The notes beneath the pieces were generated by a model, which was not told where the DNA came from, searched no databases, and saw only the letters and a program-made list of their open reading frames with translations. DNA of 64,000 nucleotides from Sphaerodactylus townsendi (Eukaryota), in assembly GCF_021028975.2 (NCBI RefSeq), contig NC_059438.1, positions 5,890,001 through 5,954,000 on the forward strand, in the 5' to 3' direction. Below, one piece after another: positions 1 to 64,000 of the stretch. How positions within the stretch are numbered: the first letter of the stretch is position 1; each line of letters starts with the position of its first letter. The translations under genes and the position numbers were made by a program.

Positions 1-769
1 GATGTTTCTGCAGGATCCTGCTTAGACATTTTTAGACTGCCCTGCCAACTGCTCACCAGAAAAGAATCACAAAATCAGTACTATATTCCATAACATCATA
101 CTCTATTACCTAGCTGCTTCAAAGACGTAACTTGGCAGCAATAAAAAACAAAACTCCAGCAGCACCTAGAACGCTAACAACATTTATTCCCCAGTAAAAG
201 TTTCCCTGAATCCAGAGCTCATTTCCTTGGATGCATGAAGCTCATAAACATCATACAGAGTATGGCAAAACAGATCTTGCCAGCACCCATTTCTGCACCA
301 AGGGGAATGAGGAATGTACTGAGCCAAGCTGCTAAACCCCATTACGGCTTCTCTTCTTCCCCAATCTTCTCAGCAGATTAATTTTTAGAGGTTTGTCCTG
401 CTCAAGAATCTACCCCCAATTCCTCTTGCCTTCAGTCTCTTTAAAAACACTGCTACCAATTCTTCCTCCAGCAGGGTTGTTATGCAGAGGAAGGCAATGA
501 CACCCCTGCTCATCTCTTGCCTTGAAAACCCTACTGGGTCACCATAAGTCGAATTGCAGCTTGAGGGCACTTACAACTTTGCGTAGGTTATACCTAATGA
601 TCAAGAAAAGGGTTACAGGGGGTTGACGTTGCTCTTCCCACCTGTACACTCATTTAATTTAAACATTTTAATAACGCTTTTTAGTCCTCCCTACCTTTAT
701 GCTGCCGGGGGGGGGGGGGGGGAAATCTTCTGCAAGAGAAGGGGAGAGCCAGTTTTGTTCTCAAAAACG

Positions 770-950
770 AAAGGCAGTGTTGAATACAGCAGGAAAAGGG
801 GAAGATCCAATATGAGATGGGCTGACCCCATGAAGGAAGCCACGGCCCTCAGTCTGCAAGACTGGAGCAAGGCGGGTAATGACGATAGGACGCTTTGGAG
901 GACGTTCGTTCATAGGGTCGCCGTGAGTCAGAAGCCACTAGACGGCACTT
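770..950 (+). mobile_element. RTE (BovB-like) LINE 3' end fragment
   Basis: Translates to VEYSRKRGRSNMRWADPMKEAT...WRTFVHRVAVSQKPLDG, typical of an RTE ORF end; similar to 61605-61760. Confidence 0.75.
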
Positions 951-1076
951 CGTTTATTCATTCATATTACAGACGCCTCTATTCATCCTCATACATTTGC
1001 TACCTTTAACCAATTATACTCTTGTCGCATTAAATACCCACGTATACCACACACACATACACCCCCCTCACCTCAC

Positions 1077-1340
1077 CTTCTGAGCAAAAAAACCCCGTGC
1101 AACTTTCCTCCTCTGCTCCACGTGCCTCCAGCCGGCGTTAGAATCGGATCATGTGACTCATGGTCCTTTTTGCCAAGAGAGGGCACGCCCCCTCCAGACC
1201 TGCGCCTGCAAAACGGGGGTGGGGACGGAACTGGGAGGGGAGGGGCGTATGGTAAGAGCACGCTCTTTGGGGAAGAATAATGTTTGGGTCTGCTGTGATT
1301 GGCCAACGAGGCTGCGGGAGGATTTCGGACAAACGTCCCA
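1077..1340 (-). promoter_or_regulatory. Small CpG-enriched promoter-like element, possibly first exon of a leftward gene
   Basis: CACGTG near 1119, TCATGTGAC near 1149, GC boxes, reverse CCAAT (ATTGG) near 1298. Minus-strand donor AAG|gtgagg at 1077/1076. Confidence 0.4.
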
Positions 1341-1536
1341 TCTATAATCCCAAAGAGTGCCCAGGACCCTGGGTCACCACCGCAGTCTGGGGTGGATGCA
1401 AAGTCGATTTCCTTCCCAATTATAACTGCACTGTGCAGCACAAATTAAGAGTACACTATACTCAGTATAGTGTCTAGATCGGGGGAAGTAATAGTACCAC
1501 TCAACTCTGCATTGGTCAGACCTCACTTGGAATATT

Positions 1537-1676
1537 GACCCTTTCTGCACATGCAGAATAATGCACATTCAATCCACTTTCACAATTGTTTGAAAGTGAA
1601 TTTTGCTATTCTGCACAGTAAAATCCAGCTTCATAGTGGATTGGAAATACATTATTCTGCATGTGCAGAAAGAGCC
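1537..1676. mobile_element. Harbinger-like MITE (same family as 6944-7085)
   Basis: Inverted termini ctttctgcacatgcagaataatg / cattattctgcatgtgcagaaag. Confidence 0.7.
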
Positions 1677-1689
1677 CTAGTGTTCATTT

Positions 1690-2086
1690 CTGGGTACTGC
1701 AATTTAAGGATATTGACAAGCTGGAACATGACCAGAGGAGGGCAACCAAAATGGTAAAAGGTCTGGAATCCATGCCCTAGGCCTAGGAGGAGCTGGGGAT
1801 GTTTAGTCTGGAGAAGCAAAGGTTAAGGGGGGACATGATAGCTATGTTCAAATATCTGGAGGGATGCCATGTTGAAGAGGGAGCAAGCTTGTTTTCTGCT
1901 GCCTCAGAGACTAGGACCCCGGAGCAATGGATTCAAGGTGCAGGAAAAGAGATTTCACCTAAACATTAGGAAGAACCTTCTGACTGCCAGGGCTGTTCCA
2001 CAGTGAAATTCACTGCCTCAGAGAGTGGTAGATTCTCCTTCTTGGGAGGTTTTTAAACAGGCTGGATGATCACATGTCAGGGGTGC
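1690..2086 (+). mobile_element. CR1 LINE 3' fragment, interrupted by the hAT element and resuming at 3532-3580
   Basis: Typical CR1 RT end (gagctggggatgtttagtctggagaag...ggacatgatagc...cacctaaacattaggaagaac). Continuation aggagtgctttgattgtgtgttcctg matches the CR1 copy at 30362-30495. Confidence 0.85.
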
Positions 2087-3531
2087 CAGGGACGTAGGTA
2101 TAGATTTTTAAGGGGGGGGGTTGGGGGTGGGGCCACACCCCCACCCACCCCTAGGGCATGGCCACGCCTCCCCAAGCCCTGCCCCTGGCCTAGCGCTTAT
2201 AAAAGCAGCTCTCCGAGGTCGGGGATGGCAGACTCCCCTGCCCTGCCCCTCCCCTCTGGGCAGAGGCATAGAGGGAAAATGGAGCCTGGTGCAAAATCTG
2301 AGTTTTGCGCCCCTCCCCCCCCCTCCCGGGCAGCCACTGTGATGCTGGAATCCACCCCCAAGCAGCATCACTTTCAATGGTGTTTAAACTAGAGAGCCCA
2401 AATTCTCCTTTTAAATCCACCTTAAAGGGAGAATCTGGGGTCCCTAGTTAAAGAACATTGAAAGTGATGCTGTTTTGGGGTGGATTATCCCCCACCCTGA
2501 AACAGCATCACTTTCAATGTAGCGTAGTGGGTAAGAGCAGGTGCATTCTAAAATCTGGAGGAACCGGGTTTGATTCCCTGCTCTGCCACTTGAGCTGTGG
2601 AGGCTTATCTGGGGAATTCAGATTAGCCTGTGCACTCCCACACATGCCAGCTGGGTGACCTTGGGCTAGTCACAGCTTTTCTGAGCTCTCTCAGCCCCAC
2701 CCACTCACAGGGTGTTTCTTGTGAGGGGGGAAGGGCAAGGAGATTGTAAGCTCCTTTGAGTCTCCTGCAGGAGAGAAAGATGACATATAAATCCAAACTC
2801 TTCTTCTTCTTCTAAACTGAGGATCTCAGATTCTCCCTTTAAATCCATACCAAAGGGGGTGGATTTAAAAGGAGAATCTGGGGAAATTTGGGGGGTGCCT
2901 GCTGTCAGGGGTGAAATTGTTAAACTAGAAGCACCAAACTTTCAGGGTATCTTTAGGAGTCTCTCCTAATGATACCACCCAGGTTTGGTGAAGTTTGGTT
3001 CAGGGGGTCTAAAGTTATGGACCCTCAAAGGTGTAGCCCCCATCTCCTATTAGCTCCCATTGGAAACAATGGGGATGGGGCACCCCTTTTGGGAGTCCAT
3101 AGCTTTGGACTCCCTGGACCAAACTTCACAAAACCTGGGTGGTATCAATAAGAGACTCTCCTGATGATACCTGCCAGATTTGGTAAAGTTTGGTTCAGGG
3201 TGTCCAAAGTTATGGACCTTCAAAGGTGTAGCCCCCATCTTCTATTAGCTCCCATTGGAAACAATGGAGGATGGGGCACCCCCTTTGGGAGTCCATAACT
3301 TTGGACCCCCTGGATCAAACCTCACCAAACCTGGCAGGTATCATCAGGAGAGTCCCCCAAACAATCCCTGAAAGTTTGGTGCTGCTAGCCCAAACAATGC
3401 GCCCCTTGCAGGCCAAAAACCGAAAAAGCACTAAAATGTTTAAAAAACCCACAAACGGAGGGGCGGAGCTTCGGACATGAATGGGGGGGTTTTTCAAACC
3501 CGAGAACCCCCCCCCCTTACCTACGTGCATG
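2087..3531. mobile_element. Non-autonomous hAT-type DNA transposon with internal repeats
   Basis: Imperfect TIRs cagggacgtaggta / tacctacgtgcatg. 8-bp TSD aggggtgc (2079-2086) / aggagtgc (3532-3539). Internal repeat units of about 195 bp at 2940-3370. Confidence 0.8.
2521..2812 (+). mobile_element. tRNA-derived SINE (Squam3-like) nested in the hAT element
   Basis: A/B-box head (gcgtagtgggtaagagc...gggtttgattccc), ctcacagggtg core and (CTT)n tail; near-identical copies elsewhere in the window. Confidence 0.85.
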
Positions 3532-4799
3532 AGGAGTGCTTTGATTGTGTGTTCCTGCATGGCAGGACTTGATGGCCCGTGAGAATGTGCTTGCAGACAC
3601 AAGATTCTGGGTTCAATTCCAGGTATCTCCAGTTCAAAAATTGTGGCAAATAAACGGAGCAGCACATTTCTATTGCTAAATAGCTGTCACAGAGACAAGG
3701 AGTGGGTTAGATTAAGGCTGGTATGTAATTTTCCTGGATTCATGTCCCCTCCCCTCCAGCTGCAAATGTGACCCCTGGGGGAGACCTAATATGCTTCCCC
3801 CAATGAGGCAAGAAGCAGTTTTGGAGGGGAAATGGTGCAGAGGGAAAGACTTAGTACCTCCATATACTTGCCCTCCAAAAATATTATTTAACACGGTTCC
3901 TCAGGGATCCACATGATTTTTGCACTAAGTTACCCACAAATCACCAGCATATCACTGCTCATACCCCTAGGCACATGTCTGAAAACAACAATCACGCATT
4001 ACCCCCACCCCGAGCTCTGAAGGAGCCGCGGGGGTGGGGGGAGGAGGAAACCACACTCTAACTCCGGATTTCAAGAAGTAGCTATGTTTTGTGTTCCTCA
4101 CAAGTCCCTCAGGAGAAGGATCTATAAAAACTGCACAGTATCCCAAGCTCTGATTAATTTGACCGAAAAAAAGACAAGAGCAGGAGATGCATTGGTATAA
4201 AAACTGATTTTCCAAATAAGCACTGGAAAGGGTTAGAGCAAAAGGAAGCTTATTGTAACTCTCAGTCGTTATAGAGAAATAGTATGTGGTTGCAGCAATA
4301 TAAAACAGTCATTCTAGGATATGAAATTGGACTATCATGGGAGTTCAGATCCCCAGCAGGCTAAGGAAGCTTGTCTCTGTCTGCCTTTCTGGATGAATCC
4401 ACCCACCTCACAAAGTTGTTGCTGTGAAACAAAAACGGAGGAAAGGGGAATGATGTTGTAAACTGCTTTTAGTTTCCACTGGAGAGAAATGCAGAGTATA
4501 ACCAAGGTATTTAAATGACATTAAAAGGGACACCATAATAATTGCAGGATAATTATACGTTTAAAAAGTAGTAGTGCAGTATTACAGATTACAGCCCAAA
4601 GAGTGTCGAACTAAGATGTGGGAGATCCAAGTTCGAATCCCAGTTCTACAACGGCAGCTTGCTGGGCGACCTCGGGCCAGTCCCACTATCCGCTCAACCC
4701 TCGCTCACAGAATCAAATGTGACAATCAAATGGGGGATTGGAAAACAACGTAGGCCGCTTTGGGTCTTCTATTGGGGGAAGAAGTAGGCCACGAGTTAA

Positions 4800-5350
4800 G
4801 TAAATGACATCCTTCCAATCACAGCTGCTCCGCTCAAACGCCCCTCCCCATGGGCGGAGCCAGCCACGGAGGGGGCGCGGCTTCAGGCCACCTCAGTCAC
4901 GTGCCCCTGGCGAATATGCAAATGATCCGTCAAGAACCTGCACGATCGCCTGCCAGTCCTGCCGCCGCCGCATCCTCGGGCCCTTCTCCCCCTCACCGGA
5001 AGTGCCCGACCGGTTGGCGGGGGAGGGGTCGCGCCGGGCAACATGGCGGCCGCCACCGCCTCTCCTCAGGAGCCCGCTGGGCGCGCCGGCCTGGCTCTGG
5101 GGCGTCCCCCGCGCTCGACTCCCCGCGGCGTCCTCGAGCGCCCGGCTGGTCCGTGGGAGCTGGTGAGGCCTTCGGTGACGGATCTCTCGCGGGCCGTCCG
5201 GAGCAACATCCTGTGCACCGTGCCGGGCTGCGGCAAAGTGCTGCCCAACCCGCCGGCGCTGAGCATGCACCTCCGCAAGGCCCACCGCGTGGAGCAGGTA
5301 GGCTCGCTGCCACGCCCCTTCCCTGCTCGCCCCGGGCTTCAGTGGGAGGG
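4800..5350 (+). promoter_or_regulatory. ATMIN CpG-island promoter
   Basis: Dense CpG. CCAAT near 4814, GC boxes, E-box GTCACGTG 4896-4903, octamer ATGCAAAT 4916-4923, ETS/GABP CCGGAAGTG 4996-5004, YY1-type AACATGGCGGC over the start codon. Confidence 0.8.
5043..5297 (+). CDS. ATMIN: ATMIN (ATM interactor/ASCIZ) coding exon 1
   Basis: ATG at 5043 in good context (caacATGG) in a CpG island. Encodes ELVRPSVTDLSRAVRSNILCTVPGCGKVLPNPPALSMHLRKAH, the first C2H2 finger of ATMIN. Donor CAG|gtaggc after 5297; 255 nt, phase 0. Confidence 0.95.
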
Positions 5351-5621
5351 AAGGGACGCCACCTTCGATTGTTTGCTGGTTTCATTCATTCATACCTTCC
5401 CTTTCTCCCCAGTGACGACACAGAGTGGCTTGCATCTTACTCCTCCCCTCTGTTTTATTCTCACAACAACCCTGTGAAGAAGGCTAGGTGGAGAGAATAG
5501 GGCTGGGCCAAGGTCGTCCAGGCAGCACCAGTAGGGATTTGAACCTGGATCTCCCAAACACTAGGCCGATATTCCCAAGCTCTGCACCATGCTGTTTGCC
5601 AGTGTGCTTTAAAAATCACTT

Positions 5622-5838
5622 GAAGAGAGTGTGGATTTATACTCGACCTCCAGGAGTCTCAAAGTTACTTTCAATCACCTCCTCCCCCACAACACCTTGT
5701 GAGGTTAGGTGGGGCTGAGAGAGTTCTGAGAGAACTGTGAGAAGCCCAAGGTCAACCAGGAGGCTTCATGTAGAGTAGTGGGGAAACAAACCCAGTTCAC
5801 CAGATTGGAGTCCACCTGCTCTTAGCCACTCGCTGGCT
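5622..5838 (-). mobile_element. Diverged Squam3-like SINE
   Basis: Same core and tail as the other copies in reverse orientation. Confidence 0.65.
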
Positions 5839-6943
5839 CCCATGTTGATACCAGGGTCTACTCAACTCTCTTCACATGTTTTTTAACATGTGTTGATTTT
5901 TGTCCGCTTTTTTAAAAAGATGTATTTAGTCCATTTTAGGTGTTTTTTCAAGCATTGAGTATTCTAGCTCTGGCTTTCTAGTACTGTTTTTCTGGTGTAT
6001 GTTTTTAAAAATCTGTTAATGGCTTTGTTTACTGCCTTGGGCACCCAGAATTGCATGGAAAGGCAGCACAGAAATGAATTAAATAAATGAACATCTTGTT
6101 CTTTCTCCAATTAATTCTGGGTGAGATTGTGAAAGTTTATGTGTTAGTCTTTAAGGTGCTGCTGGACTTTTGTTTTTTCAAACAAGTTAGCATGTCCACC
6201 TCTTTGTTATTCTTGCCTAACAGCATCCTTGTGAGGTGGGCTAGCATGAGGAATGACCAGCCCAGGGTCACCTAGCGTCCTTCATGGCTGATTTATCTTT
6301 ACACCAGTCCTGTGAGACAGGCTAAGCTGACAATGAAAGACCCAACATTATCTAGTGTGCTTGGTGGTAGCGTCAGGAAGGGTATTCAGTTCAGTTTGTA
6401 CTTATTTATTGGTGCGTTAAAAAATTATTCTGCTTGCTCTGTGAAAAGTGTTCAGGTGGCTTAATACTAGCCAGTTCAAGTACAGAAGCTTACAAAAAGC
6501 CTCACTTCATCAGGTGCATCATTAACTACATTTGTTAGGGAAGTGCATTTATACTAAAAGCTACCCGCAATAGTTTAATGCTATTGAAAGCATCCCTTAG
6601 CAAATAATACCTAAAGTTCAAATTTCTGACAATGAAAGCAATAACAGCACTTCACAGAATAAAACCATGCAGTGTAACTTGTTAAATTTCTACGCTTTGT
6701 ATGCCTAGGGTGCTAGGTTTGATCTGTAATATATCCCACAAAAAGTTTTGGGTAGCTAGGCTAGATCCTTCTCTGACCAAAGAAACTGTCCGTGTTGATA
6801 CCCTGTTAGCTAATGTGTGCATGCACATGCTGTACAGAGCCAGAGTGACTCAACCCCTTTATTTATAATTTGCAGTGAGGACCAACATTCTCTCCTTCTC
6901 CATTTTGTCTTCACAACACCCTGTGAGGTAGTTTAGACCCGTA

Positions 6944-7085
6944 GGCCCCTTCCGCACATGCAGAATAATGCACTTTCAATGCACTTTGCAGTTGGATTTT
7001 TTACTTTGTGGAATAGCAAAATCCACTTGCAAACAATTGTGAAAGAGAATTGAAAGTGCATTATTATGCATGTGCGGAAGGGGCC
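6944..7085. mobile_element. PIF/Harbinger-like MITE inserted into an older SINE
   Basis: TIRs ggccccttccgcacatgca / tgcatgtgcggaaggggcc; 3-bp TSD GTA (6941-6943, 7086-7088). Confidence 0.85.
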
Positions 7086-8336
7086 GTAGTGTGTGATTGC
7101 CCTGCATGATAGACTGGGTTTTGAACAGGTGTTGAATAGACTGGGGCTTTGAACAGAATTTTCCAGATCCTACTCCTGTACTGTAACCACTACACCACAC
7201 TAGCTCTGTTTTCTGCCTTTCACATACTCCCCTACTTCTACTTGATTAGCCCTGGTCATAATATACTCAGCCAAAGCTCAAAGGTATTGGCATCACCAGA
7301 GTTCTTTTCTTCTTCATCAGTAATTGGCAGCAGTGCTGTTGGCTCCAAAGTATCCCTTTGAATTAGTACTGCGGTGTTTTAGCAAGCAAAGAAGCTTCTT
7401 CCCAAAGATGACCTATCTTTAATATCTTCTCTGTTTTTCCTGTTTTATTCTGTTTATCCTGAAAATAAGTTCTGCTTTGTCTGTAAGACTATACTTGAGG
7501 GTGGTTGGCTAATTTCTCTATAAAAATATTTCGACGTAGGTCTGATAAACCTTTGACAGTGGGCTGTAGCTAATTAGTCCAAAATAAGTAGTTCAAAAAC
7601 CTACTTTAACCCTCTTACAAGCAAAACTTAGACCACATTAAGTGAAAACAAATTGCTAGTTTAAAACTACTAGGTGATGTGCTTAAGCTTGTTGTTAGCT
7701 CTGAGGTCAAACGAATTATCAGGATTAAATTGTTTGTTTTAAAACCAGCCTTCTAGTGTTTTTTCTATCTCCTTTCCCACACCTGAGTTTTTCATACGTC
7801 CTTAGAACTCGTCCTTCGAACTCGCTGCCATGGGATATACTTAATTGTATTCATATTTCAGTTGCACTGTTGGGTTATATTATTGAATGGTGTGATCTTA
7901 AACCCAATATGTAGAATTCAGTTTTGAGAAAAGGCATTAAACACGTTGACTGGAGGGAGATGAAAGCTTTTGGTGCCGCTTGCCTGTTTTTAGCTCCTTG
8001 ATGAAATCTCACAGAACTGGAAACTTGAAGCAGCTGGTACTTGGAAATATGAAACAAATACTTCGTGCTGGCATTTGCTTCTTTCAAAGATGCTTATATG
8101 TTGGAAGTGGAGACTTTCTCTTGGCTCTTAATGCTATTTTTTCATTGCTATTGAATGTATAAGAGCAGCCTCAGCCCCTGCTAAAATTACAGTATCTGTG
8201 AGACCAAATCTTTGGATTTTCCAGGTTGGAGTCCAGGTTGTTTTTTTCTTTTCCTTTCCCTTCTGTACAAGGAGTAAATCACTGCTAAGGAAGATAAAGA
8301 ATAGAGAAGCTGTTGGGTTGGGCATTTTCCCACAGT

Positions 8337-8786
8337 TATAATAAAGCCTTTGTCAGGCTGGAATGTCTAATCCAGCTTTTCTTGTTACATTTTTTAATTA
8401 TAAATGTACAAATTTTGCAAGCATGAATGTTGCACAAAACTGACTAACAACTTTGGAATTCATTAAGTTATGTACTTAATTCCAGATGAGTAATAACAAT
8501 ATCTGGCATTGATGTTGAAACATCTGCCGACATTTATAATAAAGGCTTGGACAGGTTGGAATGGCTTATCCAGTTTTCTTTTTGTTTTTAAATCTTTATT
8601 ATAAATATTTAAATTTTACAAACATGAACACTGTGCAAAACTAACTGACAACTTTGCAATTCATTAAATTACTTCTACACTTAGTTCTGGATGAGTTATA
8701 ATTGTATCCAGCATTGATGTTAAAAAAATTTCTCCACCCTTGTAATAAAGGCTTTGTCAGGTTGGAACGTCTAATCTAGCTTTTCA
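8337..8786. repeat. Diverged tandem repeat of about 200 bp (about 2.3 copies) in ATMIN intron 1
   Basis: taataaag(c/g)ctt(t/g)g(t/a)cagg(c/t)tggaa recurs near 8339, 8537 and 8743; caaaact..ct.acaacttt and gcattgatgtt also recur. Confidence 0.8.
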
Positions 8787-9704
8787 AAGGGCCTTGGATG
8801 AAAGCTTTTGGGAGCCTCAGTGTACAGAAACACAACTTTAAAACTCTGCACCCATCCAATTCAAATCCTGCACCAGGAAAAATCAGGTTCAGCCCTCTGT
8901 ATTTGTAGAATGATGGTTTTTTGTTGATCTGTATAAAATTGCAATTTTGACTGCTTACGGTTTATCATGCTAATGCAAGCCATGGGGTAAAGCAAAGGAG
9001 GGGGGGCGGCCAGGCATTGCAAACCCCTGCTCCCTGACTGACTATTTTTTTAGACTTACACTTTCAAACAGGTGTGCGGCCATAAGGGATAGAAACGTGC
9101 TGCTATAAATGAATAAATAAAAGCTGAGATTTGCAGGCAACTCCAGCCTGCATCTGGCTGCTTTTTCTGCACTGGTACAGAATCACAACATGGACACATT
9201 GGCCTACTCAAAGTGATAGGATTAGACTTTATTCATGGAATTGTAGCCCGCATTTCTCTTCTCAGTGTGAAATCAAAGTGTCTTGCAAAGTGAGAAGAAC
9301 TCTGATCACATTCTATAAGTACTTATAGGCACGTTACTTACCCAGAAAATCAAACATGTCGATCTTCCATCGATATACTAATTTCTAATTCACAGTTCAG
9401 CTTTAAAAAGCTTTTTCCACAGAAGTTAAAAGTTCTTTGATTCAGCAGAAAGGGGGGGGGGGGAGTTTTACCCAAACAGTCACTCCTGACTGCTTAAGCA
9501 CTGGACCAAGTGATCTAGTATATTGCGGAAGAATCTTCAAAAAAATCTTTTTCTGTAGGGAATTATTGAAACTTTCATAGCGGAATAGATCTGACCTCAA
9601 GTATTGAGGCAGGAAAACATTGAAAAGGTACTTTTTATTTCAAATAATTCTAAGAGCATAAGACTCCAGATGTTTGCATCCTCAATAATATTTTACTGCT
9701 TCAG

Positions 9705-9830
9705 GATGAGAAAATAAATCCTGCAACAAAGAAAGACTTGAAAGCACGACAGAAATACTACTGCTGTCCCATTGAAGGCTGCCCAAGAGGACCCGGAAGG
9801 CCTTTTTCACAATTTTCTCTTGTAAGACAG
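9705..9830 (+). CDS. ATMIN: ATMIN coding exon 2
   Basis: Acceptor ttttactgcttcag|GAT. Encodes DEKINPATKKDLKARQKYYCCPIEGCPRGPGRPFSQFSLVRQ. Donor CAG|gtatgt; 126 nt. Confidence 0.96.
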
Positions 9831-10841
9831 GTATGTATCTTAAAAACCTCACAATATTTATTTATTTATTTATTGGTTAGGTTTATATACCGCCCTCCCC
9901 CGGAGGGCTCAGGGCGGTGAACAATAATAGAGTGAATTCATAATATTTTGTTATTCATAATCAGTGCATTTCTCTGGGATTTGAGCAAACAGCAAGGCCT
10001 CCCTGGAAACATCCAGGAGCTGAGCAGAGCCCCCTATTTTTTTTAATTTGCAAAATTTATATTGCACATTTCTTCCCTCGTAAGGGCCAACCAGGCAGTT
10101 AACTGATTAAAACATGCATAATAAAATCACTATTAAAACATAATTAAATCAAAAACAGAGTTATAATGCCTACAAAGACATCTCTGCAAAGGTAATGTTG
10201 TAATTAAACCTGCAAGTGGAGAGAGGGTCAAGTGTTCTACTTCTAAGCAGTTCTTCCCACAAACAACTGGTTTGTTGGCAGAATCACAACTCTTGACGTA
10301 ATTGCCCTCCTCCCTCGCTGATGGCAATAGCAGTTTTGGTTACCATGGGCTGGCCAGAGGCACAGCAGGTTATTAAAATCAAGCAGATAGCTCTTTTCCA
10401 TTGTACCAGTTCCGTAATTGCTTTCTTGAGGTACTGGAAATATCTTAATGATAGTCTTAAAGTAATTCTATAGCCAAATTGAACTTACTAAACGTGCAGA
10501 ACAATGGTTAGATTTCAAGTCAATTAGATTGGCAGAAGTACTTCAGTAACTAGGAAGGAAAATGAGCGACAGTGTGTGGGTTGTAAAAACTATATCCAAA
10601 ATTGCTTTGACTTCCTCCTTTGGAAAAATATCTTTTTCCTTTTCAGAAAAGAGTGTGTAAAATCTGTAGTGGTGTGAGCTGCAGTACTGCAGTGTACCAC
10701 TCTGAACCACTGGGCTCTTCTGCCTATCCATGGCATATTTAATAGTGTCCTTGTTTTAAAGATCCATGCTAGAACGTGAGAACATCTTGAGAACATTGTT
10801 TGTGTCCTAACGGCTTGTTTAACCTATTTGGCCTGTTTCAG

Positions 10842-11041
10842 CACTTCATGAAAATGCACGCCGAGAAGAAGCATAAATGTGATAAATGTAATAATTCCTA
10901 TGGCACCATATGGGATTTGAAGCGACACATCGAGGACTGCGGCAAGACCTTTCAGTGTACTTGTGGCTGCCCCTATGCCAGCAGGACGGCCCTGTTATCA
11001 CATATTTATAGAACTCAGCATGAGATCCCTGTTGAACACAG
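10842..11041 (+). CDS. ATMIN: ATMIN coding exon 3 (zinc fingers)
   Basis: Acceptor cctgtttcag|CAC. Encodes HFMKMHAEKKHKCDKCNNSYGTIWDLKRHIEDCGKTFQCTCGCPYASRTALLSHIYRTQHEIPVEH. Donor AG|gtaatg; 200 nt, ending in phase 2. Confidence 0.96.
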
Positions 11042-11702
11042 GTAATGTCTGTATTTTCACTGTGGAATGAACTGAAAGTGTAACTGCTCTGTGTGTGCAT
11101 GCATGCATATTTTCGCTTTTAATTTAGGTTGTTCAGAGTCTTCTCAACTTTCACAAGTTGCTACCACTGATTGTTCCTTTGCTCCTTTTTCTTTTTGCTT
11201 TATCCTAAATTTTCCCTTGAAAGTGAGCAGGGATTTTCCCAGGCTATGTACAACCAAGAACAATTCAGGGAGTTAGCTACCTGTTGCGTTTCCATTCCCT
11301 TCTCCCTCTCCCACCCCCAAGTTTAGGAAGCTGGATTGGATCCTGCTAGCACCCGGTATGCTATGGTGAAAATCACAGGACCTACGTGAACAAAAGCCAC
11401 GTGAGGCAGGGACTGTCATAAAAAGGGAAACTGAGCTTGCTTTAGCAAAAAAGCTGATTGGATGTGCCCTAGTGCTGTTTTGAATATTGGACTTAAATCT
11501 TGCTGAACTATCTGCAGGGTAACTTAAAAAAAAGTTGTCGTCACAGTTCAAATGTATCGGCTACAAATTTTGAACAATGGCTTTCTTTGGCCAGGAGTGA
11601 TCTCAAAGATGCCTTCTGTTGACTATTGCCCAAATCAAATTAAAACTGTTGAGATTTTTCTAAATAGATCTGCTTTGAATTCCATATGTTGAATATTTAC
11701 AG

Positions 11703-13527
11703 GGATCCACCGTGTAAGAAACGGAGAATGGAAATGGCAGCCTCCAATCATCAGCTGGGAGAAGAAGCAACAGAAAGCTCTGGCGATGCTGCTAGCCGAC
11801 GTGCTGGTACTAAAGACTTGGAGACATCCGAGATAAAACTTGCAACCTCTTTAGAGGATTCCACCCATTGCTGTACCACTAAGCCAACACAGGCACAACC
11901 AAAAAATGCACCAAAGTTGCTTCTACCGAAGCCCAAAGTAGCTCTGGTTAAACTTCCTGTAATGCAGCTTACTCACTTGCCCGTATGCCTGTTGGCACCA
12001 GACTCTTCTGTGAAACCCGTCGTCGTTGCTGTGGATGACAAAGGCTCTGTAATGAGCACGGTTCACTTAATGCCTCTGCCGGTAGGAATTGTACTACCAA
12101 CGATGGAGGCTGAAGCACTTACTTTTAGAGACACAGCACCCCTTTCAAAAACCAAAAGCTCTGTCAGCTTTGAGCCGGTCAGCACAGGAATCCAAGTCGA
12201 TTTGGGTAAAGCGGCCTCAAATAGTGCAGTGCAGGGTCTGGAAGCCGTATGTTACAAGAACGGGATCTGTTCCACAGACATCCAGACGGACCTGTCCTTT
12301 ATTGCACAGAACTTTGCACCCTCTGCGTCTTGGGCTCCCGATTCCTCCGTGTCCTCTTGTTCTCAAACCGATCTGACGTTCAGTTCGCAAGTTCTGCTGC
12401 CCATTAGCGTTCAGACACAGACTCTGTTGCCGGGTTCGAAGCCGACCTCATCCATCGCTGCCCAGACGGATGCTTTTGCCCACGCTTGCTTTCAGTCATG
12501 TGGAATTTCGAGAGAGACTCAGACCAACAGGTCCCAGAAGGGGATGGATGGAAGAGTACAAATGGACCAGGCTGTGATGTGCAATGACATTTTTGACGAT
12601 GTTACTTCGTCGTTCGATTCATCCCCAGTGGTCCTTTCTGGCAGCAGCTTGATTGCCAGTGAGCTGGATCAGAACCTGCTACAAAGAGAAACCTGCAAGT
12701 CTTTGAGTCAGGACGCAAAATCCGAGGCGATGATCAACTTCAGCACACAGCATAATCTGCTTCCGCAGCAAGTTATGACTGACAACCAAACTCAGACCAT
12801 GGAGTTATTGAGTGACCTTGAAACTATTTTTTCAGGTAATACTGCTGAGCAATCATTACATAACCGTGGTCTTCTGACAGATGCTAACCCTCACGCTGAA
12901 CCACCCCTGCCTTCTGGCCCTAACCAGAATGCAGCAATAGATTTTGACATTGAGGATTTCTTCACTGCCTCCAATATCCAGACTCAGACAGAGGAGGCTG
13001 AATTCGGTAACTTGACCTCAGAGCCGGTCTTGGAATCACTGGATATTGAAACTCAAACGGACTTATTTTCAGACAACACGGTGCAGCCATACAACTGCAG
13101 AGGTAACGTGAACTTTTTGGGCCTGGAGATGTTTGACACGCAGACCCAGACCGACTTGAACTTCTTCTTGGACAGCCCCCATCTGCCTCTGGGCAACATC
13201 CTGAAGCAGTCTGCCTTCTCCATGAGCACAGACTCATCTGACACAGAGACACAGACAGAAATGCAGCTTCTGGAGAGAAACGCCTTAAGCCAGGTGGCCG
13301 AGAGCAAAGTGCAGCTGAACAGTGCCGAGACACAGACTATGGACAGCTGCTTTGAAACCTTTAGTAGCTTATTCCTTACGAGCAACGAGACTCAGACTGC
13401 CATGGACGACTTCTTACTGGCTGACTTGGCCTGGAATACAATGGAGTCACAGTTCAGCTCGGTAGAAACGCAGACTTGTGCAAAACTGTGCTCTTTGTTT
13501 CAGGATTCTGACAAGGCCGGCCAGTGA
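11703..13527 (+). CDS. ATMIN: ATMIN coding exon 4 (SQ/TQ cluster, DYNLL1-binding TQT motifs)
   Basis: Acceptor atttacag|G completes the Arg codon, then DPPCKKRR. Contains KLLLPKPKVALVKLPVMQ, many xxTQT motifs and DDFLLADLAWNTMESQFSSVETQT. Stop TGA ends at 13527. Spliced CDS 255+126+200+1825=2406 nt, 801 aa. Confidence 0.97.
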
Positions 13528-16321
13528 GTGCTGTTTTCACGAAAACAGCTTTCCTTGAGAATATAAGTTGTTTCGGGTGAAGAAACTGACAAGTCGGCTC
13601 ACTGAATGTAACGGACGCCATGGGGTTGGTTTACAAACCTTGTCATGGTGTAAGGTGCTTTAGATGCTGTGTGTGTGGGACAGGCATGATCCTGTTTGCG
13701 TATTTTCACTACGACGTGTCATTGTGTGTTTGAGCACTTCGGAACTGAAGGCCTACAGGTGCCTGCTTTGTTAAGCTGAGGGTTGTGGGGGGGGGGGAGG
13801 ATGGTGTGTATTCAAGTTCCTAACTCATAGCCTTCACTCATGTCGTTTGAACTGACACTTGAAGTGTACAGAATCTTTGACCCAGAACCAGGGTGTTTTT
13901 TTTAATTCATTGCTCATATCCAAAATCCTGAGCATGTAAACCTTTCCCCACCTTTATTCCAGGGTTGGTTCACAGTTTGAAATAGTTGTATCATGATCAT
14001 ACCCAATGCTTCCCGCTGATTAACTCTGAAGCACGTTTGCTAAACTGTGAGCCTGTGCCCCTCAGGCGTGCAGCGGCATGCTGGGTGCATTCTTCAAGTG
14101 CAGCCAACATTAACTGAGTTTTTTCTGACTTGTAATAAGCTTGTATAGCCCAAGCTTTCTCCTCCTGATTATATGTGGGAGAATAGCGGAATCTGAAAGT
14201 TGCAGAAATGCGGAGTATTCTGTTCCGTCGTTGCTCCTGTCACTTAGGTAGAAGAGGGGAAAGCATCTGAACATTCTTGCTGAATGTCACATACTCTTGG
14301 CAAGCAGGTAGCTTTAAGGACACTGGCTCTGAAACAAAATTGTGTATCCCAATGACTGCTGTTCAGCGGTTTCTTGGGAACGTCAGTCATAAGGCTAATA
14401 ACTGGAAAAATAAAGATGCTGTTAGCTCCGAGCAAGTTCACTACATAGGTTTCCCGCCAGCTAATATAGCTGGTTTATCAGGGCCCCTGTTGACTTGTGT
14501 ACAACCTCAGCTCTTCAAAATGATCCTACTTGCTGCTTGAAATACAGTTGTAGTGAATAAACTGCTGAAATGTGCTGCTATGGGTTCCAAAAATCTAAAA
14601 ACGGAGGTTCTCTTGGCTCAATCTGTCGGTATGGAGTTGCCATTCCTTCATTTCCCAAACAGTTTCCCTTTCAGGTTTCCCATATTCCGATTTATCTGAC
14701 AATCTCTCCACACTAGCTACAAGTGTTAGTAGCCGCTTAGTGGCTCCATTAATGTTCTGCAGTTGTGTTATTTTTTTATCTGAAGGAGAATGATAATCTG
14801 TGGAAGATACTTCAGTTAATCTCGCTCAGGTCTTTTCCTTCATTTTTTTTTTTTTGCAGGACTGCATAAGTGTTTCCCAGACTTCCCTGAAAGTGCTGTT
14901 GGAACGAGACCCAGCGTCTGGGCCTTGTAGCTTAGTGACAGAGTACATTACATGGTTACTTCAGTCTGAGTGGCTTTTTTGTTGTTGCCAAGGCACAGAG
15001 CTCTTCAGAATTTTACTCCAGAATGCCTTGGTTTTCAGCTTGTAGAGCGAAAGTAATTTTTCAGCACCGACATGGAAGGCACTGATATCAGAGAGGTTTC
15101 TGCAGTCAGTACGCAAGCTTTTTTGACAGAAGGGGATTTAGCAGTCTCGGGGTGTATTGGTACACCTCCATGAACAGAAACCAGGGGGTCCCAAGCGTTA
15201 GCTGTACATTTGAGTCCAGCCTACACATGTAGCAAGATCAAACGGTAGAATTCTAAGACTGCAGACTAGATTGCAACCTGTCAGCAATGAACATTTAACA
15301 ATATTTTTCTGCATCTGGATGTGGGAAAGTGAAAAAAACTGGCAAAACACAAGGAAAAGGAGGGCCTCGTATCTTGCTGAATCACTACATCATTACTTTC
15401 TGGGAGCTTTGGTATGAGAGCATCCAAAACCAGCTTTGCAGCCAGTAGTGGTCCAGTTCATTTCGTTACTTTAGAGCTTTACCACTTCGTTTACCAGTTT
15501 GTGCAAGGCCAGGCTTAAGCAACCTGTCACTATACACTACTGGAGCATGGTACTATCTGTGTGTTTCCAGGGACACACAGTTGATGTTGAAATACAACCT
15601 TTTGAGATGTCGTGAAGCCGTGGAGGAAAGAGAAGTGTGGGTTTCCAGGGAAAGTTCACTTGGAGGAACTGAAATAAATGTAACGATCAGGGACTGGTTC
15701 ACTTATCTGAGTCACGCAGCGGCTGTGTTGGGGGGGAGGGCATAGTTGATCTTGCTCCACCCCCTCCCCTCCTGCTTGTCTACAGCACAGGGCGCGACAA
15801 CAACTCCCCACCTTCCTGCAGTGGGCAGTCACCACTTTCCTTATCATTTGACTGGACTGACACAGTGGCACTGCTTTCTCTTTGTTCCCCACCTATCTTC
15901 CTGACTCTCCTAGTGTGAGATTTTGGTATTTTTGTGAAAATGTTAATGGGGAAATATTTTTTGTATTTTTCTGCAAATCTGGGGATTCTCCATCTCTGTA
16001 GAGAAATACCTCCTATCACTTCCTGGTCCCATTCTCTGGATCAAATGATCTGCAAGAGAGCCAGGCTCAAAATTAGATCTAGGATGCTTATCAAACCTGA
16101 TCACGTAACTGCTTCAACGACATAAAATGCATAGTTCATAGCATATCGGATTATGGTATTTGGCATATATATAATACACATTCACATGAAATTTAAAGGC
16201 GTCGATACCTTTGTTTTTCTATAAGTAAAATGATGAATGTACCAAATACCAAAGAGCTACAAACTATAGCTGACTGTACTGCCTTTGCAGTTATGCCAGC
16301 TGAGACGTTAAAAAAATCAAA

Positions 16322-16327
16322 AATAAA
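16322..16327 (+). terminator. Candidate distal ATMIN polyadenylation signal (proximal alternative AATAAA at 14556-14561)
   Basis: AATAAA at the end of a repeat-free stretch of about 2.8 kb following the ATMIN stop; repeats resume shortly after. Confidence 0.4.
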
Positions 16328-16962
16328 ACTCAGGTTGCAGTATGCAAAATATTTGAGTAGCCTTAAGTAATCACAAACAGGATTAGCATATTTGGATAAA
16401 GAATCACTTCACAAGATTGAAAAAACTTTACTCTTCAGTTAATCTATTATATGTATTTTATGTCATTGTAGACAAAATTAGTCTCATTTTAAAATATTCT
16501 TGAAAATACGTTGTGCATGCCCACTATGTTAGGGTATGCCGTGGTTCAGTGAATTTACATACAAAAGGTCCCAGGTTCAATTTTGTCTTGTGAGCTTTCT
16601 CAAGTATGCCTGGACAGGTGGCATACAAATTTTCCAAATAAATCCCTGGTGTCAGTACTTAAAACAGTTAGATGGAAGGTGTTATGAGACCCTGGAGAAG
16701 TGTTACCTCTTAGTAGAAAGATTTTCCTTGAACAGATATATGATAATTTATTTGTTTCTCTTGTGCCTTCATATTGTGCCCTCCTCCTAGCTAGCTTCTA
16801 TTCCAGAGTGGGAGTTTGAGCCCAAGTCTCAGATCCTAATCCATCACTCTAACCACTGCACAGTGCTCTTCTCAGGTTTCTGTAGGAATGAGAGACCTGA
16901 TCTGCATTGGAGTTGATACCACAGATCCTTGCTCTCTTCTGAGCTGGAGTTATCTTCAACTC

Positions 16963-17305
16963 AGCCAGTGTGGTGTAGTGGTTAAGAGCAGTGGACTCAA
17001 ATCTGGAGAACCGGGTTTGATTCCCTACTCCTCCATTTGAGCGTCAGACTCTAATCTGGGGAACCAAGTTTAATTCCCCATTCCTCCACATGAGTGGCAA
17101 ACAAATCCAGAAAACCAGATTTTGATTCACCACTCTTCCGTATAAACCGTGCTGGGTGACTTGGGATAGTCACAGTTCTCTTAGAACTCTCTCAGCCCCT
17201 CCTACCTCACCAGGTGTCTGTTGTGGGGAGAGGAAGGGAAGGAGTTTGTGCTTTGACTCCTTATAGTTGAGAAAAGCGGGGTATAAATCCAAACTCTTTT
17301 TCTTC
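16963..17305 (+). mobile_element. Squam3-like SINE with a triplicated B-box segment
   Basis: gtggtgtagtggttaagagc head, three units of about 52 bp (ctggagaaccgggtttgattccc...), then the usual core and tail. Confidence 0.75.
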
Positions 17306-19449
17306 CTAGTAGATATGAGTCCCACATCTTTTCACAGAAGACCTCATCAGCCACAGTCTATTCTTGTGGACAATAAACCTGAAAAAATGTGTCCATACAA
17401 AGTTATGGAGAAGCTAAACCTTCATTTATGCACTGGTAACTTGTGGTTCTAATCCTTTTTCCTTAATACGGAGATACAGGAAGCCTGTTTCTCCCACCCT
17501 TGTTGATGGTCATCTGTGCCAGTGCAGTGGATCAACCATGATTGTGGACAGCAGCATAATGTGGCATGCACATCTGAATTCATTTAGTTAGCACACTTTT
17601 TACCTGCCCTTGGTGCAAGTCCAAAGTAATTCTATTGTCTCATCGTTTTGTTTTGCCAAAGGGACCGAAGCTTAAATACCTCCCTGGTGGTATAGCCCTG
17701 CAGAGAGCAAATCCCCTTAGCAAACTGGGGGATGACAGTTTCTCTGCCTCAATCCTATGTACACATTTGAGGCATTTTATTGTTTAAAATTTGATTTGAT
17801 TTCTATCCCGGCCTATCCCTGCAGGGCTCAGAGCAGGTCACAACACAAATGATAATTTTCAAGTAGGATCTGCAGACCGCCATACTCAAAGGTATATCTA
17901 AATAGCAACTGCTGGTTAGTAGGTGGCAGCAGAAACAAAGGACTAGCAGAGAGGCAAGATGGAGGATAGATGATAAATTGCCTTTTCACTAACTACTAGG
18001 TTGGGTTTTTTTTATCAACTTGCAGGGATAGTTCTAGAGAATTGCACTTTCACACGCAATCAGAGCCATTAACTGCTTGCTGGCCAGAATGTGTTGCAGT
18101 GTGAGTAGAATGGTTCACTTGTTTATAAAAAAAAATTAGGCAATTTTTTGCTGTCAACATGTGATAGGTCAGATAAATCTAGGTGCTAATCCTGGCTTAT
18201 CTGAGAATCCCAAGGGACTTGCTTCCCGCTAAAGCAGCAGATAGTTACGTTGTATATAAACTTGTATTTGGGCTTCAGCATGTCTGATAACAGCTTGCTT
18301 GACAAATGCTCCTCCGCACAAAAACATTGCCTATACATTAACAAAAAATCTAGCATGTTTGGATAAGTAATCTGAATCCACACCCTATCACTGCCTGTTT
18401 TGTAAGGAGAAGCAATCTTGCAAACTCCCAATTCCATTCTACAGAGCAAGCCAAACATCAGGTTGGATCCAACTAGTCAAGGCTCGGTTGGGGACCAAGG
18501 GAAGTTCTTGGTCACACAACCCATGCAGGGGGCTGTGATAAAGAAAGAGATTGGATGGGGAAAGCTGGCTGGGTCTACCCCATGAGCATTACCAGCTCAG
18601 TTAGAAGCCTCCACTGAACATGACTAGTTGGCGCAATACGTCCACCGCAAGTTGCCCACAATTCAAGCTGAAATGTGTAAGTTGTCCTCTAGTGTGTCCG
18701 CTGTAGTGCCGATGATGCTTGCCGGACATTTGTCTCTGAGTTAAGTAACACCATGTTGGACTATGTTGATGTGTGTTGTTAACGTGTCCTTTATCTGCCC
18801 TACCCACTTCTAAAGGCTGCATCCACACATCCGTGGATAACATGCTGCTATTGTGCTGTCGCAGTCGTTCACTTCCTGGATTTCCTTGTTCTTAACTCCC
18901 CACCCGTGAAAGGAAAAGGCAGTTGTGAATTATTTCTGTAGCACAATATCCAGCAAGGCATAGACACAGGCCTGCCCAGAAACTGCAAATACGAAAGCAG
19001 TGTGTTTGATCAGGATCCTGCTTCTGGAGAATGAATTTATTTCCTCACACAAAGGATAGATGAGTGTGTATCAGACGAGAAGCTGGACAAAGGTAAAAAG
19101 CCAGAGTAAAATGCAAATGCGGGGGAGGGGGGTGTTTCCTGTTGAAGGAGATTGTCATGTGATCAGTCATTGCAGGTTTGAGATCTGGACGGAAGCTTGT
19201 GAAATGCAGCACTCCATTCTCATTGCCGCTGCTAACTCCTTAACTACTTTCTGCTGAAGTTGTGAGCGTGAAAAGACTGCTTTTCTCATCTCCACAGTGC
19301 CTGCTTTGCTTTTAAAGAAAAAAAGTCAGAGGATTAACCTTGTCGCTTCTTAAATATAGTCACACTTGCAAGCAGCTAAGTGACATGAAATGCCATCGTT
19401 AGAGCCGTGCATGCATGCTGTGATCAATTTAGTACTAGTGAAATTGATG

Positions 19450-19855
19450 ACGATCCCTGTGGAGCACAGCGACAAGCTGCAGCACTGCAGTCAAAGCTCT
19501 GCCTGCGTCCTGAGTTCAATCCTGATGGGAGTTGGTTTCAGGTACCTGTCTTAAGGTAGACTTAGCCAGTGGTGGGATTCAAATAATTTAACAACTGGTT
19601 GTTTACAAGCACCATTTTAACAACCGGTTCTGCCGAAGTGGTACGAACCGGCTGAATCCCACCACTGGACTTAGCCTTCCATCCTTCCAAGGTCAGTAAA
19701 ATGAGTACCCAGCTTGCTGGAGGTAAAGTGTAGTCTGGGGAAGGCAATTGCAAACCACCCCACAAACATAGCCTGCCTAGTAAACCTTGTGATGTGGCAT
19801 CGGCCCATGAGTTAGTCATGACCCGATGCTTGCCGAAGGGACTACCTTTACCTTT
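19450..19855 (+). mobile_element. Sauria SINE
   Basis: gccttccatccttccaaggtcagtaaaatgagtacccagc core and ACCTTT-repeat tail. Confidence 0.8.
19567..19667. mobile_element. hAT MITE nested in the Sauria SINE
   Basis: TIRs cagtggtgggattca / tgaatcccaccactg; perfect 8-bp TSD gacttagc. Confidence 0.88.
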
Positions 19856-20572
19856 TTATTTTTAAACCTTAGTATGATTAAGCAAAGAGAACCCAACTTA
19901 CGATTGCCTCTGCTTTCGGCTAATGAAATTGTAAAGCAGAGTTTCCTCTGTACGTTTAGATGCTTGCGTGCACAGCTGTATGCACACTGTTGCAAATATT
20001 GTGAGCTTTAAATAATTTCTTGTTGTGAAGAAAGGAATGAAACTCTTCAAGGTAGAGGCCCACATGTATGAAATGAAATGTAAGCACAAAGACTAACAAA
20101 TAAAGGTATTTCTACCTTAATCCACAGCGTTTCCTTGTCTTGGTTGGTCTTGTTCTGTGTTAAATGAAAGTTTTCCTATGTACTGCCATTTGTTCTTTTG
20201 TTTGTTTTATAAATATCCTGCTGTAAAGAGGAAATATTATATGGTTCAAACATCTGTGTAGAAAGCCACAGGTATGGCTGCAACTGGATGGCACTTCAGT
20301 ACATCCACTATGAGGTTTCTGTACATCACCTATGGGGTGCCCCTCCAGAGGGTTCCCCAACCTTCATGATGCTTTGAGAAGACATGGGAGCTTGCATTCC
20401 AACTTACAGTTCTCATGCATGAGCAAAATAATACCCAACAGTATTTTAGCTACTGGCCATTGTTAAAAGCAAGAGCTATCATTAATAATTTTTAATCATC
20501 CCCTCCTTGTAGTAGTTAGCACAATAAAACTAAAATAGCCTCAAAGAATAAGAATGCAGAAGGAAGAGGTTA

Positions 20573-21047
20573 ACAGCCCAATCTGGGGCGGGGGAAGGAA
20601 GTGGTGGGGGCCTATGCTGACGAATTTGCCCTCCCCAGGGCACTTTCCACATCAGAGCTCCTGCCCCCCACCAACTCCACCAGCATAGTGGAAGCATTCC
20701 GGAGGTGTGGCCAGGGATGGAACCAACCTTAGTCGCTTCAACCCTGGCTTTGACTCCCGGAACGCTGGTGCCCAGAGGCTTAGCAAGGGGGGAAAGTGCC
20801 CAGTGCACCGGTGTATCCTCTGCCACTGTCCCACCCTGGAACGCTCCCATCACACCCCCATAGGGGGGGCGCCCTGTGTGTCCCCTCCCCGGTCCCCTTG
20901 GAGCTACACCTCTGCTAGTGCCCAGGGCCTGGACTTTCCACCTTTTGGGTTGCATAAGCCCATTGAACCTCCAAAAAGCTCTCTGGAGGCAGTGGGGTAG
21001 CACTGCAGTGGTGCTGATCCTGGCTGCCCCACAGCTCTGGATTAGAT
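20573..21047. mobile_element. GC-rich interspersed repeat, probable composite non-autonomous DNA element
   Basis: Ends resemble cagcccaatct...ggattagatg. An internal segment (20783-20880) recurs inverted at about 52290-52385. Confidence 0.5.
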
Positions 21048-21152
21048 GGCTCGTGTGCTCTCTAATTAAAGGTTCAGATGATTAATTCAAAGATTAAGGC
21101 TTGTAGCTCTTTGTTCTGTTATTCTTATTTTACCAGAGTCATACAACCAATA

Positions 21153-21998
21153 TCAGTTTCCATACCCCCTTGAACTAGCAACGTTTGCATATCGCTCTGA
21201 ATGAGACATCATGCTGCGCAGGGAAAAGAATGGGTCAGGTGAGTTAGGAAGGCAAGGTAAATTATCTCTGAGCATTAAGGACACATGGAAGAGTGGTACA
21301 TGATTTTTTATTTGCTTTGTTGCTATAATATTCATCTCACCAACGTTTCTTTTACTCTTTTGCTTTCCTTTTCTAATTTTGGGTCTGTGGGAGTCGGTTT
21401 CAGTTGAGGTGCTGCTGCTTCCCCCTTTCTCAGTTCTTTTTGCTGTAATTGTTTCATTTTTCTTCGAAAGGGGTTCCACATGGAAACTGACCATTCCTTT
21501 TCCATCCGGTTTTAGGAACAACATTTCATTTAAGGTTGGATAGCTAAAACTGCTATGGGAGTTACTGTGAATTATTTTCGGCAAGCGATACTTGGGGTAT
21601 TTTAGGACCGCAGGTTCTGTGTGTCCTAGAGAGTACTCAATCTCATATTCCTTTATTGGGAGGATCCTCTTTTCACCAAGGAATGCCTGAATGCTGTCTA
21701 GTTTGCCATTCCTTCTTTCTCCCTCAGGGTGAGCAGGTATCGGTGGAATATAGTTGTATGGCTTCACATAAGAGGCTTCTAACTTCTTACAGGTTGAAAC
21801 AGTTTCTCCTGCAGCAAACTTACAATATGTTTTTGCCCGAACTCTCGCAGGTTGTCTTATACCAGTCAGATTTCTCTCAGGAGCAGAAGCCTTGCTTGTG
21901 TGAGATATATTAGAGACTGTTTTGCTTATTCTTGGGTTCTTGGGTTTTTCCTGTCTCTTGCAGCATGCGAAAGGAGTAGCTCTCCCCCAGCCATGTTC
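21153..21998 (-). CDS. Diverged duplicate of the C16orf46 terminal exon (candidate alternative last exon or paralog), 281 aa
   Basis: Acceptor ttttatctttccag|GAA, phase 0, at the same position relative to GW as the main exon. EHGWGRATPFAC aligns to VQGWNKTAPFAY; EKRILPIKEYEI aligns to EKKAVPIREYSI. 846-nt open frame with no stops. Confidence 0.75.
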   Translation of the reverse strand, partial: EHGWGRATPFACCKRQEKPKNPRISKTVSNISHTSKASAPERNLTGIRQPARVRAKTYCKFAAGETVSTCKKLEASYVKPYNYIPPIPAHPEGERRNGKLDSIQAFLGEKRILPIKEYEIEYSLGHTEPAVLKYPKYRLPKIIHSNSHSSFSYPTLNEMLFLKPDGKGMVSFHVEPLSKKNETITAKRTEKGGSSSTSTETDSHRPKIRKGKQKSKRNVGEMNIIATKQIKNHVPLFHVSLMLRDNLPCLPNSPDPFFSLRSMMSHSERYANVASSRGYGN

Positions 21999-24900
21999 CT
22001 GGAAAGATAAAATCACGTTGCATGTAAAACTGAGAATTTGGCTGCTGGACTTTGTAATTTTGTAGCCACCGGCATTTAATGCAGATAACTTAGCCACCTT
22101 TTCTAACTAGAAGTGGTTCTGAACTTTGGCGAAATTCTTTTCCAGCCTGCTCAGGTGAAGGGAACTGTACAATATTGCTTTGAGTTTGCAAAATAAGAGT
22201 TAACTATTCCACTTAAACGTTGGACATAATTTGGGCTGTGATGGTTGTCAGCATACTGAGTAACGGGAATGTAACTTACAAGAATCAGGATCCAAAAATC
22301 TACTTAAGCCCATATTGTACTATCAGGGGACTTTTTTCCTATAAGCAATTGGCCCACCCACAGTATATCAAACTGGTTTTTACGCTCCCTTCAGTTTACA
22401 AGTAAACATCTACCAGTTTTGCCTGCGATAGGATACTAAACCTTTCTTGTAATTTTTAAAATCTTTACAGAATCTTTGGTTGTTCATGATTACGATGTAA
22501 AACAAGGCTTTGTATATACAATGGAAAGCAACTTGAGAGCATGTAACCGATGTATAAGTGTCAAATGCTGAATATGGAATACAACAGATTTTATCTCCTA
22601 TCTTGGTAATGCATGCCCTGTGCACTCTTTCTTGTGTTCCACAGAAACACACACATCTGTTAATATATTTGTTATAGAAAGTTCAATGGAACCAATTTTT
22701 ACAATCACACATTCCAGCTAAATTGTAGACAGAAAAGCTCAGTGATGTTTTTCATCCTCACAAAACATTACATACAAATGCTCTGTTGAATGCAAAACAC
22801 AATAAAGCAGATTTTTTATTTTTTAAAAAAACTATTAAAATACACTCTGTTTTAAAGGGAACTGATAATCCACCAGAACTGTAACATCCATTCGTTTGGG
22901 CTTTGGGGCTAATGGGAATATTAACAAAAGACATGAGCCAACCAAAGCTAAGAGCTTTTTTTAGTTTGCTTCATTCATATTAAAGTGTTGTCAAGTTGAG
23001 GCTGACTTTGCGTGAACCCACCCAAGGGGTTTTTAAAGCAAGAGAGGACAAGAGGTGGTTTATCATTGCATTCCTCTGCATAGTAGCCCCAGTTTTCCTT
23101 GGTGGTCTCCCATCCAAATACTAACCTCAGCCAACCCTTCTCTGCTTTTATTTATTTATTTATTTTATATATTAGATTTAGGAACCGCCCACCCCCGAAG
23201 GGCTCCAATAGGCTCAGGGTTGGCTAGAGTATTCAGGCGACTTTTTGTTGGTTTAGAATATTTATATACCACTTTACCCCAAGAGTGTTGCCACTTTGAT
23301 TTCAATGGGAGAGTTAGGCATTTGCTAAAGAATCCCCCCCTCGGACGCAGCGTGGCACGCACCTCCAAATGGACCTGTTAAAACCCAAGGAGGCTTTGCT
23401 ATGCTCTCTTTGCTACTGGGCAAGAGTCCATTGGGCTAAAGATGGATCAAATATTGTTCACATTAGTGCCAGTTTCCTCCCCCTCTTTTGGAAGTTGTTG
23501 ATGCTCTCACTGGAGTAGCAGGAAAGTTAACTTCGATGCCTATTAAACCCTGTTGTCCAGCTTTCTCCCTTGGTTTAAAACTGGTAATTCAATCCTCCAG
23601 TATTACAGCTTTTCACATTTGAATTACTCACAGAGGGGTAGCCATGTTAGTCTGTTGTAGCAAAATAAAACAAAATTCCAGTGGTGCCTTAAAGACTTGC
23701 AGCCCAATTCAGATGGGGTAAGGGGCAGAATGGCTGTGAGAGCAGCACAGGACCATACTGATGTATTTGCCTACTCTGCTGGCATAAGGGGCACCTACAC
23801 CAATGGGGAGAGCAAAATATTCTGCCCATAACATTCAACAAGAGCGTTTGTGAGTCAAGAGCTAACTTCTTTAGATATGTGAACAAGTGAGGTCTGATTC
23901 ACAAAAACTCACACCAAAATAAATGTTAATCATGAAGGAACCACAGGACCTTTTTCCACATTTAAAGCCTCTGCATTTTCATTTGCACCAATAGTATGGG
24001 CCAATTATTTTTATTCACTGTAAACAGGGACAGTGATTTCATACTTAGAAAGTATCATGATTCTCTTTTTTGTCAAAAAGCCAAAAACTGCTTATTTTCT
24101 TTCTATTTAGCTTTATTTTCAACTATTAATATCACTCAGTTCATAAATATGAAAGAATAACATCGGCTGAATGCAGGAACCATGCACTCAATCACACATA
24201 GGTTTCAATATGGCATTAAAACACTTTTTTTATCACTTAGCAGGTTTATATAGCCAACTAGTTATAGGCATGTCATGGTAAGTTACTACTATGGTTGCCT
24301 GTATCTTCCTCTTATCCAAAAGTTTGCTTAAAGCCCCACTTGAGTTAGATCACACAATCCTTCATAATTTCTCCAGTGGAAGATTCTTCACTTGGCAAAA
24401 GCCAACCGTTGGATGTAAATTACACAGATTTTTGCCTCTTAAGAAATGTAGTTCAGTTTTTTAGTTCAGTGCCCTTACTGTTAGTTGAGCACACAAGGCC
24501 TCATGTTACACACTTGTCGAATAACTTAAGCTTAAAACCTGCTGTTACAGACTTGCTGACCAGTAATTCCATTCATATCTCCTTGGAGATAATTGGGTTT
24601 TCATTGGAAAAGGGCCATTGCTGAGCATTTGTTCTCTATGTTGGTGGCATTTTAACACTTTTGTTTAAAATGCCTTTCTGCCGGTGTAGAGAACTGAAGA
24701 CCAAGTCTCCACAGGCTGAAAGAATAGCAACTATCTTATATCCGTGTCTGCAATTGAGAATACTGATTCTTACTTTGATTATGACCAATTTGTATAATAC
24801 CTTATAGAAGACCTGTCCTTTTCTTGAGTACGATTTCATGTTGGTCAAGTGTAATATAAAATGTGGATTGTGGAGGAGATTACCACCAGAGGCTTCCATT

Positions 24901-26246
24901 ACGTTTTCCAGTGGTTTACACTCATGAAAAATTCTGCCAGCCATCTCCGCAACTGCCCAGATTGCACACTGTGGGGAGGACTGCAGCTGCTTGCCTGGGC
25001 AAGAAATGCATTTTGTTAACTAGCAAGTAATGTACATACACCCTTGACTAGTAGGTAAGACCTCTTTGTAGTTTCAAAAACATATTCAGCACTCTGATAT
25101 TTTGAGTATAGAAGACTTAATGGGATATCTACAAGAGTATGACAAGTACACATTTGTAGATTTGTTGGAGATTAAGAGCAATTTGCAAAACCATTAGGAG
25201 AATAAAACTACTTGTAGATTTCAAATCTAAGTGGGCTCTGTGAATCTCAGATTTAAAGTTACACTGGAATATCAGAAATGCCATCACCTCCCCACAACTC
25301 CAAATGCATCAGGTAAGATGTAAGATAACTACAGCAGGTGACGCTGAGGAAATCTTGACTCAGATACTGAGGAACACTGTCACTGTGCATACAAACAAAG
25401 CATCTTCTGGAAGCTATGTTATCAATCTGAGCTACTTAATTTGGCATGAAGGAGAACAGTCACAGCTACCTTAAACTGAACAAGTACAATCAACACAAAG
25501 AAAAAATAACAGCCAAATACTAGTTCTGTTTACTTACATTCTTACATACTCATCAAACATAAAAGGAATTGTTACAACAAAATTATGGCACCCAGACATG
25601 ACCATATTCAACTGCTTTGCAGTGTTAGAGAGGCTAGATGATTACTTCAGATACCTTTCTTGGTTCTGTTCTATCAAAGTGCTTGGGCCAAGCCTGTACA
25701 ACCTGTGACCAATCAAACTACAGCCTGCCAGGACTCCCCAGTCTTTGCACCAGACGGGAACTTTTAGTGGGCTGTTACACGTTGCTTGTGGGCTATACCT
25801 AGCTTGATGAGTCTAGTTGTGCAGTTTTGGGAAGGCAAGGCCCAAGTCTTTATTTATTTTATTTATTTTTTATTTATTTTCGATTTATTATACCGCCCCA
25901 TCCCCGTAGGGCTCTGAGTACGATTTGGCCATCAAAGAGAACTTGGCAATATCTCTGACTACTTTGTTTTCCCAGATTGGCGGGAAAGACTGGCTACATT
26001 TCTGGCCTTGCAATAGCTCCTACCAACTGTTCAAATCAATGAGGAGAACGCAGTTCACACTTATCTAATCTAGGGCATAGGAAGTACTGATACAGCAGGT
26101 ATCCGATCCCCCAGATAAGAGCTGTGAGGGTCTCCCTTTAAGGACATGAAGGTTTTACTATATCAAGGGGCCTCATCCAGCCATTGTACTTTATCAAGGC
26201 TTGCTGCAGAGAGCTCAACCGAAATCAAGTGTTCAAGGGTCTACAT

Positions 26247-26382
26247 CCGTGGTGGCGAACCTTTGGCACTCCAGATGTTATGCACTACAATTCCCATCAG
26301 CCCCTGCCAGCATGGCCAATTGTAGGGGCTGATGGGAATTGTAGTCCATAACATCTGGAGTGCCAAAGGTTCGCCACCACTG
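26247..26382. mobile_element. Palindromic hAT MITE
   Basis: Near-perfect hairpin; TIRs ccgtggtggcgaacctttggc / gccaaaggttcgccaccactg; 8-bp TSD gtctacat. Confidence 0.9.
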
Positions 26383-26583
26383 GTCTACATGTTACAAGAG
26401 GAGTGAATGGAAATTTTAAGTTTTTCATAAAAACAGATTCAGTCCTTTCTTCACAAAATAGCACCTATACGATTAACAAATACCCAGTCTGGTTTACAGT
26501 AGACCTTCAGTATTTTCTTTCATAATACAAAGAGCTCCAAACAAATCAATAAACAGCTCAGCATGAAAATTACAATAAAACAG

Positions 26584-27690
26584 TCAGGTCAGCCTAGAAG
26601 GCAAGGCAGTTATTGCAACATGGCTGACCGTTAAGGAAGGGAACAGTCCAGAAAGCAGTGGGATCTCCTGTGTTTTTGGCTCATTTCCTGGTTTGGGTCC
26701 AGTGTGACTCCTGCTTCGGGCGCAAGGATCCCAATTCTCATCGGCTTTGCTGTCACGAGCTCCTTTAGTATGCAGAAAATGCACACCGGAGAGATGACTC
26801 TTTCTTCTCAATGCAACTGAATTAGACATGGCTGAATTTTTTCTCTCGGGTACAAGAGTACAGCGCCAGTAGCACTGGTCCGTGGTTCCTGAGATGCATG
26901 AAGTCTTGGGACACTGTGGGGCAAAAGAGGCTCTCTTGTGGATTTTTACCGACTCCTTGAATGCATCACCTGTTGGAGGTATTCCTTTCTCATGTTTGGA
27001 TTCTTTGGTTTTGAAAATCTGAGTGCGATAAATTGTCTCTGAAAGAGCTCGAGTTGCTTTTTCATACGCCTGGAAAATAACGGGCTTACTTTTCTTTGAC
27101 GAAGGGTCCAGGCTGCATTTGAAAACTGTGTCCTTCAGAGGAGGCAAGAGCAGTGACGATTTAACAGCAGTCGCTTCAGAGTCTCCCAGATGACCTATCG
27201 TAGGCTCGTGGCTCTTTGTATCTTTGCATCTCAAGGTTTCTACACTTTTTGGCTTTCCAAGAGGCAATATGCTGTACTCTCTTATTGGCACCGCTTTCTT
27301 TTCTGCTTGGAGTAGCTGACTCTCCTTCATTAGAAAAGTCTTCTTTTCGCTTAAAGAAACTTGAGCTTCCTTAAAGGACAATCTTTTCTTTTCCCCTTGG
27401 GATGTCTGGGTTGAATATAATTTACTACTACAGTTGTCTTTTTTTGAATCGTCAACCACAGGGTAAGTACTCAGAGCTGTATTAGAATAGAGCACAGTTT
27501 GTTTCTCTGGAACGCTGCTTGTGGTGACCTCTGAACTTAACTTGGAGTCTTGCTCCAAACCTTTGTCAATAACTTGCATCAGATCTAAGCAATACAGGCA
27601 GCCATGGACAGACTCACTTGTCCTTGTTTTTCTAGCTCTTTTTTGTAACTGAAGATAAGCAAATGGGGCTGTTTTGTTCCAGCCTTGCAC
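26584..27690 (-). CDS. C16orf46: C16orf46 homolog (DUF4529), terminal coding exon
   Basis: Acceptor ttgctctcag|GTG, phase 0. VQGWNKTAPFA...CLYCLDL...EKKAVPIREY...LLLPPLK...LFPSLTVSHV match C16orf46 motifs. 368 aa here, 438 aa in total. Confidence 0.93.
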   Translation of the reverse strand: MQGWNKTAPFAYLQLQKRARKTRTSESVHGCLYCLDLMQVIDKGLEQDSKLSSEVTTSSVPEKQTVLYSNTALSTYPVVDDSKKDNCSSKLYSTQTSQGEKKRLSFKEAQVSLSEKKTFLMKESQLLQAEKKAVPIREYSILPLGKPKSVETLRCKDTKSHEPTIGHLGDSEATAVKSSLLLPPLKDTVFKCSLDPSSKKSKPVIFQAYEKATRALSETIYRTQIFKTKESKHEKGIPPTGDAFKESVKIHKRASFAPQCPKTSCISGTTDQCYWRCTLVPERKNSAMSNSVALRRKSHLSGVHFLHTKGARDSKADENWDPCARSRSHTGPKPGNEPKTQEIPLLSGLFPSLTVSHVAITALPSRLT

Positions 27691-27989
27691 CTGAGAGCAA
27701 ACAGACAGGAATGCAGATTAGAAACAGGGTAATGTTGATGCTTTAAAAAAACAAATACACTTGGGGTTGCCAGCCATAAAGCAATGAAACTTACCAGCAA
27801 CCCCTTTAATAAACTTTAGGCCAGTTTTGCTATAAAACATCTACAGGAAAAGTAGTAGTCAAACTAGCCTCTCGTTAAAGTTATCATTTTCTGTTCAAAA
27901 CAACGCAGCTGAAGCAATTCTTAGCTCTGACGGCATATCCCATTTATCACAGAATTCTGATGGTGTTGTTCAGCAAACCTTAAATCCAC

Positions 27990-28713
27990 AACACGGTGGA
28001 AACAGAGCAGCCTCTACTGACTTAAAACAGTGAACTTCTCTTTCAGGCAAAGCAGCCAGTGTAATGTGAGGGCTGAACTTCAGTGTTCAATAAGATGACC
28101 AACAAATGCCAGTGTCGTCTAAATATTCCTGGAGCTGTTGAAGCTTTCTTTGCTGTTTAAAAGAAAAGACCGTTTCAATCAGGACAGAATTAGTTTGGCG
28201 GAGCACGACTGCCACAATGGCATAAAAACCTGGTCGCTTTCTTATCTACAGGCCCCTTTTCCATCTTGCTGTTACTTCACGACGCGCACAGATCGACCAA
28301 AGAACAGCCTCTTGCTTAACAGCGTGATCTGTTTTTTGTAGAGTTGACTGACAACTTCGTCAAAGAGTTTTCCCCCAACACCACCAGAAGTGTTGGCCTC
28401 TCTAAACTCTAGTTGAATCAACTACAGAATCAACAAAGCACAAGTGTCTTGGGACACCCAAAAACTTCCAAGCCTCTTAATTTTAACAGGGAACTGCTGT
28501 TCATTGCTGCAAAGATTTCAAAGCATCCGGTAGATCTCTTTAGGGACCTCTGAGCAATTGCTAACTCCTCTGTACTTTTCCTTATAGGTCTTAATTGGGC
28601 TATGCGGCTAATGCCTCATCTGCACTCTTTCCTCAGGCTAAACATGGGCAACTGTTTTCCAGCTGCTCTGCTAATGCATGATACAGGGGCTGCAATGGAC
28701 CAACCTATAGCTG
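27990..28713 (-). pseudogene. Possible decayed third copy of the C16orf46 terminal exon
   Basis: cag|ct ATA GGT TGG TCC ATT GCA GCC CCT GTA TCA TGC ATT reads IGWSIAAPVSCI, the GWxxxxPxxCI pattern. About 510 nt on is LILS*LK (cf. LLLPPLK), then LHW..LPER (cf. CYWRCTLVPER). Contains stops and frameshifts. Confidence 0.4.
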
Positions 28714-30361
28714 GCCAGTAGGATGCATAGCTTCCCTGTTGCCCCTTCCTTATTAATGGGAATTATAGTACGATCTTATTCTTTTAAGGTTCCGTTTATT
28801 TAATTTTCAGCTTATGAGCTCTGCTAGATACATAAGCTGCCTTTGTGTTGACATATTTGGATAAGCACAGTTAGAGTACATTCCATGAAATCTGTGTGTC
28901 TTAACTATTGGGTAAATAAAAACAATGACGGCTACATGAAAGAATCAGTTAAAGCAACTGAGCTGTTCAGTTCATGTATTCATTCAGTTCACAAAAAGAG
29001 CCAACATGGTGTAGCGGTTAAGAGTAGCAGACTCTAATCTGGAGAACTGAACTGTAAGTGACCTCAGGCCAGTCACAGTTCTCAGAACTCTCTCAGCCCA
29101 CCCACAGGCAGGCAATCGCAAACCACCTCCCAATGTCTCTTGCCTTGAAAACCCTGCTAGGTCACCGTTAAGTCAGATGTGACTTGACAGCACTTTCCCC
29201 AACAAAACACAACTGACGTCTGAACATGAGTTTTAAACAGAATAGCCTATGTAACTGCATATTGAAATGTCATCATATGTTATGGGAAATCCCAGGCATT
29301 TCAAGTTTTAAAGCAGTTTTATATTTCAACAGAGAACCAGCATGCTGCAGTGGTTAAAGTGTCAAGTCAGGATTTGGGAGAACTAAGTTTGAATCCCCAC
29401 TCTGCTATGAATCTTGCTGAGTGACCTTGGGGCAGTCATACACACTCAACTTTAACCCTGGCAAGGATTTGGATTGGAGACCTCTAAGGGATACCATGGT
29501 TGTGTCCCAGAGGCAGGAAACAGCAAACGACCTGTGAACTTCTCTTATCTTGAAAACCCTACTGGGTTGCCATAAGTGAGGAGTCACTTGATGGAAATTT
29601 AAAAAAATCCAACAATTGTTGCTCCAGCTAAAGAAAATTGATTCACACACTTAAACCAACTTCGATCTACATTTCAAGAGCAGCTGTAAACAGGATGCAT
29701 CTGTGAGATCTGCACATTGAAATGCAGATGCTGTCTGTCTGCATTCCCTTGGTTGCAATAAAATGCATTTTTGATGTGCATTCTGCGAAGCCCATAATCA
29801 TAATTTTATATGCACTTAAAAGGAGATTGGGGTGCCTGCCAGTAATGTGTGTTATATTAACTACCTTGAAACTGCTAGAAGTATGAATCTATTAAAAATA
29901 TCTGAAAGAACTTTATTTCTTTTCTTGCTTAAAGGTTAATGGCCTTATCCAAAGAAGGAGCGGCGCGTGGCTGTGCCAGCAGATTTGCCTTCCTTGGGGC
30001 ACTTGCCCCAGGGGAGAAGCAAGTCAACAACAACAGTGGAGAGGCGAATCCTCCGGCGTTCAGCCACCGTCCGCGGCCCTCCCCGGTGCAGGGACACAGC
30101 ACCAGATGCAGTGCCAGCATCGCAACACTGCCACCATAGTGGCAACAGCCACTGAAAAGGTGGCGTAAGTCTCTTGAGTCCCATGGGGGCCTCTCAGCGG
30201 TGAGGAGGCTTTCCTGCTTTGTTGGCCTCCTCACATCACCAGGAAGCCTCTATGGGAGGGGTGGGGTGGGGCGGCTGCCATGCCAGTCATCCATCTGGCC
30301 ACTTGGATAGGGCTGTCCAGGTAGCCAGAGTGCATAGGACTTGCTTACAAAGAACATTATC

Positions 30362-30495
30362 GAATCATAGAGTTGGAAGAGACCCCAAGGACCATCAAGG
30401 CCAACCCCCTGCAATTCAGGAACACACAATCAAAGCACTCCTGACAGATGACCATCCAGCCTCTCTTTAAGAAACCTCCAAAAGAGGAGACTATA
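30362..30495 (-). mobile_element. CR1 3' end fragment
   Basis: Reverse complement ends ...ggtctcttccaactctatgattc, the typical CR1 3' terminus. Confidence 0.8.
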
Positions 30496-30565
30496 TTGTA
30501 AAGAAGAAGCAGACTATATTGTAGTAATTGTTCTCGTTTTGTTCATGAGTCTAATTAATTAATTA

Positions 30566-30566
<1 letters not shown>

Positions 30567-30600
<34 letters not shown>

Positions 30601-31047
30601 AATTTATAGGCTGCCTCATCCCCGAAGGGCTCGAGACGGCTCACAATATGGCTGTTCTACTGAACAGCAATCAACAGTATAAAATCAACAACATAAAACA
30701 CTAAACCCATTAAAACCTATGCAGCGATTACAAACAGCAAAAAGCTATAAAAGACAACCAAGGTTCTTATAAAACAGAAGTTGTTTAAAAACAGGCGCCC
30801 GATCTGAGGCTAAAAAGAAAGGGAGGGAGTAGGCTGGGCCCACGACGGAATCCAAAAACAGGCCCAATTGTAATAAAAGATGGAACCTAGCAGCCTCAGT
30901 TTCAGTGGGGGGCAGCAGAACCACGGCTGGCCCCTCCAAAAGCCCGGTGGAATAACTCCGTCTTGCAGGCCCTGCGGAACTCCCCAAGGTCCCGCAGGGC
31001 CTGGACAGCTGGAGGTAGAGCATTCCACCAGGCAGGGGCCAGAGCTG
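30567..31047 (-). mobile_element. L2-like LINE 3' fragment with (AATC)n tail
   Basis: Minus strand reads cagctctggcccctgcctggtggaatgctctacctcc...ttccgcagggcctgcaagacggagttattcc, then the attgtgagccg tail and a microsatellite. Confidence 0.7.
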
Positions 31048-31068
31048 TAGCATACAATTCTTACTCAC

Positions 31069-31278
31069 TGCTTCCTCCCATCCTGTTCCATTAACAGACT
31101 CCAAGGACTTTTCTTCTTGCTCAGTTGAACTTTTACTGATGTTCAAAAGAATGTGGATCTGATTTCTCTCCCTTCTCTCATCCGGATAAGTGCAGCGCCA
31201 GTCTCTTTCCACAGTTTTCCCATTTGCAGTAGCTCTTTCAGAGTTGATTTCACTTTGATCCTGGCCAGTGGAAGTCAT
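31069..31278 (-). CDS. C16orf46: C16orf46 homolog (DUF4529), first coding exon
   Basis: Encodes 70 aa MTSTGQ...CTYPDERRERNQIHILLNISKSSTEQEEKSLESVNGTGWEEA, matching the recalled mammalian YTCPDGKSEKNHVYCLLDVS...EQDEK...GTGWEEA. Donor GCA|gtgagtaag; upstream acceptor tttataaatacag| at 31317. Confidence 0.92.
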
Positions 31279-31403
31279 TACAGTTGCTGTCTCTGCAGGT
31301 TGCAAACGTTCTTCTGCCTGTATTTATAAAGGAGATGGAGTTTAAAATACTGGTAGTGCCTTCAGAAAATGTGCCTTATATTACCATAAGATGTATGGGA
31401 CTT

Positions 31404-31670
31404 CTACTGACTATTGCTGGCTGCTGTGGGTTTTCTAGGCTGTGTGGCCGTGGTCTGATAGTCCTAATGTTTTGCTAGCATCTATGGCTGGTATCTTCAT
31501 AGGCATGTCACAGTGAGACATGTTTCTCTCTGTCCAGACACATCTCACTGTGACATACCTCTGAAGATGCCAGCCATAGGTGTGGGCAAAACATTAGGAG
31601 CAAAACCTACCAGGAACTCAGCCAAACAGTTCAGGAAATCTGTTGATTTCAGCCATGAACGTCTTCAACA
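31404..31670. mobile_element. Penelope-like derived palindromic element
   Basis: Inverted arms ctatggctggtatcttca...tgaagatgccagccatag; same family as 32440-32705. Confidence 0.6.
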
Positions 31671-32439
31671 ATATCTTTTGTTGCTTCCAGAAGTAAAAAC
31701 CTTCAACACTTTATTTTGTTGGTTTATTAGTCTGTAAAGCCTGCTGCTTTTTAAGCCATACCAAATAACTTTGCTATCAGCAATTCTTATGAATCCTGTT
31801 CCACCTAATAAATAGTCCTATATCCCAACAGAAATTGTTCTAGTGCATACTTTCCCCTAATTTATGCTGTCCTCTCAAAATTATGTAGTGGTGCACACCA
31901 TTACTTACATGATCAGAGACACTAGTCATTCAAAATTCATACATCCCAAACAAGCTATCTCAAAGTGAACATCCACATTCCCAATTTTCTCCTCTGTTAG
32001 GAGGAAGCATTCGAGTGTTTTAAAAAACCAAAGTTTCCTGTTTAATTTTCAAACATTTTACAGTTCTTTTCAAATGCTGACTTAAACTTCACCTGCCTCA
32101 GATTCCAACCTTCTTCCTCCATTACTATTCTGAACTGTTCCAACTCTGTGTAACTCTGTGCATGGTCAAAGGCTCCCTTATCTTCTAAAAAACTAAACTT
32201 GCCCCTTTTCCAAACATGATCTTGACACAGAAAATCTGCCCCCCTTCTTCATTTTCAAAAAGATTTATAACATCTAGCCTAATGAGGAGTTCCAAGGAGC
32301 TGAAAGGGTTGCACAGCATTTTGTGTAATTTTGATTAGACTCTGTAAAAGGTACTACATAGATTGTTTGGTTTTTTTCTTTCACCGCCCTCCAAACCCTG
32401 GACAATTCTTCCATTTCAACCTTTCTTTGCATTATCGGA

Positions 32440-32705
32440 GGCTTTCACGGCCGGAATAAACTGGCTGTGGTTTTTCCGGGCTGTGTGGCCATGGTCTGAT
32501 AGTTTTTGCTCCTGATGTTTCGCCGGCATCTATGGCTGGCATCTTCAGAGGCATGGTGGGATGTGCCACAGAGAGAAACACATGTCACTATGAAATACCT
32601 CTGATGAAATACCTCTGATGCCAGTCACAGATGTGGGTGAAACATTAGGAGCAAAAACTACTAACTAGACCATGGCCACACAGCCCAGAAAGCCCCCAAC
32701 AACCA
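32440..32705. mobile_element. Penelope-like derived palindromic element
   Basis: gggctgtgtggccatggtct...tttttgctcctgatgtttc arm and its inverted copy gaaacattaggagcaaaaa...agaccatggccacacagccc. Confidence 0.6.
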
Positions 32706-32706
32706 C

Positions 32707-32748
32707 TGTATGTATGTATGTATGTATGTATGTATGTATGTATGTATG

Positions 32749-32778
<30 letters not shown>
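32707..32778. repeat. (TATG)n microsatellite
   Basis: About 17 perfect TATG units; explains the MYVC-repeat ORF. Confidence 0.97.
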
Positions 32779-32779
<1 letters not shown>

Positions 32780-33019
32780 TCCCTTCCTTCACTGCCCACC
32801 TTCCCTCATTTCTCTCTGGGTTCAGAAAGCAAGCATTTTGGTTCCTCCTACCTGCTTGGAAATCTTCCCCTCCGCCTCCAGCTCTTAAACACCTGGCAAC
32901 CCCATTGTCAATATTATTCCCATTTCCATTTGCAGTCTGCCTTTCTCACTGGGACCTAAGAGGGATCACAAGAGCAGTGCCCACTATAGCCCTCGTCCCC
33001 CATGCCCAAGCTGCCCTCC

Positions 33020-33440
33020 ACAGACTCACCCCATATCACTGTATCCCCTCTTTCAGATACGTCCCTGGTGGGGGTCTCCCCTTCACCCCAAACTTCACCA
33101 CCCGCCTCCTTCACCTGTCAGTCTCCGGGCGAGGGTGGGAGGCAGCAGGGGGCGGAGCAAACGACGAGGGAGGCGCAGACGGGCGTTGCGGGGCGCTGCT
33201 CTGGGAGATGGAGCCGCTGCGGATGCGCTCATAGTGCGCAGCCGCTCCCCCTCCTCTGACGTCACCCTGCCCGTCTGCACGCCCGCCGGCTTCAAAACCG
33301 TTGCCATGGGTTACGGGGGTGGTTTGGAAGGGAAGAAGTCCAGAGGATGGGGCGTGCGGTGGGGGCGGGGCTGAGGGCGGTTGAGGGGGCGACCGGGGGA
33401 GGAGTCTGAGGGGAAATAAGATACGTTCAGAAGGGAGGCT
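33020..33440 (-). promoter_or_regulatory. C16orf46 CpG-island promoter and probable non-coding first exon
   Basis: CpG-rich. Full CRE TGACGTCA 33257-33264, RFX X-box GTAACCCATGGCAAC (- strand) 33300-33314, GC boxes. Minus-strand donors g|gtgagt near 33029 and cag|gtgaag near 33114. Confidence 0.7.
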
Positions 33441-35288
33441 GAGGGACCAAAAGGGCATGGGAACTTCCTGTGCAGCTCAACTCGTTTTTAAATAATTTAA
33501 GACTTCATATATTTTATCCTAAAAGCTTGCCGAGTAATACATTTTTTTTAATTAGAGGACCAACCAAGTTGGCACAAAGCACCGTATAAGCTTTCGAGCT
33601 TGTCATCCCCCCCCTGGTTTGCTCCCAAATAAGTGTCTGTTTAAGAGCTGCAACAAATGACAAAACCCAACTTTGTTCCACTTTTAACCATAGCGGTCAA
33701 TTAGTGGATAAGATACACATATCTTGGGGTATGAGGCATCCCCATGTCACAGCTGGCGAACCTCTGTGCACCTGTAACCCCTGTGTCAGAATGGGATGAC
33801 CCAGAAAGGGGTGGAGTCTGAAATGAAGTAGAATGCTGCAGAACTCATGAGGTTGGAGGAAGCGAGACTACCAGGCTGGGACCTTGATTGATTTTATTAA
33901 GCCCTTAACACCTTGTCTAAGGTAACTGCAATGTTGTGGGGAACTAGTGGGAAGGGAGTTTATTTTTTTTGCTATATTGTAAATGTTAGAATTTATTGTT
34001 TCAGGGTTTTTGTGTGTGTAAATGGTGAGAGTTTTCTGGGAACCTTCATCATCTTGAAGCCCATTCACCAAGCCTCAGAAGTCTTCAAAACCAACCACCA
34101 GCAAAGAAGAATTGGACTTGGCAATATCAGTAGACTGTAAATAAGGACTTGAAAATGCAAACTTAACAGGACTGCAAAGTGTAAATGTTAAATGTTTTAA
34201 AAGTGTTATTTGTTAAGTAAAGTAAACTGTTTTGTTTAAATTTGGTTCTTTGCAACTCCTTCCAAGTACTGCCCCACAGAACCCACAAGCTGAGGTTACA
34301 CACCACTGAAATCCAACGGGCTTTGCAAAATCCCATGGAATTTCTTAAACGTTTTTTCTCACTTCCTAGATCAACAAGAATTTCCATGGACAGCTTCTGG
34401 ATGTCCAGAAGCAGCATTCTTGCACTTATGAATCCACCCTAGTTATTGTTAACTCGTTCTGTAAAAGTACAGGAGATGTACACATTAGAAGATACAAATA
34501 ATACAATAATCTATCACTACTGCCAATCAATCTGACTGACATGGAGGAATGGGAGGAGGAAATGGAAATAACTAGTCAGATAATTTTAATTATTCAGTGT
34601 AGAGATGAATGTAGTAATGTGTTGTAGCATGGATGTAGTAATGTGTTGATAGAGGAACCAGCAGTTTAATCAGCTCTTGCATCTATCATTCATGTGATGG
34701 TTCTAGCTTACTGTGGCAATTTCCTTCTTGAGAAAAAGAAATCAAGACAATTGCAAAATATGGTCTGTAATAAGATTTTTACTTGTTATATATACAGCTT
34801 TCAAAATATAAACCAACCATAACATTATGAACAGATGGAACGCCTACAGAAATCAATCAAAAAGCCAACACAGCTTGGATATCAATAACTAAACTAACAT
34901 ATCTGCATTAACAGTAAAAAAATGAGGTAATATGATGGAGAAATTTTCACAAAGATGTCACTGTTCTATAACTGCTGTGCCATCACTGAGAAGTCCTGTC
35001 CCAAGACTTAGAAGTTGCAAATAATCTGGCAGATTCTGAAATTTAGAATGTACAGGGTTTAATGCAATCATTGCCTTCCACAATATGAGAAATCAACTGG
35101 AGGTAGATTTCCACTACTGGATGAAGACTCCTTCCTCCAGTGCTGAATTCTTTCTTAGCAGAAGAGAACCACTGGATCCCCACCTTTACAACTGTGTCCT
35201 TGTAATTATTCTGTGGCTTTAAAATTTCCTGGCTAAGGAAGGTGAGCTTTGAGTTAACAAATTCTCAGGTCAGATCTCAGATAGATAA

Positions 35289-36313
35289 TCTATATATATA
35301 AAAAGCTAACAGTGTTTTTGTTAGTGGTAGTATAACTCAGTAACTGCTGGGCCAATTCCTCTGAAAATTCCCAGCCACTATAGTCAGCCAGGTGAGAGTG
35401 TTTTTAGATGTTCACATACCTGAAATTTCACACCTGGACCAGGTAAAACACTTTTTCCTGGTGCTCCATGGTGAAGGACATGCAGCTGCCTGTGTGTAAC
35501 TGTCACCCTTAGAATGTTTGTGCTGCTTAGAATGTTCACTCAGATGACCAGATATGAGCAGTGCAGACAGTACATAGGCAGTAACTCAAGTGGAAGTGAA
35601 ACACATACAAACACATACACACGAGGGAGAGGGAAGGGAGGGAGGGAGAGGGAGAGGTGGCATGCAAGGGAAGAGAGGGAGGGAGAGGAAAGGGACGGAG
35701 GGGGAGGCATGCAAGGGAAGAGAAGTGAGAGAAGGGAGACAGTGAGGGGTGGCATGCAAGGGAGGTGAGGCAGGGTGCCCAGCATCTTGATATGACCCAC
35801 CCACCCTAGCGGAGGGAAAGGGAAGGGGGGGAGGGGGAGGGGTGGCATGCAAGGGAAGAGAAGTGAGGGAAGGAAGAGAGTGAGGGGCGACATGCAAGGG
35901 ACGGGAGGGAGGGGCCAGGCACCCTAGATTCCCTGAATACTGCGGTTACAGTTAAGAAAACCAGGCATGCATTACTCAGGAGTAAGCTTGGTACAGCAAC
36001 CATTACATACTTTGAATGGCTGTGTCGCGTCCCCAGAGGGTTTCCTCAGAAGCAACACCCATTGCCACCAACCAAACTTACTCCCAGGTAAGGGATCATG
36101 ACCAGCCAGCCTACATGTGTGGGAGGGGTACCTTTCCATTCCCCCCCCCCCCCCCCCAAGGAATGTGGGCAAACACATCAATGACATTGCACAGTATCAG
36201 GCTGCGTGTTTGCATGAGCACGTACTGCTGGTCTCTGCAATTGATTTGCTGCTACTGTTCCTTTCCCATTTCACCACAATAAGCCACAGCAATGCGTGGC
36301 CGGGCCCCGCTAG
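35289..36313 (+). mobile_element. Non-autonomous Helitron
   Basis: 5' A|TCTATATATATAAAAAGC. 3' hairpin gccacagcaatgcgtggc followed by CTAG|T. No TSD. Internal purine-rich ggcatgcaaggga repeats. Confidence 0.8.
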
Positions 36314-36820
36314 TGATAGATAATAGGTAACCATGACCACTCCCATCTCCAGTACTGGAATAGTATCTGCCTTCCTGAACTGAGCAATTGGACTCTGGTC
36401 TGTTCCAGCATCCTCTTTCTTATGTTCTTATGATACATTGGCATCTGTCATCACTAGCAAAAAACAAAACTGATAGTTTTTCTGCCATCTGTGAGTCACT
36501 GATATGTATACTTCCTTGTTACTGCAAATCTAACTCCCAAACAAAAACAGATAAAACATCTAAGATCCAGTACATGTGTAATTTGTCCCATTCCAGCCTT
36601 ACATTCCTGGATGCCAGTGATCATCAGCCTCCTCTGATCCAAGGCTGGTTTTGAGCTCCTATAATCCAGCCTTCTGTCCCATATATGCCTTTGGTTATTC
36701 TGTAGCGTCCATTAGAAAGCATGCCCAAGCCTTCAAAAGCACAGATTAAAACTTGCCATGTTTTCCCTTGTAATGAGAGTGTTACTCGACAGCAAAGCAT
36801 CCTAGAGAAGAGAGTGCTTA

Positions 36821-37038
36821 CCCTGTTTCCCCGAATATAAGACATCCCCTAAAAATAAGGCATAGTAGAGGTTTTGCTGAAGTGCGAAATATAAGGCATC
36901 CCCCGAAAGTAAGACATAGCAACGTTGGAAGCATGCCCGATGAACAGAACACAGAAAAATAAGACATCCCCTGAAAATAAGACATAGCGCATCTTTGGGA
37001 TTAATATAAGACACTGTCTTATATTCGGGGAAACACAG
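36821..37038. mobile_element. Tc1/mariner-superfamily (pogo/Tigger-like) MITE
   Basis: TIRs ccctgtttccccgaatataagaca / tgtcttatattcggggaaacacag; TA TSD; internal aataagacat repeats. Confidence 0.85.
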
Positions 37039-37924
37039 TAGCAATTAAGACAGTGTTCAATCCTTCCACTGTCAACTGTTCCCCCGAAACTTGATTTTAA
37101 ACCATGTATTCATTTAACAAATATGTTTCTGCAACCCTGTAGGGGGAAGACTTTTTTTGCATCAAGTTTCTGTTTTCTGTATTTTGTGGAATTATTTTAA
37201 CCAAGCATCTGAAAAGACAGTACTGATCTTGACAGCCCAAGGGTGAGTCAGTATAAAACAGCTTCATCACACATACCACTAGTTAAAAGCATTTTTCTGC
37301 AGTTATTTGTCACCTGAGTTTCTGGGGATGATTCAGGTGATAATGCACTAAATGAAATGACAACGTGACAATGTTTCAAAGTGAAAAGAAATTGTAAATG
37401 TCTCTCCAGACCATTCATAGCAAGTGGGAGTTGTACTTAGAACAAATCACCTAGATCTTTGCTTTCCCCTCTTGTATGAGCAAGACTTAGTAAATTATTG
37501 TGGTGACTTTTATGTTCAGCATTTATCAGCAGGCTGTATTAGAGACATTTCCTTTTATAGGAGAAAGTTTCTATTTGTTTCCCATGCTGTGCCAAACTCA
37601 ACAGAGACAGCAAGTATGCATCCCATTGGATGTTGTAATAGGACTATACAAACTAATATGCACAGTCACTAGGAAAGCCAGGAGATAAAGTTATTAGGGT
37701 TAAACTGGCTCACTATTTGCTACAGCTGTTATGCTCAGTTCAAAAAAAGTGCAAGATGGTTGTACTGCAGACACATGACTTACATGAAGACTAGAATAGA
37801 ATTTTTGAAACTGATTTTAGATAAAACTTGTGCTGCAGTTGTCTTTATGAAAGGTCCAGCTTTGTAAACTTGTAGAGTTTGTAAACTCTACCACACAAGT
37901 CTTTAATGTAGTCCTTGAAAATTA

Positions 37925-38250
37925 GAAGAAGAGGAGGATGCCTCCACCAAGGAGGAAGAAGAAGAGTTTGGATTGATATCCCCCCTTCTCTTCTGTAGGA
38001 CACTCAAAGGGGCTTACAATCTCCTTTCCCTTCCCCCCTCACAACAAACACCCTGTGAGGTGGGTAGGGCTGAGAGAGCTCCGAAAAGCTGTGACTAGCC
38101 CAAGGTCACCCAGCTGGCGTGTGTGGGAGTGTACAGGCTAATCTGAATTCCCCAGATAAGCCTCCACAACTCAAGTGGCAGAGCTGGGAATCAAACCCGG
38201 TTCCTCCAGATCAGAATGCACCTGCTCTTAGCCACTATGCCACTGCTGCT
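37925..38250 (-). mobile_element. Squam3-like SINE, full length
   Basis: Highly similar to 2521-2812 in reverse orientation, with an extended tail. Confidence 0.88.
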
Positions 38251-39559
38251 CCTTAACTTAACAAAACATTAACTTGTTCTAACCACAATTCAATAAGGAC
38301 CTATGACATACATCTAAGAAAGTTATATGTATGGATTGTGGTTATGATATTACTCATGGACAGAGATTCAATTTTCCCTTTATATGCCCCAGGTGCAATT
38401 TTAAAATTGGCTTTTAACATTAGTCTAATTCTTTTTAAGGATTAGTACTCCTCTGCTCTACCACACAAGTCTTTAACGTAATCCTTGAAAAACAGAGAGG
38501 AAAAAGACAATTTGGGCTCCTCAGAAGCGCTTCACCAATTTAAGTATTCTTGGTTTTTAAGAGATTTTCAGATCTGGTTTTCAAAAGGGAAAGTAAGCCA
38601 TACAGGAATGGGTTTTTTGTCCTGCAGCAACTTTACTCACAATTTTGTTTGTGTACTTCACACATGTGTGGGGCCCATATTACTCATCACCAACCGTTAA
38701 AAGTCATAACCAGCACCTTGACCTTGGAAATACTGGCAGCCAATATAGCGATTTCAAAATGGGTAGCATGTTTGTTCCCAGCAGCTAGCCCCTGACTATT
38801 TTGCGTAAGCTGGTCTAAACCCACCCCCACCATTCTGCTATGTAATTGCAGAACTGACCTGTTTGGAGAACATACCTATTAAAGTTCATAAGGTGTTTAA
38901 AAAGTAGAAAAAGATCAAATTCTCTGGCATATTTACAGACTTCTAAATCTTGTGCATATCTCCTTTAACAGGAAAAAGCCTCAAAGAAAAATTAGTCACC
39001 ACACTGCGGAGGCGACTACGTGACTGCACTCAAGTACAGTGACTCAGGAAACTCTTATCTTCTGACAAGTACAGCTGCACATCCAACAAAGGTAAAGATC
39101 TTTTCACAGCACGGAATACACTGTAATGATTTATTAAGGGTATTTAAGTTCCACTACTATAGGTTGCTTCATAGTATTCTAATGTTTCACAAAGAATGCA
39201 TGCTTTTCAGAAGAAATACTCTTAGAAAAAGCCCTTCTGAGTTTGGCTGTTGTTAACTTTGGCAAAGTTGGCCCAGTTCCATGTATCTTCTGTACAATGT
39301 GAGTTGTAGAACGAGCTCCCTGACGAGGTCCAAAACAGTACGTTTCTTACAGCTTTCTGGATAATGGGTAGGCTGTGTGTGGCTCAATGCAACAAACAGC
39401 CTTTGCTTGGTATGCAGAAAATCCCATGTTCAGCCCCTGGCGTGGCATCTCCAGTCAATAGGACCAGGCAGTAGGTGATATCAGTGACATATCTAGGGGT
39501 CAAGGTGGGTCATTTGACCCAGGTAGTAGATGTGCACAACCTCCCTCTGTCCCTCCCGG

Positions 39560-39895
39560 CGTAGGAGTGGCGTAGGTTACGAAGTGGCGTAGGAGGTTAA
39601 GGGCTCGTGTATCTAATCTGGAGGAACCGGGTTTGATTCCCAGCTCTGCCGCCTGAGCTGTGGAGGCTTATCTGGGGAATTCAGATTAGCCTGTACACTC
39701 CCACACACGCCAGCTGGGTGACAGCTTCTTGGAGCTCTCTCAGCCCCACCTACCTCACAGGGTGTTTGTTGTGAGGGGGGAAGGGCAAGGAGATTGTAAA
39801 CCCCTTTGAGTCTCCTGCAGGAGAGAAAGGGGGGATATAAATCCAAACTCTTCTTCTTCTTCTTCCTCCCTGGTGGAGGCATCCTCCTCCTTCTC
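39560..39895 (+). mobile_element. Squam3-like SINE with a small internal deletion and extended tail
   Basis: Same body as the other copies but lacks ccttgggctagtc. Confidence 0.85.
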
Positions 39896-40213
39896 TTCCA
39901 ACTGGGAAAGCGCGGGCAGTGGTGGGGAGCAGACTTTTTGGAGGGCAGCGGTGGTGGTGGGGAGTTATGCTGGGTGCGATGCCTGGGGGCGGGGCTTGTC
40001 CAGTCACTGTTTTGTGGTGATTTAGCCTCCCCAGGGCACTTGCCCTAGCAGAGAAGCAATTCTGCCAGCATGCAGCCTCCTCAGCCCTCCCTGGCACTGG
40101 GACATGGCACCAGCTTCCCAGCACTGTTAAGCCCAATGCAATGAGGGTTTCTTAGCAGCAGGGAGGCTTTCTTCCTTTGCAAGCCTCCTCATGCCGCCAA
40201 GAAGCCCCTATGG

Positions 40214-40361
40214 CAGGGGTAGGGAACCTGCGGCTCTCCAGATGTTCAGGAACTACAATTCCCATCAGCCCCTACCAGCATGGCCAATTGGCCATGCTGG
40301 TAGGGGCTGATGGGAATAGTAGTTCCTGAACATCTGGAGAGCCGCAGGTTCCCTACCCCTG
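40214..40361. mobile_element. Palindromic hAT MITE
   Basis: Almost perfect 148-bp palindrome caggggtagggaacctgcggctc...gagccgcaggttccctacccctg; 8-bp TSD ccctatgg. Confidence 0.9.
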
Positions 40362-41920
40362 CCCTATGGGAACATTGGGGCAGCGTGGCTGCAGTACTGC
40401 GGCCAGCTGCCTGGCCTCTTGAATGGATCTCAGGGAAAAAACACTCTGTCCTCTCAGCACTGACTGAAAACTGGGACTCCAGCTGCCAGCCAAATACAAG
40501 CTGCTGTGGTTAACTCCTTGTAGGCTAGAACTTTGATTACAAGCAGCAAAGGAGTCCTGGAATCCATCACAGCCTACAATAGATTACATTTTTCTCGATC
40601 TGTAGTACTGCTTCTGATTTTGATTATGACTTATAAGATTCTCTATTTGCATTTTCATTCTTAGTTTGAGAACCAACATGGTATAGTGGTTAAGACTGAC
40701 CCAGGACAGCTTCAAAACATCATGCACGCCATGGAAGCTTGCTTGGGTCCCTTGGACCAGCCACATACTCTCAGCGCTGTCACCGTGGCTAGTATTTGGA
40801 TGGGAGACCTCCAAGAAATACCACGATTGCGAGGCAATGGCAAACCATCTCCAATCTAGGGGTTTTCAGTCTTTTGAGAAATAGGACACCACAATATTCT
40901 AAGTAAATAAAATCAGAGCAGTAAAAATGCAAATAATAAATTAAGCAAAGAGATTTTTAATCAAACCTCCATTTGTTAATTTTGTTAAAACAACCAGCAC
41001 ATATTAAAGCAGGAGTGAATTGAGCTAGGTTACTAAATGCTTTCTGCTTTTATAGAAGTGGCACTGCTTTTCTCTAATCCTCATAATTTTTACATCATCA
41101 GGGTACTGCTCTATGCCATTGGCTTTCTTTTCACGCCAAAGGACGCTCCATTTTCCTGATCCGCGCCTTTTGCCTTTGACAGTGACTGAGCGCCTCTGCA
41201 GCTGAAGCGCGGCTGCCTTATTGCAAGTGCATGCCAGGGGATGGAGCTGGCTTCACTTCCTCCTTTTCAACGCGTTTGCAAACTCGCCGCACGCTCATTA
41301 GCCTCCTTCCCCCGAGCCAGGCTCTGGGTCCGCTACTTGCGTAACGGAGGAGGATGGCGCGATGCCTTGTAATGGCTCTGCCGGGGAATCCCTTCTGCCG
41401 CCGCCTCCTCTTTTGGATCTCGCTAAGGGCACCGGGGGAGCGGGGGAGGCAAAGGAACCGTCACGACCAAGGAAGAGGCTGGCGGCGGCGGGGAGAGGGA
41501 AGGAGGCTCCGGCGAGGCCGGGGGAGCAGAGGGGGCGGGCAGGCCGAGAGGAGGGGGCGGAGAGTGGCGCGCTGATGAATCGGGACGCGGACACGAGGCC
41601 CGGGATGCGTAGATTTTGCTGCATGACTCCGGCACGACGTCAGCAGCGGCACGTCCAGACGGTCTCCCCCAGAAAGCGCGCCGGACTCCGCAGCCGCGCC
41701 AGCGCCCGAGCAGTGCCGCCACGGCAGCAGCAGCAGCAGCAGCAGCGGGGGGAGCTCTCAGGCCAGCGCGGACCGCGGGAGGGGGGCTGCGCTTGAGTCA
41801 CGACGACCCGCCGGTTCTGCAGTCAAGAGACCTCCCGACGACTCCGGGCTCCCCCGGCCGGAAAGGGCTGTAGCTGCTTGGCCAGCGCCGCCGGCCGTGC
41901 CTCAAGGGACGGAGCGAGCC

Positions 41921-41929
41921 ATGCACTGA
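41921..41929 (+). promoter_or_regulatory. Minimal uORF (Met-His-stop) upstream of the PPP1R3 start codon
   Basis: gagccATGCACTGA, ending 19 nt before the main ATG at 41949. Confidence 0.6.
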
Positions 41930-41948
41930 CCGGACGGAGAAGAAGAGC

Positions 41949-42986
41949 ATGGAGAAGGCCGGCTCCCTGCACGCCTCGGTGCCGGCGCCGCCGCCGCGCC
42001 TCTACCTGCCGCGCCACTTCAGCTGCAGCGCGTGCCTCTATGGCGGCCTGGCCGAGCGCTGCAAGGGCGGCTGCAGCCCGGAGCCCGAGGCGGTGGAACT
42101 GGCGCCCTCGCCGCCCGCCTCGCCGCCCCCCGTGACCCGCCAGGCGCCCTCGCCGCCTCCCGCGCCGCGATCGCCCTCGCCGCCGCCCGCCTCGCCCTCG
42201 TCGCCCTCCGCCTCGCGCGGCAGGGAGCCCACGGTGTCCGCCGTGCCGCCCAGCCCCACGCTGCGCCGCCGGGCCAAGTCCCTGCCCACGCCCGGCGAGA
42301 GGGGTCTCCGGCCGGCCCTGCAGCAGAGCCCGTCGCGCCGCAAGACGGTGCGCTTCGCCGACTCGCTGGGCCTGGAGCTGATCGCCGTGCGCCACTTCTG
42401 CCAGGCCGACGTGCCGCACGTGCCGCCCCCGCCGGCGCCCCTGCCCGCCTCGCCGCTGCCCCGCGCCGCGGACCTGCTCAAGACGCGCAAGCCGCCGGCG
42501 CTGGGGGAGCTGGAGCCGGTGCTCTTCGGGCCGCCCGCGGGGCCCGCGCTGGAGCCGCTCTTCCCGCCGCAGCCCGGCAGCAGCGCCGGCTTCCTGGAGC
42601 GCGTGCGGCAGAGCAAGGTCCGGCTGGAGGCCGTGCGGGCCGAGGCGGCGGCGCTGCGCGGCTCGGTGCGCGTCCTGAACCTGGCCTACGAGAAGGCCGT
42701 CTCGGTGCGCTACACGCTCAACCGCTGGGCCAGCAGCCACGAGGTGCCCGCCGCCTACCTGCCGCCGGGCCACGCCGGGGACGGCCTCACCGACCGCTTC
42801 GTCTTCCGCCTGCCCGTGGGCGCCGGCGCCACCTGCCTGGAGTTCGCGCTGCGCTACCGCGTGGCCGGCGCCGAGTACTGGGACAACAACGACGGCCACA
42901 ACTACAAGCTGCGCGCCCGGCACAGGCCGCCCGACGCCTCCTGCCCCCAGGCCGACGGCGGGGGCGCCTGGATCCATTTCATCTGA
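41949..42986 (+). CDS. PPP1R3E: Protein phosphatase 1 glycogen-targeting regulatory subunit, PPP1R3E-like (single coding exon, 345 aa)
   Basis: RVxF PP1-docking motif KTVRFADSLGLEL. CBM21 motifs GSVRVLNLAYEKAVSVRY, DRFVFRLP and FALRYRVAGAEYWDNNDGHNY. C-terminal WIHFI is typical of PPP1R3D/E; RRAKSLP motif present. Family assignment is firm; exact orthology (E, D or a separate paralog) is not. Confidence 0.88.
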   Translation: MEKAGSLHASVPAPPPRLYLPRHFSCSACLYGGLAERCKGGCSPEPEAVELAPSPPASPPPVTRQAPSPPPAPRSPSPPPASPSSPSASRGREPTVSAVPPSPTLRRRAKSLPTPGERGLRPALQQSPSRRKTVRFADSLGLELIAVRHFCQADVPHVPPPPAPLPASPLPRAADLLKTRKPPALGELEPVLFGPPAGPALEPLFPPQPGSSAGFLERVRQSKVRLEAVRAEAAALRGSVRVLNLAYEKAVSVRYTLNRWASSHEVPAAYLPPGHAGDGLTDRFVFRLPVGAGATCLEFALRYRVAGAEYWDNNDGHNYKLRARHRPPDASCPQADGGGAWIHFI

Positions 42987-44046
42987 GCACCACCGGGCCG
43001 GCTTCCCCTGCCCTGAAGGCCGCCGCCGCCGCCGCCAGCCTCTGCAGCTGCGCCTCTCCGGGGTGCGGCAGGCGCCCTCCTTGCTGCGTGGGGCCAGAGA
43101 GGACCAAGAGCGCCTCCACCGCTGCGGGGAGTGATGGTCTCATGATGTGCTTATAGTAAGGAGTCTGCACCTCCTCCAGTGCTGTGGCCTCATGCACTTT
43201 ATAGTAAGGAATCCTGCTCCTGCCAGAGGAAGTGAAAAACACTGTGTAAAGCAAAGCCCACCTCCAACCGTATGGCCCCTTATTTGCTTGGTTTGTGTGT
43301 TTCTTTTGTTTTGTTTTTTGCTTTGCTGCCCGCTGCCCACTGTCTCTGAGGCACAAGTGTGCCAAAACGTTCCACATCCACCTTTGACTTTGAATTGTCT
43401 TTTTCTTCTTGCCAGCTAGGTCTGCACTTCTCAATTTACTGAACAGGAAGGAAGTTCCGTTGAAGTCTGCTGTAGTTCTCGCCAAGGCGATGAGCCACAT
43501 GTGGTCCTCCACCTCAGGCGGAAAGTGAGGAATCACATGTCTCAGTGCTCCTCCACAGAAACAGTTCCCTGCAGGTAGACAACTGGAACATTAGGGGACA
43601 GCCTGTTTTGGCTGTGACGTGTTAATTTTCCATTGGCAGGGAGATTTTCTGTGGAGGAGAGTTCAGTAGCATGATTCAGCATCTACAGTCGTATAGCCCA
43701 GACAGACGTTTGCCACCCCAGTGAAAACTGGCACTCGATAAAGCATGGGCCGCATACATGTTTTGAGTTGTGAGCCTGCTGCGGCCGTACACTCACCATG
43801 CTGTGTTTAGGCAGTGTGTTCCCCTGAGATCAGTTTTTTTTTTAATGTGTTTACAGCAGTCGCCTACTGCAAAGAGCCACAATTGGCTGGAGACTGGTGA
43901 CATCACTAGTCCATTCCCCCAAAGCAGTTTCTTGGCATTTTAAAAACTGGTTTTTTTTTAAGGTGTCTAGAAATACGTTTAATTGGATGGATGTACTCGC
44001 AAATATTGAACATTGAAAACAAGGAAGTGGCAAGGCAAGCTACTGA

Positions 44047-44158
44047 CCGGTGTCAAATTCGTGGCCCTCCAGATGTTATGGACTACAGTTCCCATGCTGG
44101 CAGGGGATGATGGGAACTGTAGTCAATAACATCTGGAGGGCCACGAGTTTGACACCTA
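44047..44158. mobile_element. Palindromic hAT-type MITE
   Basis: ggtgtcaaattcgtggccctccagatgtt / aacatctggagggccacgagtttgacacc; inner arms shared with 26247 and 40214. Confidence 0.8.
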
Positions 44159-44827
44159 TTATGGTTGCCAAAGCTGCAGCAAAAGCAGGGGGATGCCATC
44201 CTTAAGCTACACAAGGAAAAATAATGCAGGGAATCTTGATTTGCTTCTGTGCAAATATATCCTTCCTGTTTAAATGTATGTTGAGTTGCACTGAAGGGAT
44301 TGTTTCAGTTTGTGATTATATGTGAACAGTCTGCATTGGAAATTGGAATCCGCACTCTCCAAGGATGTAAATGGTTTAGGCAGCCGAGTGTGACAGATGT
44401 CACCACTGTACTTTCCCCTGAGGGCTTCCTGTGTGCTTGATAAAGTGACAACGCGCTTTCCTTCAAAATACAGAAAGATCCAATTTTCTCAAATTGTGCC
44501 ACTTTTCCCTCCTCAACCCTGCCTGGTTGGACCATGAGGCCTCTTCTGCTGATCTCAGGTATTGTTTCTTCTGCAGTTCTTCGGTCACTGTCACTAAGTT
44601 GTGAGATGCTTGTTTTTTATACATCACCAGATGATATTTTCGAATTGTGTATTTCCAAGTGAAATGCAGACAGTCTGTGTTTTATATCTTGAGCAGTACG
44701 GAAAAGGGAGGGAAGTGACTTCAGAGAAGTGACTCAGAGGCAGAATGTCCGGAAAGGGGTGTGTTGAAACAACCTGCAAGGTCCTCAGTTGCTTAAACTT
44801 TTAACCCCACTCCTTTCATTTGTTACT

Positions 44828-45121
44828 AGAAGAAGAGTTTGGATTTATATCCCCCCTTTCTCTCCTATAGGACACTCAAAGGGGCTTACAATCTTCTTGC
44901 CCTTCCCCCCTCACAACAAACACCCTGTGAGGTGGGTGGGGCTGAGATAGCTCAGAAGAACTGTGACTAGACTAGCCCAAAGTCACCCAGCTGGCGGGAG
45001 TGCATAGGCTAATCTGAATTCCCCAGATAAGCCTCCACAACTCAAGTGACAGAGCTGGGAATCAAACCCGGTTCCTGCAGATCAGAGTGCACCTGCTCTT
45101 AACCTCCTATGCCACTGCTGC
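44828..45121 (-). mobile_element. Squam3-like SINE
   Basis: Near-identical to 37925-38250. Confidence 0.88.
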
Positions 45122-48100
45122 TTCTAATACTATAAGCAGTTGTTTTGTATCATGTTAGCCAAACTAAGGAAAGTTGTGTAAAACAATGGCATTGTATTTA
45201 CTAGTTTTGACTAGATGTCTGGAGTGGGGCTGGAAAATTATTTCTCATTCTTAAATATTGGGTTTTTAAAAGAATTCAGAATGAAAGATTGAATGCCACC
45301 CCATAGTGGTGCTCAGTTTCTACCTGGAGTGTAGCCCATTGCCATCTGGGTTTTTCTTAAGCTCTGGTTGACAAAGCAAACAATTTTTCTACTTTAGAGA
45401 TCATGCCAGCAAGGAGGAGGGAAATTTCTGAAGGTTCGGTTGCCAAGGCTGGAGAATGGGCAGTTTGGGGAGGGGATGGATTTCAGCGTTCATAGGATTG
45501 CAATCTTAGACTTAGTATTCCCCAACATTATATCATTCTGCACCCCCCCCCAACTACCCCCCCCCCATTTCACCAATAGCCATTCTATTTATTTTGCAGA
45601 CAGTGGAGGGTCAGACATTTCTGTGCTGGACTTACAATTCTATTGTAATTTCAGTAACTTCTAAAATAGAAAGTGTAGAACTATTATTTGTCAAAGCTAG
45701 TTCTTACCAAGGATGTGGTCTATTGTAATCCTTTTGAGGGAAGTGAAGGGTGAATGACGTGCACTTCTCATTTGAGGGGAAAAGGGAAGCGTTCTGTTTG
45801 TAATTCCAGTATGTTTGGAATTGATGATGAAATCTTAACCTCACTGAAATTCATTTTCAGTTGCAATTTTGGTCTTCATGTAGTGATCCACTTCTCACAT
45901 CACTGGCAGAAAATAAATATAAAAGATAATCTTCCTGGGCCAGTGGAGTAGTTCAGGTAGTGTGGGGTACATCTTCCCACCAAATAAATTCTCCACTGAA
46001 ATAAATGCAACTCCCAGATTGTTGAGTGGGGAGGGGCTGGCACAGGAGAACACCCCCTTCCTCTTTTGTATTTGTTAAATAAGTCTCTTTTTTTTAGCCC
46101 ATGTACCTTCATGCAAGAGAAAAACATAGATTAAATATTTTTAAAGCAACTTTCGGGACTGAGTTTGTCCTTTATATTTCTGTTTGTGTGCACGCTAACA
46201 TTTCAGCTTTCTTTCCCCATCAGAGCTTTTCAGCACTTAAGTTGTAATCCCCCTGGCCTTTCCTAGTGAGGATTGAGATGTTCAGTCAAGGCATCACAGC
46301 TTGAGATCAAGGAGCCATGCATGTTGATCTGGCACGAGCTCGACAGACTTCCTGATTTCACTGCCCGGGACTGCAAAAATGGGCGGTTGCCAGGCCATGA
46401 TAAGCTTTGATAAGCTCAGTGGGTCACAAGTGATGTTGCCCTGCTGTAGATTCTGCTCATGAGCAGGCTGGAAAAGTTTGCAAATCCCTAATGCTGCTAT
46501 TTTAAACCTCACATTTGACTAGGATACATTCCTGTTGGGGCCAAGGCATGCTTCCATTTTACTGATAAAGGGATTACATTTGTTTTAATGTAATTTTTTT
46601 TAGGAAACTTAGTATATATTTATGAACAATAGATATTTTATGTTCAAGATGTAGTTTCACAGACAAGCGTTGATATTTTTAGAGAGAACGAGAGAGAACG
46701 CTTGGCAGTCGCTGCTTATTGGACAGACATAAGCTTCTTGGAAACAATATTTTAATGTCATTTTTTAAAAAGTATGGTCCACGGCAATGTTATTTGAGGT
46801 TGGGCGAGGGCTGTAAAGTAGCTTGAAAATCAAGGGGGAGTAGGTAGTTTGGGCTTTGCTGTGTTTTCGAGAGCTGTTGCTCTCATCATTACTGCAATAC
46901 ATTATTTTACCGGGAAACCTAAACGCATGCTGTGCATTAAATCAAAATGAATTCTAGGATTGCCCTGGTTCACTAATAGCCAGCAAACAATATTGTATGA
47001 ATTATGCTGCTGTGTCAGATTTGTGTTGTTTTTAATAGTCATCTTTGTACTGTCTTCACCACCTTGTGTTTGTGCTCTTGCACATTTGACAGCAGCCTGG
47101 GGATGAAAAGTTAAGCTAAACTATGGAGACAACTTAGAGAAGCTTTGTTCAGTTTTGACATGCCTGGTTGCTGTCAGAAGAGCAAATGGAGCAAACCCAA
47201 GAAAACATTAGCACTAGGTACATGGTGATGCTCAAAGCACTTGTGATAGGGGCATTCCCAAAATGTTATGTTCTGAAAAACTTTTCAAGTGTCAGTGGGC
47301 CTAAGTGCGCATGAAAATACACACAGCAAGTCTAGGTAAAGCTAGGTCCTTGTGCAAGCACCAGGTCATTACTGATCCTTAAGATGACATCACATCAGCA
47401 GACTATGTTTACGGGGTGGTTTGCCATTGTCTTCAGACAAACTACTTTCCTTAAATAATTTATTCCAGATTAGCTCCCTTAATTTCATTACTACCCTTGA
47501 ATAGGTGGGATGATCACACTGAAGTCATGTGCTACTTGGACTGAGCATATACTTAAACTTTGAGGCTTGGATCCTCTGCATGCAAATGCTCTGTTTTGGT
47601 TGCACCACAGCTCATTCCGCAGCCGCTAGTTCTTGTGTTTGCACAACATTCATGGATTTTCACTGAGTCCTTGTGCCAATGGAAGCGGTAGTGGCAAAGG
47701 AAGTAAGGTCCACCTCATCGGGAACAAAACCTGCATGACAGGTGTTCATAGGATGGCTACGTAAAGATTGTCAGGGTTGCATATCAAGTGTGCAGTTGCA
47801 AACAGCAGTTTTCTAAGGGAATACTTTCAAATTTGGGTATAATCATGAGCCATAGTTTAATATACTTTAAGGGGTTTTCAGGGAATTTACTGCCAAGGTC
47901 CAACTCTGCTTTGGTTAACCAGGTTATTGTTGGGGGAGGAGCTTGGGGGAAGGGCTTTTTGCAGATAGAGAGGCAAAAGAGTTGTTTCTGATTATTCAAT
48001 ATTAGTCTTTACTAATATTCGCTAGTCCTGTATACTCAGACAGTTTATTGGTGACATCAACTCTTATTTGCAATAAAGATTGAAGTAGTTTCTTTTAATA

Positions 48101-51100
48101 TTGCTAAGAGTCCTAGGACTCTGACAAGATACACTTTTACAAACACAGCCTGTGTCTGTATGCGTATGTGTGTAGCTTGAGTCTCTGTGTTGTCAAAACA
48201 CTTGTCAGAAGTTGCTGCCTAGTGCTGTAACAGAGCTAGACACGACCTTCAGAGTAGCAAACATCACAGCTTTTAAAGGCGCTAGGCTTGAACCTAATTT
48301 TGCTGAATACCCTCGTAACTTCAGTGGGAACAGAAGCAAGCTAATTTTTCACATAAACCAAATGTGTATAGTATTCTCATAATGCAAAGAAGATGCTATA
48401 TATTGCCAAGGTAAAGTCTTAACAAATATATATTTTCCCTAGGAGGCTTGGGTATTTTTTAACACATATATTTTTGGAGAAATTGTCTGCTGTACTTGTG
48501 TCTTTATCAGTACACAAACCAGCACACCCCACTGTCCTTTTCTAACAGCATTAGACTGCTTTCTCCCAAAGCAATATTTAGAGAAGTGGTTTTAAAATGG
48601 GGTACTGGAAGATGCTTATCAGGGTTCCTCAGTAAAAAGATCGTTGATGGCAGACTAGTTTCCCAGAAACAGAGTTATTTGCTGTTATCAGTCTTCTCTT
48701 TCCCCCAGACTGTGCACCACCAGGGGAAATTTGCTTAGGTCATTTGGGGCAATTCACAAACTGTGTGAACTGAACTTGTGCTCTGGAGCTTGCTCCATAA
48801 TTCTCTACAATATGGGGGGGGGGGGGGGGTCGGTGGGAAGTGCTTGAGGGTTCCTTATTAGATGTACCAGGATAGAAAATGTTTCCTGAAGGTGGAATGT
48901 ATGAAAAACCACTGTGTTATATCATATCCTATTTTTTAAAATATGCATATTTATTTTAATTGCTGTGGTCATAATTTTAAGCTGCTTATTGCCAATGTAA
49001 AAACTGTAGCTTTATGAAATGTGCCATGTTAGGAAATGTGCAATATGTTGTCCCAGTTCTTTTGGCCAGAATAGAAGACCTTAAAATTCCAGTAAGTGTA
49101 TCACTCAGGTAACAACATCATACCATCCCATGAGTATTTTAAAAGGAGTGGTTCAAATGCTGATGGCCCCCTCAACCTCAGTATAATTGTGCCGTGTAAC
49201 ATGTTCCTGCTGTTCTTTGTTATAACTGCACTTGGAAAAAGTTGCATCTAGATGCTGTTTATTAAAAGAGCAACCACATAGTTGCTTTTGTGTACAAACC
49301 ACCAAATGACAAACCACAAATATGTTGGTCTTTTGTTAGCTTGCTGAAGCATGTTAGATAAACCTCGCAGGCAAATATCAGCAAAAACTATGTTGTTCCA
49401 AACAAGAAATTAATCTGAACTAAATTCAGATTTGAGTTGCCTTCCAAGGATAGTCTCTGTAATGTCTAATGCGTTCCAGGTTAAACTGTTTCCTTAATTC
49501 TAAAGGATATGTTTATGGTGTTTACTTTGGGATGAGTTTATATCGTAGACACAGAAAAAACACTAGCCATTTGCTAGCATTTTTTACAACTGTCAAAAAA
49601 ATCTCTGTGATAGCGTGCAAGTATTTTCAAAAGCCTAAAAGTTTTAAACTTTTTTCTTATTGTAGCGAAAGGTGTTACAATGAGAAATGTGTCTCTGTGC
49701 ATCTCTGTAAACCAGATTCATATTGTCTAGAAAACAATAATGTCATCATAGAGCATACTGTAAAACATATTTGTGCAACACTTATGCAGAATATAATTCT
49801 TAATATATGGATGTCCTCTAGATGGTATCAGATTCTCATTTTTAATGAGTTGATTTTGCACAGAGTTGATTGACGAATGTGTGTCGCTTTTATGCTGCAT
49901 TGGTACTCTGGATGGGTTTTATCCCTTTTGCACATTTTATAAGTTTTCACAAAAAGGAATTTGTTCTTTGGAGGATGTTGCGTCTGCATTTTTAATTATT
50001 ATGCACGGCTCTTTAGCAAAACTTGAATAAACTTGTGTTGTATGTGTGACTCACCTGCAGCCTCTATTATGTGAAAGGCTTGGTCCTTATCCACTCATTA
50101 TGTGACCCACTGCAATTGTGGTAGCTTTGAAATTCTCCTTATTACCGCTGTCAGAAAAAAAATATTTTTTATTGCTAGGTTAACCTTCTGTAAAGAATTC
50201 ACAGAAACCTTTTACAAAGTAATGTGTTGTCAGTCATATTGGCATTAGCATGCAAAATAAGTAATATACATAGAGGAGTAAGAGACATTCTACTAGCAAC
50301 TCCAAACAGTGCAGGCAATCCCTTCTTTATTAAATGTGACTTGTGCAATATTGAAATGCCTGGGCTTTTGTTCTAGCTAAATACTGTCCAAAAGTATCTT
50401 GTGTCCAGAATAAAAGAATATTTTTTTTGCTAGGGATTTTTCTATGCAATATTCATCTTCCGTTTTAAAAAAGTTAGAGCCCAGAGAAGCCACCTTTAAG
50501 CACTATTGGGTCCCAGTGATTTCAATTGAGAGATAAGCAAGTGCTTTATAAGTGAAACTGGTACGGCTTAATGTCGTACTTAATTTGGGCTGGGTTGTGC
50601 CTTCAGTTTTAAATGTTAATATTTTCAACTACCCTACCAAAAGGGAAAATGTTATATCAGCATCCAAACACAAGCTGATGCTATAGACAAGTAGGCATTT
50701 AAAATGGATTAATTTTGCAGAAAAATGAAATGCAATCCTTTCTATAATGCAAAATTTATTGTTTAGATCAGGTTTGTTGTTATTTTTGTTTTGTTTTTGT
50801 TTTTGCCTTATTATGAAATATGGGTTTGTAATACAACTATACAGTGGATAATCTTAAGGTCAAACAAAACTCTGGCAACTATCCACTTTGGCAGCAGTGA
50901 CTACAAATGTTAACATTGTCCAGTTTGTATTACTGTTCATTTTAATTACATCCAGGTTGATTCAATCATGCAAAACTACCCTTTGCAGTATATTCAATAG
51001 AAGAGAAAGTTCATTGTAATTATAATTTATTTTGCTAAACTTCTTGTTTCATTTAAGTGTGTGCAATATTCCAGATCTGGGTGGGGTTTGTTTTTTAAAA

Positions 51101-51668
51101 CTTGCTACTTTGGGAATGGTTTAAATGAAGCTTTAGGATCCTTTAAACTGTTTTTCTCACTAATCACAAAGAGTATAGTCAAACAGGTCCCCTTCATTTC
51201 AGTGGGACTTGCACAGGAAAACTTCGTGGTGGAATATGCCCAGATTTATTACTCGTTCTAGGAGTATTGTTTTGTTTTAGAAAGACGTACACCTTCCAGT
51301 AATAGGACTTCTATGTTGATTATTTACTTTTACTTTCATTCAAAGATGACTCTTACCCTCTGAATATGAACTGGTATCCAAATTCTGTAATGGTCGTACT
51401 TCAGCAGTTGTTTGGTTTGTAGTTTTCTGATTTTTTTGTAAAAATAATTATTTCACATCATTTGATATTAATGTCTTTTACTCTTTTTGAAGCCAGTGGA
51501 TACAAATGTAATATACCTTGCCTTATGATAACATTATATACCTTGTCTACCTAAAATGTTATCCAATCACTGGTTGTATTGATATGGTGAAAAATATATT
51601 TATAAACATACAATGACTAGTTGTCGTTATTAAAGCTGAATGGTTCAAAGTATGGTGAGAGCGTAAGA

Positions 51669-51674
51669 AATAAA
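51669..51674 (+). terminator. Candidate distal polyadenylation signal of the PPP1R3 gene (alternative at 50026-50031)
   Basis: AATAAA followed by a GT-rich tract (gtgtgttgtatggtgt) at the end of a long, AT-rich, repeat-poor stretch. Confidence 0.4.
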
Positions 51675-51865
51675 GTGTGTTGTATGGTGTCCATTCACAC
51701 TCAGGTATTTCCCCTGCCCTATCTGCAAGCATGTTAGAGACACCATTAGTTGGATACTGTTATGTCTGTGATTGGCAAAGACTTTTTAACCACAGGATGA
51801 TTCAGCAATAATCAATCAGTAGCTACCCATAAAGCATTTATTGATCCATCTAGCCAAATATTATT

Positions 51866-52148
51866 AAGAAGAAGAGTTTGGACTTATACACCACCTTTCT
51901 CTCCTGTAAGGTAGCTTACAAACTCCTTTCCCTTCCTCTCTCCACAACAGACACCTTGTGAGGTAGGTGGGGCTGAGGGAGTTCAGAAGAACTGTGACTA
52001 ACCCAAGGTCACCCAGCAGGAATGTAGGAGTGCAGAACACATCTGGTTCACCAGATAAGCATCCACCACTCAGGTGGAAGAGTGGGGAATCAAACCTGGT
52101 TCTCCAGATTAGAATCCACCTGGTCTTAACCACTACACCACGCTGGCA
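51866..52148 (-). mobile_element. Squam3-like SINE (different subfamily)
   Basis: gaagaagagtttgga tail, gtgaggtaggtggggctgag core and ttaaccactacaccacgctggc head. Confidence 0.85.
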
Positions 52149-54779
52149 GATTGATGAGCAGGAATTTTGTAGTCAGGAGGCAGAGAATCATTGTAGAGGG
52201 CCAGGATGTAAATACAGGTGCTCTGATGTGCTGTTCAGTTGTACCTACCCCCCTCCTTTATTGGCATTTATAAAGAACAGAAGCTCCAAGGGGGCCAGGG
52301 GGTGCGTGACGCATCAGGCATGCCCCCCCTTGGGGGTGGGGGCAGAGGATACACCAGTGCACCGGGCGCTTTCCCCCCTTGCTTTGCCTCTGATAAAGAA
52401 GGGCTTGCTGTTTGAGTTGTCCCAGTGTATTTGTACCTGTTGGCCAGAATGTGAGAAGGTAAAACCCAGTTTCCTTCTTGCTGTGTGTACTGCCAGATAT
52501 CCTTCCTTCTATCTCCACAAGTAAGAGAGATTTGTATTTTTAAATGAAAGCCAAAAAGGAAGAGGTCCCGAAATATCCCTGAGGGGGGCTCACTTCAAAA
52601 GCAAGTTTAATAAAAATGTTTGTTCTGTTTGCGCATGTTCTACGTTCTGCAAGGTTAGGTCTCAGAGCGCACCTTATTCTATAGAAACACAAATCCTGAG
52701 GCCCCCAACCCAAGTTCTAATCAGTCTATCCCCTTGATTGAAAAGGAATGTACATTGCAGACAGAATGAAACTTCCTGATTGTTTAATAACTTCTAGACA
52801 TAGGCCAGATGAAGGGACGTGGAAAAACTGTCAATGTCTCATATAAATCAAAATCAATGTCACATATAATCTGAACTACCAGTATTTAGTTGAAAACTGC
52901 CATTGTTAATTATGTTCTCGGTATGCAGAGCGGTCTTGCTTCTGCATGCACCTCTCTCCCCCAATCCCTTGCTTTGGAAAATAAGCGCAAAGCACACTCA
53001 ATTCAATTTTATATCAGTATTGTATCTCCCTAAGACTAGTCAGCCATTCAGAGATTCCAAGGCTATTTGTTTTCTGGCAGGTGATCTGGAAGCTAGATGA
53101 TTTGGGGTTAGTAGTGGCTTTACAATCTGCTCTTTGCAATAAGCTGATTCCACCCCATTCCCCTGAGGTGTTGTGTCCCTGGCGCCATTTGTAGAAAACT
53201 AAGGCTCTTTTCACACCAGTCAGATGGCAGGAGAAGGCCTTGCTTCCTGTCCTTGAAAAGATGCATGAATTCCCTTGATCTTCAGGCTGAGAAATACTGC
53301 AATAAACAGTCAGCTTTCATAGCTGACAGTGTCTGGTCTGAGCAGTAATAGCCTCAATTCCCACAGGCCTTAATCCATCAGATACATGTTTCGGGAGAGC
53401 CCCTTCACTACCTTTTAGTTTGTGCTCCTTTGCTTTTATGTTATGATATACAAGAAATAGAGCCAGATTAATGGGCTTCCCCTGGCCAAATATGCCCCCC
53501 CCCCCCATTAGAAGCACTGGCAGAATCAAAGATGTGGCAGGCTGTTGAGTAGCAATTGCAACAGCCTGTAAAATCCCTGACTCATTGTCTGCAGTCAGTG
53601 ATAAAATGGAAACTTCTGAAGGTGACTTGCAGTGGAGGTGATTTGCTTGTCTCTTTCACTTGCTCAGTGCTTAACAACTTCACAGCTGCCCTGATTGCTC
53701 ACACTGAGATTGCTCCCTATATAATGCTCACTTTTATTACACAAGATATTCTGTCTCTTATCACACGCCTTTTAAAAAACATTAAAGTGTGGATGTTTCC
53801 TTATGTTTAGTAGAGGGTGTGCTGGTTGCCATAATAGAGGATAAAACACAAGGCTGTTTAAAAATTAAAATCACTTTTCTGGAAGTGCATGCTGAGGTCT
53901 CAAATGAGTTACCAGGCTCTTCTGTCTGAATTTTGCCAAAAGCCAAGTGAAACAACTGTAGGAATTTGCTATGGAAGTTTTAAAATGTTCACTAGGATCA
54001 AAGCATTTCTCATGGGTGGAATTTCACCCAAGGAAAAGTCACTTCAAGGTTATGACTTGAATTGCTCTTTCTTTTTGCGATCCATGATGGAGCAGCGTTA
54101 CTTCCGCTGCAAACTTTTGCAAATTTACAGACTACAGCAGGGCTTGCTTCTGAGTAAGCCCGCAGAAGCGGTTTGTTTCAGTTTGCTGAAAGATGTAAGA
54201 CAAGATGTAAATTTTATTTTGAAAATTAAAATCTCTGTGACATCCTTTGTACCAAATAAAAAAGATGGAACATCTCCCCCTGCTTTCAGGAATACTGTTG
54301 TAGATCAGGGAGAGATGGGTGAGCAAGAGATTTCAGTATGAATATTGCATTTAAATGAAAGGATGACAAATATAATCTCCCTAAAAGTGTTATATCCAAT
54401 TTATTATTATGGTTGTAATGGAACTTGCATGCAAATTTAAGAGGACACACTTCTCCAAAGGGTGAGAAATGCTAGGGATGATGCTACAGGACTTAAATTT
54501 CCTTCAGTTGAGAGATCATTGGAAGGCTGTGCAGTATAATCTTGGTATCATTATTTTATAAATATTTTGGGTTTTTAAAAGTTGTACCTTCAACCAACTC
54601 AGCTTCCCCAGATTTCTGTCTCCAGCATTTAAACTAAAAACTATATTTTCCACACACATTCCTCCAGACCACTGGTCTCTCAGACCTCCCCCCTTGCTCC
54701 TGAAAGAAGATTCTCACTGGGGGATGCTGCAGGCATAATCATATAGACTTACATTTATAACAGTTTTTTTAAAGTCTCT

Positions 54780-55068
54780 GGGCCTTTCCCCACTTACCTT
54801 AAGCCCCGCGCTACTCTCCTCAAGTAGCGCGGGGTCCCTTGGCACTCCCCACGACAGGGGCGGCGACAGCGCAGCCGCCCTGACGCTGCCGTTGTCGCGC
54901 CCCCTCAGCTCGCGGCATGCCTGGCGCTCTTATAAATGGCGCCTTTTGATGACCCCGCGCAGAGCGTGGCTACGCGGGGTCGTGGGGACGCCCGGGCGCA
55001 CACCAGGGATGCCACGCGCTGAGAGCAGCACGCGGCATGGGGGGATCCTGGTGAGTGGGGAAACGCCC
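54780..55068. mobile_element. CpG-rich PIF/Harbinger-like MITE
   Basis: TIRs gggcctttccccactta / tgagtggggaaacgccc; 3-bp TSD TCT. Confidence 0.8.
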
Positions 55069-58000
55069 TCTGTGTGGAAAACATGCTCCACTTCACTGAG
55101 GCACCTGCTCTTAGATCTCATGGTGTCAAGCCGGGAACAGTTCTCCATGTGAGGATTAGAAGGAGCTGAGAGGAATGAAACAGAAGCTGAGCAACAAACT
55201 ATATTTGTGGCAAATCAGATATACAAATAGAGCTTCCGCATGCAACCTCATCTGCAAATCAAGAAACCCTAGATTGGCATCTTGTCTGTGGAGTACAGGG
55301 GTACCAACACTACCTACCTTACTGGGTTGCTGGAAAGACAGCAATGCAATAATGTCGTATGCTTCAAGTGTTCAGAAGCAAATAGTCAAGGGTGTATGGG
55401 GGGGGGGTCCTTGCAACCCAGGCGCCATGCATCTAGGTCATGGGGAGGGGGCACATTTGGCTTCCCCTCCCTCCTGCAGGTTAGGAAGAAGAAGTGGGTC
55501 GGAGAATAGCGAGTGAGTGCATGAGGGAACTGAGGCCAGTGGTATGACAGCGTAGGAGGCCATCCCCGCAGCTTACCGCTGTTCTGCCACCCAGTCTGCC
55601 ACTTGTCTCCTGCTCACCCAGTCCCCCACCACTTGTCACTGCTCTCCTACCTGGCCTGCCGCTCATCTCCTCTCGCCCCACCCCTTGTCTCCTCTGCTTG
55701 TCTCCCGCTCGCCTGACCCCCCACTACTTTCTGCTGCCCTCTTGCCCACCCTGCCGCTGGAAGGGCACACAATTTCAGTGGTGCAGTTTCCTGCCAGTGT
55801 GGCACTGCAAATAATACTGTATCTGTTGTTACTTAATCACAGTTATCCAAAACATGGTAATAAAGCGTATTGGGGAGGGGGAGTGGTGAGCAGCGACCTC
55901 TCCTTGTATCTCGTACATCCTTTCCTTCCTTAAGAACTCAAAACTGCTTTACTTTTCATTCTTCATTCCGAACAACCAAAGCTCAGCGGTTGGTCTCCAG
56001 TGGCTTAATTACGATATCGTTTTACTTAACTACTTTGGTGCTATTCTTCTCAAAGCCTTTGGAAAAGCAGACAAAAAGCCTCCGTAGCTATTAACCTCTA
56101 CTCTGTTTCCAGAGAGCTTTCCCCTCCCTCTTCTATATTTAAACACCTAGCTTATATATTTAAACAGCAGGACCATTTTACTAATTCCTTGGGACGAGGT
56201 CTCTTAAATAACATAATGCCTTTTAATGTAACTTTGTGTGCTCAGAACCTCTCTCAACGCACGTCTTCTCGTTTCTTAGTCGTGGCAAGAGCTGCCGGAG
56301 GAGGAAATGCAGAAAGCATTATCTAGCTGGCAGCTCTGTGCAAGCCTTAAATAAAACATGAACTAATAAAGCACGAGTCACGTATGCAGGCCATAGATAG
56401 TATATCATATAAAATTTAACTGCAGCGTTCCACTTTGAGTTTCCAAAATCTGTTGGTGTAATCTTGAATGTGTGCCTATTTAACAGAAATAGTTTTGAGA
56501 CGGACAGGCTCGTAGTAGGGTTGGCTACCCTTTAGGTGGGGCCTGGAATTCTCCCAGAATTACAGAACATCTCCACATTACATGGCAGGTTGGCAGGTAA
56601 GGTTTCCAGAGTCCAATGTCCATGTGAGGCCTGGAACTGTTCCAGAATGACAACTGATCGGCAGATTCCAGAAATCAGTTCCCATGGAGAAAACGACAGC
56701 TTTGGTGGGTGTATACCCCACTGAAGTGCCTCCTCTAACCAATCCCACCCAACGCAGAGATGGCAACTCTATGGACTGCAGACTCTATTGCATCATATCC
56801 TCACTGTGTATCCTTCTGTCCCTAAACTCTGCCTTCCCTGAGTACCTGTCTCCCAAATCTTCACCAATTTTCCAAGCCACCCACCCTTTGCAACCTTATC
56901 TTGAAGAGTAGCAGTTTGCATGTTGAATGAGGACCTGAGATTTGGGAAACTAGGGATTTTGGGGAATAACCCTCTCTCAATCTAATCTAATCTACTTCAG
57001 AGGGTTGTGAGGAAAAAATATGGGAAAGAGCAGCTTGTGTGCAACCTAGAACTCTTTGGATAACGGGCAGTACAATACAACAACCTTTATTAGGCATATT
57101 AAAATAGGCTCCAGAGCATTACAGAGACGGGCAGTATAAAAACAGATTAATAGAAAAATGTTAATTTGTGATAGACCCTCTTTAAAAATCTCATTGAAGC
57201 TTTTGTCATGAAAACGATAAAAATCAATATGGTTTGTGTGACATTGAGGTGCTCACCTGGCACATGACTAAGTCCTGAGACGTTGCTACTAAAGCTTCCA
57301 TTTCGCTAAAATACAAAAGGCTGAAAGGAACATTCAATGACGAATCAAAGAACTGCTACATCTCACCCTCTTTTATTATATCAGTTTGACCAGCTGTTTT
57401 GTAGGACAGCTGATAGCACAGCTACTATCTTGGTTCTTCTTTCTGGTTGTTGTTTCTCCAGCCGCCTTTTGTACTGCACTTTAATTGTTATTTGTGTGGG
57501 ATTTTAATTGCAGCGAGATGCTTTGGGAATACTTGACTGAAAAGCAGATTAAAATATCATCAATAAGTAAGCAGCTCCCTTCTTAGCCAAGTAGATGATG
57601 AGTCAATGTGGTGCAGTATGTGGAACATTGGCTTTCAGCTGCGGAGGACGACAAACCCGCATGCACATTTTTTTACACTTCCCTGTGCAAATCACTGCAT
57701 GTGAGTGAATGGAGTAAGCCTTGGAGAAGCTGTTCTCCGAAGAGAAAATCTTCTCACCAAGGCAGCCCAGGAAGCCAAAGTTTTCCACTGGTGTAGCTGC
57801 AATCTTTCATCAGCAGTTCCTCCAACGTTGCACTGCGTGCAAAAGTAGATCACTCACTTGAAGATGGATTTAATATAAAAAGAGAGCCTACAGCAAGCTG
57901 TGGATTAAGCCATCTTGGAACATGACTGACATGCATACCAAAGAATCAGGTGAAGCCTGAGTCATCTGTCTTGTCCTACCTCGGTTCGTCAGATCAGCTC

Positions 58001-58390
58001 TTTGCCTTTTTAAACATTTCTAAAAGCACAGTATATACCTATATATGTTTGCTGGGCGCTCTGCCTATTGTACTTGCTCAGAGATCGCTTTACTAGGTTA
58101 TACCAAGACGCTGGCTACTTGAGGGGCTGGGTTTTCTATCTTGGGTGGTGGCAACAAAAAGAAAACACTTTTGCACGCACCCTCCCAGACTTCGCCCCCA
58201 AACTCTAGGTATTTCAGAATCTGGAGTTGGAAACCCTACCCTCTTTCCTTTTTTTCAATTTAATTATGTTGTCATTTGAGGGTCCTCTGTGACATCCTCT
58301 CCCAATTAGTTAGGTGAGTAGTTATCAGAGACAAGCCAATCTCAGAGGGGGTCCCCAAAAAATCCCACAGATTTTTTGCTGTGGGATAGC

Positions 58391-58672
58391 GGGCCTTTCC
58401 CCACTTACATTCTGCTGCGTGCTACTTGGGCCAAGTAGCGCGGGGTCCCAGGGCACTCCCCACTACAGGGGCGGCGACAACGCAGCCGCCCCGACGCTTC
58501 CGCTGTCGCACCCCCTCAGCGCGTGGCATTCCTGGTGCTGGAGAAAACGGCGCCTTTTGACGCCCCCGTGCAGAGCGCGGGGTCGTGGGGAAGCCAGGGC
58601 GCGCGCCAGAAATGACGCACGCAGTGAGTAGCGTGCAGTGACGGTGGTAGAGGGGAAAGTGGGGAAAGGCCC
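58391..58672. mobile_element. CpG-rich PIF/Harbinger-like MITE (same family as 54780)
   Basis: TIRs gggcctttccccactt / aagtggggaaaggccc; body homologous to 54780-55068. Confidence 0.8.
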
Positions 58673-58996
58673 AATACTGTATACCATTCATGCCCTCTGG
58701 ATTATTGACAAGCCCCTCCCCCCCCAAGGCATTGCTTATATTTGGGTATGGGTGGGGCTGGAGTTCTCCCAGAATTACAGTTGGTCTCCAGACTACAGGG
58801 AGCAGTACCCTAGGAGAAATTGGTAGCATTAGAGGGCAGGCCCTATGGCGTCACATCCCTTCGGAGTTCCTTCCCCAAACATTACCCCCAAATCTCCAGG
58901 TATTTCCAAAGCCAAAACTGGCAACCCTTTTTGGGTTGAAAATTCAAGGACTTGCTGTCGTGATTCTTCTCAGGTAAAATTGTTCCCCATGGGAAA

Positions 58997-59246
58997 AGAA
59001 GAAGAAGAAGAGTTTGGATTTATATCCCCCCTTTCTCTCCTGTAGGAGACTCAAAGGGGCTGACAATCTCCTTGCCCTTCCCCCCTCACAACAAACACCC
59101 TGTGAGGTAGGTGGGGCTGAGAGAGCTCCGAGAAGCTGTGACTAGCCCAAGGTCACCCAGCTGGCGTGTGTGGGAGTGTACAGGCTAATCTGAATTCCCC
59201 AGATAAGCCTCCACAGCTCAGGCGGCAGAGCGGGGAATCAAACCCG
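58997..59246 (-). mobile_element. 5'-truncated Squam3-like SINE
   Basis: Near-identical to the other young copies; ends at the B box. Confidence 0.88.
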
Positions 59247-60980
59247 AAATGCTAGCCTTAGCGATGGTGTGAACTAAGCAACTAATCAACGGCCAGCAAT
59301 GTTTGAGAATATAATATCTGAGCTAGCACTCATATAACTAAGCATCCTTTACCACTACATCCCATTTTACATAACCACTTTAGCCTCCTAGCTTGATAGA
59401 ATTCTACTTCTTATGTGACTAGAGGTAGTGTTAAGCCAATCACGAGAGTTTGTCTTGTTGACAAAAATGGGAAGATGTATTGTTTGTAGGAAGGGGAGAT
59501 GAGAGGCAGAGCCAGAAACCAGCAAACGGTTCAGGGCCTCAAAAACATATGTAAACTGTCCTCCAGCTATTTTTACTTTTATCTCGGCTTTTCAGTGCCA
59601 CAAAAATGTTAGACTGTTTCTTTTAAGTCTAAAAATACTGCGTTGCAGGGGTTTGGGGTATAGGCGTTCAAGATCTGAGCGAGGAGCTGTCTTTATTGTC
59701 CCTAGCAATAAACTACACTTCCTGTGCCATGTCTGCCAGGAGCAATTGTTCCCTTCCAGCAGATATCTTCAGGGTTTCATTTTTAGTTTTATTGTTTTTA
59801 TGACAGAGGAACGCAGCCAATTCATACTGCTAAGTAATCGCAAGATGATTGTACCTCAGGAATGTGGCCGGGGGTGGGTGGGGGTGGAGTTATCTTGTAA
59901 AAAACATCCATACACAGTCATGTTGCTGTACCAGCACAGGGAGTAGAAAGCACTCAGGCAGTTTTTGCATGAAGGGATGTTCCCCCACATACACAACTGT
60001 GGCTGGATTAGACCTTTTTAGCAAATAGTAAAGGACCCTTTCGGAATGGTATTTTATTATGTGAATTTTATGGGCAGCAGTTGTCTGGTGCTAGCTTTTC
60101 CGCCTCAAAATCAGATTAGAATCACTTGCAACTGTTAGAATATCATTCAATTTTTTTTCCTTCGCAAGTGAGACAGTTCTATTTCTCCCTTTTGTTCATT
60201 GACAGCCACTATCAATTTGAAAGAAAAAAAAAGAGGGGGGAGAGAGAGAGATCTTCCATTGGAAAAGCTGCCAACCAGACTCCTTTCACCCGTGCTGTCT
60301 GGCTAGTTCTTGGTGTCCTTTGAGTGTCAGCTTTGATCAATATCGAGTGACGGTGCTGGAGAGACAATGGCAAATCCTCTTCTATTTTAAGAGGGAGAAA
60401 AGTGAAAGAGACTCTTTTATCCCTCTGCCCCTCAGATGACTTAGAGGCACCATGCAAAGAGAGGACTAGAAATGCCACTCATCTGGTAGTTAAGAAAATG
60501 AAAGGCGCAGCCTGCCCCAGTTTTGTCTACCAAGCTTCTGTGATAATTGGCTTAACCACTAATTTAATCTGACTCAAGGAGGCCATGTTGACTGTCTTTA
60601 TGACCCTGCTAACAAGAGTATGGGGCACACTTCACCACCCACCAGGTGCTTTTCATCTTCCAGTTCTTTCCATGGGGATCACATCTTCAAATGTTTCAGG
60701 CCAGCCCCTCTGCTAGGTTTGCAGCGATCAGATTATTAGCAGAGTGCCACATACACAGCTGATTTGTTACCCAGGTGCCTCTGGAACAATGGCTTACCTA
60801 TCTGATACAGTGCCAAGACAATTTCCTAGTTGTTCAGTAGCAAATTTTTATAGCAGGCTTGAAAATCATAAAGCCTAGTGCAATTCCCATCAGCCATGTA
60901 CAGGCAGATGGCGTGCAGCTTGCAACCAGGGACTTTTAATCAGTCTCCTGTCGCCACTGCTTTAGGATTTCAAAAAGAGG

Positions 60981-61042
60981 GACAGGCATACATGAGTGAT
61001 GGCTTGTGTTTGACAGGCATAGATGAGTGATGGCTTGTGTTT
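60981..61042. repeat. 31-bp tandem duplication
   Basis: gacaggcata(c/g)atgagtgatggcttgtgttt twice. Confidence 0.9.
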
Positions 61043-61299
61043 AGCTTGGCAGGGCACACTTTCCACAGATAGCAAAATAGATAGCAGAAGGCTGAGAGTC
61101 GATGTGGTGTAGCGATTAGGAAATCAGACTGACAGAGCCGAGTTTAAATCCCCACTTTGTCAAAAAGCCTACTTCACAGCGTTATTGTGAGCATAACACT
61201 GAGGAAGCAAAGCACCGAATGGTCTGTGGAGGAAGAGAGGGATAACAGTGCATCAGCTCAGCCAGCTCAGTGCAGCCCATGCACACTTGTTAGCATATT

Positions 61300-61760
61300 T
61301 TCACATGACTATTAGGACAGAAAATGGAGAAATAGAATGGTTTCCAATTGACAAACGTGTCAGACAGGGATGAATTTTATCTCCCTATCTCTTCAGTCTA
61401 TGTGCAGAATATATCATAAGGAAAACTGGATTAAATTTAGGTTCAGGTAAAGAGCAAAAAAAAATGGGGGGGGGCATTGACAATTTGAGATATGCCAATG
61501 ATACCACATTATTGGCAGAACTTAGTGAAGATTTAAAATGACCACTGGTGGACGTTAAATCAGAAAATGCCAATGCTGAACATCAAGAAGACAAAAGTAT
61601 GACTACTGGGAAAAGAGAAAGGCCCAACATGAGATAAATTGACTCTATAAAGGAAGCCACGGCCCCCAGTTTGCAAGACCTGAGCAAGGTTGTTAACAGT
61701 AGGACCTTTCGGAGGACATTAACTCATGGGGTCACCAGGAGCTGGAAGTGACTTGACCAT
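61300..61760 (+). mobile_element. Degenerate RTE/BovB-like LINE: RT fragment joined to the 3' end
   Basis: EWFPIDKRVRQG*ILSPYLF and IDNLRYANDTTLLAE (decayed YADD motif), followed directly by an RTE 3' end like 770-950. Confidence 0.8.
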
Positions 61761-62860
61761 ACACACATCCTTTGAACCAAAACTAATTCAAATCAGGCCT
61801 GCACAGATTGTTACCTGTGTAGTCAAAAAAGTTAAGCATATGCATAGCATCCTCCCAGGTAGCAATAACACATGGTTTGCCAGGCACCTGATAGGAGGGT
61901 GCATTTATGTTGTAACGTACCAGGGCGTTCTGGCATTTGCTGTTAGCCCAGTCCATTGTGTGCTTGCAAATCCTTGCCATTTTGGATGAATGAATTTCTG
62001 GCTGGAGGTGAAAAGCGTTAGAACACTTTGCTTGGCTCCAGGAATGCGCTTTGTGTTTGGAACAGAGTCAAGAAAAGGCTCGGTTCCTGTTGCCCTACCA
62101 ATAATGTTCCAAGAATATGGTAAAACTTTTCTCTTGGGCTATGTTCAGTTAAAGCTGTTGCTAAGGAGAGTTAAACAATGGAAAAATTATGACTTCTAAG
62201 TAAGCGATGCACAGACTGTGAGAGTTGCACCTGGTCTCTGCATGCAAAATCATATCCTGTGAAAGTTGAAAAAATCTGCAGAAGGCCCCACAACTGGACA
62301 GTGTGATTTGACAGCTAGAAAATGCAACAGCTGTCATTTGATATTATTGTATTGTACTTTTTTGCAAATTGATTCAGTCACCTATGACCCAAGGCCTACA
62401 CGTCAATCTATCATTCTGCTGGCGTGCAAGAAAATGTCTTGCACTTTAACAGAGGCCTAATGTGTTGAAATGAGCAGTTCTAGTCTCTGATGGTACGTAA
62501 CACTCCCCCTTTTAATCTTTTACATAAAGCAACTCAAGGTATCTCTGGCTCTCTTCTTTCCCACTGGATGCTGCTTCCACATCTCTGCTAATAAGTATCT
62601 CTTTTAATCGAATACCCTGCACACTCGGAAATAATGGCTCTGTCAGCCGTGTCTGCTATTTTCCCAGCAGGCCGTGCGTAGTGTTTTGCAGCCAACTGAT
62701 TGAAAATTAAGGTTATGAAGGGGAAAACATGAGGCCCAAAGCCACAGCCTCAGGTTTTTTTGCAGGCTGATTTCACCCTCAAACCACAGCACAGAAAAAC
62801 ATATGTGGAATCCTGGATGGGAAGAACAGCAAATGATTCTTATGTTCTCTTTCAGAAGAG

Positions 62861-63100
62861 ATGATGATGAAGAGGAGTTTGGATTCATACCCTGCCTTTC
62901 TCTCCTTACAGGAGACTCAAAGCAGCTTACAAGCTCCTTTCCCTTCCTCTCCCCACAACGGTGGAACTAATAGAGTTCTGAGATAACTGTGACTAGGCCA
63001 AGGCCACCCAGCAGCTTTCATGTGTAGGAGTGGGGAAATCAAACCCGGTTCTCCAGATCAGGGTCCCCTGGTCTTAACCACTACACCACACTGGCTCTCT
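62861..63100 (-). mobile_element. Squam3-like SINE
   Basis: Same head and tail motifs as 51866-52148. Confidence 0.8.
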
Positions 63101-64000
63101 GAATGCAGACAACACCACAGTTATGCTCCTTCACAATGTGGAACTTCTCAGATCATCAGTCCACACTAGAAAAAGCCTTATCTTTGTTTTCTTTTCCTTA
63201 TCTTGAAACCTTTACTTTCAACATTAGCAGTCTGATAACTGAACAAGTTGATCAACAGAGAATCCTGATTGTAAGTGAGAAGGATGGGAATGGGAAATCT
63301 GTTGATTCTTTGTCATTCTTAAGGGAATTTTCCTGTTTCATCCCCTTGGAGCTTCGTACCAGTCAACTAAATCGTGAAACCGGTTGGTCTGAATCACAGG
63401 AAACTTCTGATCTAGTCAATTTCATTGCATAGAGTTTTGTTTTTAAGAACAAGGTAATTGTTTTGAGCATCATGGCATTTCCTGCTTTGCTTGTTAATAG
63501 ATTGCATGTCACTTCACAAACATTTCATTAAAAAAAACCCATCTATTAATTTTGAAAACTGCTTTAAGGGAAGTGTGTTACTCAGGTCCTGATAATTGTC
63601 CAAATGTGTCAGTTTTGGCTTTTACAAGGTTAAAGAATATTATGAAACATTGCATGAATTGGCAAACTCACATGGCAGGACAGGAAAAAAATAAGTGCGC
63701 GCTGTGTAAGCAATAGCAATTCATCAATACCATCATCAGATCTTTCTAAAAGGTGTTTGTATCCAGATTTGTACCACAAACCAAAATAAGAATTAAGCAT
63801 CTATTAAACTACTGAAATCAACAGTCTGAAGTACTCTATGTTGGCTTGTGGTTTATGTATGTTTGTGGAAAAAGGGAGCTTGAACCATTATGTACGTTTG
63901 TGGAAAAAAGGAGTCTTCTTACACACAAACTTGTTGCTTGATAAAGCACTACCACCCTCTACTGGATGGAGTGTGACACCGGCTGGCTCTGGTGAATGCC

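Follow-up and report, generated by a model that had tools for sequence, protein, structure and literature searches.

Likely tandem duplication of the terminal exon of C16orf46 in a gecko and other reptiles

Duplicated terminal exons and the C16orf46 gene

Duplicated exons are known to exchange C-terminal regions, and such events form an enriched class according to the main text of PMC9741552. In that account, 77 of 236 human tandem duplicated exon substitutions replace the C-terminal region with a homologous one, and the term C16orf46 does not occur in the main text. In other vertebrates, C16orf46 (DUF4529) consists of a first coding exon, E1, and a large terminal exon, an arrangement that is also found in reptiles. 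The proteins examined from mammals, amphibians, coelacanth, and fish carry one domain only.

The stretch of DNA analysed here, called the window, comprises 64,000 nucleotides of contig NC_059438.1 from the gecko Sphaerodactylus townsendi, and its features are listed in Table 1. The locus resembles the C-terminal duplicated-exon class in having two homologous, consecutive 3' coding exons, B and D, that share an N-terminus, and in that the pair is old, diverged, and likely disordered. It is unlike this class in that the copied exon amounts to about 80% of the protein, and in that the copies are only 24% identical in the gecko (40% in turtle). A further departure from strictly exclusive substitution is that gene models also join B and D in tandem, by way of a donor inside B. 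The reading preferred here, at a probability of roughly 80%, is that the gene has two homologous last exons derived from one tandem duplication, which likely predates the separation of turtles and lizards, and that D likely either replaces or extends B.

The isoforms are already present in public annotation, in reptile models (Zootoca X2, Thamnophis X2/X3, Anolis X1/X2, Pangshura, Mauremys, and Pelodiscus) none of whose names identifies D as a second copy of B. The duplication itself is undescribed within the literature searched. Among the titles listed, from a library with few subscription journals, no paper on a reptile C16orf46 duplication was found, and no paper using DUF4529 was returned.

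In a Pfam search, E1 matches DUF4529 positions 9-72 (E 1e-11) and exon B covers the rest of the profile. Together they form the public protein P0001 (438 aa), labelled Sphaerodactylus townsendi, which is the only model seen for this species and from which exon D is absent. The original prediction took the exon at 31278 as the first; it is the first of the coding exons, with a GC-rich promoter and a likely non-coding exon upstream of it at about 33.1-33.3 kb. The promoter had also been described as germ-cell or ciliary, which fits the X-box, the CRE, and the literature leads discussed below, with both motifs being readings of sequence. The X-box pattern was a loose one and matches nine places within the window. 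No Rfam match at gathering score was obtained in 20-34 kb, self blastn of the window yielded repeats only, and a metagenome scan gave 24 pattern matches and no relative.

Table 1. Features of the C16orf46 locus in window coordinates
Feature	Position	Strand	Remarks
RFX X-box-like palindrome, promoter	33300..33314	.	Pattern scan; predicted from sequence
CRE palindrome, promoter	33257..33264	.	The only one in the window; predicted from sequence
Non-coding first exon, likely	33115..33250	-	Donor after 33115; start approximate; sequence only
E1, first coding exon	31069..31317	-	ATG 31278; 70 codons; phase-0 donor after 31069
Segment A motif	28673..28711	-	13 codons, GW-like; an AG one base away
Exon B, canonical DUF4529 terminal exon	26584..27690	-	368 codons
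Internal phase-0 donor of B, candidate	after 26629	-	End of PSLT motif; use inferred from other species' models
3' UTR of B, long, likely	24015..26583	-	Includes segment C; RNA cover and AATAAA signals
AATAAA signals behind B	25889-25858, 24117, 24015		Sequence
Exon D, intact paralogous terminal exon	21153..21998	-	281 codons; phase-0 acceptor

Relationship and age of exons B and D

Exon B had been predicted to be the canonical exon, and its score against DUF4529 (PF15032; E 6e-23, 82 bits) passes the curated cut-off of 27. Exon D alone fails Pfam membership by score, at E 0.1 and 12 bits. This weak match stays collinear across profile positions 72-253, and another D-type protein scores 24.7 bits. 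Profiles of B and D were built from homologues, with the window's own rows excluded, and were applied with a frameshift-aware aligner. The B profile scores 48 bits on D and the D profile 49 bits on B, compared with background maxima of 21 and 20 bits; these scores are reached by none of 280 background windows and none of 100 shuffles. A DNA pair-HMM comparison of D with B gives 20-32 bits, which no background window among 190 equals, and self tblastn of the window pairs B with D at E 0.001-0.02. Thus, by protein profile and by DNA pair-HMM, exon D is a true paralogue of B.

Both exons are open, lie consecutively on the minus strand in the order B then D, and have good AG acceptors in phase 0, the phase of the E1 donor. 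The description of D as an intact, diverged copy is upheld by its open frame, its matching phase, and the reciprocal profile scores. The original prediction had also allowed that B might prove the only segment to score by profile. D does so as well, whereas segment C scores as background and segment A is borderline.

Homologues of D comprise eight matches at 40-67% identity, five of them assigned to squamates, and the exon is conserved across geckos, lacertids, iguanians, and snakes. A tree of 43 rows, from proteins only, included 16 D rows, one of them from a turtle. The D sequences came from the two closest to that of the window, a lacertid, iguanians, snakes, Pangshura, and P0071, which keeps B-like sequence further toward the C-terminus; the Pogona row has a short B-derived start. 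The 16 D rows fall together in a single group (100/100) that excludes every B row, which points to a single old duplication that likely occurred before turtles and lizards parted. A squamate-only duplication is rejected at p-AU 0.0045, a value to be read with a group chosen after the tree and with long branches present. The turtle-lizard split dates to about 280 million years ago.

Judged by gecko sequence against five squamates, D evolves faster than B (41-50% versus 55-60% identity). In turtles, D breaks off after 36 residues in two models of Mauremys and after 17 in one of Dermochelys, and is intact in Pangshura; in M. mutica the remainder of D is a separate gene model. As read from these protein models, D would have been lost in some turtle lineages. 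Among the differences between the window and the close relative that provided RNA run X5, the six fixed ones listed for D (from 40 of 1447 rows) comprise four amino-acid changes and two silent ones, with no sign of strong constraint, and are too few for a selection test.

Several local features of the two exons were also seen. The D tail (21320-21153, minus strand) is read in three frames in different lineages, namely the gecko's own, one matching lacertid and snake ends, and one matching Anolis and Phrynosoma ends, so the last ~45 residues are likely unconstrained. Between a pair of similar EKK motifs (27370-27280, minus strand), squamate B holds ~30 extra residues, which are missing from turtle, crocodile, and marsupial B and from all displayed D rows. 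This stretch is an insertion later than the B/D split, and is perhaps an internal duplication. Two self-complementary MITE-like elements lie at 26242-26387 and 31431-31638, and a contig of another organism (organism B) has ~220 fewer bases across 25844-26381, a shortfall that may be an insertion difference.

Transcription and splice forms

Three RNA runs, X5, X6, and X7, were matched by species label, and the organism of X5 is a close relative whose sequence shows fixed differences from the window. In X5, depth is 325-345 over B and 158-386 at six listed sites in D, and it is 5 at position 22098, just upstream of the D acceptor, versus ~260 at 21879. The B-like depth of D and the sharp fall before its acceptor show that both exons are transcribed in one tissue sample of this close relative. 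A neighbouring gene's exon at 13.0-13.6 kb has a depth of ~3 in the same run. Expression is confined to this one of the three runs, as X6 and X7 give B a depth of at most 2 and D about 1 or less. Depth over D seems to fall across its last 230 bases. Many RNA molecules start at 21383, beside an A-rich run within the D coding region and with an AATAAA at 21312; these starts represent either internal priming or an early 3' end.

The listed read-junction rows are crowded by repeats, so the splicing of E1 to D and of B to D was inferred from public gene models, which are predictions and may copy each other. Other species have models for the distinct coding transcripts E1-B and E1-D, alongside models in which a shortened B (B') is joined to D. 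Four public proteins, from Zootoca, two Thamnophis, and Anolis sagrei, are of the E1-D type in which D replaces B. The B'-D form, joined at the PSLT motif, is found in 12 proteins from six squamate and four turtle species, and three further models end in D in another reading frame. The original prediction of a constant N-terminus with a variable, duplicated C-terminus is supported for B and D, although not for more copies, and it overlooked D appended to B through the donor inside B.

Under the proposed scheme, the 70-residue E1 would be spliced to B to give a protein of 438 aa, or would skip to D to give one of 351 aa. B would likely act as a composite exon, in which the donor near its end joins D to yield a doubled protein of ~705 aa and thereby drops the conserved last 14 residues of B. 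The choice of form would then be a competition between cleavage after B, which might take place near the AATAAA run at 25889-25858, and splicing to the D acceptor. In the gecko this internal donor is a weak match to consensus. A sperm-whale model also exits its B-type exon at the PSLT point, into a tail of seven residues where reptiles have a second homologous exon, and this suggests that the donor likely predates the duplication and that D likely took over as its acceptor.

A bolder suggestion, to which the odds are somewhat unfavourable, is that the doubled B-D protein is the main reptile product, having lost the B tail conserved among vertebrates and gained a second, fast-evolving DUF4529 half. 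It fits the X5 data, in which D depth is about that of B and the UTR behind B has less than a tenth of it. Because repeat reads mask 25.9-26.5 kb, depth cannot separate E1-D from B'-D. As separate observations, two Pelodiscus models (P0061 and P0166) are chimeras of another sort, in which the initial portion of B runs into the middle or the end of D, and a Podarcis model named 'CMC2 isoform X4' (P0027) consists of C16orf46 E1 plus part of B, through either read-through or merged annotation.

Segments A and C, function, and gene neighbours

A quite improbable alternative makes D a paralogous gene in its own right further downstream, or a by-product of read-through, and the joined isoforms artefacts of annotation. 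Two assemblies do annotate D, wholly or in part, as a gene of its own (P0040 and P0051), and the listed junction rows hold no E1-to-D or B-to-D joint. But there is no second E1 within the window and no match outside E1, B, and D, and exon D begins at its acceptor rather than at an ATG. The step in X5 depth at that acceptor also speaks against a separate gene, as does the recurrence of the same two junctions in models from many species. Less credible still is the array of three or four copies turning over by birth and death that was first proposed, in which segment C (about 25.05-24.2 kb) would be a remnant copy. Damage to D in some turtles could be taken as turnover, and the first part of C resembles the tail of a single Gekko kuhli model. 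That match can be followed only through a change of frame and past a stop, which fits conserved non-coding DNA. No homology links C to either B or D: it stays at background with all five profiles used (89 and 90 of 280 background windows score as high with the B and D profiles, and 59-128 of 136 in a second profile comparison), and with the DNA pair-HMM 18-134 of 190 windows do as well. Also, no DUF4529 match was found in six frames of C. RNA cover in X5 continues from the upstream UTR, with depths of 12-105 at listed sites from 25413 to 24407 that show no break at the AG near 24994; it drops to ~2 below 24052 (2.2 in bin 23438-24051), beside the AATAAA signals at 24117 and 24015. The library covers both strands about equally, so the direction of this cover is not given; it fits the far part of the 3' UTR of B. 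As for turnover, the tree holds one D clade among its 43 protein rows and requires one duplication only, without repeated independent ones, so a single old birth was followed by retention in squamates and damage in some turtles. The array has two members, with C behaving as 3' UTR and A as a 13-codon trace at best.

Segment A (about 28.8-27.95 kb), which had been read as a decayed GW-exon, presents a closer case. If it were a dead third copy, the locus would once have had three homologous terminal exons, and this is unlikely. The motif at 28711-28673 is the third-best exon-start motif in the window, behind only D and B, and its strand and intron are both the right ones for a copy, with an AG one base off. 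It scores 22 bits with two broad profiles, a level reached by 0 of 60 shuffles and by 2 and 0 of 136 windows, and when A and B are aligned simply as DNA, 3 of 200 shuffles do as well. But with the D profile the motif scores 16.8 bits, as high as in 14 of 136 windows, and among 128,000 positions a score of ~17 bits over 14 columns comes close to what chance gives. The DNA score of A against B is also matched by 16 of 288 other windows. The match stops at column 13, and the rest of 28.7-28.0 kb is without homology. Over its full length, A is equalled by 74 and 46 of 280 windows with the B and D profiles, and the pair-HMM, which is able to detect D, detects nothing in A (67-131 of 190 windows as high). 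Self tblastn of the window gave nothing useful for A or C, and stop counts show no depletion in either segment relative to intron windows. RNA depth is zero at 27736-28963 in all three runs, and no A-like exon follows E1 among the homologues listed. Segment A is thus likely ordinary intron, and of the decayed exon a borderline 13-codon motif is what stands.

The two-exon reading can be set beside what is known of the protein. The predicted fold of E1+B has a pLDDT of 38 throughout (a low-confidence result from a 20-row alignment), and as weak evidence it fits products that are likely largely disordered. We take mouse 1700030J22Rik to be the orthologue of C16orf46. A reference title quoted in PMC12838328 describes that mouse gene as testis-specific and essential for sperm flagellar function. 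In PMC13429901 human C16orf46 is called largely uncharacterised, and in PMC6787516 it appears as one hub gene of an airway module that contains many cilia genes; the passages of PMC8113627 add nothing on its function, and that of PMC9542162 concerns another gene. C16orf46 probably acts in the sperm tail, and its products would likely be motif-bearing scaffolds in the sperm flagellum or cilium.

If the doubled form is the main product, the gene might tune sperm-tail structure through its choice of a single B, a single D, or both joined, D having been retained by every squamate sampled and lost piecemeal among turtles. Should the gene of the cited title indeed be the mouse orthologue, reptiles carry a natural two-version form of this sperm-flagellum gene. 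The few motifs common to B and D point to the residues that likely do the work in an uncharacterised family. The locus opens no new class of mechanism, and it offers a clean case of one duplicated exon serving as both substitute and extension.

Other genes were recognised in the window. An intronless, GC-rich open reading frame at 41874-42986 (plus strand), divergent from C16orf46, has a CBM21 domain (E 4e-27) and an RVxF-like motif, and presumably encodes a PP1 glycogen-targeting subunit. Also on the plus strand are an ASCIZ zinc-finger exon at 4926-5477 (E 5e-10) and a long TQT-repeat open reading frame at 11668-13527 with no Pfam match, which together are likely ATMIN, convergent with C16orf46.

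Follow-up and report, generated by a model that had tools for sequence, protein, structure and literature searches.

An old tandem copy of the large coding exon of reptile C16orf46 is very likely spliced behind a composite exon

The window, a stretch of 64,000 nucleotides from the gecko Sphaerodactylus townsendi, carries C16orf46 on its minus strand and, behind the canonical large exon of this gene (exon 2a), a second large coding exon (exon 2b). Exon 2b is very likely an old tandem copy of exon 2a that is spliced behind it via an internal donor at position 26629, with exon 2a acting as a composite exon. We propose that the first two thirds of exon 2a were duplicated in tandem once, before the lineages of lizards and snakes, of turtles and of crocodilians parted, and that the copy, exon 2b, has diverged but was kept coding; it would have neither a promoter nor a first exon of its own and would be reached by splicing in phase 0 from the donor ACG/gtcagc (26629) to the acceptor at 21998. 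When the donor is used, exon 2a would be an internal exon and the protein would consist of exon 1 (70 aa), exon 2a (354 aa) and exon 2b, with two diverged copies of a disordered module. When the donor is read through, exon 2a would be terminal: 14 more codons would lead to the canonical stop, the transcript would end in the intron and the product would be a mammal-like protein of 438 aa. Skipping of exon 2a, with exon 1 joined directly to exon 2b, would be at most a minor third form here. The features of the locus are the following:

31069-31278, minus strand: first coding exon of C16orf46 (exon 1), 70 aa counted from the ATG, donor GCA/gtgagt at 31069/31068
26584-27690, minus strand: exon 2a (canonical large exon), 368 aa plus stop at 26584-26586, acceptor ...ctctcag/GTG
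21999-22027, minus strand: acceptor region of exon 2b, pyrimidine tract plus AG, ...tctttccag/GAA, phase 0
21153-21998, minus strand: exon 2b, duplicated C16orf46 coding exon, 281 codons plus stop at 21153-21155
11698-13527, plus strand: last exon of ATMIN, convergent with C16orf46

The original prediction had singled out the 846-nt minus-strand open frame at its strong acceptor, and this frame is longer than chance allows: it is also open for 33 codons 5' of the acceptor, up to 22097, and its 314 open codons exceed the maximum of 268 seen in 200 first-order Markov simulations of the window. The end of exon 1 (GCA/gtgagt) and the positions of the two acceptors place the exon 2a and exon 2b acceptors in the same phase (phase 0) and at the same residue of the family motif, just as predicted; the predicted lengths of 438 aa and 351 aa, for exon 1 joined to the one or the other, are correct as arithmetic. 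The position of the exon 2b acceptor is conserved across all reptile loci examined, and the acceptor is used in the RNA of a close relative. Exon 1 (E 1.3e-11, 44.7 bits, profile positions 9-70) and exon 2a (E 4e-22, 79.3 bits) match the Pfam family DUF4529 (PF15032); since both pass the threshold, the whole C16orf46 product is a member of this family, and together the two exons of the window cover profile positions 9-400 of 406. Exon 2a has 82% identity to Euleptes and 78% to both Gekko japonicus and Heteronotia.

All homology searches were done exon by exon. Within the window alone, exon 2b matches exon 2a with a BLASTP E of 3e-4. A DUF4529 profile search on the 281-aa peptide, as proposed with the original prediction, stays under the gathering score (27 bits), with E 0.06-0.1 and 12.1-12.8 bits; the match spans profile positions 72-253, directly after the 9-70 of exon 1, and exon 2b orthologues reach E <1 in three of six cases (best 8e-4). 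Homology to the canonical last exon is established by profile-profile comparison: hhalign aligns the exon 2b alignment with the exon 2a alignment at a probability of 96.8% and E 2.4e-10 (2b 107-228 against 2a 138-260). The exon 2b HMM also matches exon 2a of the window (E 1.7e-9) as well as the canonical proteins of crocodile, duck and turtle (1e-7 to 1e-28), and exon 2b of the window finds exon 2a of Zootoca by tblastn with E 1e-9 to 6e-12. Exon 2b corresponds to about the first 260 residues of exon 2a, i.e. the first two thirds; the last third is missing. Its best-conserved stretch surrounds GEKR.LPIKEYEI, with EKK.VPIKEYSI as the counterpart in exon 2a, and the conserved core motif of both modules is (L/V)P(I/V)(K/R)EY.

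A folded domain in exon 2b was considered and rejected: AlphaFold2, run on a shallow alignment of six exon 2b sequences, returned a mean pLDDT of 47, a pTM of 0.11 and no secondary structure. A structure prediction of this kind, with no confident fold, would agree with a disordered protein that carries short motifs.

The RNA comes from a relative that is about 1-1.5% diverged from the window species: of the 31-mers sampled, 75% occur in it, and its DNA contig has 32 differences over 2,148 positions. Three runs were mapped on positions 20900-26880, a range that has exon 1 on its outside. Two of the three show neither exon 2a nor exon 2b, indicating that C16orf46 expression is tissue-restricted. 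The third, X7, is a single unstranded run from an unspecified tissue, and about 6% of the run was analysed. The following features and depths describe splicing in this run:

26623-26640, minus strand: internal donor in exon 2a, ...ccttccttaacg/gtcagc, exon end at 26629, GT at 26628-26627
21999-26628, minus strand: intron of the long isoform, 4,630 nt, CT..AC on the plus strand and thus GT..AG on the minus strand
24433-26583, minus strand: likely 3' UTR of the read-through isoform, X7 depth 18-71x to ~24300, then ~6x
26700-26880, exon 2a: X7 depth ~430x
Exon 2b: X7 depth 220-320x
Intron beside the exon 2b acceptor: X7 depth 1.5-7x

In X7, 366 reads with 76 distinct starts join 26629 to 21998, with GT..AG on the minus strand; the spliced reads into 21998 on which the original prediction hinged are thus present in the relative. 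The donor lies after codon 354 of exon 2a, in phase 0 and 45 nt ahead of the canonical stop, and the intron contains the last 14 codons, the stop and the 3' UTR of the canonical isoform together with two high-copy repeats. The number of junction reads roughly matches what would be expected from the depth at the acceptor, there is no other joint into 21998 among the joints listed and no loose end of at least 116 reads at this position: exon 2b is therefore added behind exon 2a and not in its place, and the main product in X7 is exon 1 plus exon 2a (354 aa) plus exon 2b, with two diverged modules in tandem. The low depth of 1.5-7x in the intron beside the acceptor indicates that no separate 5' exon adjoins it.

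Use of exons 2a and 2b as mutually exclusive last exons behind exon 1 (438 aa and 351 aa), as the main mode, is unlikely. The two acceptors are alike in phase and motif position, and RefSeq predicts short forms with exon 1 joined to exon 2b in Zootoca vivipara (isoform X2, 301 aa) and Thamnophis elegans (isoform X3, 293 aa), a join that was unseen as a supported junction in the relative's RNA across 20900-26880. However, the reads that link 21998 to 26629 are about all that the acceptor depth allows, with no further joint or loose end among those listed, and the long three-part form is the RefSeq model in both available geckos. Exons 2a and 2b do share adjacency, homology and compatible phase with mutually exclusive tandem exons, but not the exclusivity itself, as 366 reads join exon 2a sequence to exon 2b. 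The prediction that exon 1 splices to either last exon is matched, for the exon 1-2b join, by the gene models of Zootoca and Thamnophis, and a minor form of this kind, which the mapped RNA bounds only indirectly, may occur, while the main donor into 21998 is the one at 26629; the corollary that the isoforms share only the N-terminal 70 aa falls, because the major protein carries both modules.

Exon 2a has one hallmark of a composite terminal exon, a functional 5' splice site upstream of its stop, and the reads that join exon 2b to it place exon 2b in the C16orf46 transcription unit beside ATMIN. Read-through past 26629 is about 77x in X7, or about 18% of transcripts, as estimated from the bin that straddles the donor and assuming uniform exon depth, and the spliced long form accounts for about four fifths. 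Many X7 molecules begin at 24433/24434, near which no canonical poly(A) hexamer was seen. The stretch from 24433 to 26583 is likely the 3' UTR of the canonical 438-aa form; intron retention, precursor RNA or a separate transcript could also account for its coverage. Splicing in the window species would be the same as in the relative, and the isoform ratio, the poly(A) sites and the production of both proteins would follow the proposed model.

The single-copy stretch 24300-25100 is transcribed at 59-71x in X7, compared to 18-40x upstream, and traces of it appear in both runs without C16orf46; it may mark where the canonical isoform ends or belong to a separate transcript. The repeats at ~23095-23300 and 26247-26400 are high-copy interspersed elements unrelated to the gene, with DNA word depths in the millions: all three RNA runs pile up on both of them with many loose ends, and depth is inflated in those bins.

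The 19-nt donor block is identical in five squamates and a turtle and has one change in the alligator. However, mammals and newt, whose annotation has no long form, likewise conserve the peptide encoded at the donor, LPSLTVSRV; thus, conservation of the block is no proof of selection on the splice site. Mammalian C16orf46 (PF15032) has this tail motif in common with the window, while the second module is missing in annotated mammals.

The secreted and membrane forms of immunoglobulin mu are produced from a composite terminal exon by a choice between splicing and polyadenylation. The likeness is that a 5' splice site lies in the last exon shortly before the stop and its use swaps a short C-terminal tail for one or more downstream exons; unlike in immunoglobulin mu, the downstream exon of C16orf46 is a paralogous copy of the upstream one. 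C16orf46 is a case of tandem exon duplication with alternative 3' processing.

The three-part arrangement is already present in the automatic gene models of many reptiles, including two geckos: at least ten reptile annotations have long-form proteins that hold both exons. In RefSeq and GenBank these are, for geckos, Paroedura picta (681 aa) and Heteronotia binoei (755 aa), for other squamates Podarcis (671 aa), Hemicordylus (661 aa), Notechis scutatus (XP_026527789.1, 655 aa) and Pseudonaja textilis (XP_026569925.1, 660 aa) and for turtles Natator depressus (622 aa), Pelodiscus sinensis isoform X1 (660 aa) and Pangshura (632 aa). In the models of Liasis and Phrynocephalus, exon 2a is likewise cut after ...LFPSLT and continues into exon 2b. 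The reptile RefSeq long forms agree with the window in their three parts, in their junction (...LFPSLT / E.GWGRATPF...) and in their gene neighbourhood, and exon 2b of the window is 70% and 62% identical to the two gecko long-form proteins over 243-251 aa. They differ in that the long forms of the other reptiles are automatic predictions, and in that the window copy has a longer, lineage-specific tail. Annotated proteins of crocodilians, birds, mammals, newt and coelacanth have 350-425 aa and no second module; the two-module arrangement seems to be standard for reptiles and absent from the annotated proteins of these other groups. Among the papers found that mention C16orf46, none treats exon 2b or the exon structure or evolution of the gene.

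A search of the interval between ATMIN and C16orf46 in other reptiles, suggested with the original prediction, found exon 2b in lizards, snakes, turtles and the alligator. The order exon 1, exon 2a, exon 2b and convergent ATMIN (where the sequence reaches it) is the same in Zootoca, Thamnophis, Liasis, Phrynocephalus, Natator and the alligator. In an Alligator mississippiensis assembly, there is, 5.3 kb behind the canonical exon, an open frame of 297-300 codons (L007:19675-20577, plus strand; the same ORF is at L006:3764-4657), with a TTCCAG/GTA acceptor and part of the C-terminal third retained. It is closest to turtle exon 2b (45-47% identity) and is missing from the RefSeq alligator protein (377 aa); the ATMIN part of the Logan contig that carries the frame is 100% identical to Alligator mississippiensis. 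In Natator depressus, a fragment about 5 kb behind exon 2b (L008:25489-25806, plus strand) matches only the canonical last third, with 37-40% identity over about 100 aa; it may once have formed the end of the original duplicate, or it may be a partial third copy.

Several reptile models deviate from the three-part scheme. In Mauremys reevesii X1 (P0012), exon 2b runs for 35 codons before an early stop, Pogona X4 (P0042) uses another donor, 39 codons into exon 2a, to join exon 2b, and in Pelodiscus X2 (P0040) the middle of exon 2a is joined to the middle of exon 2b. The Varanus model (P0057) has about 120 unrelated residues between exons 1 and 2a, which are probably an annotation artefact.

These data correct the gene model of the locus: reptile C16orf46 would mainly be a two-module protein of about 650-700 aa rather than a mammal-like one of about 400 aa. 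With no function known for C16orf46, the practical value is modest; annotation becomes cleaner, and a short conserved motif that occurs twice may guide a binding study.

When a maximum-likelihood tree is constructed from 43 exon 2a and exon 2b sequences, all exon 2b copies, from geckos, other lizards, snakes, turtles and the alligator, form one clade (support 100/99), and the branching within this clade follows the species tree. The exon 2a sequences of sauropsids group in a second clade (94/93), and the two clades together stand against mammals and newt with weak support (89/54). A single exon 2b clade that follows the species tree indicates one duplication, before the split between lepidosaurs and the turtle/archosaur lineage, and suggests that the exon was duplicated in tandem no later than the origin of crown reptiles. 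This would date the event to the reptile stem or earlier, with a copy that stayed coding throughout.

Pairwise dN/dS values (Nei-Gojobori) are 0.22-0.50 for exon 2b, comparable with 0.27-0.46 for exon 2a and 0.17-0.37 for exon 1. Exon 2b values of 0.29-0.50 come with a bootstrap confidence interval that stays under 1 in each of three independent comparisons (a gecko pair, a snake pair and a lacertid/agamid pair), in agreement with the purifying selection that the original prediction had suggested. In the gecko pair (window and L005), dN/dS of exon 2b is 0.50 (CI 0.35-0.76, 228 codons). Between the window and the close relative, exon 2b has 6 nonsynonymous and 2 synonymous differences, which are small numbers with no sign of recent constraint. 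Each of the five gecko sequences seen keeps the first 231 codons of the frame uninterrupted.

The C-terminal end of exon 2b differs from the rest. The part conserved across squamates is 21306-21998 (231 aa). In squamates other than geckos, exon 2b ends with ...KKQIQKSC.AL and a stop, about 50 codons before the stop of the window. A 1-nt deletion (caaata-aaaaatc; window 21303-21315, minus strand) is common to the geckos (the window, L005, P0002, Heteronotia and Paroedura) and shifts the frame past the ancestral stop, so that the last 50 codons of the window lie after the frameshift. The resulting tail, N(H/N)VP.FHVS... after ...KQIKN, differs from gecko to gecko in length and frame: in Heteronotia the stop follows ...SLML, in Paroedura it comes 22 codons later and in the window 38 codons after ...SLML. 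The deletion also creates a hexamer within the open frame:

21307-21312, minus strand: AATAAA inside the ORF, made by the gecko 1-nt deletion; ATTAAA in L005

RNA coverage in X7 supports exon 2b from ~21383 (perhaps ~21300) to 21998. In the bin 21100-21299 the depth is 0.44x, while the DNA of the relative is collinear across the region, and the last ~80-230 nt of the open frame, including its stop, therefore seem to be missing from the mature RNA; dips in depth may also stem from filtered reads. Near 21383, about half of the molecules start at that very position, which has no GT and no poly(A) hexamer just upstream of it; the tract 21380-21340 is A-rich. Of the 281 aa originally read for exon 2b, the first 231 are thus conserved, while the C-terminal part, after the frameshift and beyond RNA coverage, is doubtful. 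The AATAAA at 21307-21312 may act as a poly(A) signal. There is a slim chance that the gecko long mRNA ends at this hexamer (21312-21307), ahead of every in-frame stop in the genome, and that the poly(A) tail supplies the rest of its stop codon: with cleavage after T21290, 17 nt beyond the hexamer, the result would be an in-frame CTC/UAA. Otherwise such an mRNA would be a non-stop mRNA.

These features of the tail also bear on whether exon 2b is transcribed but decaying in the gecko lineage, with a long transcript that is non-productive or a regulatory by-product. The loss of the ancestral stop to the deletion, the tails of differing length and frame, the RNA depth of about zero over the last 150 or more nt of the ORF, the 6:2 ratio of nonsynonymous to synonymous differences from the close relative and the early stop in Mauremys reevesii all speak for decay. 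However, the dN/dS of the gecko pair, with a confidence interval that stays below 1 over 228 codons, and the 231 codons open in every gecko sequence seen speak against it, and the spliced form makes up about four fifths of X7 transcripts, unlike typical decay targets. We consider decay very unlikely and prefer a copy that was kept coding and is spliced behind exon 2a.

The reading of exon 2b as part of a separate paralogous gene, whose own promoter and first exon would lie between 22.0 and 26.5 kb, is close to refuted: the frame is open for 33 codons beyond the acceptor, but no exon-1-like sequence is present in the searches, the depth upstream of the acceptor is 1.5-7x against ~300x in the exon, reads cross to 26629 and all public models attach exon 2b to C16orf46. 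As predicted, exon 2b has no first exon of its own: tblastn of the exon 1 peptide over the whole window returned nothing better than E 0.4 for a second exon-1-like sequence, and an HMM scan of six-frame pieces between 13.6 and 33 kb, which would also detect a third copy of the large exon, had exons 2a and 2b as its only significant hits.

Two minor observations concern the surroundings of these exons. A 26-codon piece at 24014-24091 (minus strand), FLTKKRIMILSKYEI, recalls the core motif FLGEKR.LPIKEYEI with an HMM E of 0.8, which is not significant; it may be left over from a further copy or may have arisen by chance. Upstream of C16orf46, positions 40000-44000 of the window form a G+C-rich island (0.56-0.64, compared to ~0.42 elsewhere) that is probably the CpG-island promoter of a neighbouring gene.
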